This document shows, in pieces, positions 1-64,000 of a stretch of 64,000 bases of DNA (positions within the stretch are counted from its first letter, which is position 1; each line of letters opens with the position of its first letter). Position numbers and translations under genes: made by a program. The notes under the pieces were generated by a model that searched no databases, was not told the DNA's origin, and saw nothing but the letters and a program-made list of their open reading frames with translations. This DNA comes from Solobacterium sp. (lineage in GTDB: Bacteria > Bacillota_I > Bacilli_A > Erysipelotrichales > Erysipelotrichaceae): positions 2,117 to 66,116 of the forward strand of contig JAFRJJ010000072.1 of assembly GCA_017432325.1 (NCBI GenBank). The letters are read 5' to 3'.

Positions 1-1
1 C

Positions 2-1543
2 GGTACAAGCACTGCAGCTGCTACAGCAGAAGCTGAAGTGCCGCAGGAAAAGGTAATCAAGATCGCCACGACATCTGATCCCGGTTCACTAGGTGCATTT
101 GACGAAGGTTCTTCTTCCGGCAGATGGACAGTTCTTGCATATACATACGAGAACCTGATCTATCAGGGAACCGATGGTCAGTATCATCCCTGGCTGGCTA
201 AATCATGGACGAAGAACGAAGCCGAATCCACACCGACACACGTCGTTTACGATGTCGAACTGTTTGACTATATAACTGACTTCAACGGCAATAATATTAC
301 CGCCGATGATGTAGTGTTCAGTTTCAATGAATGTCTGACAAATGGTACGGGCAACCAGCATACAGCTCTGACAGGCAACCTGGATTCAATTGAAAAAACA
401 GGCGACTATACATTCAAACTTGCTGTCAACAGTGAAGCTGCAGGCGGTCTGGAACAGATGATGACCCAGGTCATGATCGTATCCCAGAAGGAATATGAAG
501 GAAGCGGTGACTGCATGCGTTCCAACCCGATCGGAACGGGTGCATATAAAGTGGATTCCTGGACAACAGGCTCATCCATTATCCTGACAAAGAACGAAGA
601 TTACTGGCAGAAGGAAGAACTCCGCGGTGAAGTACAGAAACAGAACGTTGACAGAATTGAATACTACTTTGTGACTGAATCCACACAGATGGCTATTGGT
701 CTCGAAACAGGTATCTATGATGTCGTTACAAACCTGAACTTCTCCAATGCATCAAGATTCATGGAAGGCGGCGAAAGCTCAGAAGGATTTACAGTTACAA
801 CACAGAGAGATACATATATCCAGCAGATGTGGGTAAACCGTTCCGAGGAAAGCCCTCTGCATGATCTCCGTATCGCTCAGGCGGTTCTGTATGCAATCGA
901 TATTGACGCTCTGATCACAGCTGTGGTTGAAGGACATGGAGAGCCCTGCTACTGCTATGGCAGCGATCTCAGTATCGGATTCCAGCCGAACTGGAAGACA
1001 GATGACTACTATCTCTATAACCTTCCTAAGGCAAAAGAACTCCTTAGCGAAGCAGGTGTAAAAGACGGTGATATCAGTCTGACGATCCTCTGCGATACAG
1101 ACGAAGTCAGATCCAAGATCGCCCAGGTCATCAAACTTATGCTGACTGAAATCGGCATCAATGCGGAAGTTACATCATTCGAACAGGCACTGTGGAATAC
1201 ATATCAGACAGACCCTACAAAGTTTGACCTGAATATTTCCTATAACGGTGCTACAGGATACATCACAAACACATGGAGACAGCTGGATTCCACACGTTAC
1301 GCAGAACATAATATGGCAATGGTACGTGACAATACGCTGGACAGCCTGATCCAGAAGGCATCTATCTCACAGGATGACGCAGACCTCGATGCAGCTAAAC
1401 AGTATATGACAGAGAATGCATACCATTATGCACTGTTCCACAAGGAACTGAACTTTGTCACAAACTCCAAACTCATTACGAAACCGCTGTTCAACCTTCG
1501 CGGCAACATCATTCCCGGCGCTTCTGAATACGTCTGGAACTGA
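2..1543 (+). CDS. ABC transporter substrate-binding protein, family 5 (OppA/DppA-like), 5'-truncated by window edge
   Basis: Frame is open from position 2 (GTSTAAATAEAEVPQEK). Motifs PWLAKSW, ITADDVVFS, PIGTGAYKVDSW; followed by oppBCDF-like genes. Confidence 0.9.
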   Translation, partial: GTSTAAATAEAEVPQEKVIKIATTSDPGSLGAFDEGSSSGRWTVLAYTYENLIYQGTDGQYHPWLAKSWTKNEAESTPTHVVYDVELFDYITDFNGNNITADDVVFSFNECLTNGTGNQHTALTGNLDSIEKTGDYTFKLAVNSEAAGGLEQMMTQVMIVSQKEYEGSGDCMRSNPIGTGAYKVDSWTTGSSIILTKNEDYWQKEELRGEVQKQNVDRIEYYFVTESTQMAIGLETGIYDVVTNLNFSNASRFMEGGESSEGFTVTTQRDTYIQQMWVNRSEESPLHDLRIAQAVLYAIDIDALITAVVEGHGEPCYCYGSDLSIGFQPNWKTDDYYLYNLPKAKELLSEAGVKDGDISLTILCDTDEVRSKIAQVIKLMLTEIGINAEVTSFEQALWNTYQTDPTKFDLNISYNGATGYITNTWRQLDSTRYAEHNMAMVRDNTLDSLIQKASISQDDADLDAAKQYMTENAYHYALFHKELNFVTNSKLITKPLFNLRGNIIPGASEYVWN

Positions 1544-1582
1544 TCCTACAACAGTATAAAAGTATCATTGATCTGATTTCTG

Positions 1583-1619
1583 ACAGGGCAGTGTCTGCCA
1601 GCTACAGACACTGCCCTGT
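1583..1619 (+). other. Perfect 15-bp intercistronic hairpin between SBP gene and first permease (mRNA stabiliser or partial terminator)
   Basis: ACAGGGCAGTGTCTG-ccagcta-CAGACACTGCCCTGT; no strong U-tract. Confidence 0.7.
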
Positions 1620-1648
1620 ATTCAATCACATTCAAACGGAGGAATCAT

Positions 1649-2611
1649 ATGGGTAGATTTGTTTTAAAAAGAATACTGCAAATGATACCGGTATTGCTGA
1701 TGGTCGCTGTACTGATCTTTACCATTCTCTATTTTGTTCCGGGTGATCCTGCACAGATCATGCTTGGAAGCACAGCAACAAAATACGAGCTGGAACAGAT
1801 GAGGGAACAGCTCGGCTTGACAAGACCGTTCCTTGTTCAATTGGGAGATTTTCTGTATCAGACCTTTATCAAGTTTGATCTGGGCAAATCGTATTTAACA
1901 GGCGCCCCTGTAGGCACTGAAATCGCTGCGCGTCTGCCGAGGACGCTTATTCTCGGTGTTGCTTCAATGGTTCTTGCATTTGGAATCGGTATTCCTCTTG
2001 GAATAACTGCTGCAATACATCAGAACGGATGGGGTGATCGTATCAGTATGATCATTGCACTGCTTGGAGTATCTATTCCAACGTTCTGGCTGGCACTGAT
2101 GTTTGTACTCTTGTTTGCCTTAAAACTGCGATGGTTCCCTTCAAGTGGTATCGGAGGGTTTAAATACTATGTTCTGCCAACCGTTTCACTATGCTTCGGC
2201 GGCCTGGCAACACAGGCCCGACAATCGCGCTCAAGTATGCTTGAAGTCATCAGAGCGGACTATGTGGTGACTGCTCGTGCGAAAGGGTTGTCTGAGCGCG
2301 AAGTGATCATGCGTCATGCATTGCCGAACGCATTGAACCCGATCATAACACTGGCAGGAAACAATCTTGCTGTCATATTCGGCGGATCGATCGTCATTGA
2401 AAATGTATTCTCGTTCCCGGGGATCGGTCAGTATATGATCACTGCTATTAATCAACGAGATTATCCGATCGTCCGCGGATGCGTCGTAATGCTCGCAATC
2501 GTTTTCGCGGTCATCATGCTTCTGGTCGATATCGCATACGCTTTTAATGACCCGCGTATCAAAGCAAGATATGAAAACAGCGGCAGGAAGACAAAGGTGA
2601 AAAAAGCATGA
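1649..2611 (+). CDS. ABC transporter permease (OppB/DppB-like)
   Basis: PGDPA, DLGKS, EAA loop YVVTARAKGLSE, NQRDYPIV. Confidence 0.95.
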   Translation: MGRFVLKRILQMIPVLLMVAVLIFTILYFVPGDPAQIMLGSTATKYELEQMREQLGLTRPFLVQLGDFLYQTFIKFDLGKSYLTGAPVGTEIAARLPRTLILGVASMVLAFGIGIPLGITAAIHQNGWGDRISMIIALLGVSIPTFWLALMFVLLFALKLRWFPSSGIGGFKYYVLPTVSLCFGGLATQARQSRSSMLEVIRADYVVTARAKGLSEREVIMRHALPNALNPIITLAGNNLAVIFGGSIVIENVFSFPGIGQYMITAINQRDYPIVRGCVVMLAIVFAVIMLLVDIAYAFNDPRIKARYENSGRKTKVKKA

Positions 2612-3480
2612 CAGAGAAAAAGATGAAAAGAGGCTTTAAGGAAAGCAGGTTTGCTGTTTTCTGGAATCGCCTTAAGAGGAACCGCAATGCAATGATCGGT
2701 CTGTATGTGTTCCTGTTACTTGTTGTGCTGATTATTATTGTGCCGATCGTATCACCATATGACTATGCGAAATACGATATCATGTCGATCAGCCAGAAAC
2801 CTTCCCTGAAGCATCCGTTCGGTACGGATGATCTGGGAAGAGATCTTCTGACAAGATGTTTCTACGGCGGAAGGTATTCACTGTCCATCAGTCTTGCGGC
2901 GGTTCTGTTCTCGACATCTGTCGGCACGGTAATCGGCGCGATCACAGGATTCTTCGGCGGGAAGATCGACGCAGTAATCATGAGAATGCTTGATGTTATT
3001 CAGGCGATCCCTTCCACACTGCTGACGATCATTATCTCAGCCGCGTTGGGTGTAGGTATCGATAAGACGATCATAGCGATCTCGGTCGGATCGATTCCCG
3101 GAACGGTACGACTGCTGAGAGGCTCGGTCATGAGGACGCGCGAGGAACAGTATCTGGAAGCTGCCGAAGCGATCGGCTGCAGCACGACCAGACGTATCTG
3201 GAAATATGTCGTTCCCAACAGCTGGTCACCGCTGATCGTTTCTTCAACAATGGGCGTTGCGCGTACAATTCTGCAGCTTGCAGCGCTCAGCTATATCGGT
3301 TTGGGTGTCCAGCCTCCAACTCCTGAATGGGGTGCCATGTTGTCGGGTGCACGTGGATATCTGAGAGATTATCCTCATATGCTGATATTCCCGGGTCTTT
3401 TCATTGCCATCTCTGTCCTTTGCCTGAATATGTTCGGTGATGGACTGCGCGACGCACTTGATCCGAAACTGAAGGATTAG
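2608..3480 (+). CDS. ABC transporter permease (OppC/DppC-like)
   Basis: HPFGTDDLGRD, EAAEAIG, PPTPEWG, GDGLRDALDP; ATGA overlap with previous gene. Confidence 0.95.
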   Translation: MTEKKMKRGFKESRFAVFWNRLKRNRNAMIGLYVFLLLVVLIIIVPIVSPYDYAKYDIMSISQKPSLKHPFGTDDLGRDLLTRCFYGGRYSLSISLAAVLFSTSVGTVIGAITGFFGGKIDAVIMRMLDVIQAIPSTLLTIIISAALGVGIDKTIIAISVGSIPGTVRLLRGSVMRTREEQYLEAAEAIGCSTTRRIWKYVVPNSWSPLIVSSTMGVARTILQLAALSYIGLGVQPPTPEWGAMLSGARGYLRDYPHMLIFPGLFIAISVLCLNMFGDGLRDALDPKLKD

Positions 3481-3491
3481 GGAGAAAACAT

Positions 3492-4493
3492 ATGAACAGT
3501 GAAAAAGCATTTCTGAATATTGAAGATCTTGTTGTTGAATATGTCTCCGGCGGCAAAACTGTTCATGCCGTGAACGGCGTGACTTTTGACCTGGAAAAAG
3601 GAAAGACGCTCGGTCTGGTCGGAGAAACAGGAGCCGGGAAAACGACGATTGCAAAAGCAATCCTGAGACTTCTGCCTGAACCGCAGGCAACTGTGAAGAA
3701 CGGACGGATCATGCTTGACGGCGACGATCTGCTTACATTCCCGGAAACGAAGATGAGGAATGTCCGCGGTAATGTTGTCACGATGGTATTCCAGGATCCG
3801 ATGACGGCGCTGAACCCGATCATGAAAGTTGGTGACCAGATCGCGGAAGTCATCAAAAAACACCAGAAGCTTGAAAATAAAACATCCAGGGAACTGGCGC
3901 AGGAAATGCTGGAAATGGTAGGTATTCCTTCTGCCAGATACGACGAATATCCGCATCAGTTCTCCGGAGGCATGAAGCAGAGAGTTGTCATTGCTATGGC
4001 GCTTGCATGCAATCCGCAGCTTCTCCTGGCAGATGAACCTACTACAGCACTGGATGTAACGATCCAGGCTCAGGTCCTCGATATGATGGAAGACCTGAAA
4101 AACAAATATAATACGGCGATGATCCTGATCACGCATGATCTGGGTGTTGTCGGAAGGATGTGCGACGATGTTGCAGTCATTTATGCCGGGGAAGTTCTTG
4201 AATATGGAACAAGGAAAGAAATATTCCTTAATCCCTGCCATCCGTATACGATCGGTTTGTTCGGAGCGATCCCCGATCTGAGCGTCAGTACACGCAGGCT
4301 TGCAAATATCGAAGGACTGCCGCCTGATCCGACAAATCTGCCTGAAGGATGCTGCTTCAGTCCCAGATGCTCGTATGCTACGGATGAATGCAGGAAGAAT
4401 AAGCCGTCTTTGCAGAAAATCAATGATGATCATCTTTGCAGATGTCCTCTGGCGGAACAGATCCGCAGTGGGAAGAACGGTGGTGAGGTTTAG
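3492..4493 (+). CDS. ABC transporter ATP-binding protein (OppD-like)
   Basis: Walker A GETGAGKT, FSGGMKQR, ADEPTTALD, Cys-rich C-terminus. Confidence 0.95.
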   Translation: MNSEKAFLNIEDLVVEYVSGGKTVHAVNGVTFDLEKGKTLGLVGETGAGKTTIAKAILRLLPEPQATVKNGRIMLDGDDLLTFPETKMRNVRGNVVTMVFQDPMTALNPIMKVGDQIAEVIKKHQKLENKTSRELAQEMLEMVGIPSARYDEYPHQFSGGMKQRVVIAMALACNPQLLLADEPTTALDVTIQAQVLDMMEDLKNKYNTAMILITHDLGVVGRMCDDVAVIYAGEVLEYGTRKEIFLNPCHPYTIGLFGAIPDLSVSTRRLANIEGLPPDPTNLPEGCCFSPRCSYATDECRKNKPSLQKINDDHLCRCPLAEQIRSGKNGGEV

Positions 4494-4495
4494 TT

Positions 4496-5449
4496 ATGAC
4501 ATTGCTGGAAATCAAAAACCTGAAAAAGTATTTCCCGGGCAGCCGTGGTGTTGTTCATGCGGTCGATGACGTGACCATGTCCATCAATGAAGGCGAGACG
4601 ATGGGTGTTGTCGGTGAATCCGGATGCGGCAAGTCGACTCTCGGAAGAACAGTTATCCACCTGCAGCCTGCAACAGACGGAAATGTCATATTTGAGGGAA
4701 AGGATATTACAAATCCGACAAAACAGGAAATGAAAGAACTGCGTCAGAAGATGCAGATCATCTTCCAGGATCCGTATTCATCACTGAACCCCAGAATGAC
4801 GGTAGGTGATACGATCCGTGAACCACTTCTGCTGAACGGCAGATGTACAAAAGAAACAGTTGATGATGAATGTGAGCGTCTGATGGACCTAGTGGGTATT
4901 GCGCTGAGACTGAAAGACAGCTATCCGCATGAACTGGACGGAGGAAGAAGGCAGAGGGTCGGCATTGCCAGAGCACTGGCATTGAACCCTAAGTTCATCG
5001 TATGTGATGAACCGGTTTCTGCGATGGATGTCTCGATCCAGGCACAGATCCTGAATCTGCTGATGGACCTGCAGGAAAGTCAGAATCTTGCATATATGTT
5101 TATTACACACAACATGGCTGTTGTACGGCATATCTCAAAGAACATATCAGTCATGTATCTTGGTCAGCTGGTTGAGACCAGTCCGACAGATGAACTGTTT
5201 GAAACACCGCTGCATCCTTATACACAGGCACTGCTTTCTGCAATTCCTACAACGGATATCCTACATCCTAAGAAGAGGATCGTACTGAAAGGTGAGATCA
5301 CATCACCGATCGATCCGGAACCGGGATGCAGGTTTGCCGACAGATGTATGTACGCAACCGAAGCCTGCAGACAGCCGCAAAAACTGGAAGAACTGCTTCC
5401 CGGCCATTTTGTTTCCTGCTGCAGGGCAAAAGAACTGAATCATCTTTAA
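4496..5449 (+). CDS. ABC transporter ATP-binding protein (OppF-like)
   Basis: GESGCGKST, LDGGRRQR, CDEPVSAMD, HPYTQALL. Confidence 0.95.
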   Translation: MTLLEIKNLKKYFPGSRGVVHAVDDVTMSINEGETMGVVGESGCGKSTLGRTVIHLQPATDGNVIFEGKDITNPTKQEMKELRQKMQIIFQDPYSSLNPRMTVGDTIREPLLLNGRCTKETVDDECERLMDLVGIALRLKDSYPHELDGGRRQRVGIARALALNPKFIVCDEPVSAMDVSIQAQILNLLMDLQESQNLAYMFITHNMAVVRHISKNISVMYLGQLVETSPTDELFETPLHPYTQALLSAIPTTDILHPKKRIVLKGEITSPIDPEPGCRFADRCMYATEACRQPQKLEELLPGHFVSCCRAKELNHL

Positions 5450-5468
5450 CCGATGATGGAGTAGCAAC

Positions 5469-7247
5469 ATGAATAAGTATGAAAGTTTTCATTTCAGCGC
5501 ATTGAACAACAGATCAATGCTGATGCCGAGAATCAAAAGGGGAGAGCCTTTTGTCAGAAAAAACAGACTGGTCAATGCCTTTGAACCTGTACCGGAAGAA
5601 AAACTGATTCCAGAACATCCATACTGCCAGATCAACACCGGATTGACGGAAAAGACGATCGATATCAACGGTGAAGTGAGAAAATACAGCATTTATGTAC
5701 CTGAGGATATGCGCTCTAAAGGTGCCTGTGCCCTGGTCATGCCGGAAAACGGTGTCTCAGCGAAGGAATTCCTGGAAAGGGAAAACTGGAAAGAACTGTC
5801 GGAAAAAAACAAACTGGCATATATCATCCTGGAAGCTGAACAGTGGAACAAGGACAATGTGGAACAGGAGTTTGATTTTATCCAGACGGTCGTTGACTTG
5901 GAATTCCAGCAGAGAATGACAGTGGATATCTGTGAATCATATATCTATCCGATCGGACTGGGAGATGGGGCGTATGTGGCTTCCGCACTTGCTGCGGTAT
6001 ACAGCGCGACCTATCCCGCGTTTGCAGCGGATGGTGACTGCAACGTGGATCCGGAACTATTTGAAGTGCTGCGTAAACTTCCCGCGGATGGCATCGTTAC
6101 GATGATGAAGCCGGAGATTGCTATGCCGGGTTTCATGATCGACCGGAGCGGACGGGCAGATGCTGCGCAGAAATATTTCCTGGAGACCATCAGGGCGAAA
6201 GAGGAAGGTCTGCGCAATGAGTACGGCAGAGTATACCTTGAACATCCCAGGCGCGGCGCATGGTTTGTCAATGAGCAGCCGGTTGCACAGGTATGGCTTG
6301 CGAATGAAAACAGCGTTCAAGGAAAGAGCCGCGAAGAACTGAACGAGGCAATGGTGGGATTTGTCCTGCGCTTCTCAAGATGGGGCGGATTCGGAAACAA
6401 CCATCTGCGTCTGAAAAGGAGTCTTAAGGAAACCGGTGTGATCCGGGTGGAAAAAGAGATCGACGGGCTGCCCAGATACTGGGATGTGTTTGTTCCAAGC
6501 TGCTATCGTCCGGAAGAAGAAAAAGTGTATCCGCTGGTTGTGGCAATACATGGATTCTCCTGTAATTCGGAATACTTTGAAATGACCAGTGACTGGCAGA
6601 GACTTGCGGAAGAAAGAGGATTCTTTGTGGTATTCGCTTCTGCTTATCCGAGAAATATCGGCAGGGCAAGATTCCCAGTTCCGGGATGGAGCGTATGGCC
6701 GATGCTCCAGGAAGGAGTTGATGAAACGGTCTATTTTAAAGAACTGCTGGATACAACAATGCGAGATTACAGGATCGACCGTGAAAGAGTATATGCTGCT
6801 GGCCATTCAAACGGCGGACGCATGACGCAGACACTGATGAGAAAAATGCCGGAACGTTTCGCAGCATTCGGCCCTACCGGTTCACTTGCAGGAAGCTCTG
6901 CAGATACATTGGAGCCGATCGATGACAGCATTGACAGACCTGTATTCATCATGATGGGTGAATATGATATCGCCGATTCGGAACTGAAGGAAGGTACGGC
7001 TGCACGCGGGACTGTAGAACTCTACAGCAAAGCAAATCATGCGGCATTCAATGATACGAACTGGTATGACAATGGTAATTACCATACACTGGTTCTTTAC
7101 AATGACGACCATGTTCCGCTGGTGAACTACACGATCATGCGGGACTGCCCGCATACATATACCGGCGAGATGGCACAGATGACATGGGATCTGTTCTTCT
7201 GTCACTTCAGACGTTTTGCAGACGGAACAATAGAATACAAAGGTTAG
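5469..7247 (+). CDS. Two-domain LpqC/PHB-depolymerase-like esterase, paralog 1 (C-terminal domain active, N-terminal domain degenerate)
   Basis: C-domain: PLVVAIHG, AGHSNGG, PHTY. N-domain: RKYSIYVP and IGLGDGA at the nucleophile elbow. No signal peptide. Confidence 0.75.
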   Translation: MNKYESFHFSALNNRSMLMPRIKRGEPFVRKNRLVNAFEPVPEEKLIPEHPYCQINTGLTEKTIDINGEVRKYSIYVPEDMRSKGACALVMPENGVSAKEFLERENWKELSEKNKLAYIILEAEQWNKDNVEQEFDFIQTVVDLEFQQRMTVDICESYIYPIGLGDGAYVASALAAVYSATYPAFAADGDCNVDPELFEVLRKLPADGIVTMMKPEIAMPGFMIDRSGRADAAQKYFLETIRAKEEGLRNEYGRVYLEHPRRGAWFVNEQPVAQVWLANENSVQGKSREELNEAMVGFVLRFSRWGGFGNNHLRLKRSLKETGVIRVEKEIDGLPRYWDVFVPSCYRPEEEKVYPLVVAIHGFSCNSEYFEMTSDWQRLAEERGFFVVFASAYPRNIGRARFPVPGWSVWPMLQEGVDETVYFKELLDTTMRDYRIDRERVYAAGHSNGGRMTQTLMRKMPERFAAFGPTGSLAGSSADTLEPIDDSIDRPVFIMMGEYDIADSELKEGTAARGTVELYSKANHAAFNDTNWYDNGNYHTLVLYNDDHVPLVNYTIMRDCPHTYTGEMAQMTWDLFFCHFRRFADGTIEYKG

Positions 7248-7255
7248 GTATCATT

Positions 7256-9037
7256 ATGAGCAAATATACATGTTTTCACTTCAGCCCGCTGAACAACCGA
7301 TCCATGTTAATGCCCAGGGTTCCGAAAGGAACGATGCCTGAGCCAAGAAGACATTCAAATACACGTTATGAAAAGGTGGATCCTTCTTTGATCACAAATC
7401 CGTATGCACAGTTTAATACGGGACTGACAAAAAAGACGATCGAAGTGAACGGGGTTTTACGCAGCTACGGTATCTATGTACCGCAGGATATGCGGTCCAA
7501 AGGCGCATGTGCACTGATCGTTCCTGATGACGGGATCACAGCTGAAGCATTCCTGGAAACAGAAAACTGGAAAGAATTGTCTGAGAAAAACAAGCTGGCA
7601 TATATCATTTTTGAAGCAGACAGATGGGACAAGGATGATGTGGAGAAAGAGTTTGATTTCATACAGCAGACAGTATACATGGAGTTCGGCCAGAGATTGA
7701 CAGTGGATATCTGTGAATCATATATCTATCCGATAGGATTAGGCGATGGTGCATATGTTGCTGCTGCACTTGCACTGACATACAGTGCGGCATATCCTGC
7801 GTTTGCGGCAGATGGAGACTGCGGTGTCGATCCGGAACTGTTCGAAGTGCTGAGATCCCTGCCTTCAGATGGGATCGATACATGGAAGAAGCCGGAAATC
7901 GCAATGCCTGGATTTATCATTGACAGAAGCGGTCGTGCAGAAGCAACGAAACAGTACATGAAAGAGACGATCCGTGCGAAGGAAGAAGGGCTGAGAAATG
8001 AATACGGAGAAGTATATCTGGAACAGCCGAGAATCGGAGCATACTTTGTCAATGAACAGCCGATCTCCCAGGTCTGGCTGGCAGACGGGAAGAGCACGGA
8101 AGGTAAGAGCAGGAATGATCTGAATGAGGCAATGATCAGTTTTGTTCTCAGATTCTCAAGGTGGGGAGGATTCGGAAACAACCACCTGAGAGCTAAGAGA
8201 AGTCCTTCAGAGACGGGCGTAAAGCGTGTGGAAAAAGTGATCGATGGACTGCCGAGATACTGGGATGTGTATGTGCCGAGCTGCTACAGGGCAGATGAAG
8301 AGAAGGAATATCCGCTGGTGGTAGCGATACACGGGATGTCATGCAATTCTGAATACTTTGCTATGACGAGCGACTGGCACAGACTGGCGGAAGAAAGAGG
8401 ATTCTTTGTGGTATTCGCTTCTGCCTATCCGAGAAATGACGGCCTTGCCAGATTCCCCGTACCGCACTGGTCCTTGGGAAGTACGAGCCTGGGCGATGAT
8501 CTGACTGATCGTGAGCTGCTTTATTACGAAGAAATGCTGAACACGATGGAGCGCGATTACCATATTGACACAAAGAGGATCTACGCAGTAGGGCATTCAA
8601 ACGGTTCCCAGATGACTCAGGCACTGAGCAGACATATGCCGGAACGCTTTGCGGCATTCGGACCTACCGGTGCTTTGGGAGGATGGGATCCCAAGGATCT
8701 CAGAAGGGTTCCTGATAAGGTTGGTATTCCAATCTACTTCATGATGGCTGAATTTGATATTATGCCGACTGATTTTAGTGAAGGTGCGATCGCCAGAGAG
8801 ACTATCGAGAATTACTGCAGGGCGAATCATATGACAGGAAAGTATGATAACTGGTATGTGAACGGAAATTATCATACGCTTGTGATCTATAATGATGATC
8901 ATGTTCCGATGATCCGTTATACATTGATCAAAGGTTCTCCGCATACATATACTGCTGAAATGGCACAGCTGACATGGGATACATTCCTTTGCCACTTCTC
9001 AAGAGAGAAGGACGGTACAGTCGTCTATAAAGGATAA
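7256..9037 (+). CDS. Two-domain LpqC/PHB-depolymerase-like esterase, paralog 2
   Basis: Collinear paralog of 5469-7247 (GHSNGS, PHTY). Start moved to ATG 7256 (MSKYTCFHF) to match paralog 1 (MNKYESFHF). Confidence 0.75.
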   Translation: MSKYTCFHFSPLNNRSMLMPRVPKGTMPEPRRHSNTRYEKVDPSLITNPYAQFNTGLTKKTIEVNGVLRSYGIYVPQDMRSKGACALIVPDDGITAEAFLETENWKELSEKNKLAYIIFEADRWDKDDVEKEFDFIQQTVYMEFGQRLTVDICESYIYPIGLGDGAYVAAALALTYSAAYPAFAADGDCGVDPELFEVLRSLPSDGIDTWKKPEIAMPGFIIDRSGRAEATKQYMKETIRAKEEGLRNEYGEVYLEQPRIGAYFVNEQPISQVWLADGKSTEGKSRNDLNEAMISFVLRFSRWGGFGNNHLRAKRSPSETGVKRVEKVIDGLPRYWDVYVPSCYRADEEKEYPLVVAIHGMSCNSEYFAMTSDWHRLAEERGFFVVFASAYPRNDGLARFPVPHWSLGSTSLGDDLTDRELLYYEEMLNTMERDYHIDTKRIYAVGHSNGSQMTQALSRHMPERFAAFGPTGALGGWDPKDLRRVPDKVGIPIYFMMAEFDIMPTDFSEGAIARETIENYCRANHMTGKYDNWYVNGNYHTLVIYNDDHVPMIRYTLIKGSPHTYTAEMAQLTWDTFLCHFSREKDGTVVYKG

Positions 9038-9050
9038 TGTTTCCTTCCTG

Positions 9051-9087
9051 AACGAAAACGGGCTGCCGCAGGGCAGTCTTTCGTTTT
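9051..9087 (+). terminator. Rho-independent terminator closing the transporter-esterase operon
   Basis: GGCTGCC/GGCAGTC stem with flanking AACGAAA/TTTCGTT and a T-run. Confidence 0.65.
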
Positions 9088-9156
9088 CTATGCGGCATTG
9101 TGCCGGAAAGTGCGATAAGGTATATTTTGATTGGGTCCAAAAGAATAAAGGTTGTT

Positions 9157-11913
9157 ATGAAAAAGCTCAGTACAGGGAAAACAGATCAGATATGGCCTGA
9201 CGCAAATGACTATTTCTATCCGGATATGGGATTGGAAAGCCTGTTCCGTACAGGTGTTTTTCTGATCGACAGTGATCATGATACGATCCCGGATACCTGT
9301 GCGTATCATGCGGAAATCCCGAATGATCCGTACTGCAGGAAAGCCTGGGAACTGCTGGAAAACAGACTGAAAAGGGAATGCGGAAACGGGGAATGTGTAC
9401 AAAGCAGGAATGTGATCCGCTTTACCGGAACCAATGAACCATCCGTCAGACAATTCATGCATGAAGGATATGCGGAACTGCGCATTGACGGCAGCGGTGA
9501 CGAGCTGCTGTCATTCATGCAGTGTTTTGTGCGAAACTATGACAGATATGTTATTTGTGCTTCCATGGAAGAGATCACCATGCACCTGAGTGACACATTT
9601 GCCTGCCGCAATTACGACGGTGAAGCGGTCTATCAGATAAAACATCACGACAAATGTATCCTTGAACAGGAATATCCCGTACAGAGTGAACTGGATACGG
9701 TCATGAGGCTGATTGATGAAGTGCAGTATGAAGACCATGATCTGATATTTGAACTGGCAGTGTCCAAGCCTGAAGAAGTACGGCTGGCTGTGAAAGAGGA
9801 GATCCATAAACGTTTTCCCAACGCAGAAGTCCGTGTGCTGAATGCCTACAAACAGGGTTTCTCCTGGATCGAGGAGACATGTATTCCGGTATTGAAAGAA
9901 AAGCATCCCGAACGGATCGAGATATCGTTTGCGGCGGATGGGGTATGGAAAGATACAGACGGACGTGTACCTGTGAGGATGGCATCAAAAGGCAAAGACA
10001 GTCAGGAACAGATGGAACTTCCGGTCCGCTTCCTGCAGGAACTGTATCCCGTTGATGATGTACTGGCAGAAGCACTGCGGATCGACCGAAACCGGATCAC
10101 TTTCCGTTTATCGGAGGAGCCGGATATCACATACAGGCTCAGCGCATATCAGGATGACGCAGTCGTCTTTACAGACACATATACAGTGCATACATATGAA
10201 CGGTATTTCCTGGATGCGTATCCGGAAAAGGGAACAGTACATCCTTCCACAGGATATTTCCGTATCAGACAGAACGGTTCGGCCGTTTCTGAGCAGACTG
10301 TCAGGACCGACAGGGATCATATCTGGGACGTGTTCCAGGAGAAGATCTTGCCTGCATTAAATGCCTGCAGGATCAATGCATATGAAAACGGCGATCGTCT
10401 CTCGCGTTCCGTTATACAGATAGGACTGGATGAGACGGAACGGATCCTTCCGTTCCGTCAGGACAGGATCGCTCCTGCGGACGGACTGATGGAAGACCTG
10501 TATTTTACAGCTCTGGAATATTTTGAACAGTATGATCTGGAAACGCAAAGAAACAACGGAGAAGCAGGCCTGATCATACCGGATGTCACGTTAAGAACAG
10601 GAAGTCCCGCATGCTCATTGTCCGTTTCTGCAGCAGAACAGGTAATTCCGTATCATGTGCAGATCTGTCTGGAAGCTGTCTCATACAGAGACGATCAGCT
10701 GGTCTGCCGTTATGCCGCGGGAGGTGTCAGTGATGACGTCATCGAAAACTGGCAGCGTAAATGCAATGACGGGAAATTGAGAATCTCAGGGTATCTGAGC
10801 GGCAAAGGCATATTTGCGGTCAATGATCATGAGGTCAGGATATGTCCTGAAACAGCAGCGGATCTGGATCCTGAAGAGATCAGGATCCCTGATGCCGTGA
10901 TCACTCCCGATATGCTTGATGACATCATGGAACAGTTCAGGCATGTCAGCGGCATTCATGTACATGTCGTCGGTGAATCTTATGAGCGAAAACCTGTTTA
11001 TGCAGTGTCCTTTGAAGATAAGACCGGTTCACGGTATGAAGACCGTATCGGCAGATGCAATGTGCTGATCAACGCCAGACATCATGCCAATGAAGTTTCC
11101 TCCACCAATGCCGTGCTTCAGCTGATCAGGGAACTGCTGTGTGACCCGGAAAAACATAGGCTGAAGGAACGCATGAACCTCGTGATCATACCCATGGAGA
11201 ATCCCGACGGGGCGGCTGTCCATGATCTGCTGTGCAGGAAACATCCGGACTATAAACTGCATATGGCAAGGTTCAATGCACTGGGCAGGGAGTTTGCGCG
11301 TGATGTGTTTGTGCCTGATACCGTGCATACAGAAGCCAGGGCAGTTTACCGTCTGCTGAGAGAATATGTATTTGATGTCATCATTGACGAACATGGTGTC
11401 CCTTCCCATGAATGGGAACAGACATTCTCCGGTTACACCTCTCCTGCTTACCGCGGGTTCTGGCTGCCAAGGGCAGTTCTGTACGGGTACTTCTGGTATA
11501 CGCCAGAACATGAAAACCAGATGTACAGAGACCTGACGGCACGGATCGAGCAGGCGGTCAGTATGAAGATAAGCGCTGATAAAGAACTGGCGGAATTGAA
11601 CAATGACTGGAAAGACAGATTTGAGAAATACGCACATGCATGGATGCCGGCAATGTTTCCCGCAGATTACAGGTATGATATGATCCATTACCATATCGTC
11701 AGGCCGCAGGATGACCATAGTTTTTATGTCACCCAGAAGTACCCCTGGCTTCACGCGCTGTATTACACCAGTGAAGTGCCGGATGAAACAGTGCACGGAA
11801 ATGCCCTGCAGCAGTGCATCAGGGCACATCTGGCAGATGAATATGCACTTCTGGAAGTCATACAGGAATTCATAAACAAAGACTGCGGTATTGATCACGG
11901 AACAGGTGATTGA
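9157..11913 (+). CDS. Large M14-family zinc carboxypeptidase-like protein
   Basis: C-terminal NARHHANE (HxxE), ENPDG, RFNALG, DEHG motifs; about 600 aa unassigned N-terminus; start codon uncertain. Confidence 0.75.
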   Translation: MKKLSTGKTDQIWPDANDYFYPDMGLESLFRTGVFLIDSDHDTIPDTCAYHAEIPNDPYCRKAWELLENRLKRECGNGECVQSRNVIRFTGTNEPSVRQFMHEGYAELRIDGSGDELLSFMQCFVRNYDRYVICASMEEITMHLSDTFACRNYDGEAVYQIKHHDKCILEQEYPVQSELDTVMRLIDEVQYEDHDLIFELAVSKPEEVRLAVKEEIHKRFPNAEVRVLNAYKQGFSWIEETCIPVLKEKHPERIEISFAADGVWKDTDGRVPVRMASKGKDSQEQMELPVRFLQELYPVDDVLAEALRIDRNRITFRLSEEPDITYRLSAYQDDAVVFTDTYTVHTYERYFLDAYPEKGTVHPSTGYFRIRQNGSAVSEQTVRTDRDHIWDVFQEKILPALNACRINAYENGDRLSRSVIQIGLDETERILPFRQDRIAPADGLMEDLYFTALEYFEQYDLETQRNNGEAGLIIPDVTLRTGSPACSLSVSAAEQVIPYHVQICLEAVSYRDDQLVCRYAAGGVSDDVIENWQRKCNDGKLRISGYLSGKGIFAVNDHEVRICPETAADLDPEEIRIPDAVITPDMLDDIMEQFRHVSGIHVHVVGESYERKPVYAVSFEDKTGSRYEDRIGRCNVLINARHHANEVSSTNAVLQLIRELLCDPEKHRLKERMNLVIIPMENPDGAAVHDLLCRKHPDYKLHMARFNALGREFARDVFVPDTVHTEARAVYRLLREYVFDVIIDEHGVPSHEWEQTFSGYTSPAYRGFWLPRAVLYGYFWYTPEHENQMYRDLTARIEQAVSMKISADKELAELNNDWKDRFEKYAHAWMPAMFPADYRYDMIHYHIVRPQDDHSFYVTQKYPWLHALYYTSEVPDETVHGNALQQCIRAHLADEYALLEVIQEFINKDCGIDHGTGD

Positions 11914-12041
11914 TGCATCGATATCACGCAAATACATCATCCGGTGATACTGATATGCGTATTTTCGGATATAATGTTTGTGTTCAATAATCAGAACTGA
12001 TAAAATAAGACGGCAAAAAAGAATAAAAAGGAGAAGTAACT

Positions 12042-12599
12042 ATGGCAATTGAAGCTGGCGATTTCAAAACAGGATTAACAGTAATTGTAGACGGCGACCC
12101 TTGGGTAGTCCTTGATTTCATGCATGTAAAACCCGGCAAAGGCGCTGCGATCCTGAAGACAAAGATGAAGAACCTGAAGACAGGTTCCACACAGGAAAGA
12201 AACTTCAACGCTTCCACAAAATTCGAGCAGGCAAATATCGAGAGAAAGCAGGCTCAGTATTCCTATGAAGCTGATAACGTATTCTACTTCATGGATCTGG
12301 AAACATATGAATCCTATGAACTTGGTTCCGACCATGTCGGTGACAACAAGTACTATCTGATCGACGGCATGAGTGTTATGCTGACATTCTTCGAAGGCCA
12401 GGTACTTGATGTTACGCTGCCTGACCGTGTTACTCTGACGATCGTTGAGACAACACCGGCAATCAAAGGCGCTCCGTCCACACAGACAAAAGACGGAAAG
12501 ACAGAGACGGGTCTGACACTGAGGATCCCTCAGTTCATCGAGGAAGGCGAGAAGATCCTCGTTTCCACAGCTGACGGCAAATATTCCGGCAGAGCGTGA
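12042..12599 (+). CDS. efp: Elongation factor P
   Basis: HVKPGKG tip loop, FMDLETYE, TETGL, YSGRA; strong RBS AAGGAG. Confidence 0.97.
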   Translation: MAIEAGDFKTGLTVIVDGDPWVVLDFMHVKPGKGAAILKTKMKNLKTGSTQERNFNASTKFEQANIERKQAQYSYEADNVFYFMDLETYESYELGSDHVGDNKYYLIDGMSVMLTFFEGQVLDVTLPDRVTLTIVETTPAIKGAPSTQTKDGKTETGLTLRIPQFIEEGEKILVSTADGKYSGRA

Positions 12600-13360
12600 T
12601 CTCATATTCTGAAATGAATAAAGTGGTCTTGATCACCGGGGCAGCCAAAGGCATCGGCAAAGCAATTGCCCTGGAACTGGCAAAGAGCGGTTATGACATT
12701 GTCATAAACTATCTGACATCCGGGGATGAGGCACTTCAGCTGCAGAAGACGATCATTGATACATATGGGGTCAGATGTCTTGCATACAGGGCAGACGTTT
12801 CCAAAGAGGAAGAGGTCGACCGTATGGTTTCTGCTGTTGAAGAAGAGCTGCACGGTGTGGACATTCTGATCAACAATGCGGCAGTGGATCTTTCCAATCT
12901 GTTTCATTTAAAGACCGCGGAGGAATTCAGAAGAACGCTGGATGTCAATGTGGTCGGCGCATATATCTGCAGCAAACGTGTCTCCAGACATATGCTGGAT
13001 CAGGAATACGGCAGGATCATCAACATCTCTTCCACCAACGGGATCAACACATACTATCCGATGAGTTTTGATTACGATGCGTCCAAGGCCGCATTGATCT
13101 CACTCACACATGATCTGGCTGTACAGTTCAGCCCCAATGTTCATGTGAACGCAGTCGCGCCGGGCTTTATCGGCACGGAAAGCGAACTGGAAGGATATGA
13201 TGATGAATTCCTGAAGGAAGAGACAGATAAGATCCTGGTCAGCAGGTACGGAAAACCGGAAGAGGTCGCGTATCTGGTCAGGTTCCTGATCAGTCATGAG
13301 GCCGATTATATCAACAATACCGTGATCAGAATCGACGGCGGACAAACAGGAAGCTGTTAA
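12596..13360 (+). CDS. SDR family oxidoreductase (FabG-like)
   Basis: TGAAKGIG, NNAA, YDASK (YxxxK), VNAVAPG. Confidence 0.9.
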   Translation: MISYSEMNKVVLITGAAKGIGKAIALELAKSGYDIVINYLTSGDEALQLQKTIIDTYGVRCLAYRADVSKEEEVDRMVSAVEEELHGVDILINNAAVDLSNLFHLKTAEEFRRTLDVNVVGAYICSKRVSRHMLDQEYGRIINISSTNGINTYYPMSFDYDASKAALISLTHDLAVQFSPNVHVNAVAPGFIGTESELEGYDDEFLKEETDKILVSRYGKPEEVAYLVRFLISHEADYINNTVIRIDGGQTGSC

Positions 13361-13367
13361 AACAGAT

Positions 13368-13423
13368 ACCCGCAGAGGAGTATCATCCGGGAACCCGGAT
13401 GATGTGCTTCTGCGGGTGTTTTT
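13368..13423 (+). terminator. Long 24-bp hairpin plus T-run after efp-SDR
   Basis: Arms 13368-13391 and 13394-13417, one mismatch and three G.U pairs, then GTTTTT. Confidence 0.65.
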
Positions 13424-13469
13424 CTGATGCAGAAACCGGGAAGAAAACGAAGGCGTGAATGATCCGCAC

Positions 13470-13496
13470 AGCCTGCATAGATCGTGCAGGCTTTTT
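13470..13496 (+). terminator. Second intrinsic terminator
   Basis: AGCCTGCA/TGCAGGCT followed by TTTT. Confidence 0.6.
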
Positions 13497-13524
13497 ATAC
13501 GGATACTGATTGCGGGTATGCTGT

Positions 13525-13553
13525 TTGACATTCAATCATGCATCATAAATAAT
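13525..13553 (+). promoter_or_regulatory. Putative sigma-A promoter of the aldolase/GlpA-like cluster
   Basis: TTGACA-17 nt-AATAAT; if real, the first gene starts at ATG 13585. Confidence 0.45.
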
Positions 13554-14121
13554 GGATTCAGAAACAAAGAGCAGTACAGATCATATGGAAAACATATTGG
13601 AGCAGGAGAGGATCATACAGACATATCTGTATCTGAGCAGCTGCCTGAAGAAGGAAAGGCTGTTTCACGCAGATACGCTTTTTCTGCTTCCCGGAAACAT
13701 CGTTCTGAACGCGGAGGGAGAAAGAACATCCTCTCCGCTGTTTGATATGCTCAAAGCGGACTGCGCGCTGTTTACATACGGTGAATACTCCCGCAAGTAT
13801 GCAGAGAAAAAACAGGGTCTGCGTCCGTCAATAGATGACATGGCGCAGATGTTCGGAAGCACTGTCGCTTCCCGTATTCTGCCGGCCAGAAACGACAATG
13901 CATGTCTGATACAGAACAAAGGTTTTGTTGTGACAGGCAGATTTGAAAATGAACTGATCGCCGCTGCTCTCCTGGTTGAAAAGGCCTGCCGGACAGAGAT
14001 GCTTGCGGGTAAGATCGGACAGATCAGATATCTGGGTCCGGTGCTTGCGGAAGCGGAACACGCGGTCTACCTGATGAAATATTCAAAGCACGAGAAAGAG
14101 GCTGCCGATGAAAGAAGATGA
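13552..14121 (+). CDS. Degenerate class II aldolase/adducin-like protein
   Basis: ACLIQNKGFVVTG parallels GCILSNHGFVCGA of the next gene; LLVEKAC..E helix; Zn-binding His residues absent; start may be 13585. Confidence 0.55.
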   Translation: MDSETKSSTDHMENILEQERIIQTYLYLSSCLKKERLFHADTLFLLPGNIVLNAEGERTSSPLFDMLKADCALFTYGEYSRKYAEKKQGLRPSIDDMAQMFGSTVASRILPARNDNACLIQNKGFVVTGRFENELIAAALLVEKACRTEMLAGKIGQIRYLGPVLAEAEHAVYLMKYSKHEKEAADERR

Positions 14122-14641
14122 TGTACGCAGAGAACTGGTGGAGTGCGGAAAGAAACTGGCTGATCTGGGACTGATCCAGGGAACCTGGGGGAATCTCTCC
14201 GCAAGGCTGGATCAGGATCACTTTCTGATCACGCCTTCCGGAGCGGATTATTATGCTGTCCGCCCGGAAGATATTGTGAAGGTGGACCTGAGGGACGGAA
14301 CGTATGAAGAGGGAAAGCATCCTTCCAGTGAACGCTTGATGCATCAGCTGATCTATCGGAACAGGCCGGATCTTGGGGGAATCGTACATACACATTCCCC
14401 GTACTGTTCTGTTTTTGCGGCCTGCCGGAAGGATCTTATCACGAGCAGGCTTGATTATCCGTGTGCGCCATACGGGATCAGCGGTTCAAAGAAACTGGCG
14501 GTGAATGTATCACGGATCATGCTGGGACATGACGGGTGCATTCTTTCCAACCATGGATTTGTCTGCGGTGCGGCGGATCTGAAAACAGCGCTGGCACTTG
14601 CTGCCGAAGCAGAAAAAGCTGCGGAGGAAATACTGAAATGA
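14108..14641 (+). CDS. Class II aldolase/adducin family protein (FucA/AraD-like)
   Basis: GTWGNLS, ITPSG, PSSE, HTHS, NHG. Confidence 0.9.
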   Translation: MKEDDVRRELVECGKKLADLGLIQGTWGNLSARLDQDHFLITPSGADYYAVRPEDIVKVDLRDGTYEEGKHPSSERLMHQLIYRNRPDLGGIVHTHSPYCSVFAACRKDLITSRLDYPCAPYGISGSKKLAVNVSRIMLGHDGCILSNHGFVCGAADLKTALALAAEAEKAAEEILK

Positions 14642-15879
14642 AAGACAAATATGATGTCATTGTCATCGGTGCCGGACCGGCAGGTCTTTCTGCCGCCCTC
14701 AGCGCATCCCAAAACGGTGCAGATGTATTGATCGTGGAACGGGAAAATGAACCCGGCGGTATTCTGAAACAATGCATTCATGACGGCTTCGGTCTGCACC
14801 GTTATGGCGAAAAACTGACAGGTCCGGAATATGCATACCGCGATATCACGCAGCTTGAGGAGACAGGCTGTGACGCTGTTTATTCTGCGTTTGTGCTGGA
14901 TGTTTCCGGACATGATGAAGGCTGGCAGGTGACATTATCCATGCGCAGCGGACTTCATACGGTGTGGACAAAGGCGCTGGTCCTGGCGACCGGATGCCGT
15001 GAACGCACAGCCAGACAGGTATTTATCCATGGCGACCGTCCTTCCGGAGTCTATACGGCGGGTACCGTTCAGAACTTCATCAATCTGAAGGGATGGATGC
15101 CGGCAAAAAAAGCTGTCATTCTAGGAAGCGGCGACATCGGCCTGATCATGGCAAGACGCCTGACCCTGGAAGGGGCGGAAGTGCTCGGCGTATATGAGGC
15201 AAAGAACAGACCCGGCGGACTGATGAGAAATATCGCCCAGTGTCTGGAGGACTTCAATATTCCGCTGTATCTGTCGAAGACAGTTACGCGGACGATCGGA
15301 AAACACAGACTGGAAGCCGTAGAGATCATGGATGTGGACGACAATATGGAACCGGTCCCCGGCACCGAACAGATCATTCCGTGTGATACGCTGATCCTTT
15401 CGGTCGGCCTGATCCCTGAAAATGAACTTGCGGAAAGCATAGGGGTCAGGATATCCGGACAGACGCACGGACCGCTGGTCGACCAGAATATGGAGACCCT
15501 GAAAGACGGTATCTTCGCGGCCGGAAACTGTGTCAGTGTCAATGATCTGGCAGACTATGTCAGTGAAAACGGAATCACTGCGGGAAAAGCAGCCGCTTCA
15601 TATGCCGGACAGAAACATGAAAGGGAACTGCTGCCCGTAAAAACCCAGGATGGCATCGGCAGCTGTGTTCCTCAGTATATCGATAAAAACAGTGACCTGA
15701 GCAATGCCGTGCTGTATCTGCGCAGTGACGATGATTACAGGGACAGGGAGATCCTGCTGGAAAGTGAAGGAAAGGTCCTGCTCACAAAGAAAATGAAGAC
15801 TGTTCACTCCGCGGAGATCATCCGCCTGGAAGCGGATCTGTCCGGGATCGGATCAGAACTGAAGGTGAAGCTGATATGA
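14638..15879 (+). CDS. NAD(P)/FAD-dependent oxidoreductase (thioredoxin-reductase-like partner of clostridial GlpA)
   Basis: GAGPAG, GGILKQCIHDGFG, ATGCRER, GSGDIG; start MKDKYDV at 14638. Confidence 0.88.
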   Translation: MKDKYDVIVIGAGPAGLSAALSASQNGADVLIVERENEPGGILKQCIHDGFGLHRYGEKLTGPEYAYRDITQLEETGCDAVYSAFVLDVSGHDEGWQVTLSMRSGLHTVWTKALVLATGCRERTARQVFIHGDRPSGVYTAGTVQNFINLKGWMPAKKAVILGSGDIGLIMARRLTLEGAEVLGVYEAKNRPGGLMRNIAQCLEDFNIPLYLSKTVTRTIGKHRLEAVEIMDVDDNMEPVPGTEQIIPCDTLILSVGLIPENELAESIGVRISGQTHGPLVDQNMETLKDGIFAAGNCVSVNDLADYVSENGITAGKAAASYAGQKHERELLPVKTQDGIGSCVPQYIDKNSDLSNAVLYLRSDDDYRDREILLESEGKVLLTKKMKTVHSAEIIRLEADLSGIGSELKVKLI

Positions 15880-16235
15880 AAAAAATGATCTGTATTATAT
15901 GTCCGAACGGATGTGAACTTGAGATAGATGATACGGAACGCGTGACGGGAAATCTTTGCCCGAAAGGCCGGCAGTTTGCCCTGCAGGAACTGAAAGATCC
16001 CCGCCGCAGTGTATCAACGACCTGCCGGACGGTATTTCCCGATCTGCCTGTCGTACCAGTACGGACAGAACAGGAAATACCGAAGCATCTGATGAAGGAT
16101 GCCGTCCGGGCAATCAGTGAAATTGTTATTGACCGGCATATGCGAATAGGGGAGACGGTTGCGGAAAACATCCTGAATACCGGGGTGAATGTCATTCTCT
16201 GCACAGACCGTCTGAAGGAGGTAAACCATGACTGA
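15876..16235 (+). CDS. DUF1667 family small Cys/Fe-S protein
   Basis: CIICPNGC...GNLCPKG, VVPVRT. Confidence 0.85.
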   Translation: MKKMICIICPNGCELEIDDTERVTGNLCPKGRQFALQELKDPRRSVSTTCRTVFPDLPVVPVRTEQEIPKHLMKDAVRAISEIVIDRHMRIGETVAENILNTGVNVILCTDRLKEVNHD

Positions 16236-17043
16236 CCATTTTGCCAGAGGCAGATCTGCAGAAGTATTCCGAATCGATGACGGAAGAGTGATGAAACTGT
16301 TTTTTGAGGATTATCCCCGGGAATATGCCGAAAAGGAATTCCGTAACACAAAGATTGCTTCCGAACTCGGATGCACACCGATGAAGGTGTATGAAATGGT
16401 TGAAAAAGAAGGAAGATGCGGCTTTATCATGGATTTTATCAACGGTGTATCCCAGAATGATATGCCTTCCAAAAATCCGCTGTATCTGCTGAAGGGAGGC
16501 AAGGATCTTGCCCGCTGCCATGTCAGGGTCCAGGCACGGAGATCACATGAACTGGAAGATATCCGGACTATGTGCGCTGATCTTCTGAATGATGAAACCA
16601 TGTCGTTTCTGAACGCGGAAGAGAAACAGCGCGCAGAGAAGTACCTGCTGTCACTTTCGGAGGACGATACGGTGCTGCATCTGGATTTCCATACCGGGAA
16701 TGTGCTGGTGAGTCCGGACGGGGGCTGTACGGTCATTGACTGGATGACGGCAGCCAGAGGAAACCGGGCTGTTGAAGAAGCCATGATGGAATTCCTGTTC
16801 TCTGAAGCGGAGCTGTTCCCGGAAGCAGGGAAACTGCAGAAAGCATTCTTCGCTGCTGTCCGCGGCTACATCGGAAAGCAGTTCTTCAGGGAATACCAGA
16901 AACTGACGCCGCTTGCCGCGGAAGAGATCGACAGATACCGCCTGTTGGCGCTGATCATAAGAAGAAGCTGGAATATCGACTTTGAAAAGCCTTATCTGAC
17001 AAAAACGATCCGGGAGCTGATCCGGAAGCACGGGATCTCATGA
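16228..17043 (+). CDS. APH/choline-kinase-like phosphotransferase
   Basis: ARGRSAEV, LHLDFHTGN (HxDxxxxN), VIDW. Confidence 0.85.
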   Translation: MTDHFARGRSAEVFRIDDGRVMKLFFEDYPREYAEKEFRNTKIASELGCTPMKVYEMVEKEGRCGFIMDFINGVSQNDMPSKNPLYLLKGGKDLARCHVRVQARRSHELEDIRTMCADLLNDETMSFLNAEEKQRAEKYLLSLSEDDTVLHLDFHTGNVLVSPDGGCTVIDWMTAARGNRAVEEAMMEFLFSEAELFPEAGKLQKAFFAAVRGYIGKQFFREYQKLTPLAAEEIDRYRLLALIIRRSWNIDFEKPYLTKTIRELIRKHGIS

Positions 17044-18800
17044 AACCGGATCAACTGCGGAAACAGCTGCGGAAGATCGACCCCGGTATCCGGGTCTCGG
17101 AAGTCAACGGCTGTATCAGGCTGGAAGGTGAAGTGGATGACTGGCAGAAAGCCGTTAAAGCAGGACAGGCAGCTGTTGACCGGAAACGATACCTTGGTGT
17201 ACTGAACGATATCCGCCTGCGCGGTTTTGAGCAGAAGACAATCCTGCCGGAAATAAATGACCGGTATTACGATGGCCGTCATTGCGATGTGCTGATCATC
17301 GGGGGCGGTATTACCGGCTGCGCTGCAGCCCGTGAACTGGCCGGATATCAGCTGGATCTCCTCCTTGTTGAAAAAGGACCTGATATTGCATCAGGGCAGT
17401 CCTCCAGAAACGGAGGCGTTCTGCATACCGGAGTCAATTTCTCAAAGGATTCCCTGAAACTGAAATACTGTGTCCGCGGGAATACCATGTACCGCAGGCT
17501 CTCGGATGATCTGCATGTACCATATGAAAACAAGGGACAGATCACCTTTGCCAGAACAAAGTGGGAAATGGCTGCTTTGCGTTATGTACAGCATACCGCT
17601 TTGCAGAAAGGGGTCGTGCGCACAAAGATCATGACACGGGAGGAACTGCTGAAATATGAGCCTTCCATCCCTGACTGGAGCATCGGCGGTCTTTATATGG
17701 GTACCGGCGGTATTACCTGCCCGCATAAGATGACGATCGCCCTTGCGGAAAACGCGGCGGAAAACGGCGCGGAGATCGCGCTGAATACAGCAGTGCTCTC
17801 CATGAAGACGGAAAACGGGCTCATTACGGAAGTAGTGACCAACCGCGGAACGATCTATCCCAAAGCAGTCATCAATGCGGCAGGTGTCTATGCGGATGTG
17901 ATCGCGGATATGGCAGGGGACAGAACATTTACGATCCATCCCCGGATCGGAACAGATCTGATCACAGATAAAAAGGCAGGATGGATGGCATCTTCCAGCC
18001 TCGGCAAAACACCGTTTACGCTGAGCCCGGAGCAGCTGGAAGAAATACCGGATGATCCTGTATCCAGGGTGAAAGCGATCCTGAAGAATATGCATTCTCA
18101 TTCCAAAGGGATCGGACTGATCCATGCTGTGGATGGGAATGTACTGATCGGCCCGAACGCTGATGAGGTGCCGGACAGGGAAGACACTTCCACGGACCGC
18201 GAAATATCCGAACATATTATCCGTGTCCAGCAGGAAGTACAGCCGGCTCTCAGAAGATCGGATATCATTGCCTATTTTACCGGTGTCAGAAGCCCGACAT
18301 ATGAAGAAGACTTTGTTGTCCGGAAAGGGATTTTCACAAAGAATATCTTCGAAGCTGCCGGCATCCAGTCTCCCGGGCTGACCGCTGCCCCGGCGATCGC
18401 GGCTGATATCGCCATGTGGGTCAGAGAGTATCTTGAAACGATCATGGATGTAAAAAAGAATCCGTCCTTTGATCCGAAGCGGAAGTACAAGCCGGTGCTT
18501 TCTGAACTGACTTTTCAGGAACGGGATGAACTGATCCGTGAACATCCGGATTACGGTGAGATCGTCTGCCGGTGCGAATGCATTTCCAAAGGTGAGATCC
18601 TGGACGCGCTGCGCTCACCGGTACCGGTATATACGACGGATGCCATTAAGCGCAGGGTCAGATGCGGTATGGGCAGATGCCAGGGAGGCTTCTGTCTTCC
18701 CCGCATCATTGAGATCATCGCTGAAGAAACAGGGAAACAGCCTGAAGAGATCGTTAAATCTTCTTCTGAAAGCACGCATATATTTCATAAAACAAAATGA
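17040..18800 (+). CDS. FAD-dependent dehydrogenase, GlpA/LhgO-like, with N-terminal BON-like domain and C-terminal BFD-like [2Fe-2S] domain
   Basis: IGGGITG, GQSSRNGG, IQSPGLTAAPA, CRCE...RCGMGRCQGGFC; N-terminal IRLEGEVDD..GVLNDI. Confidence 0.85.
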   Translation: MKPDQLRKQLRKIDPGIRVSEVNGCIRLEGEVDDWQKAVKAGQAAVDRKRYLGVLNDIRLRGFEQKTILPEINDRYYDGRHCDVLIIGGGITGCAAARELAGYQLDLLLVEKGPDIASGQSSRNGGVLHTGVNFSKDSLKLKYCVRGNTMYRRLSDDLHVPYENKGQITFARTKWEMAALRYVQHTALQKGVVRTKIMTREELLKYEPSIPDWSIGGLYMGTGGITCPHKMTIALAENAAENGAEIALNTAVLSMKTENGLITEVVTNRGTIYPKAVINAAGVYADVIADMAGDRTFTIHPRIGTDLITDKKAGWMASSSLGKTPFTLSPEQLEEIPDDPVSRVKAILKNMHSHSKGIGLIHAVDGNVLIGPNADEVPDREDTSTDREISEHIIRVQQEVQPALRRSDIIAYFTGVRSPTYEEDFVVRKGIFTKNIFEAAGIQSPGLTAAPAIAADIAMWVREYLETIMDVKKNPSFDPKRKYKPVLSELTFQERDELIREHPDYGEIVCRCECISKGEILDALRSPVPVYTTDAIKRRVRCGMGRCQGGFCLPRIIEIIAEETGKQPEEIVKSSSESTHIFHKTK

Positions 18801-18805
18801 ACACA

Positions 18806-18855
18806 GACTCCCGCTCCATCCGCTTCATACGCGGATGAGTCAGGAGTTTCTTTTT
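18806..18855 (+). terminator. Intrinsic terminator after the cluster
   Basis: GACTCC..CATCCGC/GCGGATG..GGAGTT followed by TCTTTTT. Confidence 0.6.
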
Positions 18856-18957
18856 ATCATGCACGCAGCCGGCAAAACAAAAAATGAAAGATCATGTTTA
18901 TCCTTTTCGTAAATATCAGATTATGTAATAAAATGGTAACAGTAAACAGGAGTATCT

Positions 18958-20889
18958 ATGACACAGAAGCAGGGCGGACGTATTGCCGGATTTGACGGGC
19001 TCAGGGCGATAGCGATTATCGGTATAGTTCTATATCACCTTTTTCCCGACCGGGTCCCCGGCGGTTTCCTCGGCGTTCCCCTGTTTTTTTCTATTATGGG
19101 TTATCTGCTCGTATACAGTTCATGGAATGAACTGAGATACGGTGACTTCGATCTGATCACATATTACGCAAAGAAGATCAGGAGGCTGTATCCGCCCCTG
19201 ATCATCACCCTGCTGCTGACGGGTCTGTTTATGATACCGCTCTGGCCAAGACTGACCAAGGGAACACTGCCGGAACTGCAGTCTGTCCTGCTGGGTTACA
19301 ACAACTGGTGGCAGATCGCTCAGAACAGCTCATACTTTACCCGCATCATGAACGCTTCCCCGCTGACCCATCTCTGGTACCTTGCGCTGACGATGCAGTA
19401 CTACCTGGTATGGCCGGCAGTGTTCCTGATCGGCCTGCTGATGAGAAACCTCATGGACAAGGAAGATATCGGTCTGCTGCTGATCGCTGCGGCGGTCGTA
19501 TCAGCGGTGGAAATGGGAATGCTGTATACGCCGGGAGAGGATCCTTCCAGGGTCTATTACGGTACGGACACAAGAGCGTTCTCACTGCTGCTCGGCATGG
19601 CGCTGGCATTGTTCCCGGTGGACAGGATCGGTGCGCGGATGCGGAAGAACAGATATCCTGCCAAGGCTGTGTTCTTCGGCTGCCTGGTGATCACCGCAGT
19701 CCTGTATCTGAAGGCGAACGGAACTTCTGCCTGGATATACAGAGGCGTGATGTTTGCCGCGAATATCGTATTGATCGCCATGATGTTCTTTGCGATCGGC
19801 TGGCAGAAACATATCGGCATCCCGCTTGATCAGCCGTTGCTGAAATGGATCGGCACCAGGAGCTATATGATCTACCTGGTCATGTTCCCGGTGATCTATT
19901 TCTTCAGCCAGTACTTCCCGGACGCGGATACGCTGATGATGAAGCTTGCAGCGCTGGCAGTGATCCTTGCGTTAGCGGAGATCATCTGGCGGATCGACCG
20001 TATGATCACGATGCGCTCCAGGGTCAGGTCTTCCAATAAAAAGAGAGCTTCCGCGATCTCCCTGCGCCGTAAGGTACAGTCGTTCCTGGTCATGTCATTG
20101 CTGATGGCTTCCACTGTGCTGATTGCGATCGCCCAGACGGAACGGTTTGAGGCGACCCATGATACATCCGACATGGAACTGCTGGAAAAGGAACTGGCTG
20201 AAAACGCCGCAATGCTTGCCAAACAGTCTGAAACAGGAAAGAAACCGGAGACTGCTGCTCCGGAAATATCTTCCGGACCCGTTGTGACGGAAGCACCGGA
20301 AGAAACTCCCGAGCCTACACCTGAGGCAACTCCCACACCCGAACCGACGCAGACACCGGAGGAAACAGGTGTTGTGCAGACGACTGAGTATACCGCGATC
20401 GGGGATTCTGTCATGCTTGGCGCGTACGCGAATATGCGTCAGGAACTGCCGATGATCTGGGTTGACGCGGCACAGTCAAGACACGCGAATGTCGGCGTGA
20501 TCGTCGCAGACGGACTGTACCAGTACGGACACCTGGGGCAGACGGTCATCGTCCATCTGGGGACCAACTCCCGCTTTGATCAGGAAACAGGGCAGCAGCT
20601 GATCGATTATCTCGGCCCTGACAGGACGATCTACTGGATGACATGCAGGGGTCCTTCCCTGTATTACATCAATGATGTCAACGAAACGATCCGTCAGCTT
20701 GCGGAAGCCAACTGGAATGTATCGGTACTGGACTGGCAGGGGTATTCCGCCGAGCACTATGAATGGTTCTACTCGGACGGCATCCACCTGAATATCGAGG
20801 GAAGAATTGCCTATACACACTTCATCGCGGATCAGCTCGGCCTGCCGCTTCCCGTGGAAGAAACGCCGCAGGAAGAAACTACAGGATAA
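18958..20889 (+). CDS. OatA-like O-acyltransferase (Acyltransferase_3 + Pro/Thr/Glu linker + SGNH domain)
   Basis: FDGLRAIA, HLWYLA, YYGTDTRAF, IGDSV, HLGTN, DGIH. Confidence 0.9.
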   Translation: MTQKQGGRIAGFDGLRAIAIIGIVLYHLFPDRVPGGFLGVPLFFSIMGYLLVYSSWNELRYGDFDLITYYAKKIRRLYPPLIITLLLTGLFMIPLWPRLTKGTLPELQSVLLGYNNWWQIAQNSSYFTRIMNASPLTHLWYLALTMQYYLVWPAVFLIGLLMRNLMDKEDIGLLLIAAAVVSAVEMGMLYTPGEDPSRVYYGTDTRAFSLLLGMALALFPVDRIGARMRKNRYPAKAVFFGCLVITAVLYLKANGTSAWIYRGVMFAANIVLIAMMFFAIGWQKHIGIPLDQPLLKWIGTRSYMIYLVMFPVIYFFSQYFPDADTLMMKLAALAVILALAEIIWRIDRMITMRSRVRSSNKKRASAISLRRKVQSFLVMSLLMASTVLIAIAQTERFEATHDTSDMELLEKELAENAAMLAKQSETGKKPETAAPEISSGPVVTEAPEETPEPTPEATPTPEPTQTPEETGVVQTTEYTAIGDSVMLGAYANMRQELPMIWVDAAQSRHANVGVIVADGLYQYGHLGQTVIVHLGTNSRFDQETGQQLIDYLGPDRTIYWMTCRGPSLYYINDVNETIRQLAEANWNVSVLDWQGYSAEHYEWFYSDGIHLNIEGRIAYTHFIADQLGLPLPVEETPQEETTG

Positions 20890-20891
20890 AC

Positions 20892-20929
20892 AAAAACCCG
20901 GCAGTTTCTGAATTGAAACTGCCGCTTTT
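20892..20929. terminator. Bidirectional terminator between convergent genes
   Basis: CGGCAGTTTC/GAAACTGCCG with flanking A- and T-runs. Confidence 0.7.
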
Positions 20930-20940
20930 ATCCGCAGATC

Positions 20941-22203
20941 TTACTCTTTCGGCCTGATGTTCAGTTTTGATAATGCCAGCAGGATGGACAGCTTCCCGTA
21001 TTCCGGGGAGAGACCGCCCTGCATATACAGGGTATACGGAGGGATGACAGGCGCGTCAGCACTCAGTTCGATCGTACTTCCCTGGGTAAAGCTGCCGCAT
21101 GCCATGACCTCATCAAACGGATAGCCGGGCATCGGCGCAGGCATGACACGTACATATGAATCGACCGGTGAGGATTCCTGGATGCCCTGTGTAAAGGCGA
21201 CCAGGTTTTCTTTTGTGGACAGTTCTACTGTCTGGATGATATCTGTCCTGTATTCATCATACCTCGGTGATACATTGGGGAATCCCAGCTGTTCCAGCAT
21301 CCATGAAGCGAAGACAGCTGTTTTCATCGCGCTCCTGACTGCGCCGGGAGCTACGAACAGCCCTTTGAAGAAGGAATTGTTCAGATTGAAGTTCGCACCT
21401 TGTTCCTTGCCGATGCCGGGAGCGGTCAGCCGTTCCGCAATGGTAAATACCAGGTCCTTTCTGCCGGCAATATAACCGCCCGTGGAAGCGATGCCGCCTC
21501 CGAGGTTCTTCATGAGGGAACCCACCACAACATCAGCTCCGACATGCCCGGGTTCTCTTTCTTCAACCAGTTCACCATAGCAGTTGTCCACCATGATGAT
21601 GACATCCTTGTTGACTTCCCTGATCTTTTGTATCAGGTGTCCGATCTTTGCGATGCACAGGCTTGCCCGGGAGGAATATCCCCTGGATCTCTGGATCTCG
21701 ACCAGTCTGACATTGCCTTCCTTCAGCCGGCTGACGATCGTCTCTTCGTCAAACTCATCGTTGACCAGATCGATTTGTTCGTATCTGACACCGTGAGCTT
21801 TGAGAGACTGGGCGGAATCACCCGTCAGTCCGATCATTTCCTGCAGTGAATCATAAGGTGTTCCGGTCAGGGAGATCATCGTATCCCCGTGCTTCAGCAG
21901 TGCCGAGAATGTCAGAAACAGCGCGTTGGTGCCGCTCATGATCTGCGGCCTGACAAGGGCATCCTCACAGCCCAGTACATCCGCGAACATCTTTTCGAGT
22001 TTATCCCTGCCTGCGTCGTAGTTGCCGTAGCCGTTGATATCGCTGAAGTCGGAATATGATACCTTGTTTTCTATAAATGCGGACAGGATCCTGTCAGAGT
22101 TGTACATGCATACCTGATCGATCCGTCTGTAGATATCTGCCAGTACCTCATCGGATCGTTCTGCCAGCTTTAATAAGTCCTGATTGATCTGATCTTTTAT
22201 CAT
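20941..22203 (-). CDS. Methionine gamma-lyase family PLP protein (YnbB / aluminium-resistance type)
   Basis: MSGTNAL, VDNCYGE, GSLMKNLGGG, GSTIELSAD; RBS AGGAG before ATG 22203. Confidence 0.9.
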   Translation of the reverse strand: MIKDQINQDLLKLAERSDEVLADIYRRIDQVCMYNSDRILSAFIENKVSYSDFSDINGYGNYDAGRDKLEKMFADVLGCEDALVRPQIMSGTNALFLTFSALLKHGDTMISLTGTPYDSLQEMIGLTGDSAQSLKAHGVRYEQIDLVNDEFDEETIVSRLKEGNVRLVEIQRSRGYSSRASLCIAKIGHLIQKIREVNKDVIIMVDNCYGELVEEREPGHVGADVVVGSLMKNLGGGIASTGGYIAGRKDLVFTIAERLTAPGIGKEQGANFNLNNSFFKGLFVAPGAVRSAMKTAVFASWMLEQLGFPNVSPRYDEYRTDIIQTVELSTKENLVAFTQGIQESSPVDSYVRVMPAPMPGYPFDEVMACGSFTQGSTIELSADAPVIPPYTLYMQGGLSPEYGKLSILLALSKLNIRPKE

Positions 22204-22408
22204 AATGATTGTCTCCTGTGGAGTATTATATCCCATTACCGGCCTGCCTGTACCTTTACCTGATGGGATCTGTTCTGAAAGAAAAGAAACAAGATGACAT
22301 TCTGATCATGTTTTTCGCAGGATGTACCGATCCGCGCGGTACATACGTGCATATCGTCATGTATAATACAAAACGATCATGTTTCTGAATCATAGAAGGA
22401 GAAATCAT

Positions 22409-23629
22409 ATGAACCGTGAAGATATCAAAAAAGTAGTGCTTGCGTACAGCGGAGGACTGGATACATCCGTCATTATTCCCTGGCTGAAGGAAAACTACAA
22501 CAACTGTGAAGTCATTGCCGTATCCGGCAATGTCGGACAGGGTGATGAGCTCGACGGACTGGAAGAGAAGGCCCTGAAGACAGGTGCTTCCAAGCTGTAT
22601 GTCCTCGACCTGACAGAAGAATATGTCAATGACTATATCATGCCGTGTCTGAAAGCAGGCGCCCAGTACGAGGGATATCTGCTTGGCACAAGCCATGCCA
22701 GACCTCTGATCGCCAAAGGACTCGTTGAGATCGCCCTGAAGGAAGGCGCTGACGCGGTATGCCATGGCTGTACCGGAAAAGGCAATGACCAGGTACGCTT
22801 TGAACTTGCGATCCGTCATTTTGCCCCGCAGATGCACATTATTGCACCTTGGCGTGAATGGGATATCAGATCACGTGATGAAGAGATCGATTACGCGGAG
22901 GCACACGATGTCCCGCTCCGTATTTCAAGGGAAACAAATTATTCCAAGGACAAGAACCTGTGGCATCTGAGCCATGAGGGGCTGGATCTGGAAAATCCCG
23001 CCAATGAACCGCAGTATGAGAAGCCCGGTTTCCTGGAGATGTGCGTATCCCCGTATGACGCTCCGGACACACCGGAATGCATTTCCCTGGAATTCAGACA
23101 GGGTGTCCCCTGCGCGCTGAACGGAGAACCGATGAGCGCAAAGGATATCGTGCTGAAGCTGAATGAGATCGGCGGAAGAAACGGGATCGGCCTTCTGGAC
23201 CTTGTTGAGAACAGACTGGTCGGCATGAAGAGCAGGGGTATTTACGAAACACCCGGCGGAACGATCCTTTATGAAGCGCATAAGTATCTGGAGTCCATAA
23301 CCCTGGACAAGATGACCGCGCACAAGAAGGAAGAACTTGCCCTGACCTATGCGGAGCTGGTCTATAACGGACAGTGGTTTACCCCGCTGAAGGAAGCACT
23401 GGATGCCTTCGTCGATAAGACACAGGAAACAGTCAACGGTACGGTGAAGCTGAAGCTGTACAAGGGCAATATCATCAAAGCAGGCGTGACAAGTCCGGAT
23501 TCCCTCTACAGTGAGGATCTGGCATCATTCGGTGAATCCGATTACGATCAGAAAGACAGCGAAGGATTCTTCAAACTGTACGGTCTGCCGATCACCGTAA
23601 AGGCAGTACTGGATCAGAAAAAGAAATAA
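22409..23629 (+). CDS. argG: Argininosuccinate synthase
   Basis: [40 protein letters not shown]. Confidence 0.97.
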
Positions 23630-23640
23630 AGGAGTGTCAT

Positions 23641-25017
23641 ATGACAAAGATGTGGGCAGGCAGAACAAAGGGAGAAACAGACCGGATCGCGGATGAATTC
23701 AATTCTTCGATCAGGATCGATTCAAGGATGTACCGGGAGGACATCACCGGTTCCATTGCCCATGCGAAGATGCTGAAACAGCAGGGGATCATCCCTGCTG
23801 AAGCAGCAGATCATATCACTGCGGCGCTGGAACAGATCATGAATGACATTTCGGACGGTACGCTTGAGATCGACATGGACAGTGAAGACATCCATATGTT
23901 TGTTGAACAGGTACTGACGGAACGGATCGGTGAAGAAGGGAAGATGCTGCATACAGCAAGAAGCAGGAATGATCAGGTCGCCCTGGATACCCGCATGTAT
24001 CTGCGGACACAGGCAGAAGAGATCCGGAATGAGATCGCTGAACTGATCAGGGTCCTGTGCGAAAAAGCAGGAACATACAGGGAAACGATCCTGCCGGGCT
24101 ATACGCACATGCAGAGGGCACAGCCCATCGTGTTTGGACATCATCTGCTGGCTTACGGATGGATGCTGATGAGGGACAGGGAACGGCTGAAGGATGCTGT
24201 TGGGAGAATGAACCAGTCGCCGATCGGCGCATGCGCGCTGGCCGGTACGACATATCCGACAGACCGTGTGTTTGAAGCACAGCTGCTCGGTTTTGATGAC
24301 ATTACATACAACAGTATGGACTCTGTTTCCGACCGTGACTTCTGTCTCGAACTGCTGAGCGCACTGTCGATCCACATGATGCACTTATCCCGCTTCTGTG
24401 AAGAACTGATCCTGTGGTCAAGCTGGGAATTCCGGTTCGTGGAACTGGATGATGCGTATACCACAGGCTCTTCGATCATGCCGCAGAAGAAGAACCCCGA
24501 TATGGCTGAACTCGTCAGAGGTAAGACAGGCCGTGTGTATGGGGATCTGATGAGCTTACTGACAGTGATGAAGGGACTTCCGCTTGCTTACAACAAGGAC
24601 ATGCAGGAAGACAAGGAACCTGTCTTTGACGCACTCGATACAGTCAGGATGTGCCTGTCCGTCATGACTCCGATGATCCGCACCATGAAAGTAAACGAAG
24701 AAAACATGCGTGAGGCAGCCGGCAGGGGCTTCATCAACGCTACAGACCTGGCTGATTACCTGACGAACAAAGGCATGCCGTTCCGGGATGCCTACAAGAT
24801 CTGCGGCAGGATCACCGCCTATTGCATTCAGAACGCGCAGACGCTGGAGACTCTGCCTCTGAATACGTACAGGCAGTTCTCGGAACTGTTTGAAGAAGAT
24901 CTGTATGAAGCGATCGATCTGACACAGATCGTCAGAAGACGTACCTCCGCAGGAGGAACGTCACCTGATTCCGTGGATAAACAGATTGGGCTGATCCTGG
25001 CAGATTTGGAACAATAA
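23641..25017 (+). CDS. argH: Argininosuccinate lyase
   Basis: HTARSRNDQ, PGYTHMQRAQ, GSSIMPQKKNPD. Confidence 0.97.
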   Translation: MTKMWAGRTKGETDRIADEFNSSIRIDSRMYREDITGSIAHAKMLKQQGIIPAEAADHITAALEQIMNDISDGTLEIDMDSEDIHMFVEQVLTERIGEEGKMLHTARSRNDQVALDTRMYLRTQAEEIRNEIAELIRVLCEKAGTYRETILPGYTHMQRAQPIVFGHHLLAYGWMLMRDRERLKDAVGRMNQSPIGACALAGTTYPTDRVFEAQLLGFDDITYNSMDSVSDRDFCLELLSALSIHMMHLSRFCEELILWSSWEFRFVELDDAYTTGSSIMPQKKNPDMAELVRGKTGRVYGDLMSLLTVMKGLPLAYNKDMQEDKEPVFDALDTVRMCLSVMTPMIRTMKVNEENMREAAGRGFINATDLADYLTNKGMPFRDAYKICGRITAYCIQNAQTLETLPLNTYRQFSELFEEDLYEAIDLTQIVRRRTSAGGTSPDSVDKQIGLILADLEQ

Positions 25018-25089
25018 ATCATCTGAAAAATGTCCAACCTGACAGACGGTATGCTATATTTGTGCTGTAAAAAAGGCGGGCATTTTTTT

Positions 25090-25929
25090 ATGAAAATCAC
25101 ATTCTTTGGTACGACCACGCTGCTATTTGATGACGGGACAGATCAGATCCTGTTCGACTGTCATTTCACACGTCCTTCCCTGCTGAAGTATATCGGCGGT
25201 TCAGAAGGCACAAATACCACATTGATGGATGAATTGTTCTCAAAGCACCATATCGACAGACTGAAGGCGATCTTTGTTTCGCATACCCATCATGACCATG
25301 TCATGGATGCGCCATATGCCGCACTGAAGACCGGGGCAGTCATTTACGGCTCTTCTTCCGCGATGAATGTCGCAAAGGGAGGAAGTGTACCTGAATCACA
25401 GCAGGTCCGCTTCAAGGCAGGCGAAACATACACTGTCGGTCAGTACCGGATCAAGGTACTGGCTTCCAGACATTCAAAGCCGACGATCCTCAACAATGAT
25501 CTCGGTGTGGCGATCGATCTGCCTCTGAAACAGCCGGCAAAGCTGCGCGACTACAAGGAAGGCGGGTCCTTTGATTTCTATGTGGAAGCGGAAGGGAAGA
25601 AGATCCTGATCCGTCCCAGCTTCAATTACATTGAAGGACAGCTTGATGGTTATCAGTGCGATGTGCTGTTCCTCGGTATTGCGGGACTGGGCAAGGCAGA
25701 CCCGAAGACAGAGGAGATCTTCTTCCGTGAGACAGTTGAGAAGGTAAAGCCTGAACTGATCATTCCGCTGCACTGGGATAACTTCTTCTCACCGCTGGAC
25801 AAACCTGTTGTAAGCATGCCGCATGTGGTCGAAAAGACTGAAGAATCATTCTTTAAGTTAGCGAAGCGATGTGAGGAATATGGTGTAAACTGTATCCTGC
25901 AGATCCCCCGTACAAGCATTGAGATCTGA
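25090..25929 (+). CDS. MBL-fold metallo-hydrolase
   Basis: SHTHHDH, LHWDNF; start MKITFFG at 25090. Confidence 0.85.
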   Translation: MKITFFGTTTLLFDDGTDQILFDCHFTRPSLLKYIGGSEGTNTTLMDELFSKHHIDRLKAIFVSHTHHDHVMDAPYAALKTGAVIYGSSSAMNVAKGGSVPESQQVRFKAGETYTVGQYRIKVLASRHSKPTILNNDLGVAIDLPLKQPAKLRDYKEGGSFDFYVEAEGKKILIRPSFNYIEGQLDGYQCDVLFLGIAGLGKADPKTEEIFFRETVEKVKPELIIPLHWDNFFSPLDKPVVSMPHVVEKTEESFFKLAKRCEEYGVNCILQIPRTSIEI

Positions 25930-25974
25930 AATGAATATGCCTGAGTACCGGCAGACAGATATAGGAGAAAAGAA

Positions 25975-27006
25975 ATGAAAAAACTGATATGTTCCGCATT
26001 ATGCGCAGGTATCCTGCTCACACTTGGCGCATGCGGTCAGAAGAAGCAGGAAGAAGCACCTGCTGAATGGACAAGGGAAGGCTACTTCCAGGATGAGGAC
26101 GAAAACATGCTTTCCGTCACCTGGATGGAAGATATTGATGAGCCCGGCTGGTATGTCGGATGCATGCTCGGTGAGGACGCGATAGAGGATTCCTGGGGCG
26201 GCACACTGCCGCAGGAAGGAAACGCCCTGAAGGGTACCCTGACTTCTTCCGGCAGTAAAGAACCTCTCGCAGTAACAGTCACAGAGGAAGGCACAGACGG
26301 ACTGGCACTGGCAGTTGACGGAGGTGATACATATCACTTCACGAAGTTTGATATGCCTGAAGCGACCATCTTCATTACCATCAATACGGAAGGCTGGGGC
26401 AACATTGCCTACACAGAGGGTGAACAGACACCTGAAGTTGATGAGGAATACCCGTACCAGTCAGCAGTTATCAATCTGGAAAAACCGGAAACATATACAT
26501 TCCTTGCATGGGCTTCAGCAGGAAATAAATTCGTAAAATGGACAAAGAACGGAGAAGACCTCTCCGGGGAAGCACAGATCACAGTTGATCTGAATGAGAC
26601 AGCTGATTACATCGCTGTATTTGAAGAAGACCCTGACTGGCAGAATCCTGTCATGAACTTCATTGGTAACTATCAGAGCGGCAGAGCAAGAGCCCTGGTA
26701 GAAAGCTTCGAAAATGACGGGGCATGGGTCACCATTGAATGGAGCAGCAGTGTGTCCGAACTGGCACGCTGGGATATTTACGGTAAGCTTGACCCGGATA
26801 CAAAGACCATTGATTATTCCACCGCCACAAAGGCACTCATCGCCTTTGATGAAAAGGGTGAGATCGTTAAGGATGAAGTGGTCTACGAAAACGGAAGCGG
26901 CACGATCATCTTCAACGATGACGGTACATTTACCTGGCATGAGGATCAGTCGGAATACGATGAAGACATGGTGTTTGAATGGGTGCCGGCACCGGAAGAC
27001 AACTGA
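25975..27006 (+). CDS. Hypothetical acidic lipoprotein with a short beta-repeat-like module
   Basis: Lipobox LGAC at about Cys20; KFVKWTKNG..ITV....ADYIAVFE resembles cell-surface B-repeat modules. Confidence 0.65.
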   Translation: MKKLICSALCAGILLTLGACGQKKQEEAPAEWTREGYFQDEDENMLSVTWMEDIDEPGWYVGCMLGEDAIEDSWGGTLPQEGNALKGTLTSSGSKEPLAVTVTEEGTDGLALAVDGGDTYHFTKFDMPEATIFITINTEGWGNIAYTEGEQTPEVDEEYPYQSAVINLEKPETYTFLAWASAGNKFVKWTKNGEDLSGEAQITVDLNETADYIAVFEEDPDWQNPVMNFIGNYQSGRARALVESFENDGAWVTIEWSSSVSELARWDIYGKLDPDTKTIDYSTATKALIAFDEKGEIVKDEVVYENGSGTIIFNDDGTFTWHEDQSEYDEDMVFEWVPAPEDN

Positions 27007-27023
27007 GGATCAAATAAGCTTAT

Positions 27024-27059
27024 AAAAAAATGACTGTTTCCTGAGCGAAACAGTCATTT
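27024..27059. terminator. Bidirectional terminator
   Basis: AAATGACTGTTTC/GAAACAGTCATTT. Confidence 0.7.
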
Positions 27060-27064
27060 GGCTT

Positions 27065-27955
27065 TTATAACAGGTTTCCGATCCAGAGCGGAGAGTTGAT
27101 CTCTTTCAGGTGATCCTGGTATCTGGAAGTGCCGAAGATGGCATCATACTGGTTGACGATCTCCACCTTGTTGTCGATGACCCACTGCTTGACTCTGGGA
27201 GAAGTGAACACCTCAACATCCTTGACCCTGTGAATGTTGCATGACTGTTCCCTGAGTACCGTATCATCCAGATATCCGGGATGGAGTACTTTGACAACGA
27301 TCTTACTGTCATCGATGGGCATATTGAGAATGGACTCTTCCGGATCATATTTCAGGAAGTTCAGCACGTTCAGAACCGATTTATGTCCCGGCAGTACCAC
27401 AAGGTCATCCCTGGGCGTTGATTCCATCGCGCCCCAGATGTTGAGGTGTCTGTATTCTTCTTTGGCTGTTGTCACTCTTCCGTGGCGTTCATTGTTCATG
27501 AAACCATAGGGGATATTGTATTCTTCAACGACCTGCAGGATCGCCTGTTCCTTTTCACCCTTTGCAGGAAGATTCGCGTAATGGATGTCCGGATAACGTC
27601 CCAGATGTTCCTTGCAGAATTCCATCTGCGCGCGGAACTCTTTGATCATCTCGTCATAGACGATCCCTTCAACCGGATGCTCACACTGGTTGATGCGCTT
27701 CCACTTGAAGTTGCCGTCCGGTGTGCAGAGAGAAGGAACTTCCGAAGGATCCAGTACGGGGTGTCCCCACATATGCGGATGCCAGCCCACTGAGATCCAT
27801 GGCTTGTCAGACAGATAGTCGAGCATTTCCACGACATCAGGCCAGTCAAACATACATTCACAGTCAGAAACTACACCCTCTTCCAGTGTTTTCAGAGTAC
27901 CAAGATTATGTACATGGGTATAGCCGACATCATCTGCACGGAATACGATCTTCAT
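27065..27955 (-). CDS. ChbG/YdjC family carbohydrate deacetylase
   Basis: RADDVG, VGWH, EFRAQ, LHPGYLD. Confidence 0.85.
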   Translation of the reverse strand: MKIVFRADDVGYTHVHNLGTLKTLEEGVVSDCECMFDWPDVVEMLDYLSDKPWISVGWHPHMWGHPVLDPSEVPSLCTPDGNFKWKRINQCEHPVEGIVYDEMIKEFRAQMEFCKEHLGRYPDIHYANLPAKGEKEQAILQVVEEYNIPYGFMNNERHGRVTTAKEEYRHLNIWGAMESTPRDDLVVLPGHKSVLNVLNFLKYDPEESILNMPIDDSKIVVKVLHPGYLDDTVLREQSCNIHRVKDVEVFTSPRVKQWVIDNKVEIVNQYDAIFGTSRYQDHLKEINSPLWIGNLL

Positions 27956-28084
27956 ATTGTGTTCACCTCTTTTTTTACTGATTTCATAATAACCGGGAAA
28001 CAGAAAAACTGCATTTCAGAATTCCAATCAGGATGAAACTGTTTTATGATGTTACAGGTCTAATGAAAGAAAAGAGGTCAGCTT

Positions 28085-29365
28085 ATGAAGCTTAAGAGAA
28101 TCATAGTATTTCTGATGGCAGGCATGTTAGGCGCAGGATGCACACAGCAGAGCGCTGCTATGCAGACGGAAGAAACACCTGTACCGGAAGAGACAGCTGC
28201 CGCAGAAACAGCCGCTCCGGAAACAGCATTGCCGCAGGAAACGGCAGCGGCAGAAGAAACATATCCGCAGATCGAAGCCGGTATTGCGGAGATCAGCAAA
28301 TACGGAAATATCGTTCTGACGATCGATCCGGACGCAATGAAGGAGCAGGGTTATGAACCGGCTGACATCATCACGATCAGGATCGGTGAAAAGGAAATGG
28401 ATATGCCTGTAGGAACAGCATATACGGATGTCGATAGCGGTGAGCCGGTCTGCTGCTACAAATTCAGCAGCAGCAGGAACCGTGAGGAAACTGTCCTGTC
28501 TGTGAATTCCGGAAACCTGATCGAAGCCATGAATGTTGCAAAGATCGTCAAGGTCCCGGAAGCACCCGGCTTTAAAGTCGAATGGTCAGAAGGCATGGAT
28601 GAGAACACGACCGTATATCTGAACATGAAAGAGAAGCAGGGATTTGCGGAAGAATACGCAATGCATCAGCTGGGTGCGGTACGTACGAACAAACGTGAAG
28701 ACTACGGAAACCTGAGTGACGCTGAATACGCGAACTTCCGTATGGTCAGAACTTCCGGTATGGGTACAGGCATTCTGTACAGATCATCTTCACCGGTCAA
28801 TCCTGCCTATAAGAGAAACGAGCAGGCAGATCAGGCAATGCTGGATGCTCAGATCAGGACTGTCATGAATATGGCTGACAGTGAAGGACAGATGAAAGCA
28901 TACTCTGAATATGCCCTGACATATTATGCCGGCTGTGACATCATCCCGCTGAATATGGGAATGAATGTCTCTTCCGAAGAATTCAGGGAGAAACTGGCGG
29001 AGGGCTTCCGCTTCATCGCTTCTCATGAAGGACCGTACCTGATCCACTGCAATGAAGGAAAGGACCGTACGGGATTTGCGTTAGGGGTCCTGGAATGTCT
29101 GATGGGAGCAGACAAGGAAGAGATCACTGAAGATTATATGCTGACGTTCTATAACTTCTACGGAATGGAAGCCGGTACGGAACAGTATCAGAATACTGCC
29201 AACAGCAATCTCCTGAGATCACTGGCAGGCGCATTCCACATGGAATCACTGGATGGTGCTGATCTTGCAAAGAGTGCTGAAGCATATCTGGAAGAGATCG
29301 GTATGACAGCTGATGAGATCAAAACACTCAAAGAAAAACTCAGCGCTGACTTCATTGAAATTTAA
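28085..29365 (+). CDS. Lipoprotein with C-terminal protein-tyrosine/phosphoinositide phosphatase domain (MptpB/LipA-like)
   Basis: Lipobox LGAGC; LYRSS, HCNEGKDRTG (CX5R), DYMLT. Confidence 0.8.
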   Translation: MKLKRIIVFLMAGMLGAGCTQQSAAMQTEETPVPEETAAAETAAPETALPQETAAAEETYPQIEAGIAEISKYGNIVLTIDPDAMKEQGYEPADIITIRIGEKEMDMPVGTAYTDVDSGEPVCCYKFSSSRNREETVLSVNSGNLIEAMNVAKIVKVPEAPGFKVEWSEGMDENTTVYLNMKEKQGFAEEYAMHQLGAVRTNKREDYGNLSDAEYANFRMVRTSGMGTGILYRSSSPVNPAYKRNEQADQAMLDAQIRTVMNMADSEGQMKAYSEYALTYYAGCDIIPLNMGMNVSSEEFREKLAEGFRFIASHEGPYLIHCNEGKDRTGFALGVLECLMGADKEEITEDYMLTFYNFYGMEAGTEQYQNTANSNLLRSLAGAFHMESLDGADLAKSAEAYLEEIGMTADEIKTLKEKLSADFIEI

Positions 29366-29438
29366 AAACAGACAAGGGACCGGAAGGTTCCTTTTCAGTA
29401 CCGGTATCCGGCTGCTGACAGTCATATGATCAAACGCC

Positions 29439-29488
29439 TTGACATATTACTCCTATATAGTAGAATCTATATGCTACTATATAGGAGT
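29439..29488 (+). promoter_or_regulatory. Sigma-A promoter with an overlapping 15-bp inverted repeat (putative MarR operator)
   Basis: TTGACA 29439-44, TAGAAT 29461-66; ACTCCTATATAGTAG (29449-63) / CTACTATATAGGAGT (29474-88). Confidence 0.75.
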
Positions 29489-29494
29489 TTTAAT

Positions 29495-29926
29495 ATGCAG
29501 GGTGGATTTTTGATCACAAAAGTGAAGCAGCTGAGTGACCGCATCTTTGAGAAAGTGCTCAGCGAAAGAAATATTGACGCATTCAACGGCGCGCAGGGAC
29601 GTATCCTGTATGTACTCTGGCAGGAAGACGGTGTTCCGATCAAAACGATATCGGATCAATGCGGTCTGGCTATTACATCTTTGACGACCATGCTGGAGCG
29701 CATGGAGAAACAAGGATTGATCACACGCATCCAGGATCCCTCAGACAAGCGAAAGACACTGCTCTATCTGACAGATAAGGCCCGTTCGTTGAAGAATGAT
29801 TATGATGAGGTCTCCGGACAGATGGGAGACATCTACTACAGAGGATTCTCTGAAGAAGAGATCAGGCAGTTTGAAGGATATCTTGACCGTGTCAGAAACA
29901 ATCTCGAGGAATGGATGGAAAAGTGA
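29495..29926 (+). CDS. MarR family regulator (resembles the 'radical SAM mobile pair' system MarR)
   Basis: AQGRILYVLW, TSLTTMLERME..GLITR..D..DKRK; RBS AGGAG before ATG 29495. Confidence 0.88.
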   Translation: MQGGFLITKVKQLSDRIFEKVLSERNIDAFNGAQGRILYVLWQEDGVPIKTISDQCGLAITSLTTMLERMEKQGLITRIQDPSDKRKTLLYLTDKARSLKNDYDEVSGQMGDIYYRGFSEEEIRQFEGYLDRVRNNLEEWMEK

Positions 29927-29950
29927 CTTATTGGAGAAAAACGGAAGAAT

Positions 29951-30847
29951 ATGAATGACATTAAAATCGGTGAAGTTGAAACAAAGAATATCATGACAAA
30001 GTCAAGTCTCCCTGTTGGGGGATACTCGGTCAATCCTTATGTGGGTTGTACGCATGCATGCAAATACTGCTATGCGTCATTTATGAAACGGTTTACCGGG
30101 CATACGGAAGACTGGGGAACATTTCTGGATATCAAGCACTGGCCGAAGATTCAGAACCCAAAGAAGTATGCAGGACAGCGCGTTGTCATCGGTTCGGTAA
30201 CAGACGGATACAACCCGCAGGAGGAGTTTTACGGCAATACAAGAAAACTGCTGGAACAGCTGAGAAACAGCGGGGCTGATATCCTGATCTGCACCAAGTC
30301 AGATCTGGTGATAAGGGATATCAATCTGCTGAAAGAACTGGGACAGGTAACAGTATCATGGTCGATCAATACGCTGGATGAAGCGTTTAAAAATGATATG
30401 GACAACGCTGTCAGCATTGAGAGAAGGCTCAATGCCATGAAACAGGTATATGATGCAGGGATCCGTACCGTATGTTTTGTTTCACCTGTATTTCCCGGCA
30501 TTACCGACTTTGAAGCGATCTTTGAGCGTGTCAAAGACCAGTGCGATCTGTTCTGGCTGGAGAATCTGAACCTGAGGGGCGGATTCAAAAAGACCATCAT
30601 GGATTATATTGCGGAAAGGTATCCTGACCTTGTGCCGCTGTATGACCGGATCTACAACAAACATGACCGCAGTTACTTTGAGGAACAGGAAATAAAGGCA
30701 AAGAACATGGCAGAAGCGTATGACTGCCCGTTCGTGGACAATGAAATGCCGTATGGAAGAGTGCCTCAGGGGCATCCGGTGATCGTAGACTACTTCTACC
30801 ATGAAGAGATCAGGGGATCGGATAATACCGGCAAACGGAATAAATGA
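29951..30847 (+). CDS. Radical SAM protein, SPL-like (resembles 'radical SAM mobile pair protein B')
   Basis: NPYVGCTHACKYCY (CxxxCxxC), GSVTDGY, TKSDL. Confidence 0.85.
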   Translation: MNDIKIGEVETKNIMTKSSLPVGGYSVNPYVGCTHACKYCYASFMKRFTGHTEDWGTFLDIKHWPKIQNPKKYAGQRVVIGSVTDGYNPQEEFYGNTRKLLEQLRNSGADILICTKSDLVIRDINLLKELGQVTVSWSINTLDEAFKNDMDNAVSIERRLNAMKQVYDAGIRTVCFVSPVFPGITDFEAIFERVKDQCDLFWLENLNLRGGFKKTIMDYIAERYPDLVPLYDRIYNKHDRSYFEEQEIKAKNMAEAYDCPFVDNEMPYGRVPQGHPVIVDYFYHEEIRGSDNTGKRNK

Positions 30848-30936
30848 TATAAGATGTGTGTGTAAATGTCGCCTGACAGGAGACCGCACATTCTTTTATT
30901 ATCGGTATACTGTGGTCAGAAAGAGAGGTAGAAAAT

Positions 30937-31743
30937 ATGTACGGAGCAATTTTAGGAGATATGATCGGAGCGCCTTATGAGTTTGACAGAGGCAGCAAGT
31001 CCAAACAGTTCCCGCTGTTCTGCAGGGAATCGGAATTTACGGATGATACCGTCATGACGATCGCAGTGGCTGAGGCATTGATGAACAGCCTGGGTAAAAC
31101 AGATGAAGTGATCAGAAAAGATCTGGTCAGGTCCATGCAGAAATGGGGTGCCCGATATCCGCATGCAGGATACGGGGCAAGCTTCATCTGGTGGCTGCGG
31201 GACGATAACCCCGAGCCTTACGGAAGTTACGGGAATGGTTCAGCTATGAGAGTGTCTTCTGTTGGCTGGCTGTATGATACACTGGAAGAAACAAGACATG
31301 CGGCAAAGCTGTCAGCAGAAGTGACACACAATCATCCGGAAGGTATCAAAGGCGCGGAAGCGATCGCCAGCGCGATCTTCCTGGCAAGAACCGGAACAAA
31401 GAAAGCAGAGATCAAAGAATACATTATCAGCGAGTTCGGCTATGATCTCTCACGTACATGCGATGAGATCCGCCCCGGATACAGGCATGATGAAAGCTGC
31501 CAGAAGACAGTGCCTGAGGCAGTGACCGCGTTCATGGAAGGAACGGACTTTGAAGATGTCATCCGCACTGCGGTTTCCCTGGGCGGGGACTGTGACACGC
31601 TCACTGACATCGCTGCAGCCATGGCAGAAGCATATTACGGTGTTCCCGAAACACTGATCACGGAATGCAGAAACCGTCTTCCGAAGGATATGCTGGATGT
31701 TATTGACCGCTTTGAAACATTCAGAAAGCAGAGCAGCAGATAA
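30937..31743 (+). CDS. ADP-ribosylglycohydrolase family protein
   Basis: GDMIG, TDDT, GNGSAMR, GGDCDT. Confidence 0.9.
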   Translation: MYGAILGDMIGAPYEFDRGSKSKQFPLFCRESEFTDDTVMTIAVAEALMNSLGKTDEVIRKDLVRSMQKWGARYPHAGYGASFIWWLRDDNPEPYGSYGNGSAMRVSSVGWLYDTLEETRHAAKLSAEVTHNHPEGIKGAEAIASAIFLARTGTKKAEIKEYIISEFGYDLSRTCDEIRPGYRHDESCQKTVPEAVTAFMEGTDFEDVIRTAVSLGGDCDTLTDIAAAMAEAYYGVPETLITECRNRLPKDMLDVIDRFETFRKQSSR

Positions 31744-31758
31744 AGGAACAGACAGGTT

Positions 31759-32754
31759 ATGAAAAGAATACTCATGATATCGACCGGAGGCACGATCGCC
31801 TCTGTCACAGGAAACAACGGGCTGACACCGCATCTGTCATCTCATGAACTTTTGGAATGCGTGCCGGAACTGAAGGGTATCTGTGACATCGATGTCATTG
31901 AGCTGTTCAAGCTGGATTCAACGAACATCGGTCCGTACCACTGGGTAAAGATGACAGAAGCGATCAGGGACAATTACCAGGACTATGACGGCTTTGTGAT
32001 CACCCACGGTACGGACACGATGGCTTACAGTGCGGCGGCATTAAGCTATATGATACAGAACCCTGATAAACCGATCGTACTGACAGGATCCCAGAAATCC
32101 ATCTACAACCGGGATACCGACGCCAGGAACAACATGATCCGTTCATTCATTTACGCATCGGATGACCTGTCATGGGGTGTTCATATCGTTTTTGACAACA
32201 AAGTGATACTCGGTACACGCGCAAAGAAGGACCGCAGCAAGTCCTTCAACGCCTTCCGCAGCATCAACTACCCGGAAACAGCGTCCTTTATTGATTACAA
32301 GCTGGTCCACTTCATACACAGACCATCCGGTACAGAACCGGTCCGGTTCTATACAAAACTGAACCCGAATATCTTTGTGCTGAAGCTTGTCCCGGGTATG
32401 AGTGGGGATATCCTGCGGTATATCTGCGGTCATTACAAAGGACTGATCATTGAGGGATTCGGTTCCGGAGGACTTCCGAATACAGATGATTCCCTGCTTG
32501 AGGGAGTGAAACAGTTCCTTGCAGAAAACGGGATCGCGGTATTCTCGACCCAGGTGGAAAACGAAGGCAGTGATCTTTCCGTCTATGAAGTCGGCAGGAT
32601 CGCGCAGTCGCTGCCCGGTGTAGTGGAAGGAAAGGACATGACAGCAGAAGCCATCATCACAAAACTGATGTGGGCACTTGGTCAGACTGATGATGTAGAA
32701 CTATGCAAGCAGCTGTTCATGAAGCCTGTACAGTTTGACAGGCTGGTTCAGTGA
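31759..32754 (+). CDS. ansA: L-asparaginase type I
   Basis: TGGTIAS, HGTDTM, TGSQ. Confidence 0.9.
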   Translation: MKRILMISTGGTIASVTGNNGLTPHLSSHELLECVPELKGICDIDVIELFKLDSTNIGPYHWVKMTEAIRDNYQDYDGFVITHGTDTMAYSAAALSYMIQNPDKPIVLTGSQKSIYNRDTDARNNMIRSFIYASDDLSWGVHIVFDNKVILGTRAKKDRSKSFNAFRSINYPETASFIDYKLVHFIHRPSGTEPVRFYTKLNPNIFVLKLVPGMSGDILRYICGHYKGLIIEGFGSGGLPNTDDSLLEGVKQFLAENGIAVFSTQVENEGSDLSVYEVGRIAQSLPGVVEGKDMTAEAIITKLMWALGQTDDVELCKQLFMKPVQFDRLVQ

Positions 32755-32785
32755 ACCTGCCTCAGATCAGGAGAGAAATCAATAT

Positions 32786-33139
32786 ATGAATATTCTGGAT
32801 CAAAAACAGTTTTATCATCTGAAGCCATCCGATGTCAGAGAGTGGTATACACTGCATCATACTGAAAAGGATCTCGCCGATGCATATGAACTGGTTCACA
32901 GGCTGTCAGCTTATTATGAGGACTGCAGCTATGACTATGAAGAGGATACACCGGAATTCGATGAAGCGCTCAGGACCTCCCGGGAATGGGACGGCGTTAT
33001 GCTGAAGCTTGAGAATGATATCAGGGCAGCCCTCGGACTGTCTGAAGAAAATGCCTTCCTTTGTATCAATGAGCTGGAAGTGTTTATGACACGGAACGGA
33101 TATGAGGAACAGGGAGGCTGGTGGTTCAGGCCGGAGTAA
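32786..33139 (+). CDS. Hypothetical acidic protein
   Basis: RBS AGGAG upstream of ATG 32786; operon-like spacing. Confidence 0.6.
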   Translation: MNILDQKQFYHLKPSDVREWYTLHHTEKDLADAYELVHRLSAYYEDCSYDYEEDTPEFDEALRTSREWDGVMLKLENDIRAALGLSEENAFLCINELEVFMTRNGYEEQGGWWFRPE

Positions 33140-33220
33140 TATAACGGTGCCGCAAACCGGTCGGCAGGCAGGTTTTTTGTGTGGATACCACGGTATTGTT
33201 ATAACTGTGAGGCATTGATT

Positions 33221-33421
33221 ATGGGTTTGTTCGGAAAGAAAAAGAAACAGAATGTGAAACTGATCCTGCCGGAAAACGCGAAATGCAGCAGATGCGGCAG
33301 GAAGATCAGAAAAGGTATGAAATTTGACTATATTGACGGAAAGCTTTACTGTGAGAAATGCAGCCGGGCAAAACGTGACTGGGATCTTCTGGAACTGTTT
33401 GCACTGCTCGATGACGATTGA
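33221..33421 (+). CDS. Small Zn-ribbon-like protein
   Basis: CSRC...CEKC; start MGLFGKK. Confidence 0.55.
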   Translation: MGLFGKKKKQNVKLILPENAKCSRCGRKIRKGMKFDYIDGKLYCEKCSRAKRDWDLLELFALLDDD

Positions 33422-33443
33422 AATATGAATATAGGAGTTGGAT

Positions 33444-33791
33444 ATGCCCAGACAATCAATCTTTGATATGCAGTTTTCCAAAGTATTTCCAATGCTGGTT
33501 CAGAAGGCGGAACGGAAAAACAGGACGCGTGCTGAAGTGTATGAGGTTACTGAATGGCTGACAGGCTATACAGCGGAACAGATCGATGCGGCACTGGAAT
33601 CGGATATGACATACGGTGTGTTTTTCACGGAAACACCGGCTTATAACAGCCGGGCTGAACTGATCACGGGAAAGATCTGTGGTGTACAGGTGGAAACGAT
33701 CGAGGATCCCCTGATGAAACAGATCCGCCAGCTCGATAAACTGGTCGATGAGCTGGCAAAAGGAAGACCGATGGAAAAGATACTGAGATGA
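33444..33791 (+). CDS. DUF2200 family protein
   Basis: KAERKNRT, WLTGY, ITGKICGVQVE, LDKLVDELAKG. Confidence 0.85.
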   Translation: MPRQSIFDMQFSKVFPMLVQKAERKNRTRAEVYEVTEWLTGYTAEQIDAALESDMTYGVFFTETPAYNSRAELITGKICGVQVETIEDPLMKQIRQLDKLVDELAKGRPMEKILR

Positions 33792-33991
33792 AACGGAACA
33801 CATATATTTTTGTGACTGTCCTGGTCATGCTGGGAATAACACGTATGGCTGTGCGCATCATAGATGCCACGGTAGGGATCGATGATGATGTTCTGCTGCT
33901 GGCGGTGTTCCTTGCGGTCATGAATCTCATATTGGCGTGGATCAGCCGGAAACTGTACCGGATTATTGATAAAGGAGCAGAACAGAAATGA
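33788..33991 (+). CDS. Small two-TM membrane protein
   Basis: Two hydrophobic stretches; ATGA overlaps at both ends. Confidence 0.6.
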   Translation: MKRNTYIFVTVLVMLGITRMAVRIIDATVGIDDDVLLLAVFLAVMNLILAWISRKLYRIIDKGAEQK

Positions 33992-34395
33992 AATGGAAAT
34001 GTCCTAAATGCGGAAGGGAATTCAGCAGGATCGATCAGCAGCACTATTGCGGAAAACCGGAAACGATCGATGAATATATTGAATCCCAGGATGAACCTGT
34101 ACAGGAAAAACTGAGAGAAGTCCGTTCGATCATCAGATCTGCGCTTCCGGAAGCGGAAGAACGCATGTCATGGTCCATGCCTACTTATTGGAAAGGACGC
34201 AACCTGATCCATTTTGCGGCATCCAAAAAACATCTTGGAATCTATCCGGGAGGAGAAGCCACCACGGTGTTTGCGGAAGAACTGAAAGACTATGATGTCA
34301 GTAAAGGAACGATCCGACTGCCGTATAACAAAGAACTTCCGGAAGACTTAATCAGACGTATAGCTGTATGGTGCTGTGAACAGTACAGCAAGTGA
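33988..34395 (+). CDS. DUF1801 (YdhG-like) protein with N-terminal CxxC...C motif
   Basis: WKCPKCG..HYCG, MSWSMPTY, KKHLGIYP, SKGTIRLP. Confidence 0.85.
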   Translation: MKWKCPKCGREFSRIDQQHYCGKPETIDEYIESQDEPVQEKLREVRSIIRSALPEAEERMSWSMPTYWKGRNLIHFAASKKHLGIYPGGEATTVFAEELKDYDVSKGTIRLPYNKELPEDLIRRIAVWCCEQYSK

Positions 34396-34548
34396 AACGC
34401 AGATGTCATAGTGCTGCAAAGCAAATCGAAAATGATCAGACACGGCCGGAGATATCTTCCTGCCGTTTTCATTTGACCGGTCACGGGATATAATAAACAT
34501 AGTGAAGAATCACCCTAAAAATAATAAATATCGGAGGAGTTTTTTATC

Positions 34549-35622
34549 ATGACACAGCAGGATGGAAAAATGTGGGCTCTGATCAAGGAGAAGAGAGACG
34601 TCGGTCTCTGGATGAGAAGAGTCCCTATCCCGGAAGTCGGGACGAATGATGTGAAGATCAAGATCCACAGTACTGCGATCTGCGGGACCGATGTCCATAT
34701 CTACCAATGGAACCGCTGGGCACAGAATACGATCAAAACAGGCATGACGATCGGACATGAATATGTCGGTGAGATCGTTGAAGTCGGAGCAGGCGTCAGA
34801 GGATTCAAGGTCGGCGACCTGGTATCCGGTGAAGGGCATATTACATGCGGAAAGTGCCGCAACTGCCTGGAAGGACATAAGGAGAACTGCCGTAATGCGA
34901 AAGGTGTCGGTGTCAACCGCAACGGTGCGTTTGCGGAATACCTGGTGATTCCGTGGGTCAACGTATGGCCATGCAGCCCTGATATTCCCGAGGAAATGTA
35001 TGCGATCTTTGATCCGTTCGGCAATGCGACACATACGGCACTGTCATTTGATGTGCTGGGTGAAGATGTACTGATCACGGGTGCCGGACCGATCGGCTGT
35101 ATGGCAGCTGCGATCGTCCGCTTTGCCGGCGCAAGGCATGTCGTCGTGACAGACTTCAACCGCTATCGTCTGGATATGGCGAAAAAGCTCGGCGCCACGA
35201 CAGTCGTTGACCTGAATACGGAAAAACTGGAAGACGTCATGAAGGCGATCGGCATGCAGGAAGGATTCGATGTCGGTCTTGAAATGTCCGGCTCCCAGAC
35301 AGCACTGAATGACATGATCCATATCATGAAGCACGGCGGCAACATCGCTCTGCTTGGTCTGCAGGACAATGATGCTGTGGTCGACCTTGAGACAGTGATC
35401 TTCAACGGGATCAACATGAAAGGTATCTACGGCCGCAAGGTATGGGATACATGGTACAAGATGACGACGATGCTGCAGGCAGGACTTGATATTGCCCCGA
35501 TCATCACGCATCACTTTGACGCAAGGGATTATGAAAAAGGCTTTGAAGCGATGATCTCCGGCCAGTCCGGCAAGGTCATCCTGGATTGGACACATATAAA
35601 TGATGAAGGAGAAAGAGAATGA
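34549..35622 (+). CDS. tdh: L-threonine 3-dehydrogenase
   Basis: [34 protein letters not shown]. Confidence 0.96.
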
Positions 35623-36821
35623 ACAAACAGGAAATACTTAAGAAATACGCTGATGATGTGAATTCGATCAGGGATGCAGGCCTTTTTAAGGGAGAGCTTC
35701 CGATCGTATCCGCGCAGGGTGCTCATGTAAAACTGGAAGACGGAAGAGAACTGCTGTGCATGTGCGCGAATAATTATCTGGGTCTCGGCGACAGCCCCAG
35801 ACTGATCGAAGCTGCCAAGAGAACATATGATGAACGCGGATATGGTGTTGCGTCTGTCCGTTTCATCTGCGGAACACAGGACATTCATAAACGTCTGGAA
35901 AAAAAGATCTCGGAATTCCTGGGGACAGATGATACGATCCTGTATTCTTCCTGCTTTGACGCAAACGGAGGATTATTCGAAACACTTCTGACAGCGGAAG
36001 ACGCTGTGATCAGCGATGAACTGAATCATGCTTCGATCATCGACGGTGTACGTCTGTGCAAGGCAAAGAGATACCGCTATAAGAACAATGACATGGAAGA
36101 CCTGGAAGAGAAGCTGAAGGCGGCAGATGCAGAAGGTGCCCGTATCAAGCTGATCGCAACAGACGGTGTCTTCTCCATGGACGGCATTATCTGCAACCTG
36201 AAGGGCATCTGTGACCTGGCTGACAAATACAACGCCCTGGTCATGGTGGATGATTCCCATGCGGTAGGATTTGTCGGAAAGAAGGGCAGAGGCACTGCCG
36301 AATACAATGGTGTTGAGGGAAGAGTCGACATCATCACCGGAACGCTCGGGAAAGCGCTTGGCGGCGCTTCCGGCGGCTATACATCCGGCCGGAAAGAGAT
36401 CATCGACCTGCTCAGGCAGAGAAGCAGACCTTACCTGTTCTCGAACTCCCTGGCACCGGCGATCGCAGGCGCTTCGATCGAACTGTTCGACATGCTGGCA
36501 GAGAGCACGGAATTAAGAGACCACCTCGAAGAGATCACGAAGGACTATCGTAAGAACCTTGTGGATGCAGGATTTGACGTGATCCCGGGCACACATCCCT
36601 GCGTACCGGTCATGCTGTATGACGAAGTCAAGACAGCTGAATTTGCCAGACGTATGGTAGAGAAAGGCGTCTATGTAGTTGCCTTCTCCTATCCTGTCGT
36701 ACCAAAGGGCAAGGCAAGGATCAGAACCCAGGTAAGTGCTGCGCATACAAAGGAAGACCTTGAATTTGCTGTGAAGTGCTTCAAGGAAGTCAGAGACGAA
36801 ATGGCGGCAGAAGGAAAATAA
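35619..36821 (+). CDS. kbl: Glycine C-acetyltransferase (2-amino-3-ketobutyrate CoA ligase)
   Basis: [35 protein letters not shown]. Confidence 0.96.
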
Positions 36822-36846
36822 ACCCCATCATTGATATGAAACAAAT

Positions 36847-36881
36847 AAAGTGACTCAGGCATGCAGCTTGAGTCATTTTTT
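36847..36881. terminator. Bidirectional terminator
   Basis: TGACTCAGG/CTTGAGTCA plus T-run. Confidence 0.65.
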
Positions 36882-36899
36882 ACGGATATGGATCATGGA

Positions 36900-37610
36900 T
36901 TAATCGTTGAAATCTTCTTCGGCATTGAATGCTTTGCGCATGGCAGCGTAGCTTCCGAACATTGTCAGTTTATCACCGACCTGGAAAACAGTATCGGCAT
37001 TGACCGGTTCTGTTTTTCTGTTGGGATGTTCTATCAGCATTACCAGCAGGTTCAGTTCTGATTTCAGGTTGGTTTTGGACAGCGGCACACTATTATACGC
37101 GTCCGGTATCTGTCTGAGCGTGATCTGCGCGATCGAATCCTTCCCGATATAGTCCATCAGAAGGATCGTATTGCAGTCTTTCCGCTTTACAAAGCGGCCG
37201 GCAACTCCAGACAGAACTGACTCGATCCAGTTGCGCATTGAAGGTGTGCGTATGATGGCAAAGATCAGGCCGACAGAGGCCAGAGGGATCAGCAGACCGA
37301 TGAAATAATCCACAGCATGCTGTCCCTGGAATGACAGGAACAGGTTGATGAATGAGGAAACGATCGTGATATTGAACACATAGCCGAACAGCATCGTAAT
37401 GCGCGCGAGTCTTCTTCTGCTTCGTGACGAGATGAAGAACTCACTTTCCCTTGTTGTAAAGCCGCATCCCGTCAGCAATGATGTGACCTGGAACCGGGCA
37501 CGCTCCTCGGGCAGACCCATGAAGCGGAACAGTATCGTAAACAGTTCGTTGATGATCCAGTATACAAGGATGATCAGCGCGAAAAGCGAAAATGCAGCAT
37601 ATATATTCAT
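36900..37610 (-). CDS. Membrane protein with K+-channel-like pore segment and TrkA-C (RCK_C) domain
   Basis: SLLTGCGFTTRES, C-terminal GDKLTMFG; RBS GGAGG before ATG 37610. Confidence 0.8.
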   Translation of the reverse strand: MNIYAAFSLFALIILVYWIINELFTILFRFMGLPEERARFQVTSLLTGCGFTTRESEFFISSRSRRRLARITMLFGYVFNITIVSSFINLFLSFQGQHAVDYFIGLLIPLASVGLIFAIIRTPSMRNWIESVLSGVAGRFVKRKDCNTILLMDYIGKDSIAQITLRQIPDAYNSVPLSKTNLKSELNLLVMLIEHPNRKTEPVNADTVFQVGDKLTMFGSYAAMRKAFNAEEDFND

Positions 37611-37624
37611 GATAGCCTCCTGCT

Positions 37625-38854
37625 TTATTTTTTCATCATTCTGGAGCTGAGGTAAAAACGGATCAGGGCAGTACCGTCGGTGATCTCCAGACCGCAGATC
37701 TCTTTGATCCGGTCCAGACGCTTTGCCATGGTATTGCGGTGAATGAAGAGTGCGTTGGCTGTATCCGTTACCGAGCATCCGTGCTCAATGTATGATTCGA
37801 GAGTCGTTACATAATCTGTATTGTGTTCGTTATCATAGTCCAGCAGGTTTTTGTATTCCGTCTGGCATAATACCATTTTCTCTTCTTTTCTCAGAAGACC
37901 GGACAGAACATCGTAGTAGACATCCTTCAGTTCCGTGATCCTGCTTTCGCGCTTCTGCTTCCTGGCAACATCCCTGATCGCCCTGCATGATCCATAGTAA
38001 TCACGCAGCAGGATCAGGTTCCGGAACGGTTCGGAAATGTTCATGAACAGATCAAACTGCTGAACGACATTCCGCAGATGTTCATACTGTTCCGGTCTGA
38101 ACCGGTCATAGTTCAAAACAAGCAGGATCCCCTCGGGGACCTGTACCAGATGACTTCCGGGAAATACGCCTGTCAATTCTGACTTCAGATACGCGCTGTT
38201 ATCGATACCGGAGGATTTATGTGCCGGTGTGATCAATACACATTGGAAGACAGCTTTGGCAGTCCAGTATGCAGTACGCATACGGTCGTTGAGAACAGTC
38301 GGGGATGTCAGAGTACCATCCAAAAGGTCAGAAAGGATCGATTCCTGAACGGTGATGCCTCCGGGCATAATGCCCGGATCCCGTTCCAGCACAAGGGAGA
38401 GGACCTCACAGAGATAATCCGTGATCCTGAGATCTGTTTCACTGAATGGTCTGCCGGTCTGGAAGATACCGATATACGCAGCAGGGATATCGTTGATCAT
38501 GATCTTCATCAGGATACGGGGAATATCCTGTCCGACACCCCTGTCCAGGATGAACGAACTCTGTGCGTTCAGCACATCACGGGTAATGCCCTGTATCTCA
38601 AACTCGGCGATATTATCACTGCTGCAGTAGCCTGTGGTCCTGGCAGTTTCCCATACCGGGTCGTTGACCTCCATGCCCAGATCATCCATAACGATCACGC
38701 GGTACAGGCTGGTGGTCAGGATAACAGGTGCACAGTACTGTACAGCAGCCTCGTGGACGATCTCTTGCGCGCTCATGCGCTTCAGCAGGCATTCGGTCAG
38801 CCTTTCTTTCCGCTGCAGGTATTCCATACTATCGGTGTTTGATAAAGCTGTCAT
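37625..38854 (-). CDS. PucR/CdaR family transcriptional regulator
   Basis: C-terminal HTH TANALFIHRNTMAKRLDRI. Confidence 0.9.
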   Translation of the reverse strand: MTALSNTDSMEYLQRKERLTECLLKRMSAQEIVHEAAVQYCAPVILTTSLYRVIVMDDLGMEVNDPVWETARTTGYCSSDNIAEFEIQGITRDVLNAQSSFILDRGVGQDIPRILMKIMINDIPAAYIGIFQTGRPFSETDLRITDYLCEVLSLVLERDPGIMPGGITVQESILSDLLDGTLTSPTVLNDRMRTAYWTAKAVFQCVLITPAHKSSGIDNSAYLKSELTGVFPGSHLVQVPEGILLVLNYDRFRPEQYEHLRNVVQQFDLFMNISEPFRNLILLRDYYGSCRAIRDVARKQKRESRITELKDVYYDVLSGLLRKEEKMVLCQTEYKNLLDYDNEHNTDYVTTLESYIEHGCSVTDTANALFIHRNTMAKRLDRIKEICGLEITDGTALIRFYLSSRMMKK

Positions 38855-38871
38855 AAAACCCTCGCAATGCA

Positions 38872-38888
38872 GTGTGCAAAATGCACAC
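38872..38888. promoter_or_regulatory. Palindromic PucR/CdaR-type operator
   Basis: GTGTGCA-AAA-TGCACAC in the divergent intergenic region. Confidence 0.65.
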
Positions 38889-39008
38889 CTTAATTATAAC
38901 TTCTTTGGATGAATGAACACATACAATTCAACTGCCGGATTGTAAAATGAGGGCAGAAGAGTGAAATGTCCCTGTCTGAAACAGGCAGGTGATATGGAAG
39001 GAGATAAT

Positions 39009-40949
39009 ATGATACCTGAAAAATACCCGCATCTTTATTCATACGGAAAGATCGGCAAACTTGCGCTGAAAAACCGTATCGTCATGAGCCCGATGGGAAC
39101 ATTCTCGGAAAACCATGACGGCTCCGTTTCATCCAACCAGCTTGAATACTTCCGCGCAAGAGCACGCGGCGGTGTCGGCATGGTCATTACCGAAGTGCAG
39201 TATGTCACAAACAAGACAGACCCGTGGATCAACTACATTACAACAGCTGACACGGATGAGCAGATGAAAGGCTGGTCCACACTTGTGGAAGCGATGCATG
39301 CAGAAGGCGCAAAAGTATGTATCCAGCTTGGGTGCGGTCTGGGCAGAAACGCATTCCCGTTCTCGGATGACCAGATGGTTTCCGCTTCCGAAGTTCCGTC
39401 CTTCTATTTCCCGGACAGACTCTGCCGCGCGTTCACGATCGATGAGATCCATGACATGGTAGGCTGCTTCACAAGAGCTGCTGCCCGTGCAAAGCTGGCT
39501 GAAGCTGACGCTGTCGAGATCCATGCGCATGCCGGATACATTCTCGACCAGTTCATTACCCCGATCTGGAACAAGAGAACAGACGAATACGGCGGATCAT
39601 TTGAAAACCGTATGCGTATCTGCAAAGAGATCTATGAAGGCATCCGCTCACAGGTCGGACCTGATATGCCGATCCTGATGCGTATCGCTGCTACACATGA
39701 TTTCGAAGGCGGACGTACACTGGAAGAATCCATCGAAGTCATCAACTACATGCGTGACCTCGGCGTTGACGCATTTGATATCGACGTAGGCGCATATGAA
39801 GACAAGCAGTGGGTCTGCCCGTCCATTTACCAGGGTGACTCCAGCATGGCCGACTATGCCGCAAAGATCAAGGAAGCCTGCGGCGTCATCGTACTGAACT
39901 CCGGTACACATACACCTGAATCCGCTGAAAAAGCACTGGCAGACGGAAAGATCGACTTTGCAATGTTCGGACGCGCACTGATCGCTGATCCGGATATGCC
40001 CAATAAGATCCTCGAAGGCCATGAAGAAGATGTCAGACCGTGCCTGTTCTGCAACCAGATCTGTGTAGGCAGACTGTATCAGAACCGTGCGATCAGCTGT
40101 GCGATCAACCCGCAGGCTGTGCATGAAAAAGAATATATTCTCACTAAGACACAGAATCCCAAGAAGATCGCTGTCATCGGCGGCGGCCCCGGCGGACTGG
40201 AAGCTGCACGTGTTGCGGCTGCCCAGGGACATGATGTCACACTCTACGATAAGGGTGAAGAACTCGGCGGACAGCTGATCGCTGCATCCAGACCTGTATT
40301 CAAGAAGCACCTCCGTGAATTTGTTGAATACGAAAAGACACAGATCAAAAAGAACGGCGTAAAAGTCGTCCTCGGAAAAGAGATCACCCCGGATTCACCG
40401 GAACTGGCTGAAGCAGACCGTATCATCCTTGCGCTCGGTGCTGTTCCTTCCATTCCTCCGATCCCGGGAATCGACGGCGCAAATGTCGTTGAAGTATGCG
40501 ACGCACACCTGCATCCCGAAAAGATCAAGGGCGAAAAGATCGTTGTTGCCGGCGGCGGTGTCAGCGGATGCGAAGCTGCTCTCGATCTCGCTATGGAAGG
40601 CAAGGAAGTTACGATCGTAGAGATGCTGCCGGAACTCTGCCCGACGGCATTGCTGGACAACCGTAATCCTCTGCTGTTCCGTCTGCGCGACAACCATGTC
40701 AAGCAGCTGACTTCCACAAAGATCAAGCAGTTCACACCGGAAGGACTGATTGCTGAAGGACCTGACGGCGAACTCACGATCCCGGCAGACACAGTGATCG
40801 TTTCCTTCGGTATGAAACCGAACAACGGCATCGTTGAAGCGATCTGCAAGAAATATCCGACAACAGCAGTCGTTGGTGACTGCACAGGCGTTGCACAGGT
40901 AGGAGAAGCTGTCAGGGGCGGATTCTTCGCAGCCTGGGGCATCCACTGA
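39009..40949 (+). CDS. NADH:flavin oxidoreductase (OYE barrel + 4Fe-4S + FAD/NAD domain; 2-enoate reductase-like)
   Basis: KNRIVMSPM, QLGCGLGR, IHAHAGYILDQF, CLFCNQIC..C, GGGPGG. Confidence 0.88.
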   Translation: MIPEKYPHLYSYGKIGKLALKNRIVMSPMGTFSENHDGSVSSNQLEYFRARARGGVGMVITEVQYVTNKTDPWINYITTADTDEQMKGWSTLVEAMHAEGAKVCIQLGCGLGRNAFPFSDDQMVSASEVPSFYFPDRLCRAFTIDEIHDMVGCFTRAAARAKLAEADAVEIHAHAGYILDQFITPIWNKRTDEYGGSFENRMRICKEIYEGIRSQVGPDMPILMRIAATHDFEGGRTLEESIEVINYMRDLGVDAFDIDVGAYEDKQWVCPSIYQGDSSMADYAAKIKEACGVIVLNSGTHTPESAEKALADGKIDFAMFGRALIADPDMPNKILEGHEEDVRPCLFCNQICVGRLYQNRAISCAINPQAVHEKEYILTKTQNPKKIAVIGGGPGGLEAARVAAAQGHDVTLYDKGEELGGQLIAASRPVFKKHLREFVEYEKTQIKKNGVKVVLGKEITPDSPELAEADRIILALGAVPSIPPIPGIDGANVVEVCDAHLHPEKIKGEKIVVAGGGVSGCEAALDLAMEGKEVTIVEMLPELCPTALLDNRNPLLFRLRDNHVKQLTSTKIKQFTPEGLIAEGPDGELTIPADTVIVSFGMKPNNGIVEAICKKYPTTAVVGDCTGVAQVGEAVRGGFFAAWGIH

Positions 40950-40997
40950 TCATCAACCGGCCTCAATGTCATAACTGACATCTGATATGTACCTGCT

Positions 40998-41037
40998 GAA
41001 GTATCCCTTAAATGCGGAAGGGATACTTCTTTTTTTT
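40998..41037 (+). terminator. Intrinsic terminator
   Basis: GAAGTATCCCTT/AAGGGATACTTC followed by T8. Confidence 0.8.
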
Positions 41038-41173
41038 GCTGTCCGGAAAAATGTGTTCAGGAATATGTAAAAATTAAAGAAAAACGTGTGATATTAATAG
41101 TCAATATACAGGAAAAATGTGTAAATTAATAATCATCCGGTATTTAATGCCGGAAATACGGAAAGATAAGAAC

Positions 41174-42190
41174 ATGAAAAACAGAAAATGGATGATATAC
41201 CTTGTGTCCGCAGTATTGCTGTGCGGATGCGGGAAGAAAGAAGAAAAGGTGCCGATAGCTTCAGCTGAACCTTCGGTGATCTCGGCGGAAAGTACCGGGC
41301 CTGCCGTGCAGACCCCGGACACACTTGCGCCGGAATCACCGGTGCCTGAACCGGAAACGCCGGAGCCTGAACCGGAACTGATCACACTGGAGGAATTCCG
41401 CAAGTCCAATGAAGCTGTTGCCGGAACCAATCTGTTCGGTGTGCATATTCTGGAACTGAACGGTGAGGACAAACATATTTACGGTCAGCTCTATTTGCCG
41501 ACTGAGGACAAAGAGAGTTATCCGCTTGTGATCATTTCACACGGGATCCAGGGAAGCTACTATGATCTGATCGATCAGGCAGGCAAATGCGTGGATGCGG
41601 GACTGGCAGCCTATATATTTGACTACTGCGGAGGATCGACTTATTCGAGAAGCAGCGGGGACATTACCGATATGTCTGTACTGACCGAGTGTGATGATCT
41701 GGAATTTGTCCTGAACGAATTATGGCAGTACGGCTTCATGGATCGTGGAAATACATACCTGATGGGAGAAAGCCAGGGAGGCATGGTCTCCGCACTGCTT
41801 GCGGCTGAGCGGCCGCAGGACATTGCCGGCATGGTACTGCTGTATCCGGCTTTCAACATCCCGGACATGGCAAGAGAAGTCTATGTGGACGGACAGATAC
41901 CGGAAGATCTCCGGGCCTTCAATGTCCCGGTCGGACACCGGTATTTCACAGATGTCCTGTATATGGATGCCTATGAGGCGATCAGGGGATATGTTGGAAA
42001 CGTGCTGATCATACATGGATCCGATGATCAGATCGTACCGCTGTCATATTCACAGCTTGCAATGGATGTCTACACCAATGCCGAACTGGAAGTTATACCG
42101 GGAGCCGGACACGGCTTCCAGGGTGACCTGAGAGCACAGACATTCGAAAGAGCCGCAGCTTTTATCAGGGAACTGGCTGACAGGCAGTAA
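41174..42190 (+). CDS. Lipoprotein alpha/beta hydrolase (esterase/peptidase)
   Basis: Lipobox LCGC, Pro/Glu linker, ISHG, GESQG, HGSDD, GHG. Confidence 0.85.
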   Translation: MKNRKWMIYLVSAVLLCGCGKKEEKVPIASAEPSVISAESTGPAVQTPDTLAPESPVPEPETPEPEPELITLEEFRKSNEAVAGTNLFGVHILELNGEDKHIYGQLYLPTEDKESYPLVIISHGIQGSYYDLIDQAGKCVDAGLAAYIFDYCGGSTYSRSSGDITDMSVLTECDDLEFVLNELWQYGFMDRGNTYLMGESQGGMVSALLAAERPQDIAGMVLLYPAFNIPDMAREVYVDGQIPEDLRAFNVPVGHRYFTDVLYMDAYEAIRGYVGNVLIIHGSDDQIVPLSYSQLAMDVYTNAELEVIPGAGHGFQGDLRAQTFERAAAFIRELADRQ

Positions 42191-42230
42191 AAACAGATGA
42201 CCGATGGTTTTTGAACCACCGGCCATTTTC

Positions 42231-42902
42231 TTACCAGATAAACGGGATCAGACGGTATCTGATCCGCTGTTTGTATTCTTTGTATCCTTCCAGTCCTTTT
42301 TCCAGGACCTCTTCTTCATTGCGGATACGCTTTGCAATGATCGGAAGATAGACCAGTGAGATCAGAAAAGAAATAACTGATCCGAGCACCAGAGGCATGG
42401 ACAGGAAGAGCAGCACGGTAGCCAGATACATGGGGTGACGCACCACGCCGTATAATCCGGTATCGATCACTTTCTGGTTTTCCTGTACTTCGACGGTACG
42501 GGAGAGGTATTCGTTCTCGCGGAGCACTTCAGCAAACAGTACATATCCGAGCAGGAAGACGGCAGCAGCGATGAGACTTCCTGTATAGGGGATCATCAGG
42601 CAACTGAACCTGAAAGAAAGACCTGCAGATACAAACATGGCGATGAACATGAGCGCGCTGTACAGGATCACGGACTTCTGTTCCGATTCGTTTTCCTTCC
42701 TGCTGAGACGTTTCTTCAGCAGTTCCGGGCTTTTGATCATCATGACCACGCCTGCTATGAACATCGGAATGAACAATATGCCAAGCAGCAGCCAGGCCTG
42801 TCTGTATTCAAAGGTTCCTGCCGGTATAAAAGTCAGGATCATGAGTGCTGCGATACCTGAGAAATACCTGATCAGGGCGGCGATAAACAGTTGTTTTGTC
42901 AT
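42231..42902 (-). CDS. Isoprenylcysteine carboxyl methyltransferase / PEMT family membrane protein
   Basis: GLYGVVRHPMY, EEEVL, YRLIPFIW. Confidence 0.88.
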   Translation of the reverse strand: MTKQLFIAALIRYFSGIAALMILTFIPAGTFEYRQAWLLLGILFIPMFIAGVVMMIKSPELLKKRLSRKENESEQKSVILYSALMFIAMFVSAGLSFRFSCLMIPYTGSLIAAAVFLLGYVLFAEVLRENEYLSRTVEVQENQKVIDTGLYGVVRHPMYLATVLLFLSMPLVLGSVISFLISLVYLPIIAKRIRNEEEVLEKGLEGYKEYKQRIRYRLIPFIW

Positions 42903-43720
42903 TGTTGTTTGTCCTTCAGTGTTTCCGCAAAGTTCCTGATGATCAGGTTCACTTCTTCCGGCTTGTCTGTGTTCGCGTTATGACCGGCATTTTTGATCCA
43001 CATCATAGGCAGGCCTTCTTTCTTGGACCAGCGTTTGTTGTAGTTCTTTGCGGATCCTGCCTGGTCCTTCTCACCGCAGATCAGTACTGCCGGACAGTCA
43101 ATGACGTAGGGCAGATCGGCTTCCATGGCATCCGCTAGCATGATGAATCCATGGCCTGCCAGTCTGCAGTATTCATCCTTCTCATAGGTATCGATAAAGT
43201 GCCGCATCAATGTTTTGCCGTATTCCGTTTCCGCAACACCGTCTGCTCCGATCTTTTTCAAAAGCTTCCAGGGGAATGCACGGTACATCGGTTCCGTGCG
43301 CTTCAGCATCCAGATCTCGGCACCGGTGACATAGCAGCGCTTCAGGGGTGCCGAGTCAATGGAGATAAAGCCTGCTGCTTCACCGGGGTATTTCTGCAGG
43401 AAGCACTGGGATACGTAACCGCCCATGGACTGTCCGATCAGGATGGGACGTGTGATCTGTTCCCTTTCCAGGATCTCATGGAGCCATGTGGATTTATCCA
43501 TCAGGGTAAAGTTCAACTCAAAGGGACGTGATTCCGCATGCCCGGGGGCATCCCATGTAAAGACGTTGTATTCCGGTTCAAATGCTTCGACCTGTTTGTC
43601 GAACAGATGATGGTCTGCTGTCAGCCCCGGCAGCATCACCAGTGTTGTTCTGTCCGGTCTGATATCGTTGATCCAGTAATGGATGTTTCCGGAGGCTGTT
43701 TCGTAGACGTGTTCTTTCAT
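42899..43720 (-). CDS. Alpha/beta hydrolase
   Basis: WDAPGHA, GQSMGG, GEKD, GHNAN. Confidence 0.88.
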   Translation of the reverse strand: MKEHVYETASGNIHYWINDIRPDRTTLVMLPGLTADHHLFDKQVEAFEPEYNVFTWDAPGHAESRPFELNFTLMDKSTWLHEILEREQITRPILIGQSMGGYVSQCFLQKYPGEAAGFISIDSAPLKRCYVTGAEIWMLKRTEPMYRAFPWKLLKKIGADGVAETEYGKTLMRHFIDTYEKDEYCRLAGHGFIMLADAMEADLPYVIDCPAVLICGEKDQAGSAKNYNKRWSKKEGLPMMWIKNAGHNANTDKPEEVNLIIRNFAETLKDKQQ

Positions 43721-44346
43721 TTTTCGTCAGCTCCTTTCGGCTTTCTCATATAAATGGCTTTCCAGAAATCGATCAGTTTCCGGAAGTCCTGTTCCATTTC
43801 AGTGACATCGATGTTTCCGCTCTGCATCTTCTCCCAAAGATATCCTTCGGAAGCCAGGTACATTTCCCGGTACATCAGGTCAAGATCGATGCCCGGCAGA
43901 AAATCATCCGGATCCAGTGCCGCGAGTTTGGCTGCCGCATGGATCTGCAGGTAATGGTTCATGATCTTGTGGACCTCATCCCGTACCTCGGGATCTTTTT
44001 CGTAGAATGCCCTGATGGAAAACATCCCGATATCCGGATATTTCCGCATGAGTTCCAGCTTGACCTGCATGCCTTTTTCCATACTGTCAAACAGATCAGC
44101 CTGTTCATAGCACCCGTTCTTTTCCATTTCCTCCACGGTGATCCGGGCACTGGTATCCCAAAGGAACAGATACAGTTCTTTTTTATTGGTGAAATAGTGG
44201 AACAGAAGGGATTTGCTGATGCCTGCGGTTTCCGCGATCTCACTCATCGGGCTCTTTTTATATGAATTCTGCGAGAAAACATGGAAGCCTGCGTTGATCA
44301 CAGCCTGCTGTTTCTCGATCGGAAGATTGTAAAACTTCGGGTTCAT
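43717..44346 (-). CDS. TetR/AcrR family regulator
   Basis: SEIAETAGISKSLLFHYF. Confidence 0.92.
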   Translation of the reverse strand: MNPKFYNLPIEKQQAVINAGFHVFSQNSYKKSPMSEIAETAGISKSLLFHYFTNKKELYLFLWDTSARITVEEMEKNGCYEQADLFDSMEKGMQVKLELMRKYPDIGMFSIRAFYEKDPEVRDEVHKIMNHYLQIHAAAKLAALDPDDFLPGIDLDLMYREMYLASEGYLWEKMQSGNIDVTEMEQDFRKLIDFWKAIYMRKPKGADEK

Positions 44347-44358
44347 AGCGCTCCTCTG

Positions 44359-44375
44359 TTAACCGCTGCGGTCAA
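44359..44375. promoter_or_regulatory. Putative TetR operator
   Basis: TTAACCG-CTG-CGGTCAA near-palindrome just upstream of the tetR RBS; extra TTGACCG half-site at 44392. Confidence 0.55.
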
Positions 44376-44538
44376 TACAAACATAACCCCGTTGACCGTT
44401 TCTGAGAAGGCCCTCCGGAAAAAAGATGTATTCAAAGCGCAATTCTGTTATTTTTTTCACGAATGCGGTAAAATATGGGCAGATCTTCCCGTACATGGGA
44501 ACTATGATTCCAGCAAAACAGAAGAAAAGGAGAAAAAT

Positions 44539-45684
44539 ATGGCAGTTAATCGTTTTGTTTTGAACGGCATTTCTTATCATGGACACGGTGCGATCAATGA
44601 GATCCCCGGCATCATCAAGGCAAGAGGACTCAAAAAAGCATTCGTTGCTTCAGACCCTGATCTGATCAAGTTCGGCGTTACAGCAAAAGTAACAGATCTG
44701 CTTGAACAGAACGGCATCCCGTTTGCACTGTATTCCGACATCAAACCGAATCCCACAATTGAAAACGTACAGAACGGCGTAAAAGCATATCAGGAGTCAG
44801 GTGCTGATTTCATGATCACGATCGGCGGCGGTTCCTCCATGGATACAGGCAAGGGCATCGGCATCATCGTCAACAACCCTGAATTCGCTGACGTCCGTTC
44901 CCTGGAAGGCGTTGCGCCTACAAAGAACCGTACAGTATTCACGATCGCTGTTCCGACAACAGGCGGCACAGGTGCTGAATCCACGATCAACTACGTCATC
45001 ACAGACGTAGAGCGCAAGCGTAAGTTCGTATGCGTCGACCCCAACGATATTCCCGATATCGCTGTCGTTGACCCGGATATGATGAGCTCCATGCCGAAAG
45101 GCCTCACAGCATCCACAGGTATGGATGCCCTGACACATGCGATCGAAGGCTACACAACAGGCGCCGCATGGGAACTCTCCGATACACTGAACCTTGAAGC
45201 GATCAAACTCATCGGAAAGAACCTCCGCAAGGCTGTCCAGAACGATCCTGACGGACGTGAAGGCATGGCACTGGCACAGTATGTAACAGCTATGGCTTAT
45301 TCCAACGTCGGTCTTGGTATCGCGCATTCCATGGCTCACACACTCGGCGCAGTATATGACACGCCGCACGGTGTCGCATGCGCAATGATGCTGCCGATCG
45401 TTATGGAATTCAATGCTGAATACACAGGCGAAAAGTTCAAGGAGATCGCTGAAGCACTCGGTGTTGATACAACAGGCATGGATCAGGCAGCTTACCGCAA
45501 GGCAGCTGTTGACGCAGTCCGTCAGATGTCCATTGATGTAGGTATCCCGACAAAGCTCGAAAAGCTGAAGGAAGAAGACCTCCCGTTCCTCTGCGAGTCC
45601 GCTGCAGCTGATGCATGCGCACCCGGCAACCCGAGACATGCCTCCCTCGAAGAATTCGAAGCAATGTTCCGCAAACTGATGTAA
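44539..45684 (+). CDS. fucO: Lactaldehyde reductase (iron-containing alcohol dehydrogenase)
   Basis: GGGSSMD, GMDALTHAIEG, HSMAH, HG; MAVNRFVLNG start matches FucO. Confidence 0.85.
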   Translation: MAVNRFVLNGISYHGHGAINEIPGIIKARGLKKAFVASDPDLIKFGVTAKVTDLLEQNGIPFALYSDIKPNPTIENVQNGVKAYQESGADFMITIGGGSSMDTGKGIGIIVNNPEFADVRSLEGVAPTKNRTVFTIAVPTTGGTGAESTINYVITDVERKRKFVCVDPNDIPDIAVVDPDMMSSMPKGLTASTGMDALTHAIEGYTTGAAWELSDTLNLEAIKLIGKNLRKAVQNDPDGREGMALAQYVTAMAYSNVGLGIAHSMAHTLGAVYDTPHGVACAMMLPIVMEFNAEYTGEKFKEIAEALGVDTTGMDQAAYRKAAVDAVRQMSIDVGIPTKLEKLKEEDLPFLCESAAADACAPGNPRHASLEEFEAMFRKLM

Positions 45685-45711
45685 TCAAACAGTAATTGTT
45701 GTTAATCCTGC

Positions 45712-45755
45712 TTCCCGGGAACGAAAGTTCCCGGGAATTTTATCTTTCCCGGGAA
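45712..45755. repeat. Three copies of the palindrome TTCCCGGGAA; copies 1+2 form a terminator-like hairpin
   Basis: Copies at 45712, 45728, 45746. Confidence 0.75.
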
Positions 45756-45770
45756 ATAACGTTTTATAAA

Positions 45771-46862
45771 TTATGAGCCTTCATTTCCGGCCAGATACCA
45801 TGCGATCAGGTAATCGGTGACTTCCCCATAGGAACGTATCCCGCTTTCCTGTGAGAATGTCTTCAGATAAGTATCGTTGATATGGTCGCTGACATCCTGC
45901 AGAGGGGAGTCATATTTGCTGTATGCCTTGCGGGTATCCTGACGGTCGAGCTGTACCAGCCGGATGCCTTCCAGGTCATCATAAAGATGGTACAATTGGG
46001 CAGCCTTGTCATAGTCTGCGGAGTATAGCGAGGAATAACAGTATGCAAATGCCTCGTAATACCCGCTGTAAAGAAAGTACAGATCGGTGCTTGCCCGGCA
46101 GGCAAGGAATGCGCAGAAGTTGGCTTCCTGTTCACTGGCAATACCAAGCCTGTGCGCTGCTTCATGACACATGGTGAAAGGGAGCGGGATGGTCGGGACA
46201 TTGGCGGGAACGGATGCTTCTGCGGTGATGGGCATAAACATGCCGGTGATGCCGTTGTACAGGAGATACTCCCCGATCAGCGTGAAACGCTTGACCGGAA
46301 CAGAGGATCCTTTGAAGACGGGATATTGTTCCGCAAGAGGGAGATAGGAAGCACCTGCAGTGTTTCCGGTCTCATTCAGGTCATGTTTCAGAGCATGATC
46401 GTCAGTGTCACGGTCGATCTGTTCGGCATATTCCGCGGCTTTCAGATAATAGTATTCTGTGGCTTCATACAGTTCTTCTTTTGTATACCGGCTGACTTCC
46501 AGTGATATTTCCTTTGACAGCTTCGGGGCGTAATGATTGCCGAGCCATCCCTGAAAAGCGGAAAAAGCCAGGATGGAAACGACCAGAAGTGAAATGCTGA
46601 GCACATGCAGAAAACCTTTTTTCTTTATGATGCAGCGGATCAGGAAGTAAATGAACAGCAGAACAAGGCAAAGCGCTCCAACGTCCCATACCGAGTGATG
46701 TGTAAATGACAGCAGGTATGCGATCAGTGCCAGCCATTTCTTTGAGAACAGGCGGTAGCCCGGAAAAAAGAAATCCGGGTAACGGTGGATCAGAACCATT
46801 TCCAGAATACCGGATACAAGGATGATCATGGCTGCCAGCAGTCTGCGTACATCTTTTTTCAT
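45771..46862 (-). CDS. DUF3810 family membrane protein (putative zincin)
   Basis: N-terminal TMs, CHEAAH (HExxH), EQEANF. Confidence 0.82.
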   Translation of the reverse strand: MKKDVRRLLAAMIILVSGILEMVLIHRYPDFFFPGYRLFSKKWLALIAYLLSFTHHSVWDVGALCLVLLFIYFLIRCIIKKKGFLHVLSISLLVVSILAFSAFQGWLGNHYAPKLSKEISLEVSRYTKEELYEATEYYYLKAAEYAEQIDRDTDDHALKHDLNETGNTAGASYLPLAEQYPVFKGSSVPVKRFTLIGEYLLYNGITGMFMPITAEASVPANVPTIPLPFTMCHEAAHRLGIASEQEANFCAFLACRASTDLYFLYSGYYEAFAYCYSSLYSADYDKAAQLYHLYDDLEGIRLVQLDRQDTRKAYSKYDSPLQDVSDHINDTYLKTFSQESGIRSYGEVTDYLIAWYLAGNEGS

Positions 46863-47000
46863 GCACTTATTATATCTTTGAACAACGGTGCAGTCATATC
46901 AAACAGGTATGGATGATATGAAAGATCGAAATCTTAATGAAAATGATATTGGGCAGTTATTTTCCGGTGAAACTAATAAGCAGTTGGAAAATTAAATAAA

Positions 47001-47028
47001 AGCCTCTGCTGATCATCAAGCAGAGGCT
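47001..47028 (-). terminator. Terminator of the tRNA pair
   Basis: AGCCTCTGCT/AGCAGAGGCT, with a T-run on the minus strand. Confidence 0.7.
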
Positions 47029-47033
47029 GTGTC

Positions 47034-47107
47034 TCGGGATGACAGGATTTGAACCTGCGACACCATCGTCCCTAACGATGTGCGCTACCAAGCTGCGCTA
47101 CATCCCG
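47034..47107 (-). tRNA. tRNA-Pro, anticodon AGG (CCA not encoded)
   Basis: Minus strand: CGGGATG TA GCGC AGCTTGGTA GCGC A CATCG TTAGGGA CGATG GTGTC GCAGG TTCAAAT CCTGT CATCCCG A. Confidence 0.92.
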
Positions 47108-47120
47108 GTGATATAAAATA

Positions 47121-47195
47121 TGGCACCCCCAGTAGGAATCGAACCTGCAACTAACCCTTAGGAGGGGTTTGTAATATCCTTTTTACTATGGGGGC
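47121..47195 (-). tRNA. tRNA-Arg, anticodon CCT
   Basis: GCCCCCA..AACCC CTCCTAA GGGTT..GCAGG TTCGATT CCTAC TGGGGGT G CCA; one C.A mismatch in the T-stem. Confidence 0.9.
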
Positions 47196-47296
47196 ATGTG
47201 CTCAATTATTATACAGTAATTTCCGGAAAAAGATAGAGAAAAAGAAATTTTTTTCAAAACAGAATATTTTTCTGCCTGATAGGTTATAGTTTCTGT

Positions 47297-47953
47297 ATGG
47301 CAAAAGAGATCAGAAAAAAGATAAATAAACCTGCTGAACCAAGATTCAGCGAAGAACCGGCTGATGCAAAGCTGTCAGATACAGGCAGACAGATCCGAAT
47401 CGAAAACCAGAAGTTCGAAGATGAAACGTGTGAGAGATCACTGAATATGAAAGAGTTCTATGAATGTACATTTCGTAATGTGAGATTCACAAAGGATATG
47501 AAGAACTGTCTGTTTGCGGACGCGGTCTTTGATCATTGTGATTTCAGCAACATCAATATGAACAATACGGTATTCCGCAGGGTGCAGATCAGGACATGCA
47601 GGATGATGGGTACAGAACTGACTGCTGCAGTGATGCAGGACACGGTCATGGAAGGCTGCCAGGGAAGCTACCTGAATCTGAACGGCAGTAAGATGAAGCG
47701 CGTCATCCTGAAGGATATGATCCTGGAACAGGCGGGAATGTCGATGGTCGAGCATTCAGACGTCAGTATAGAGAACTGTAATTTCACAAAATCAGAATGG
47801 ATCGATACAAAGATGAACGGACTGGACTTATCAGACAGTCAGGTAGACGGGATCATGGTAGATCCGGAAAATCTGCGCGGATTGACCGTCAACGAAGAGC
47901 AGGCAGTGGCATTTGCTGAATTATTGGGTCTGAATGTAAGAAAACTTTTCTAA
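47297..47953 (+). CDS. Pentapeptide repeat protein
   Basis: Repeats such as ECTFRNVRF, FADAVFDHCDFSN, MDGLDLSDS-like segments. Confidence 0.85.
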   Translation: MAKEIRKKINKPAEPRFSEEPADAKLSDTGRQIRIENQKFEDETCERSLNMKEFYECTFRNVRFTKDMKNCLFADAVFDHCDFSNINMNNTVFRRVQIRTCRMMGTELTAAVMQDTVMEGCQGSYLNLNGSKMKRVILKDMILEQAGMSMVEHSDVSIENCNFTKSEWIDTKMNGLDLSDSQVDGIMVDPENLRGLTVNEEQAVAFAELLGLNVRKLF

Positions 47954-48012
47954 TTTTCACTGTTCTTTCACAATTCACGCATATTTATAACACAGCTTTT
48001 CAGTATTATTGA

Positions 48013-48090
48013 ATCATCAAATGAGAGTTTGATATTTCTTTCCCCCTAATAGAATGAGGACCTGCGTGCTGGCGGGACCTTTTTCTTTTT
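48013..48090 (+). ncRNA. Candidate small regulatory RNA (5' hairpin, C-rich loop, terminator)
   Basis: -10 TATTAT 48004-09; ATCAAA/TTTGAT hairpin; TTTCTTTCCCCCT; GC stem plus TTTTCTTTTT; boundaries estimated. Confidence 0.45.
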
Positions 48091-48252
48091 GCCGGTTTGA
48101 TCAAACCGGCATGCTGTAAATGATGCATATATTCATAATACGATGTGGCTGCTGATATAATTGGATTGTATATAAATGGATTTCAGTGTGAAGTCCGGAT
48201 AATGTATGTATATATTTTTAAACTTCATAACGACAAAGATGGAGCAGATCAT

Positions 48253-49755
48253 ATGAAAACAATATTCGAGTCAGCAGTTACACTTGAAGAAGCAGCTGCT
48301 GTTTCACTTTCCAAACCATATCTTCCGTATCAGCCGTGTCCGGAGTTCTCAAAGCCTCCGAAAAGCGGTGAAATATATCCGATCGAACCGCTTAAGGTGT
48401 TTGATAATGTTTACTGGATGGGGACACATGCCGTCGGTGTTCTTGTGATCGACACAGGTGACGGCTTTATCATGATCGATTCCGGCAGCAGCGATGCTGA
48501 AGCAGCATATATTGCTGAAAGTTTTGCACGTATGGGACTTGATCCTGCCAAAATCAGGCTGATCGTTGTCAGTCACGAACATTTCGATCATTACGGAGGA
48601 GTTCCTTATTTCATCAGAAATGTATGCCCGGATGTCCTGCTTGCCATCAGCAGGACAGGCTGGAACCTGCTCCAGACAGTACCTACAGAATTTGCATTTA
48701 TTGAACCGCGTCCGGAAAAAGCGGATATCCTGGTCGATGACGGCCTCTGCCTGAAACTCGGAGATACGAGACTGTTTTGTGTTTCTACTCCCGGACACAG
48801 CGCAGGATGTCTTTCCTTTATATTCAATTCTTCCCTGCATGGTGAAGAACTGACTGTAGGTGTCATGGGCGGCTCTGCTGTCTGGCCGAACTTCCCCGAG
48901 GCAAGAATGTATCAGAATTCCATAGAATACTTTAAACTGTTCACAGACCTTGCCGGATGCAATGCCTTCTCTGCAGTGCACCAGAGAGAAGAAGTGCTTG
49001 ATCTTGTCAGGGATCACTGGAATAAAGGTACTGCCCATCCATGGGCATGTACGGAAGATACATTCAATGAAGCGTATCTGCAGCCATTCAGAAACAAGGT
49101 ACTGAATACGATTTACAGTGATTTTATCCAGCAGTACCTCATGCCGAACGGAAAACCGGAAGGCAGTCCGCTTCCGTCCCGGAAAGAGCAATTTCTTCGT
49201 ATAAGGAAACAGCAGATGAGTGATCATTTATCTGTATGCGGACATGACTGCCGCATCATCCGGCTGCTGGGGCATGGAAAAGGCGGTTATTCATATCTTG
49301 CTGAATGCGGGGACCGCAATATTGTCCTGAAACAGATCCATCACGAGCCGTGTGATTACTACAGTTTCGGAAACAAGATCGAAGCCGAGTATCATGATTA
49401 CGGACGGCTGAAAGAAGCAGGCATCAGAATTCCGGAAATGCTTGCGATCGACTTTGACGCTGAACGGATCATGAAAGAGTATATTGAGGGTGAAACCGTA
49501 TTTGATCTGGTTCGTTCCGGAGCGGACACTGACATCTATCTCGGACAGGTTCGGAAGATGGCTGCACAAGCCTTTTCGGCCGGATTGAATATTGATTATT
49601 TCCCGACAAATTTCGTGGTAAGGGAAGGATTGCTTTGGTACATAGATTATGAGTGCAATCCATATTCCGATGAATGGAATTTTGAAAACTGGGGAATTAA
49701 ATACTGGTCTGCTACGGATGAATTCCGTGCATATCTTATGCAGGATCATCATTGA
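48253..49755 (+). CDS. MBL-fold hydrolase (B3-like) fused in frame to a small protein-kinase-like domain
   Basis: SHEHFDH, TPGHSAG; then LGHGKGGYSY, VLK, IDYFPTN, IDYE; RBS GGAG before ATG 48253. Confidence 0.75.
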   Translation: MKTIFESAVTLEEAAAVSLSKPYLPYQPCPEFSKPPKSGEIYPIEPLKVFDNVYWMGTHAVGVLVIDTGDGFIMIDSGSSDAEAAYIAESFARMGLDPAKIRLIVVSHEHFDHYGGVPYFIRNVCPDVLLAISRTGWNLLQTVPTEFAFIEPRPEKADILVDDGLCLKLGDTRLFCVSTPGHSAGCLSFIFNSSLHGEELTVGVMGGSAVWPNFPEARMYQNSIEYFKLFTDLAGCNAFSAVHQREEVLDLVRDHWNKGTAHPWACTEDTFNEAYLQPFRNKVLNTIYSDFIQQYLMPNGKPEGSPLPSRKEQFLRIRKQQMSDHLSVCGHDCRIIRLLGHGKGGYSYLAECGDRNIVLKQIHHEPCDYYSFGNKIEAEYHDYGRLKEAGIRIPEMLAIDFDAERIMKEYIEGETVFDLVRSGADTDIYLGQVRKMAAQAFSAGLNIDYFPTNFVVREGLLWYIDYECNPYSDEWNFENWGIKYWSATDEFRAYLMQDHH

Positions 49756-49776
49756 TACAGGGAACGGAGGAAGACC

Positions 49777-51030
49777 ATGAAAAAAAGATTATCTCTTCTT
49801 ATTTCAGCAATGGTATTGCTGAGCGCATGCGGTTCCGGACAGAAACAGAATGAGAGTACGCCTGACGCAAAGCCTTCTGAGACACCGGAAATTCAGGAAA
49901 CAGCTCATGCACAGAAAACACCGTATACGGGAACTGATCCGGTCTCTGCAGTATGGAGAAATGAGCTGGATAAAGACCTGGATTATCTTCCGGATATTTA
50001 TTACGCGGAAGGGGCGGATGCAGAAAACATGATCGTCTTCCGGACGGAAACGCCGGTAACAGACTTTACTGTTCTGTCGATGTTCCTGAAAACAGTGGAC
50101 GCCAGCGGTGTACCTGAATATCTTGTATCAGAACGGTATCACCTGGATGAACTGACGCCTGAACATCCGCTTCTGACTTCCCTTGTATTCAGCGGTGATC
50201 TTCCGAACAACGGGATCAGCTATGTGGACCATGAGGGAAACGAACGCTGGTTCAGTGTCGAACTCAGCGGGAAAGACGGATCACTGCTTCTGAATGAGAT
50301 GACATCAGAAACAAACGACAATTTCAGCTATGAGATGGAAGACTATGAATTTATCAGGATCGCGCTCCTCGGGCAGGTACATGAATACAACAGTGTGGAT
50401 AATGTAATGTCCAGACCTGCGCAGGATCCTCTGCTGGAACCTGCATTGTCGATCCCTGAAGAACGGATCATATACGGTGATCAGGGAAAACGCGAGAACA
50501 ATATTTACCTGATCATTCCGAACAAGGATATAGAGCTTCAGGTCGGTAAATATGATATTGCGTCCGGTGAGATCAGGGATGTGCTGTATCAGGGATATGA
50601 GCCGATCCTGTATGTGGAGACTGCGCAGCAGACAGATCCTGCAGGTGTGATCATTGCGTCATTTGGAAATGATTATGTAAAAATACCGACAGGTCTTGAT
50701 GTGTTTGACGGTGTTCTGAGAACAGCCTACCAGATGGGTGCTGTGGATATCACACCGTACCAGATACTGGACGGATCGGAAAAACCTGTCTACGGCATGG
50801 CATATTATGACTGCCTGACAATGAGAGAAGATATTCAGAATATCATTGTTTCAGGCGGAAAACTGTATCCGATGCAGGAAGCCTCCATCAAGGGACACTA
50901 TTATGGTGTGTTCCTGCTGGAGGACAAAGATGGAAACCGGTCACTGTATGCAGTCAGAGAAGATGAATCATTTAAATTCCATATCCTGACAGCAGATGAA
51001 TACGGAGCGAACTGGCACGAAATAGACTGA
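49777..51030 (+). CDS. Hypothetical lipoprotein
   Basis: Lipobox LSAC; RBS GGAGG. Confidence 0.7.
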   Translation: MKKRLSLLISAMVLLSACGSGQKQNESTPDAKPSETPEIQETAHAQKTPYTGTDPVSAVWRNELDKDLDYLPDIYYAEGADAENMIVFRTETPVTDFTVLSMFLKTVDASGVPEYLVSERYHLDELTPEHPLLTSLVFSGDLPNNGISYVDHEGNERWFSVELSGKDGSLLLNEMTSETNDNFSYEMEDYEFIRIALLGQVHEYNSVDNVMSRPAQDPLLEPALSIPEERIIYGDQGKRENNIYLIIPNKDIELQVGKYDIASGEIRDVLYQGYEPILYVETAQQTDPAGVIIASFGNDYVKIPTGLDVFDGVLRTAYQMGAVDITPYQILDGSEKPVYGMAYYDCLTMREDIQNIIVSGGKLYPMQEASIKGHYYGVFLLEDKDGNRSLYAVREDESFKFHILTADEYGANWHEID

Positions 51031-51044
51031 ACTGAAACAGCGAT

Positions 51045-51072
51045 AAAAAAATCCCAAATTTGGGATTTTTTT
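51045..51072. terminator. Perfect 28-bp palindrome, bidirectional terminator
   Basis: A7-TCCCAAATTTGGGA-T7 between convergent genes. Confidence 0.75.
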
Positions 51073-52012
51073 AACTGAAATATACGAACGGATCATCCGG
51101 TCCTTTATAATGCTGGATCTTATCCGCATACAGGACCAGTGTCTTTCCGCCGTTCTCAACAGGCAGCTCTTTCAGTGTGCCTTCGACCTGGACCCACATG
51201 CCTTTTTCCATTTCCCAGATCTTGACGCCTGTAACGGTAATACCGCAGAGGGATGTATCTGCCTCACAGCATACCATAGCTCTTCTTCCGAGAATGAATG
51301 TCTGCTTGTATCCGGGAAGGTCTTCCGCGTACATACCGCGCAGGATCACTTTCTTGCCGTTGTATTTATCGGGGTTGTCTGCCGCGTCCATATACCAGAG
51401 ACCATAGTCATCATCCTTGACGTCGATGACAGGGGAATTGATATCGAACGGCAGCAGCCCGTTTTTCAGTTCGACAGGTTCTCCGAAGTTTCCTTCGTAG
51501 AAGATCTGCGCGCGCTTGTTGATCGCCTTGATGTTTCCGCGCAGCAGGGAACCGGAAGTCTCCGGAGTGCAGCGGTTGCAGATGACGACATCACTCCATC
51601 TGAGCTGTTCAAACATGAGGCTTCTCATATTTGAAATGTATACAGGGAATGTTGAAGCATCCACAGTTGTCAGGATCTCGACCAGAGGCCAGTAATCCGG
51701 CATACCTGTTAGCAGTGTTTCCGATACGGATTCGCTGCCGTTATACTCAATGAATACCTGATCCGGATGGTACAGGGTATCCAGTTCATGCATCTTCTCA
51801 ACAGTCAGCTGTGTCGAAGCATCCAGGAACTCGATGAATGCGTTGTGTTCATCCAGAAATTCATTCGTATATTCCGTTTCACCCTGTTCAAAGCAGATGA
51901 TCAGTGTCCTGGAAATACCATCCATGAACTGCTCATCATTCAGCGTATCTTTGATCAGAGTCGTTTTACCGCTGTCCAGGAATCCGGTAAAAAGATAAAC
52001 CGGACAAGCCAT
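51071..52012 (-). CDS. CobW/COG0523-like GTPase domain fused to a DUF1980-like C-terminal domain
   Basis: TGFLDSGKTT, IEYNG; C-terminal RRAMVCCEAD, WVQVEG; TAATG overlap with upstream gene. Confidence 0.75.
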   Translation of the reverse strand: MACPVYLFTGFLDSGKTTLIKDTLNDEQFMDGISRTLIICFEQGETEYTNEFLDEHNAFIEFLDASTQLTVEKMHELDTLYHPDQVFIEYNGSESVSETLLTGMPDYWPLVEILTTVDASTFPVYISNMRSLMFEQLRWSDVVICNRCTPETSGSLLRGNIKAINKRAQIFYEGNFGEPVELKNGLLPFDINSPVIDVKDDDYGLWYMDAADNPDKYNGKKVILRGMYAEDLPGYKQTFILGRRAMVCCEADTSLCGITVTGVKIWEMEKGMWVQVEGTLKELPVENGGKTLVLYADKIQHYKGPDDPFVYFS

Positions 52013-53337
52013 TACTTCACCCCGAACAGGCGTTTGATCTCTTCAATATCGACCTTTTCACCGATGACAGTGATCAGACCTGTATAGGCAGGATTGCCTT
52101 TACGGATATCCAGATCACCGGGAACATAGTCGAAGAACAGCCAGCTTCCTTCTGTGTCAGGAACGATACCTTTCGCACGGACAATGTTTTCGCCCAGTCC
52201 GTTCAGCGCAGTGCGCAGTTCATCTTCCGTATACTTGTTGATCGTTTCAATACCGATGGAATCAAACACTTCATCCGCATCATGTTCACCATGGTGATGG
52301 TGGTGATGATGGAGAGGGTGATCATCATCTTTGCTCAGACGGACACGGTTGCCTTCGGACAGACCCTCATTAGCGGCAGCTTCCTTGGCAGCGTTGTCAT
52401 TATGGTGATGATGGTGGTAATGCTCGTGCTCATCTTCGTCATCATCGTCGTCATGATGGTGGTGATGCTCATGCTCATCTTCATCGTCATCATCGTCGTG
52501 ATGGTGGTGATGTTCATGTTCATCTTCATCGTCATCATCGTCGTCATGATGGTGGTGATGCTCGTGTTCATCTTCATCATCATCGTCGTGATGGTGGTGA
52601 TGTTCATGTTCATCCTCATCATCATCGTCGTGATGGTGGTGATGTTCATGTTCATCCTCATCTTCATCATGGTCGTGATGATGTTCATGTTCGTGCTCTT
52701 CTTCCTCTTCTTCGTCCTCATCCGGTCCGAGATCTTCAGGGAATCCATCGCTGGAACCTGTCATTGCTTCGAAAATCGCCTGACCTGTCAGATCATCCCA
52801 CGGTGTAGTGATGATACGTGCCTCAGGATTGAGTTCATGGATGATATCCACAGCAGCCTGCAGCTTTTCAGCGGATACCATCTGTGTTCTGGAGAGGATA
52901 ACGCATGCTGCGGTAGCGATCTGATCATCGAAGAACTCCTTGAAGTTCCTGTGATAGACCTGGCATCTTGCAGCATCCACAACAGTCACATAGCTGTCGA
53001 GGTCAATGCCTTCGATCGGACGGATGGCTTTCAGGATATCGGAAAGCTTTCCGACACCGGACGGTTCAATGACGATCCTGTCCGGATGGTAGTTTTCAAG
53101 AACCTGCTGCAGAGCAGCCTGGAAATCGCCTTTCAGTGTGCAGCAGATGCATCCGCTGTTGATCTCCGTGATCTCGATCCCGGCTTCCTTCAGGAATCCG
53201 CCGTCGATACCGATCTCGCCGAATTCATTTTCAACAAGTACGATCTGCTGACCCGGGAATACTTCTTTCAGCAGTTTTGATATCAGAGTGGTTTTTCCGG
53301 CTCCGAGAAAACCGGATACAACATCAACTTTTGTCAT
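52012..53337 (-). CDS. CobW/COG0523 metallochaperone GTPase with long His/acid tandem repeat
   Basis: SGFLGAGKTT, ENEFG, GCICC, IEPSGVG, RAKG. Confidence 0.9.
   Translation of the reverse strand: MTKVDVVSGFLGAGKTTLISKLLKEVFPGQQIVLVENEFGEIGIDGGFLKEAGIEITEINSGCICCTLKGDFQAALQQVLENYHPDRIVIEPSGVGKLSDILKAIRPIEGIDLDSYVTVVDAARCQVYHRNFKEFFDDQIATAACVILSRTQMVSAEKLQAAVDIIHELNPEARIITTPWDDLTGQAIFEAMTGSSDGFPEDLGPDEDEEEEEEHEHEHHHDHDEDEDEHEHHHHHDDDDEDEHEHHHHHDDDDEDEHEHHHHHDDDDDDEDEHEHHHHHDDDDDEDEHEHHHHHDDDDDEDEHEHYHHHHHNDNAAKEAAANEGLSEGNRVRLSKDDDHPLHHHHHHHGEHDADEVFDSIGIETINKYTEDELRTALNGLGENIVRAKGIVPDTEGSWLFFDYVPGDLDIRKGNPAYTGLITVIGEKVDIEEIKRLFGVK
52395..52725 (-). repeat. Coding tandem repeat, about 7 units of 42-48 bp (HEHHHHHD4-6EDE)
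   Basis: Repeated gtgatggtggtgatgttcatgttcatcttcatc on the plus strand; boundaries approximate. Confidence 0.9.
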
Positions 53338-53432
53338 AATTCTGTATTCTCCTTTGCCCACTCATTATATACCAGTTGTCAAATATGTATCCTGATTTGA
53401 CCGCGTAAAAAGAACAGAAGCTGATCTGTTCC

Positions 53433-54107
53433 TTACTCCGGATTCACGATCCTGTTAAACAGCATGCTGAACTGACCGTCAAAATCCATGTCTTTATGAT
53501 AATGTCCGAAATACCAGTGGCCGAAGTCTGTCCTTTCCCGGACTTCTTCGAGGTATCTGTTGAGCTGATCTCCTTTGGCTACCGGGACGATCGTTCTCAG
53601 GATGCTCATGGGAGCACAATGACTGACAATATAGTCAGCGTGCCAATGATGTGCCTCCAGATTCCGGAAGCCTTCTTCCATTTCTGCTTCAGTCGGCATT
53701 TCCTGAGGCCACCAGCTGATATGGATCTTCCGCATGCCTCTGTCCATAGATGTACCGCCGCCGAACGTGAACCATGTTTTTCCGTCGATCTCATACATCT
53801 GTCCGCGCATCAGATGAAGAAGGTTGCTGCGGACACGGTGGACCTTTCCGCCATGCCACAGTTCTACCGGAAGGGCATTGATCAGATCGAAATTTTCATG
53901 GTTCCCGTCTATCCACAGAACCGTCATCGGAAGGGAACCAAACCAGTCCAGCAGCCTGGCATCACGTTCATCACCTGTCCAGATACAGCCGAAATCCCCG
54001 GCTATGAACAGATAATCATCCCTGGTTTTACCTTCATAGCTGAAATTCTGAGGAAGTATCTTCGCAATATCCTGCGTTCTGTGTATGTCACCTGTCAGAT
54101 AGATCAT
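53433..54107 (-). CDS. Calcineurin-like metallophosphoesterase
   Basis: GDIH, GDFG, GNHEN, SHCAP, FGHYH. Confidence 0.9.
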   Translation of the reverse strand: MIYLTGDIHRTQDIAKILPQNFSYEGKTRDDYLFIAGDFGCIWTGDERDARLLDWFGSLPMTVLWIDGNHENFDLINALPVELWHGGKVHRVRSNLLHLMRGQMYEIDGKTWFTFGGGTSMDRGMRKIHISWWPQEMPTEAEMEEGFRNLEAHHWHADYIVSHCAPMSILRTIVPVAKGDQLNRYLEEVRERTDFGHWYFGHYHKDMDFDGQFSMLFNRIVNPE

Positions 54108-54254
54108 AGCCGCCGTCTCTCCTGTATGAATCATCTCACGAAATACATACCTTGTGCAAAAAAGATATACCCATGAATTGACAGGGAAGGTGCGCAGTAT
54201 ACGACAGTAAGAAACTGTTCAGTTTACCTACAATATATACAGGCGGTGAATATC

Positions 54255-55451
54255 ATGAAATTTGATCGGGAATTTTTGAAGAATCAGGTGTTTGAAGACA
54301 GTCTGCTGACTGTGAACTGGTATCCGGGCAAAGGATACCTGCCTTCCAGTGCTTTCAAATGCACGGAATATCTGGAAAACGGCGATGTCGTGATCAGGAT
54401 CGGCGCTCCTGAAGCACATGAAGTTAAGATCATAGCGCAGTTCGGCAATCCGGATGCCAACGGGTACTGTCCATGGCAGGATGATCCGGTATACGGAGTC
54501 AAGGATGAAGAAGGCATCTTTACCTGCGTGCTGCCGTTCGGCAGGACACATACAGGGAGCAGAAGCCTGAAGGTATATATTGACGGGACACTTGTCATAT
54601 GGCCGTACCTTCCCACAGCCTTCGGATCCAACCGTATCCAGAATTTTATCGAGATCCCGGATCATGACATGGCATTCAGTTATATTTACAACGTTCCCCA
54701 CGGGGCAGTGATCTCACAGAAATACCATTCCACAGTGACCGGCAAAGAAGAACGGTGCATGATCTATACGCCTCCGGGTTACCAGAAAAACAATGAATCA
54801 TATCCTGTTCTCTACCTGCTTCACGGAGGAAGCGACAATGAAACATCATGGTTTACCAGGAACAGGATCCAGGATATTCTCGACAACCTGCTGGCAGAAG
54901 GGGAATGCGTTCCGTTTATCGCTGTCGCGATGAACGACATGTATACATTCGGGGAAGACTCTGCCGAACGTTCATGGAATCATGTGGACGGCAGTACGGA
55001 AGCGGTCCTGACAGAGGACCTGATCCCGTTTATCGATAATAATTACCGTGTGAAGACCGATAAATGGCACAGGGGCATCGGCGGTCTGTCACTCGGCGCG
55101 CTGCAGGCATGTGACTGCGGCTTCCGTCATCCGGAACTGTTCGGCAATATGATATTCCTGACCAGCATCCTGTATCATGAACAGTACAGAAACACGCTGG
55201 GCAGACCGTGGGAGGAAGCGCTCAGGCATCCTGAACAGACCGCAAAGGATTACCGTTTCATCTTCTGCTCCGCCACACCGCAGGAAGATCATTTTGATTA
55301 CTTCAAAAATGATGAAAAACTGATGAAAGAGGCAGGTCTGGAAGAACTGATGGACGGCTATGTCAGGGAAGCGCATGACGGAAGGTTTACCAGATGGTGC
55401 AGCTGGAGGATCGGCTTCCGGGATATGGCAAAACTGATCTTCCGGGACTGA
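54255..55451 (+). CDS. Esterase (CE1/enterochelin-esterase-like) with Ig/CBM48-like N-domain
   Basis: IYTPPGY, YPVLYLLHG, GGLSLG. Confidence 0.85.
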   Translation: MKFDREFLKNQVFEDSLLTVNWYPGKGYLPSSAFKCTEYLENGDVVIRIGAPEAHEVKIIAQFGNPDANGYCPWQDDPVYGVKDEEGIFTCVLPFGRTHTGSRSLKVYIDGTLVIWPYLPTAFGSNRIQNFIEIPDHDMAFSYIYNVPHGAVISQKYHSTVTGKEERCMIYTPPGYQKNNESYPVLYLLHGGSDNETSWFTRNRIQDILDNLLAEGECVPFIAVAMNDMYTFGEDSAERSWNHVDGSTEAVLTEDLIPFIDNNYRVKTDKWHRGIGGLSLGALQACDCGFRHPELFGNMIFLTSILYHEQYRNTLGRPWEEALRHPEQTAKDYRFIFCSATPQEDHFDYFKNDEKLMKEAGLEELMDGYVREAHDGRFTRWCSWRIGFRDMAKLIFRD

Positions 55452-55457
55452 AGACAT

Positions 55458-55485
55458 AAAAAAATCCGCTGAACGCGGATTCTTT
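55458..55485. terminator. Bidirectional terminator between esterase gene and tRNA-Leu
   Basis: AAAAAAATCCGC/GCGGATTCTTT. Confidence 0.7.
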
Positions 55486-55492
55486 ATTTAAA

Positions 55493-55576
55493 TGGTGCAC
55501 CAGACAAGACTTGAACTTGCACGGGTCGCCCCATACGCCCCTCAAGCGTACGTGTCTGCCATTCCACCACTGGTGC
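55493..55576 (-). tRNA. tRNA-Leu, anticodon GAG
   Basis: GCACCAG..TACGC TTGAGGG GCGTA, long variable arm, TTCAAGT T-loop, CTGGTGC A CCA. Confidence 0.93.
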
Positions 55577-55623
55577 GTGCTTAATCATTATACATACACC
55601 TGTGGGTTTCGTCAAAATATTTT

Positions 55624-57465
55624 TTACTCAACAGTAACGGATTTTGCGAGATTTCTCGGTTTATCAACATTGAGTCCTTTTGTGACACTCAGATAATAAC
55701 CGAGAAGCTGCAGCGGGATGACTGCCAAGCTGGTCGCGAAATGCGGATCGGTCTTCGGAATGTATACGGTGAAGTCCGCCGAATCCTCGATACTGTAGTT
55801 GCCGTAGCTTGTAATGCCCATGAGGTACGCGCCTCTGGTCTTGCACTCCAGCATATTGGACAGTGTTTTTTCATACAGTTCCTTCTGTGTCAGGGAACCG
55901 ATGACCAGCGTACCGTCCTCTACCAGGGAGATCGTACCGTGCTTCAGTTCACCGGCCGCGTATGCTTCGGAATGAATGTAGCTGACTTCCTTCATTTTCA
56001 GGGAGCCTTCCATCGTAATGCCGTAGTCAATGCCTCTGCCGATGAAGAAGATATCCTTGGCATTGGAGAACTTTGCGGCAAACCACTGGATGCGCTCTTT
56101 GTCTTCCAGGATGCGTTCGATCTTGTAAGGGAGCGTTCTGAGTTCTGCGATCATCTGGTCGCGCTTTTCCGCATCGATCGTGCCTCTGATCTCGGCAAAC
56201 CTGATCGCCAGCAGGTAAATGCAGATCAGCTGTGCGCTGTATGCCTTTGTAGTAGCTACCGCGATCTCGGGGCCGGCCATCGTATAGAAGACATGGTCTG
56301 CTTCCCTGGCAATGGAAGAACCGATGACATTGACGATGCCAAGTGTCGTGATACCCCTGGACTTTGCTTCACGCAGGGCAGCCAGGGAGTCGGCGGTTTC
56401 ACCGGACTGGCTGATGATAATGACAAGGTCGTTGGGATCCAGGATGGGATTCCTGTAGCGGAATTCACTTGCCAGTTCAACTCTGACCGGGATCCTGCAC
56501 AGATCCTCAATAATATACTGGGAAACCATTCCGACATGGTACGCGCTGCCGCAGGCAACGATGTGGATCTGTGTATATTTCCTGATCTCATCCTCATCGA
56601 TGCCCAGAGGAGAAAGGTCGATTCTGCCTTCCTCATCTACAGAAGTGTTGATCGTATCGCGGACAGCTTTGGGCTGTTCATGGATCTCTTTGATCATGAA
56701 GTGCTCGAATCCGCCTTTTTCGGCAGCTTCAGCGTCCCACGTGATCTCTTCAGGTTCCTTCTCGATCAGTTCATGGTCAATATTGAAGAATTCGACTGTT
56801 CCCTTGCCGAGTCTGGCAATTTCCATATTATCGATAAAATATACATTTCTTGTATATTTCAGGATCGCGGGAACATCACTTGCCATATAGGTCTCGTCAC
56901 CGGCAATGCCGATAACCATCGGGGAATCCTTTCTGGCTGTATAGATCTCATTGGGATAATCCTTGAAGAGCACAGCAAGGGCATAGGAACCCCTGATACG
57001 CATCATCGCCCTGGCGATGGCATCCACGGGACCTCCCTTGTATTTCTTGTAGTAATAGTCAATGAGCTTGACGGCGATCTCCGTGTCTGTCTGGGAATAG
57101 AACTTGTAGTCATGTCTCAGCAGCTTGGCCTGAAGCTCTTTATAGTTTTCAATGATACCGTTATGTACAGCAACGACATTGCGGTCATCACTGCAGTGAG
57201 GGTGCGCGTTGTTTTCGTTCGGCTCCCCGTGCGTCGCCCATCTGGTATGACCGATGCCGCATGTGCCCTGCATGGCAATGCCGCCATTGGTCTTTTCATA
57301 CAGCGCACGGAGCCTGCCTTTCGCTTTGACCAGTTCTACATCATTTGCGTCATTTCTGACGGCGAGACCGGCTGAGTCATACCCGCGGTATTCCAGTTTG
57401 GTGAGTCCCTCCAGAAGGATCGGGGCAGCCTGCTCATATCCGTTAAATCCTACGATGCCACACAT
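55624..57465 (-). CDS. glmS: Glutamine-fructose-6-phosphate transaminase
   Basis: MCGIVG, LEYRGYDSAG, GHTRWATHG, PRNLAKSVTVE. Confidence 0.98.
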   Translation of the reverse strand: MCGIVGFNGYEQAAPILLEGLTKLEYRGYDSAGLAVRNDANDVELVKAKGRLRALYEKTNGGIAMQGTCGIGHTRWATHGEPNENNAHPHCSDDRNVVAVHNGIIENYKELQAKLLRHDYKFYSQTDTEIAVKLIDYYYKKYKGGPVDAIARAMMRIRGSYALAVLFKDYPNEIYTARKDSPMVIGIAGDETYMASDVPAILKYTRNVYFIDNMEIARLGKGTVEFFNIDHELIEKEPEEITWDAEAAEKGGFEHFMIKEIHEQPKAVRDTINTSVDEEGRIDLSPLGIDEDEIRKYTQIHIVACGSAYHVGMVSQYIIEDLCRIPVRVELASEFRYRNPILDPNDLVIIISQSGETADSLAALREAKSRGITTLGIVNVIGSSIAREADHVFYTMAGPEIAVATTKAYSAQLICIYLLAIRFAEIRGTIDAEKRDQMIAELRTLPYKIERILEDKERIQWFAAKFSNAKDIFFIGRGIDYGITMEGSLKMKEVSYIHSEAYAAGELKHGTISLVEDGTLVIGSLTQKELYEKTLSNMLECKTRGAYLMGITSYGNYSIEDSADFTVYIPKTDPHFATSLAVIPLQLLGYYLSVTKGLNVDKPRNLAKSVTVE

Positions 57466-57622
57466 ATTACTAACCTCCTGCCATGCGTTCAGCGGTTCAT
57501 TTAACGGAGTTATTATATAACATGCATGCACGTCATTTACAGTAAAAAACTTATTGTAAATATGTTTGTTGTGTTTTGGCCCTCAGTCATTTATAATAGT
57601 GAACGCTTCGAGGTGATATGCG

Positions 57623-59455
57623 ATGAATTATGAGAAGATTATCAACATAGCAGTAATAGCTCACGTAGACGCAGGCAAGTCTACACTGGTCGATGCATTC
57701 CTGAAACAGAGCCATGTTTTCAAGGATAATGAGAAAGTTGTTGACTGCGTTATGGACAGCAATGACCTCGAACGTGAAAGAGGAATTACGATCTATTCCA
57801 AGAACTGTTCCGTACAGTACAAGGACTACAAGATCAACATCGTCGATACACCGGGCCACGCGGACTTCTCAAGTGAAGTCGAGCGTATCATCCGTACGGT
57901 CGATACGGTCATCCTGCTGGTAGACTCATCCGAAGGACCGATGCCTCAGACAAGATTCGTTCTCCAGAAATCGCTGGAGATCGGTCTCCGCCCGATCCTG
58001 CTGATCAATAAAATGGACAAGCCGGACGCACGCGCGGACGAGGTCATCGATGAGGTCTATGACCTGTTCCTGGATCTGAATGCCACAGACGACCAGCTGG
58101 ACTTCCCGATCCTCTACGGCGTTGCCAGAAAAGGCATCGTCCGTTACAACTTCGAGGATGAGAATGAAGACATCGTTCCGCTGTTCGAGACGATCCTGCA
58201 CCATTCACAGGCATATCCTGATCTGAGGGAAGAACCCCTCCAGATGCAGATCTGCGCACTTGCATATGATGACTATATCGGCAGACTCGGTATCGGAAGG
58301 ATCTACTCCGGTACAATGAAGCCTGCAGTCACATATACCGTATGCAATGCGGACGGAAAGAATACACTGGGAAAAACAAATCAGGTATTCGTCTACAAAG
58401 GACTGTCGAGAATCGCGACGGATGAAGCGCAGTGCGGCGAGATCGTCATGATCTCCGGTATCCCCGATATTTCCATCGGTGATACGATCTGCCCGCAGGG
58501 CGCTGCTGAACCGATGCCCATGATCTCGATCGAGGAACCGACCCTGTCCATGAACTTCATGGTCAACGATTCCCCGTTTGCCGGTCAGACAGGCAAGTTC
58601 GTCACTTCCAGAAACATCCGTGAACGTCTGGAAAAGGAACTGGAAGTCAATGTTGGTCTGAAGGTTGAAGAAACAGACTCCACCGATACGTTCAAGGTAT
58701 CGGGCAGAGGCGAACTCCATCTGACGATCCTGCTGGAACAGATGCGCCGTGAAGGCTATGAAGTGGCCGTGTCAAGACCGGAAGTCATTCTGAAGAAGAT
58801 CGACGGTGTTACCAACGAGCCTGTGGAAGAAGTCGTATGTTCCGTACCGAATGAATATTCCGGTACAGTTATCGGGGCCCTGAATATCAGAAAGGGCATG
58901 CTTCAGGATATGGAAGATGAAGGATCCTACACGAGGATCACATATCTTGTTCCGACCAGAGGTCTGATCGGCTACCGCACAGACTTCATCAACAGTACGC
59001 ATGGTGAAGGAACCATGGTACAGAGATTATACGGATATGAACCGTGGAAGGGAGACATTCCGCAGCGTGAAAACGGAGCCCTGATATCCACGGAAACAGG
59101 CGGGGCCATGACATATGCGCTCTGGAATATCCAGGAAAGAGGCCAGCTGTTTATCGGCGCACAGACACCTGTCTATGAAGGCATGATCATCGGTGTATCA
59201 GCCAAGAACATGGACATGGGCGTCAACCCGATCAAAAACAAGAAGATGACGGCTGTACGCTCTACCGGAAATGATGAAGCGATGAAGCTCGTACCGCCGA
59301 AGATCATGACACTGGAAGAGGCGATCGAATTCATCAATGATGATGAACTGGTCGAAGTCACTCCGACGGATATCCGTATCCGCAAGAAGTATCTCACCGC
59401 GCTTGACAGAAGACGTCATGCAAGGGAACTCGGAAAGATCGAGGAAGAAGCCTGA
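57623..59455 (+). CDS. typA: Translational GTPase TypA/BipA
   Basis: [40 protein letters not shown]. Confidence 0.97.
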
Positions 59456-59459
59456 TCAT

Positions 59460-59496
59460 AAGGGACTGTAACAGAAAACTGTTATGGTCCTTTTTT
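59460..59496 (+). terminator. Intrinsic terminator after typA
   Basis: AGGGACTGTAACAG/CTGTTATGGTCCTT plus T-run. Confidence 0.7.
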
Positions 59497-59629
59497 CGTG
59501 GTGTTTCATTACGCTGCTGTGATTCAGCAGCACCGGAACAGCGGAAAATGACCTGCCCTGAACAAAAAACGGAGCAGCCGGGATATTTCCGGTTGCCCCA
59601 TGTTATCTCAGCGGATAACAGTGACTGGA

Positions 59630-60856
59630 TCAGTCTTCTACGGCATTGGCGACGATATTGAAGAAGCGCTCGTATGTCTTGGCAGAAGCGAATGTGGTGG
59701 ACATCTGGGTCATGAAGATAGCAGTGACATCCTTCTCAGGCCACACATTGAAGCTTGTGCCCCAGTATCCGGACCATGTGAAGGAACCGGGTGCCATGTA
59801 GTTGAGAACAGGTGAGGTATTGTTTCCCTGCACCGACATCAGATAGCCCCACTTGTTTCCGAAGAAGCTTTCATTCATGTCACCGATCCGGTTCGTCGTC
59901 ATCAGTTTGACGGCATTCTGGGAAAGGATACGCTTTCCGTTGTATACACCGCCGTTCAGCAGCATCTGTGTGAAGTGGAAGTAATCTTCTGCTGTGCCCA
60001 TCAGGCCGCCGGCCAGGTTGAAGAAACGCCTGACGTTCGAGAACGGCAGCTGGGTGTCATCTGTACCCGGCAGGTCATATGCTCTCAGAGGCTCCAGCGT
60101 ATTCTCGGCAAATACGACCGGGAAGCGGTCCCACTTGCTTTCTTCCGGGAAGAAGCAGGCATCCGTCATCTCCAGCGGCTCAAAGATATATTTCTTCAGA
60201 TATTCATCCAGAGGCATTCCGGAGACGATCTCAACGATACGCCCGAGTGTCAGAACATTCGTATTGGCATAATCCCAGCGCTCACCCGGCTGCGCAGCCA
60301 GAGGTACAGTGACAGCGATGTTGACATACTCCTCAAGGTTCATGTCAAGCGGGCGCATACAGTCAACGATACCGGCATCCCGCAGCAGCTGCGCACAGTG
60401 CATCGTAGCCGCGTTTCCGTACTGTACTTTTTCCGTAGCGGTAATGCCGCTGGTCATCGTCAGGAGGTCATGGACCGTGATCTGCCGCTTCAGAGGCGCC
60501 AGGGCAAACCCGCCGTTGACCGGAACTGCGACCTGCATCTTCGCAAACGCAGGAATATACATCGCAACGGGATCGGAGGGCATGACGAGGCCGCGGTCGA
60601 ACAGACGCATGACAGCTGCTGCGCCGATCGGCTTGGACATTGAAGCCAGACGGAAGATCGCGTCTGTCTGCATCGGTTTTCCGACGTCCGCGTCACCGTA
60701 TGCTTTGAACTGGACGACTTTTCCTTTTCTTGCGACCAGTGTAACGGAACCTCCGATCCTCTTTTCGCGGATCCCGCGCTCCATGACGGCATCGATATCC
60801 GCAAGACGCTCGGCAGACATACCCGCTTCATGCGGGGCAGTAAGCTGGATTCCCAT
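59630..60856 (-). CDS. Serine hydrolase, beta-lactamase class C / family VIII esterase type
   Basis: ASMSK (SxxK), LLTMTSG, QPGERWDYAN, WSGYWGT. Confidence 0.88.
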   Translation of the reverse strand: MGIQLTAPHEAGMSAERLADIDAVMERGIREKRIGGSVTLVARKGKVVQFKAYGDADVGKPMQTDAIFRLASMSKPIGAAAVMRLFDRGLVMPSDPVAMYIPAFAKMQVAVPVNGGFALAPLKRQITVHDLLTMTSGITATEKVQYGNAATMHCAQLLRDAGIVDCMRPLDMNLEEYVNIAVTVPLAAQPGERWDYANTNVLTLGRIVEIVSGMPLDEYLKKYIFEPLEMTDACFFPEESKWDRFPVVFAENTLEPLRAYDLPGTDDTQLPFSNVRRFFNLAGGLMGTAEDYFHFTQMLLNGGVYNGKRILSQNAVKLMTTNRIGDMNESFFGNKWGYLMSVQGNNTSPVLNYMAPGSFTWSGYWGTSFNVWPEKDVTAIFMTQMSTTFASAKTYERFFNIVANAVED

Positions 60857-61013
60857 AATTCTTAGCTCCTTTCATTCAATTACAGGTTCTTGAAACGATA
60901 AAAATACTGTGATGATGTAAAAGATAAAAAACTGATATTGTCCGTTTGTATTGATCAATGAGCGGTCTGGAAATGGCAGGGCAGGTACCCGGCCCGGCTG
61001 TATCTCTGTATAA

Positions 61014-61042
61014 ATTATATTGTGGTTAAAAATGCCTGCCAA
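61014..61042 (-). promoter_or_regulatory. Sigma-A promoter for the serine hydrolase, implying a leader of about 150 nt
   Basis: Minus strand TTGGCA-17 nt-TATAAT. Confidence 0.6.
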
Positions 61043-61140
61043 CGAATGTGCAACCATGTCTGAACATACAGATCCCGCTTCTTCTTTTATGTGACAGAAC
61101 GCACTGTTTCCAATATGATATTGCTGTAGAGAGGTTATTT

Positions 61141-61617
61141 ATGTTCAGAGAGATCATGAGATACAAGCAGGCACTTTCCGATGAACAGTGCATTGAAATA
61201 CTGAAGCAGACAAAACGCGGCGTACTGTCGGTATACGGTACGGAAGGATATCCGTACGGCCTGCCGATCGATCACTGGTATTGTGAGGAAAACGGAAAAC
61301 TGTATTTCCACTGCGGAAAGGCAGGACATAAGCTGGATGCGCTGTGTAAGGATCCCCGTGTATGCTATACGGTATATGGTGACGGGGAAACTGTCGAAGG
61401 GCAGTGGGCCCTGTACTTCCGGAGCGTGATCGTATTCGGAGAGATCGCGTTTGTGGAGGATGAAGAACGCATTGCCGATATCTGCAGACAGCTGAGCTAC
61501 AAGTTTACAGCTGATGAAAACTATATTGAGAAAGAGATAGCAGGACACCTGACAGCGACACTTGTGCTGGAGCTGACACCGCATCATATCAGCGGAAAAC
61601 GTGTCCAGGAGTCATAA
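61141..61617 (+). CDS. Pyridoxamine 5'-phosphate oxidase family (NimA-like) flavin-binding protein
   Basis: GYPYGLP, LYFHCGKAGHK, FRSVIVFG. Confidence 0.88.
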   Translation: MFREIMRYKQALSDEQCIEILKQTKRGVLSVYGTEGYPYGLPIDHWYCEENGKLYFHCGKAGHKLDALCKDPRVCYTVYGDGETVEGQWALYFRSVIVFGEIAFVEDEERIADICRQLSYKFTADENYIEKEIAGHLTATLVLELTPHHISGKRVQES

Positions 61618-61628
61618 GAGGAGGATCA

Positions 61629-62180
61629 ATGATGAAATGTGCTGTATTTCTGGCCAATGGATTTGAAGAATGTGAAGGAATGATCCCGGTTGACCTGCTG
61701 CGCAGGGCGGGGATGACAGTGGATACGGTCTCGATCACGGGGGACTATCCCGTTACGGGTTCACGCGGCGTAACAGTCCTGGCGGACAAACTGTGGAAGG
61801 ATATCGATCCGGAGTCATATGATATTCTGATCCTTCCGGGCGGAAAAAAGGGTAAAGAAAACCTTGAGGCATGTGAACCGCTGAAGGATGCATTCCGGAA
61901 ACATTACGAAGCAGGCAGGCTGACATGCGCGATCTGCGCTTCACCGTCCATCTTCGGACATATGGGCATCCTGAAGGGAAAGACGTTTACCTGCTTCCCG
62001 GATTTCAATGAGAACGGCTTCGGCGGAACATACAGTGAAGAACTGGCTGTACGTGACGGAAATCTGATCACCGGAAAAGGCATGGGCGCTTCGATCGAAT
62101 TCTCCAGAGAGATCATCAAGGCTGCCGCACCGGAACAGCTGGCAGCTGTCGAGGCAGGCATCCAGTACAGACCTTACTGA
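61629..62180 (+). CDS. DJ-1/PfpI family (YajL/ThiJ-like)
   Basis: GFEECE, ILPGG, AICASP. Confidence 0.9.
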   Translation: MMKCAVFLANGFEECEGMIPVDLLRRAGMTVDTVSITGDYPVTGSRGVTVLADKLWKDIDPESYDILILPGGKKGKENLEACEPLKDAFRKHYEAGRLTCAICASPSIFGHMGILKGKTFTCFPDFNENGFGGTYSEELAVRDGNLITGKGMGASIEFSREIIKAAAPEQLAAVEAGIQYRPY

Positions 62181-62299
62181 AACAGAAACTGACCGGTCTG
62201 TTAACTGTTCAGCGGTTTGCTGAAATGGTAAAATAATTCGAGGATAACACAGCAGAAACGGACTGTCCCGGAAGACCGTCCGTATCGGAAAGACTGATT

Positions 62300-62863
62300 A
62301 TGAAAAGAAGAATGAATCCCGCATCGATGCAGTGGGTCAACAAGCCCGGCATGACGATCATAAGCGGGGACAAACTGATCATTGAGACAGAACCGCACAC
62401 CAGCCTGAACGGACTGATGTACGGGTCCAGGGCAGCAGCGATCCTGGAACTGGAACCGATGAAGAATTTTACACTGGATCTGAGGGCTGACTATGAGTTT
62501 CACAAGAATGAAGACGAATGCGGCATCCTCCTGAAAGTCAGTGATCTTTATTGGTGCAAGTTCAGTCTTGTGCGCAGGGACAAGTCACTGGACCTGGTAT
62601 GCACGGTATACCGTAACGGATACGGGGACCGCTGCGTCAGGGAAGTGGGAGATATGATCAGTCATATGTATTTCCGTGTCCAGTACTGGAACGGAAATGC
62701 CAGGTTCTGCTACAGCTTCAACGGCGACCGCTATTCCGATATGAGATGGCTTCATCTGACAACACAGGAGATCACGGTGACTCCCGGCGTATACGCGTGC
62801 AGTCCGGGTGATTCCTGGTTTGACTGCACATTTTCGGAAATGTATATAACCGACGGAAAGTAA
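62300..62863 (+). CDS. DUF1349 family protein (ConA-like fold)
   Basis: GVYACSPGDSWF, YSFNGDRY. Confidence 0.7.
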   Translation: MKRRMNPASMQWVNKPGMTIISGDKLIIETEPHTSLNGLMYGSRAAAILELEPMKNFTLDLRADYEFHKNEDECGILLKVSDLYWCKFSLVRRDKSLDLVCTVYRNGYGDRCVREVGDMISHMYFRVQYWNGNARFCYSFNGDRYSDMRWLHLTTQEITVTPGVYACSPGDSWFDCTFSEMYITDGK

Positions 62864-62879
62864 AGAGAGGATGATTAAT

Positions 62880-64000
62880 ATGAGCTCAGTAGAAAGATTT
62901 ATCCGCTACATCAAGATCGATACACAGTCCGATCCGAAGCATTCGGATGTCGTACCGTCCACACAGAAACAGTTTGATCTTGCAAAGGTCCTGTATGAAG
63001 AACTGAAAGAGATGGGCCTGAGTGATGTCAGACTGGACGAACATTGCTATGTATACGGCAAGCTGCCTTCCAATCTGGATCATCCCGCAAAACGGGTCGG
63101 TTTTATCGCGCACATGGATACCGCTCCGGACTACAGCGGAACAAATGTCAATCCGCGCATTATTGAAAATTATGACGGCGGTGACATCGAACTGTGCGAA
63201 GGTGTTGTGACCAGGGTGAAAGACTTCCCGCAGATGCCTGCTTTGAAGGGAAAGAGCCTGATCGTAACTGACGGAAGCACACTGCTTGGCGCCGATGACA
63301 AGGCCGGCATAACCGCCATCATGGAAGCCGTTTCCTATCTGGTCAGTCACCCTGAAGTAAAGCACGGCGATATCGCTGTCGGGTTCACACCTGATGAAGA
63401 GATCGGCAACGGCCCGAAATTCTTTGACGTGGAAAACTTCGGCGCTGACTTTGCCTATACGCTGGATGGCGGACAGATCCGTTATCTGTGCGATGAGACA
63501 TTCAATGCGGCAGCCGCAGTGATCGACATTACAGGTTTCTCGATCCATCCTGGTTCCGCAAAAAACAAGATGATCAATGCGGTCAGTATGGCGGCCATGC
63601 TGCACAGCTATCTGCCCGCGCATATGAGACCTGAGCATACGGACGGATATGACGGATTCTTCCATCTGACCGAACTGAACGGCAACATGGACCGCGCGCA
63701 TATGGAGTACATTATCCGTGACCACAACGCGGCAAAACTGGAAGCGAAGAAAGAGATCCTGAGAAAAGCAGTTGATTACCTCAATGAAGTGATCGGAACA
63801 GAGGCGGCAGTCCTCACGATCACAGACAGCTACCGCAATATGAAAGAGATCCTGGATCAGAATCCCAAGGTGTCCGAATATGCATGGAATGCGATTCAGG
63901 ACCTTGGCCTTGAACCCGGCAGGGAATCCGCAAGAGGCGGAACAGACGGCGCAACACTGACATATATGGGACTCCCGTGCCCGAATATCGGAACCGGCGG
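62880..64000 (+). CDS. pepT: Peptidase T (M20B), 3'-truncated; missing from the supplied ORF track
   Basis: Translated by eye: MSSVERFIRYIKIDTQSDP, AHMDT, LGADDKAG, FTPDEEIG, HPGSAKNKM, RGGTDG. Confidence 0.95.
   Translation, partial: MSSVERFIRYIKIDTQSDPKHSDVVPSTQKQFDLAKVLYEELKEMGLSDVRLDEHCYVYGKLPSNLDHPAKRVGFIAHMDTAPDYSGTNVNPRIIENYDGGDIELCEGVVTRVKDFPQMPALKGKSLIVTDGSTLLGADDKAGITAIMEAVSYLVSHPEVKHGDIAVGFTPDEEIGNGPKFFDVENFGADFAYTLDGGQIRYLCDETFNAAAAVIDITGFSIHPGSAKNKMINAVSMAAMLHSYLPAHMRPEHTDGYDGFFHLTELNGNMDRAHMEYIIRDHNAAKLEAKKEILRKAVDYLNEVIGTEAAVLTITDSYRNMKEILDQNPKVSEYAWNAIQDLGLEPGRESARGGTDGATLTYMGLPCPNIGTG

Follow-up and report, generated by a model that had tools for sequence, protein, structure and literature searches.

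A 74 nt tRNA-Pro gene with the anticodon AGG lies on the minus strand of the window, by which we mean the whole 64,000 nt stretch of DNA analyzed here. The features of the locus were as follows:

47034..47107, minus strand: tRNA-Pro(AGG) gene, 74 nt (ARAGORN, Rfam RF00005, sequence)
47071..47073, minus strand: anticodon A34 (47073), G35 (47072), and G36 (47071), with G37 at 47070 (sequence, ARAGORN)
47121..47195, minus strand: tRNA-Arg(CCU) gene (ARAGORN, Rfam, relatives' sequences)
47001..47028, minus strand: intrinsic terminator with a 10 bp stem (6 GC pairs) and an 8 nt loop, then TTTATTT
47208..47257, minus strand: promoter-like region upstream of tRNA-Arg (consensus match alone)

Both genes were called by ARAGORN, as tRNA-Pro(agg) and tRNA-Arg(cct), and scored 61.9 and 55.6 bits, respectively, against the Rfam tRNA model (gathering score 29). 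The 5' part of the tRNA-Pro transcript reads CGGGAUG UA GCGC AGCUUGGUA GCGC A CAUCG UUAGGGA CGAUG, and the rest reads GUGUC GCAGG UUCAAAU CCUGU CAUCCCG A. It carries C1:G72 and A73, a perfect GCGC/GCGC stem around a 9 nt D-loop, and the anticodon loop U32 U33 A34 G35 G36 G37 A38, in which A34 is the complement of T47073 on the plus strand. The CCA end is not encoded in this gene but is encoded in the orthologues of relatives. The tRNA-Arg gene lies 13 nt upstream and the terminator begins 6 nt past the 3' end of tRNA-Pro; the two tRNAs are probably co-transcribed. The promoter-like match before tRNA-Arg is TTGAAA-16-TATCTT (9/12), and a perfect TATAAT lies at 47213-47208. The preliminary description had reported an intact cloverleaf with the loop UU-AGG-GA, the ProRS elements, G37, the GCGC-closed D-loop, and an adjoining tRNA-Arg(CCU) ahead of a terminator, and all of these were present.

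The D-arm of tRNA-Arg(CCU) is A-rich (GUAA AAAGGAUA UUAC), and its T-stem has a single mismatch, C50-A64, where relatives have C:G or U:A, as if a compensatory change had been carried out on one side only. Elsewhere in the genus, a second, ordinary Arg(CCU) type (GUCCUCG...) stands at the same place. An EF-P gene is found in the same window (12042-12599, plus strand). The genes flanking the tRNA pair are ordinary chromosomal ones (DUF3810, a pentapeptide-repeat protein, Fe-ADH, and an MBL-fold protein), syntenic in relatives with 91-95% amino-acid identity, and a contaminant or mobile element was rejected on these grounds.

Proline tRNAs of the genome and signs of function

The genome that contains the window is a 3.34 Mb draft in 90 contigs (48% GC; estimated completeness 94.7% and contamination 2.8%). 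Its 45 tRNA genes include the proline isoacceptors AGG, CGG, and UGG. As the preliminary description had supposed, Pro(GGG) was not found among these 45 genes, and Arg-ACG was the sole other A34 tRNA. Cys-GCA, Ser-GGA, and Leu-UAA were not found in this genome either, as might be expected of an incomplete draft. An assembly gap does not explain the lack of GGG, because the four nearest species (G092, G078, G065, and G067) also carry AGG and no GGG. A 97 nt tRNA-Ile(UAU) called by ARAGORN on another contig (G000:C58:49103-49199, minus strand) was set aside as a probable false positive, since its acceptor stem is weak and its extra arm long.

All ProRS identity elements (G35, G36, A73, and G72, the last in C1:G72) are present in tRNA-Pro(AGG). 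Since the genome encodes a bacterial-type ProRS (TIGR00409, 587 bits), the E. coli-type identity rules, with which this tRNA agrees, should apply. In the E. coli system, G36-G37 leads to m1G37 formation by TrmD, and a 4 bp D-stem with a 9 nt D-loop leads to recognition by EF-P; tRNA-Pro(AGG) has G36-G37 and a stable 4 bp D-stem closing a 9 nt D-loop. Among 27 diverse AGG tRNAs, 99.6% of stem cells were paired and both partners had changed in 15 of 21 pairs, far more than in shuffled and slid controls; the search pattern had fixed the D-stem, which is uninformative in this count. Pair 28:42 is A28:U42 in the window gene and U28:A42 in relatives within the genus.

Distribution and origin of tRNA-Pro(AGG)

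The window genus consists of Stecheria-like Erysipelotrichaceae (class Bacilli), which are close to the Mollicutes. Pattern searches of 116 species genomes of this genus, 80 of them of high quality, gave the following counts:

Pro(AGG): 45/116 genomes; 29/80 high-quality genomes
Pro(GGG): 15/116 genomes; 8/80 high-quality genomes
AGG and GGG together: 0/116 genomes; 0/80 high-quality genomes
Neither AGG nor GGG: 56/116 genomes; 43/80 high-quality genomes

The absence of any overlap between AGG and GGG has a hypergeometric P of 3e-4 under independence, with phylogeny ignored. As A34 occurs in 44 other species, the anticodon is not a private SNP, and the core of the tRNA is identical in all four nearest species. 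When GTDB species genomes were scanned for exact matches to the genus-specific AGG sequence, 27 records were obtained, including Stecheria intestinalis Oil+RF-744-GAM-WT-6 and Erysipelotrichaceae bacterium NK3D112; many of the records are ruminant-gut MAGs labelled Solobacterium sp. or Erysipelotrichaceae. S. intestinalis and the rumen strain NK3D112 are cultured members of the genus. A tree of 81 genomes built from RpoB+RpoC requires at least 12 changes of the AGG state, which is interleaved with GGG. Part of these changes are likely to be tRNA genes missing from MAGs, as in G100, G013, and G016, which are near-identical to AGG species. In an order-wide sample of 401 genomes from 109 genera, AGG was confined to three genera: the window genus, g67 (6/6 sampled species, with a different anticodon arm), and g85 (1/1 sampled species).

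Elsewhere, a degenerate tRNA-Pro(AGG) pattern matched at least 119 species genomes, and none of the matches listed came from the window genus; ARAGORN confirmed Pro(agg) in 113 of the 119 listed. The matches listed include Christensenellales-type Clostridia (Borkfalkia, Scatosoma, Coproplasma, and Gallimonas), rumen Bacteroidales, and the Succinivibrionaceae Succinivibrio and Succinatimonas, together with single genomes of Reichenbachiella, Defluviitaleaceae, Clostridium lapidicellarium, Saccharibacteria, Kaiserbacteria, and Acidobacteriota. The recurrence thus spans at least four phyla, with independent origins of comparable genes in several phyla of gut bacteria. The rarity and novelty claimed in the preliminary description were therefore overstated, the more so as non-Arg A34 tRNAs of bacteria have already been reviewed (PMC8879553).

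In Christensenellales-type MAGs (L031, L035, L043, L046, L049, and others), most Pro(AGG) genes have U1:A72 (UGAGG...CCUCA-A) and lack C1:G72, and the neighbouring Pro(CGG) retains C1:G72. The U1:A72 pair may reflect a different ProRS type or relaxed acceptor recognition.

The three CCN-specific proline isoacceptors of the window genus are nearly alike in the acceptor, D, and T arms and differ in the anticodon arm. The AGG arm, CUUCG-UUAGGGA-CGAAG (with a CAUCG/CGAUG stem in the window's own clade), is the arm of CGG, whereas the GGG arm, CUUGA-AUGGGGU-UCAAG, is the UGG stem with A32/U38. In two species (G011 and G082) the 44 nt cores of AGG and CGG differ at nucleotide 34 alone. The same is seen in an unrelated Clostridia MAG (L040), whose tandem CGG and AGG genes are identical save for nucleotide 34; in a Prevotella MAG, AGG adjoins a near-identical UGG. 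Sequence comparison thus traces the AGG gene to a CGG-type one that underwent one substitution, C34 to A. A direct G34-to-A change in GGG was rejected, as the GGG arm differs from the AGG arm at six other positions. AGG species retain CGG and UGG genes as well, so that AGG adds a decoder to the set and is no damaged form of CGG.

In one species (G105), the GGG gene lies 12 nt after tRNA-Arg(CCU), as AGG does in its neighbours G021 and G030. The simplest reading is an origin in three steps, in which a CGG-type gene or arm would have arrived at the locus downstream of tRNA-Arg(CCU), its C34 would have changed to A, and Pro(GGG) would have been lost, leaving AGG in its place. The preliminary description had proposed that the lineage replaced GGG with AGG. 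The replacement stands in that the two are exclusive over 116 species and occupy the same type of locus after tRNA-Arg(CCU), but the CGG-type arm speaks against a simple G34-to-A change, GGG persists in 15 species, and about half of the species have neither gene.

Codon use and the reading of A34

Proline codons were counted in four gene sets of the genome:

ORFs >= 150 aa: CCG 54%, CCU 24%, CCC 16%, CCA 5.6%
24 ribosomal proteins: CCG 50%, CCU 35%, CCC 15%, CCA 0.8%
11 other highly expressed genes: CCG 51%, CCU 39%, CCC 8%, CCA 2%
RpoB and RpoC: CCG 53%, CCU 27%, CCC 19%, CCA 2%

CCU and CCC together make up 40% of the proline codons of the genome. An earlier impression that these two are common and CCA scarce was borne out in part, as CCU and CCC are sizeable and CCA is low, but CCG is the dominant codon. 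The highly expressed sets differed from the rest (chi2 p=1.6e-7), with CCU rising to 35-39%; Ala and Thr also favour U-ending codons in highly expressed genes, so that the CCU enrichment is not specific to proline. Across the genus, as judged from rpoB+rpoC, species with neither AGG nor GGG had a GC3 of 0.39 and used CCA and CCU, whereas AGG and GGG species had a GC3 of about 0.59 and CCG predominated. At equal GC3, the CCC share was 6.8% in AGG species and 2.0% in GGG species (p=0.0014), and the window's own clade had the highest CCU+CCC share in the genus (46-48%). These data indicate that an extra pyrimidine reader goes with GC-richer genomes and that AGG supports the use of CCC at least as well as GGG does. 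Codon use was also considered as a discriminator between A34 and I34, but it does not discriminate.

The GC3 of rpoB/rpoC ranges from 0.35 to 0.80 inside this one GTDB genus (loci L280-L359), and the proline tRNA set tracks it, low-GC3 species having UGG and CGG alone and GC-richer ones adding GGG or AGG. The genus therefore offers a natural three-state comparison (AGG, GGG, and neither) of tRNA set and codon use against GC content.

We propose that AGG fills the CCU- and CCC-reading role that Pro(GGG) has in other bacteria, in which case the CGG tRNA would read CCG, and the UGG tRNA would read CCA, CCG, and the rest. An unmodified A34 would form a Watson-Crick pair with U and a protonated A+:C wobble with C, and it would be aided by the two strong G:C pairs that positions 35 and 36 form, as in the Salmonella proL G34A mutant. 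The box has four codons, its A34 is encoded in the gene, and it contains a U34 isoacceptor but none with G34, which is the arrangement of naturally unmodified A34 tRNAs. To our knowledge, the bacterial A34 tRNAs with G35 have all proved unmodified where tested so far. The TadA enzymes of Salmonella and E. coli do not edit tRNA-Pro(AGG), and this tRNA nevertheless matches GGG approximately in its reading of CCC, by way of a protonated A:C pair (PMC3711424, PMC6103715). An orthogonal tRNA(AGG) in E. coli contained no inosine and decoded CCU and CCC about equally (PMC11066159). In Oenococcus oeni, Leu-AAG is edited and the G35-containing Thr and Ser A34 tRNAs are not (PMC8072771); Mycoplasma capricolum tRNA-Thr(AGU) has a naturally unmodified A34 (PMC8072771, PMC3711424); and, according to a review, the non-Arg A34 tRNAs that some bacteria encode are mostly apparently unmodified (PMC8879553). 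That the tRNA has arisen in one step again and again, in at least four phyla, argues that no enzyme change was needed, which also fits an unmodified A34. On these G35 precedents, and given that no general TadA signature was seen (below), A34 of tRNA-Pro(AGG) most probably stays unmodified. We put at roughly 60% the probability of the reading as a whole, namely that the gene encodes a functional chromosomal isoacceptor of CGG-type origin which would be charged with proline and would read the pyrimidine-ending codons with an unmodified A34. If so, plain-A decoding of CCU and CCC would be a normal bacterial strategy.

It is possible, although we consider it rather unlikely, that a TadA of widened specificity, now accepting G35, instead converts A34 to inosine, so that tRNA-Pro(IGG) would read CCU, CCC, and CCA as in eukaryotes. 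The genome contains a single tadA (NF008113, 155.5 bits; G000:C52:45479-45940, L150 1399-2031), the product of which ends in a basic C-terminal extension of 27 aa. The TadA of Streptococcus pyogenes, which gained Leu-AAG as a substrate, likewise carries such an extension, and substitutions at positions 35 and 37 are tolerated by this enzyme (PMC11472039). The loop UUAGGGA fits neither the E. coli consensus YUACGAA nor the S. pyogenes consensus YUAMGRA, G35 being the misfit, but it departs from the streptococcal one at position 35 alone, and C35 has just one hydrogen bond to TadA (PMC11472039). Two further points agree with inosine: genomes with A34 have lost G34, which is also the case in I34 systems, and CCC is commoner in AGG than in GGG genomes. 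Against this, we know of no bacterial TadA that acts on A34-G35; the enzymes of E. coli, Salmonella, and O. oeni fail to do so (PMC3711424, PMC11066159, PMC8072771). CCA, the codon gained by I34, is near absent (5.6%, and 1-2% in highly expressed genes).

A comparison of TadA sequences bears on both sides of this question. The C-terminal tail is longer in AGG genomes of the genus (median 15 aa) than in GGG genomes (10 aa) and those with neither (12 aa). A tail motif, FFxxKRxxP[KRH][KRS], also written KRKKPKRDxxxF, was found in 27/42 AGG, 0/13 GGG, and 2/35 "neither" genomes (Fisher p=4e-10, uncorrected for ancestry), and the last two are incomplete MAGs next to AGG species. In contrast, 15 AGG species, among them the isolate S. 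intestinalis, lack the motif, and the TadA of rumen Bacteroidales with Pro(AGG) ends right after FFKxKR, without a tail. In an alignment of 90 TadA sequences of the genus (loci L191-L279), no core column separated AGG from non-AGG species. Independent contrasts went at best 5-6/12 in one direction and none in the opposite one, which is not significant after about 500 tests, and the best columns were mostly changes to GC-richer codons; the association as a whole is likewise not significant after multiple-testing and phylogenetic correction. No TadA signature common to the AGG lineages was found. A second deaminase or ADAT3-like partner was not detected in the genome (sole other match, 28 bits), and second TadA-like genes occur in AGG and non-AGG species alike. 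The association of the tail motif with AGG could reflect co-evolution, and, being unexplained, it is the main reason why we give inosine the weight that we do. That a proline-containing basic tail co-evolved with the tRNA and lets the TadA homodimer accept G35, yielding tRNA-Pro(IGG), is a more specific proposal and seems to us distinctly improbable. If it were true, no earlier I34 tRNA of a bacterium would have had a purine at position 35, and the system would be a natural stepping stone toward the eukaryotic multi-substrate deaminase; any I34 here would mean that bacterial TadA specificity has widened toward a eukaryote-like range. In a Succinatimonas MAG (G462, L361), the TadA open frame continues for 675 aa, either as a fusion to a long C-terminal region or through a missed stop.

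The AGG gene might also be redundant or decaying, a little-used and neutral leftover, with a U34-modified Pro(UGG) reading all four codons as in Bacillus subtilis. We consider this very unlikely. Although 56/116 species of the genus live with UGG and CGG only and the window gene lacks an encoded CCA, the gene is kept in 45 species, where its stems pair perfectly and show compensatory changes, it never occurs together with GGG, and it has a promoter-like site and a terminator. Moreover, CCA and CCU are the codons of the "neither" species, in which GC3 is low, whereas the GC-richer species with AGG make use of CCC; the highly expressed genes are also enriched in CCU. Finally, an assembly error, private SNP, or contaminating contig, for which only the 90-contig draft and its estimated 2.8% contamination could be cited, can be dismissed, as the same A34 occurs in 44 other species of the genus, the core is identical in the four nearest, and the flanks are syntenic in relatives at 91-95% amino-acid identity.

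Comparison with known A34 tRNAs

According to textbook wobble rules, bacteria avoid A34 outside tRNA-Arg(ACG). Dozens of species break this rule here, having exchanged the G34 tRNA for proline for one with A34. Two papers by Rafels-Ybern reportedly list extra bacterial A34 genes. No paper among those searched names a natural bacterial tRNA-Pro(AGG), and the two lists may already include one.

Among systems with inosine, eukaryotic tRNA-Pro(AGG), which becomes IGG through ADAT2/3, has the same gene-encoded anticodon and likewise no GGG. ADAT2/3 is a heterodimer that ignores the loop sequence, whereas the genome studied here has no ADAT3-like partner or second TadA. The tRNA-Leu(AAG) of Lactobacillales (O. 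oeni, Streptococcus pyogenes, and oral streptococci), which becomes IAG, resembles Pro(AGG) in being a second A34 tRNA that replaced a G34 isoacceptor across clades of Bacilli, with shifts in codon use (PMC11472039, PMC13249217). It differs in having A35, where Pro(AGG) has G35, and in its proven TadA editing, which for Pro(AGG) is a possibility.

The Thr(AGU) of M. capricolum and the Thr(AGU) and Ser(AGA) of O. oeni come from relatives in the Bacilli or Mollicutes (PMC8072771, PMC3711424). They share with Pro(AGG) a four-codon box, G35, the lack of G34, and a retained U34 tRNA that reads the A-ending codon. They serve other amino acids, and their A34 is unmodified, as that of the window tRNA probably is.

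The closest counterparts are laboratory constructs. The proL G34A mutant of Salmonella enterica (Chen, Bjork and co-workers 2002, as summarized in PMC3711424 and PMC6103715) has the same anticodon in the same box and no GGG, and the orthogonal E. coli tRNA(AGG) shares the anticodon and box with the window tRNA, again with GGG absent (PMC11066159). In both, CCC is read about as well as CCU and A34 is unmodified. Both were made by a G34-to-A change in a GGG body, whereas the window tRNA is natural, fixed in many species, and built on a CGG-type arm (U32/A38). Bacterial A34 tRNAs for amino acids other than Arg form a small class that is already known; tRNA-Pro(AGG) is one of its natural members and also the natural counterpart of a known laboratory mutant. 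Proline is the four-codon box in which nature most readily repeats the Salmonella G34A experiment.
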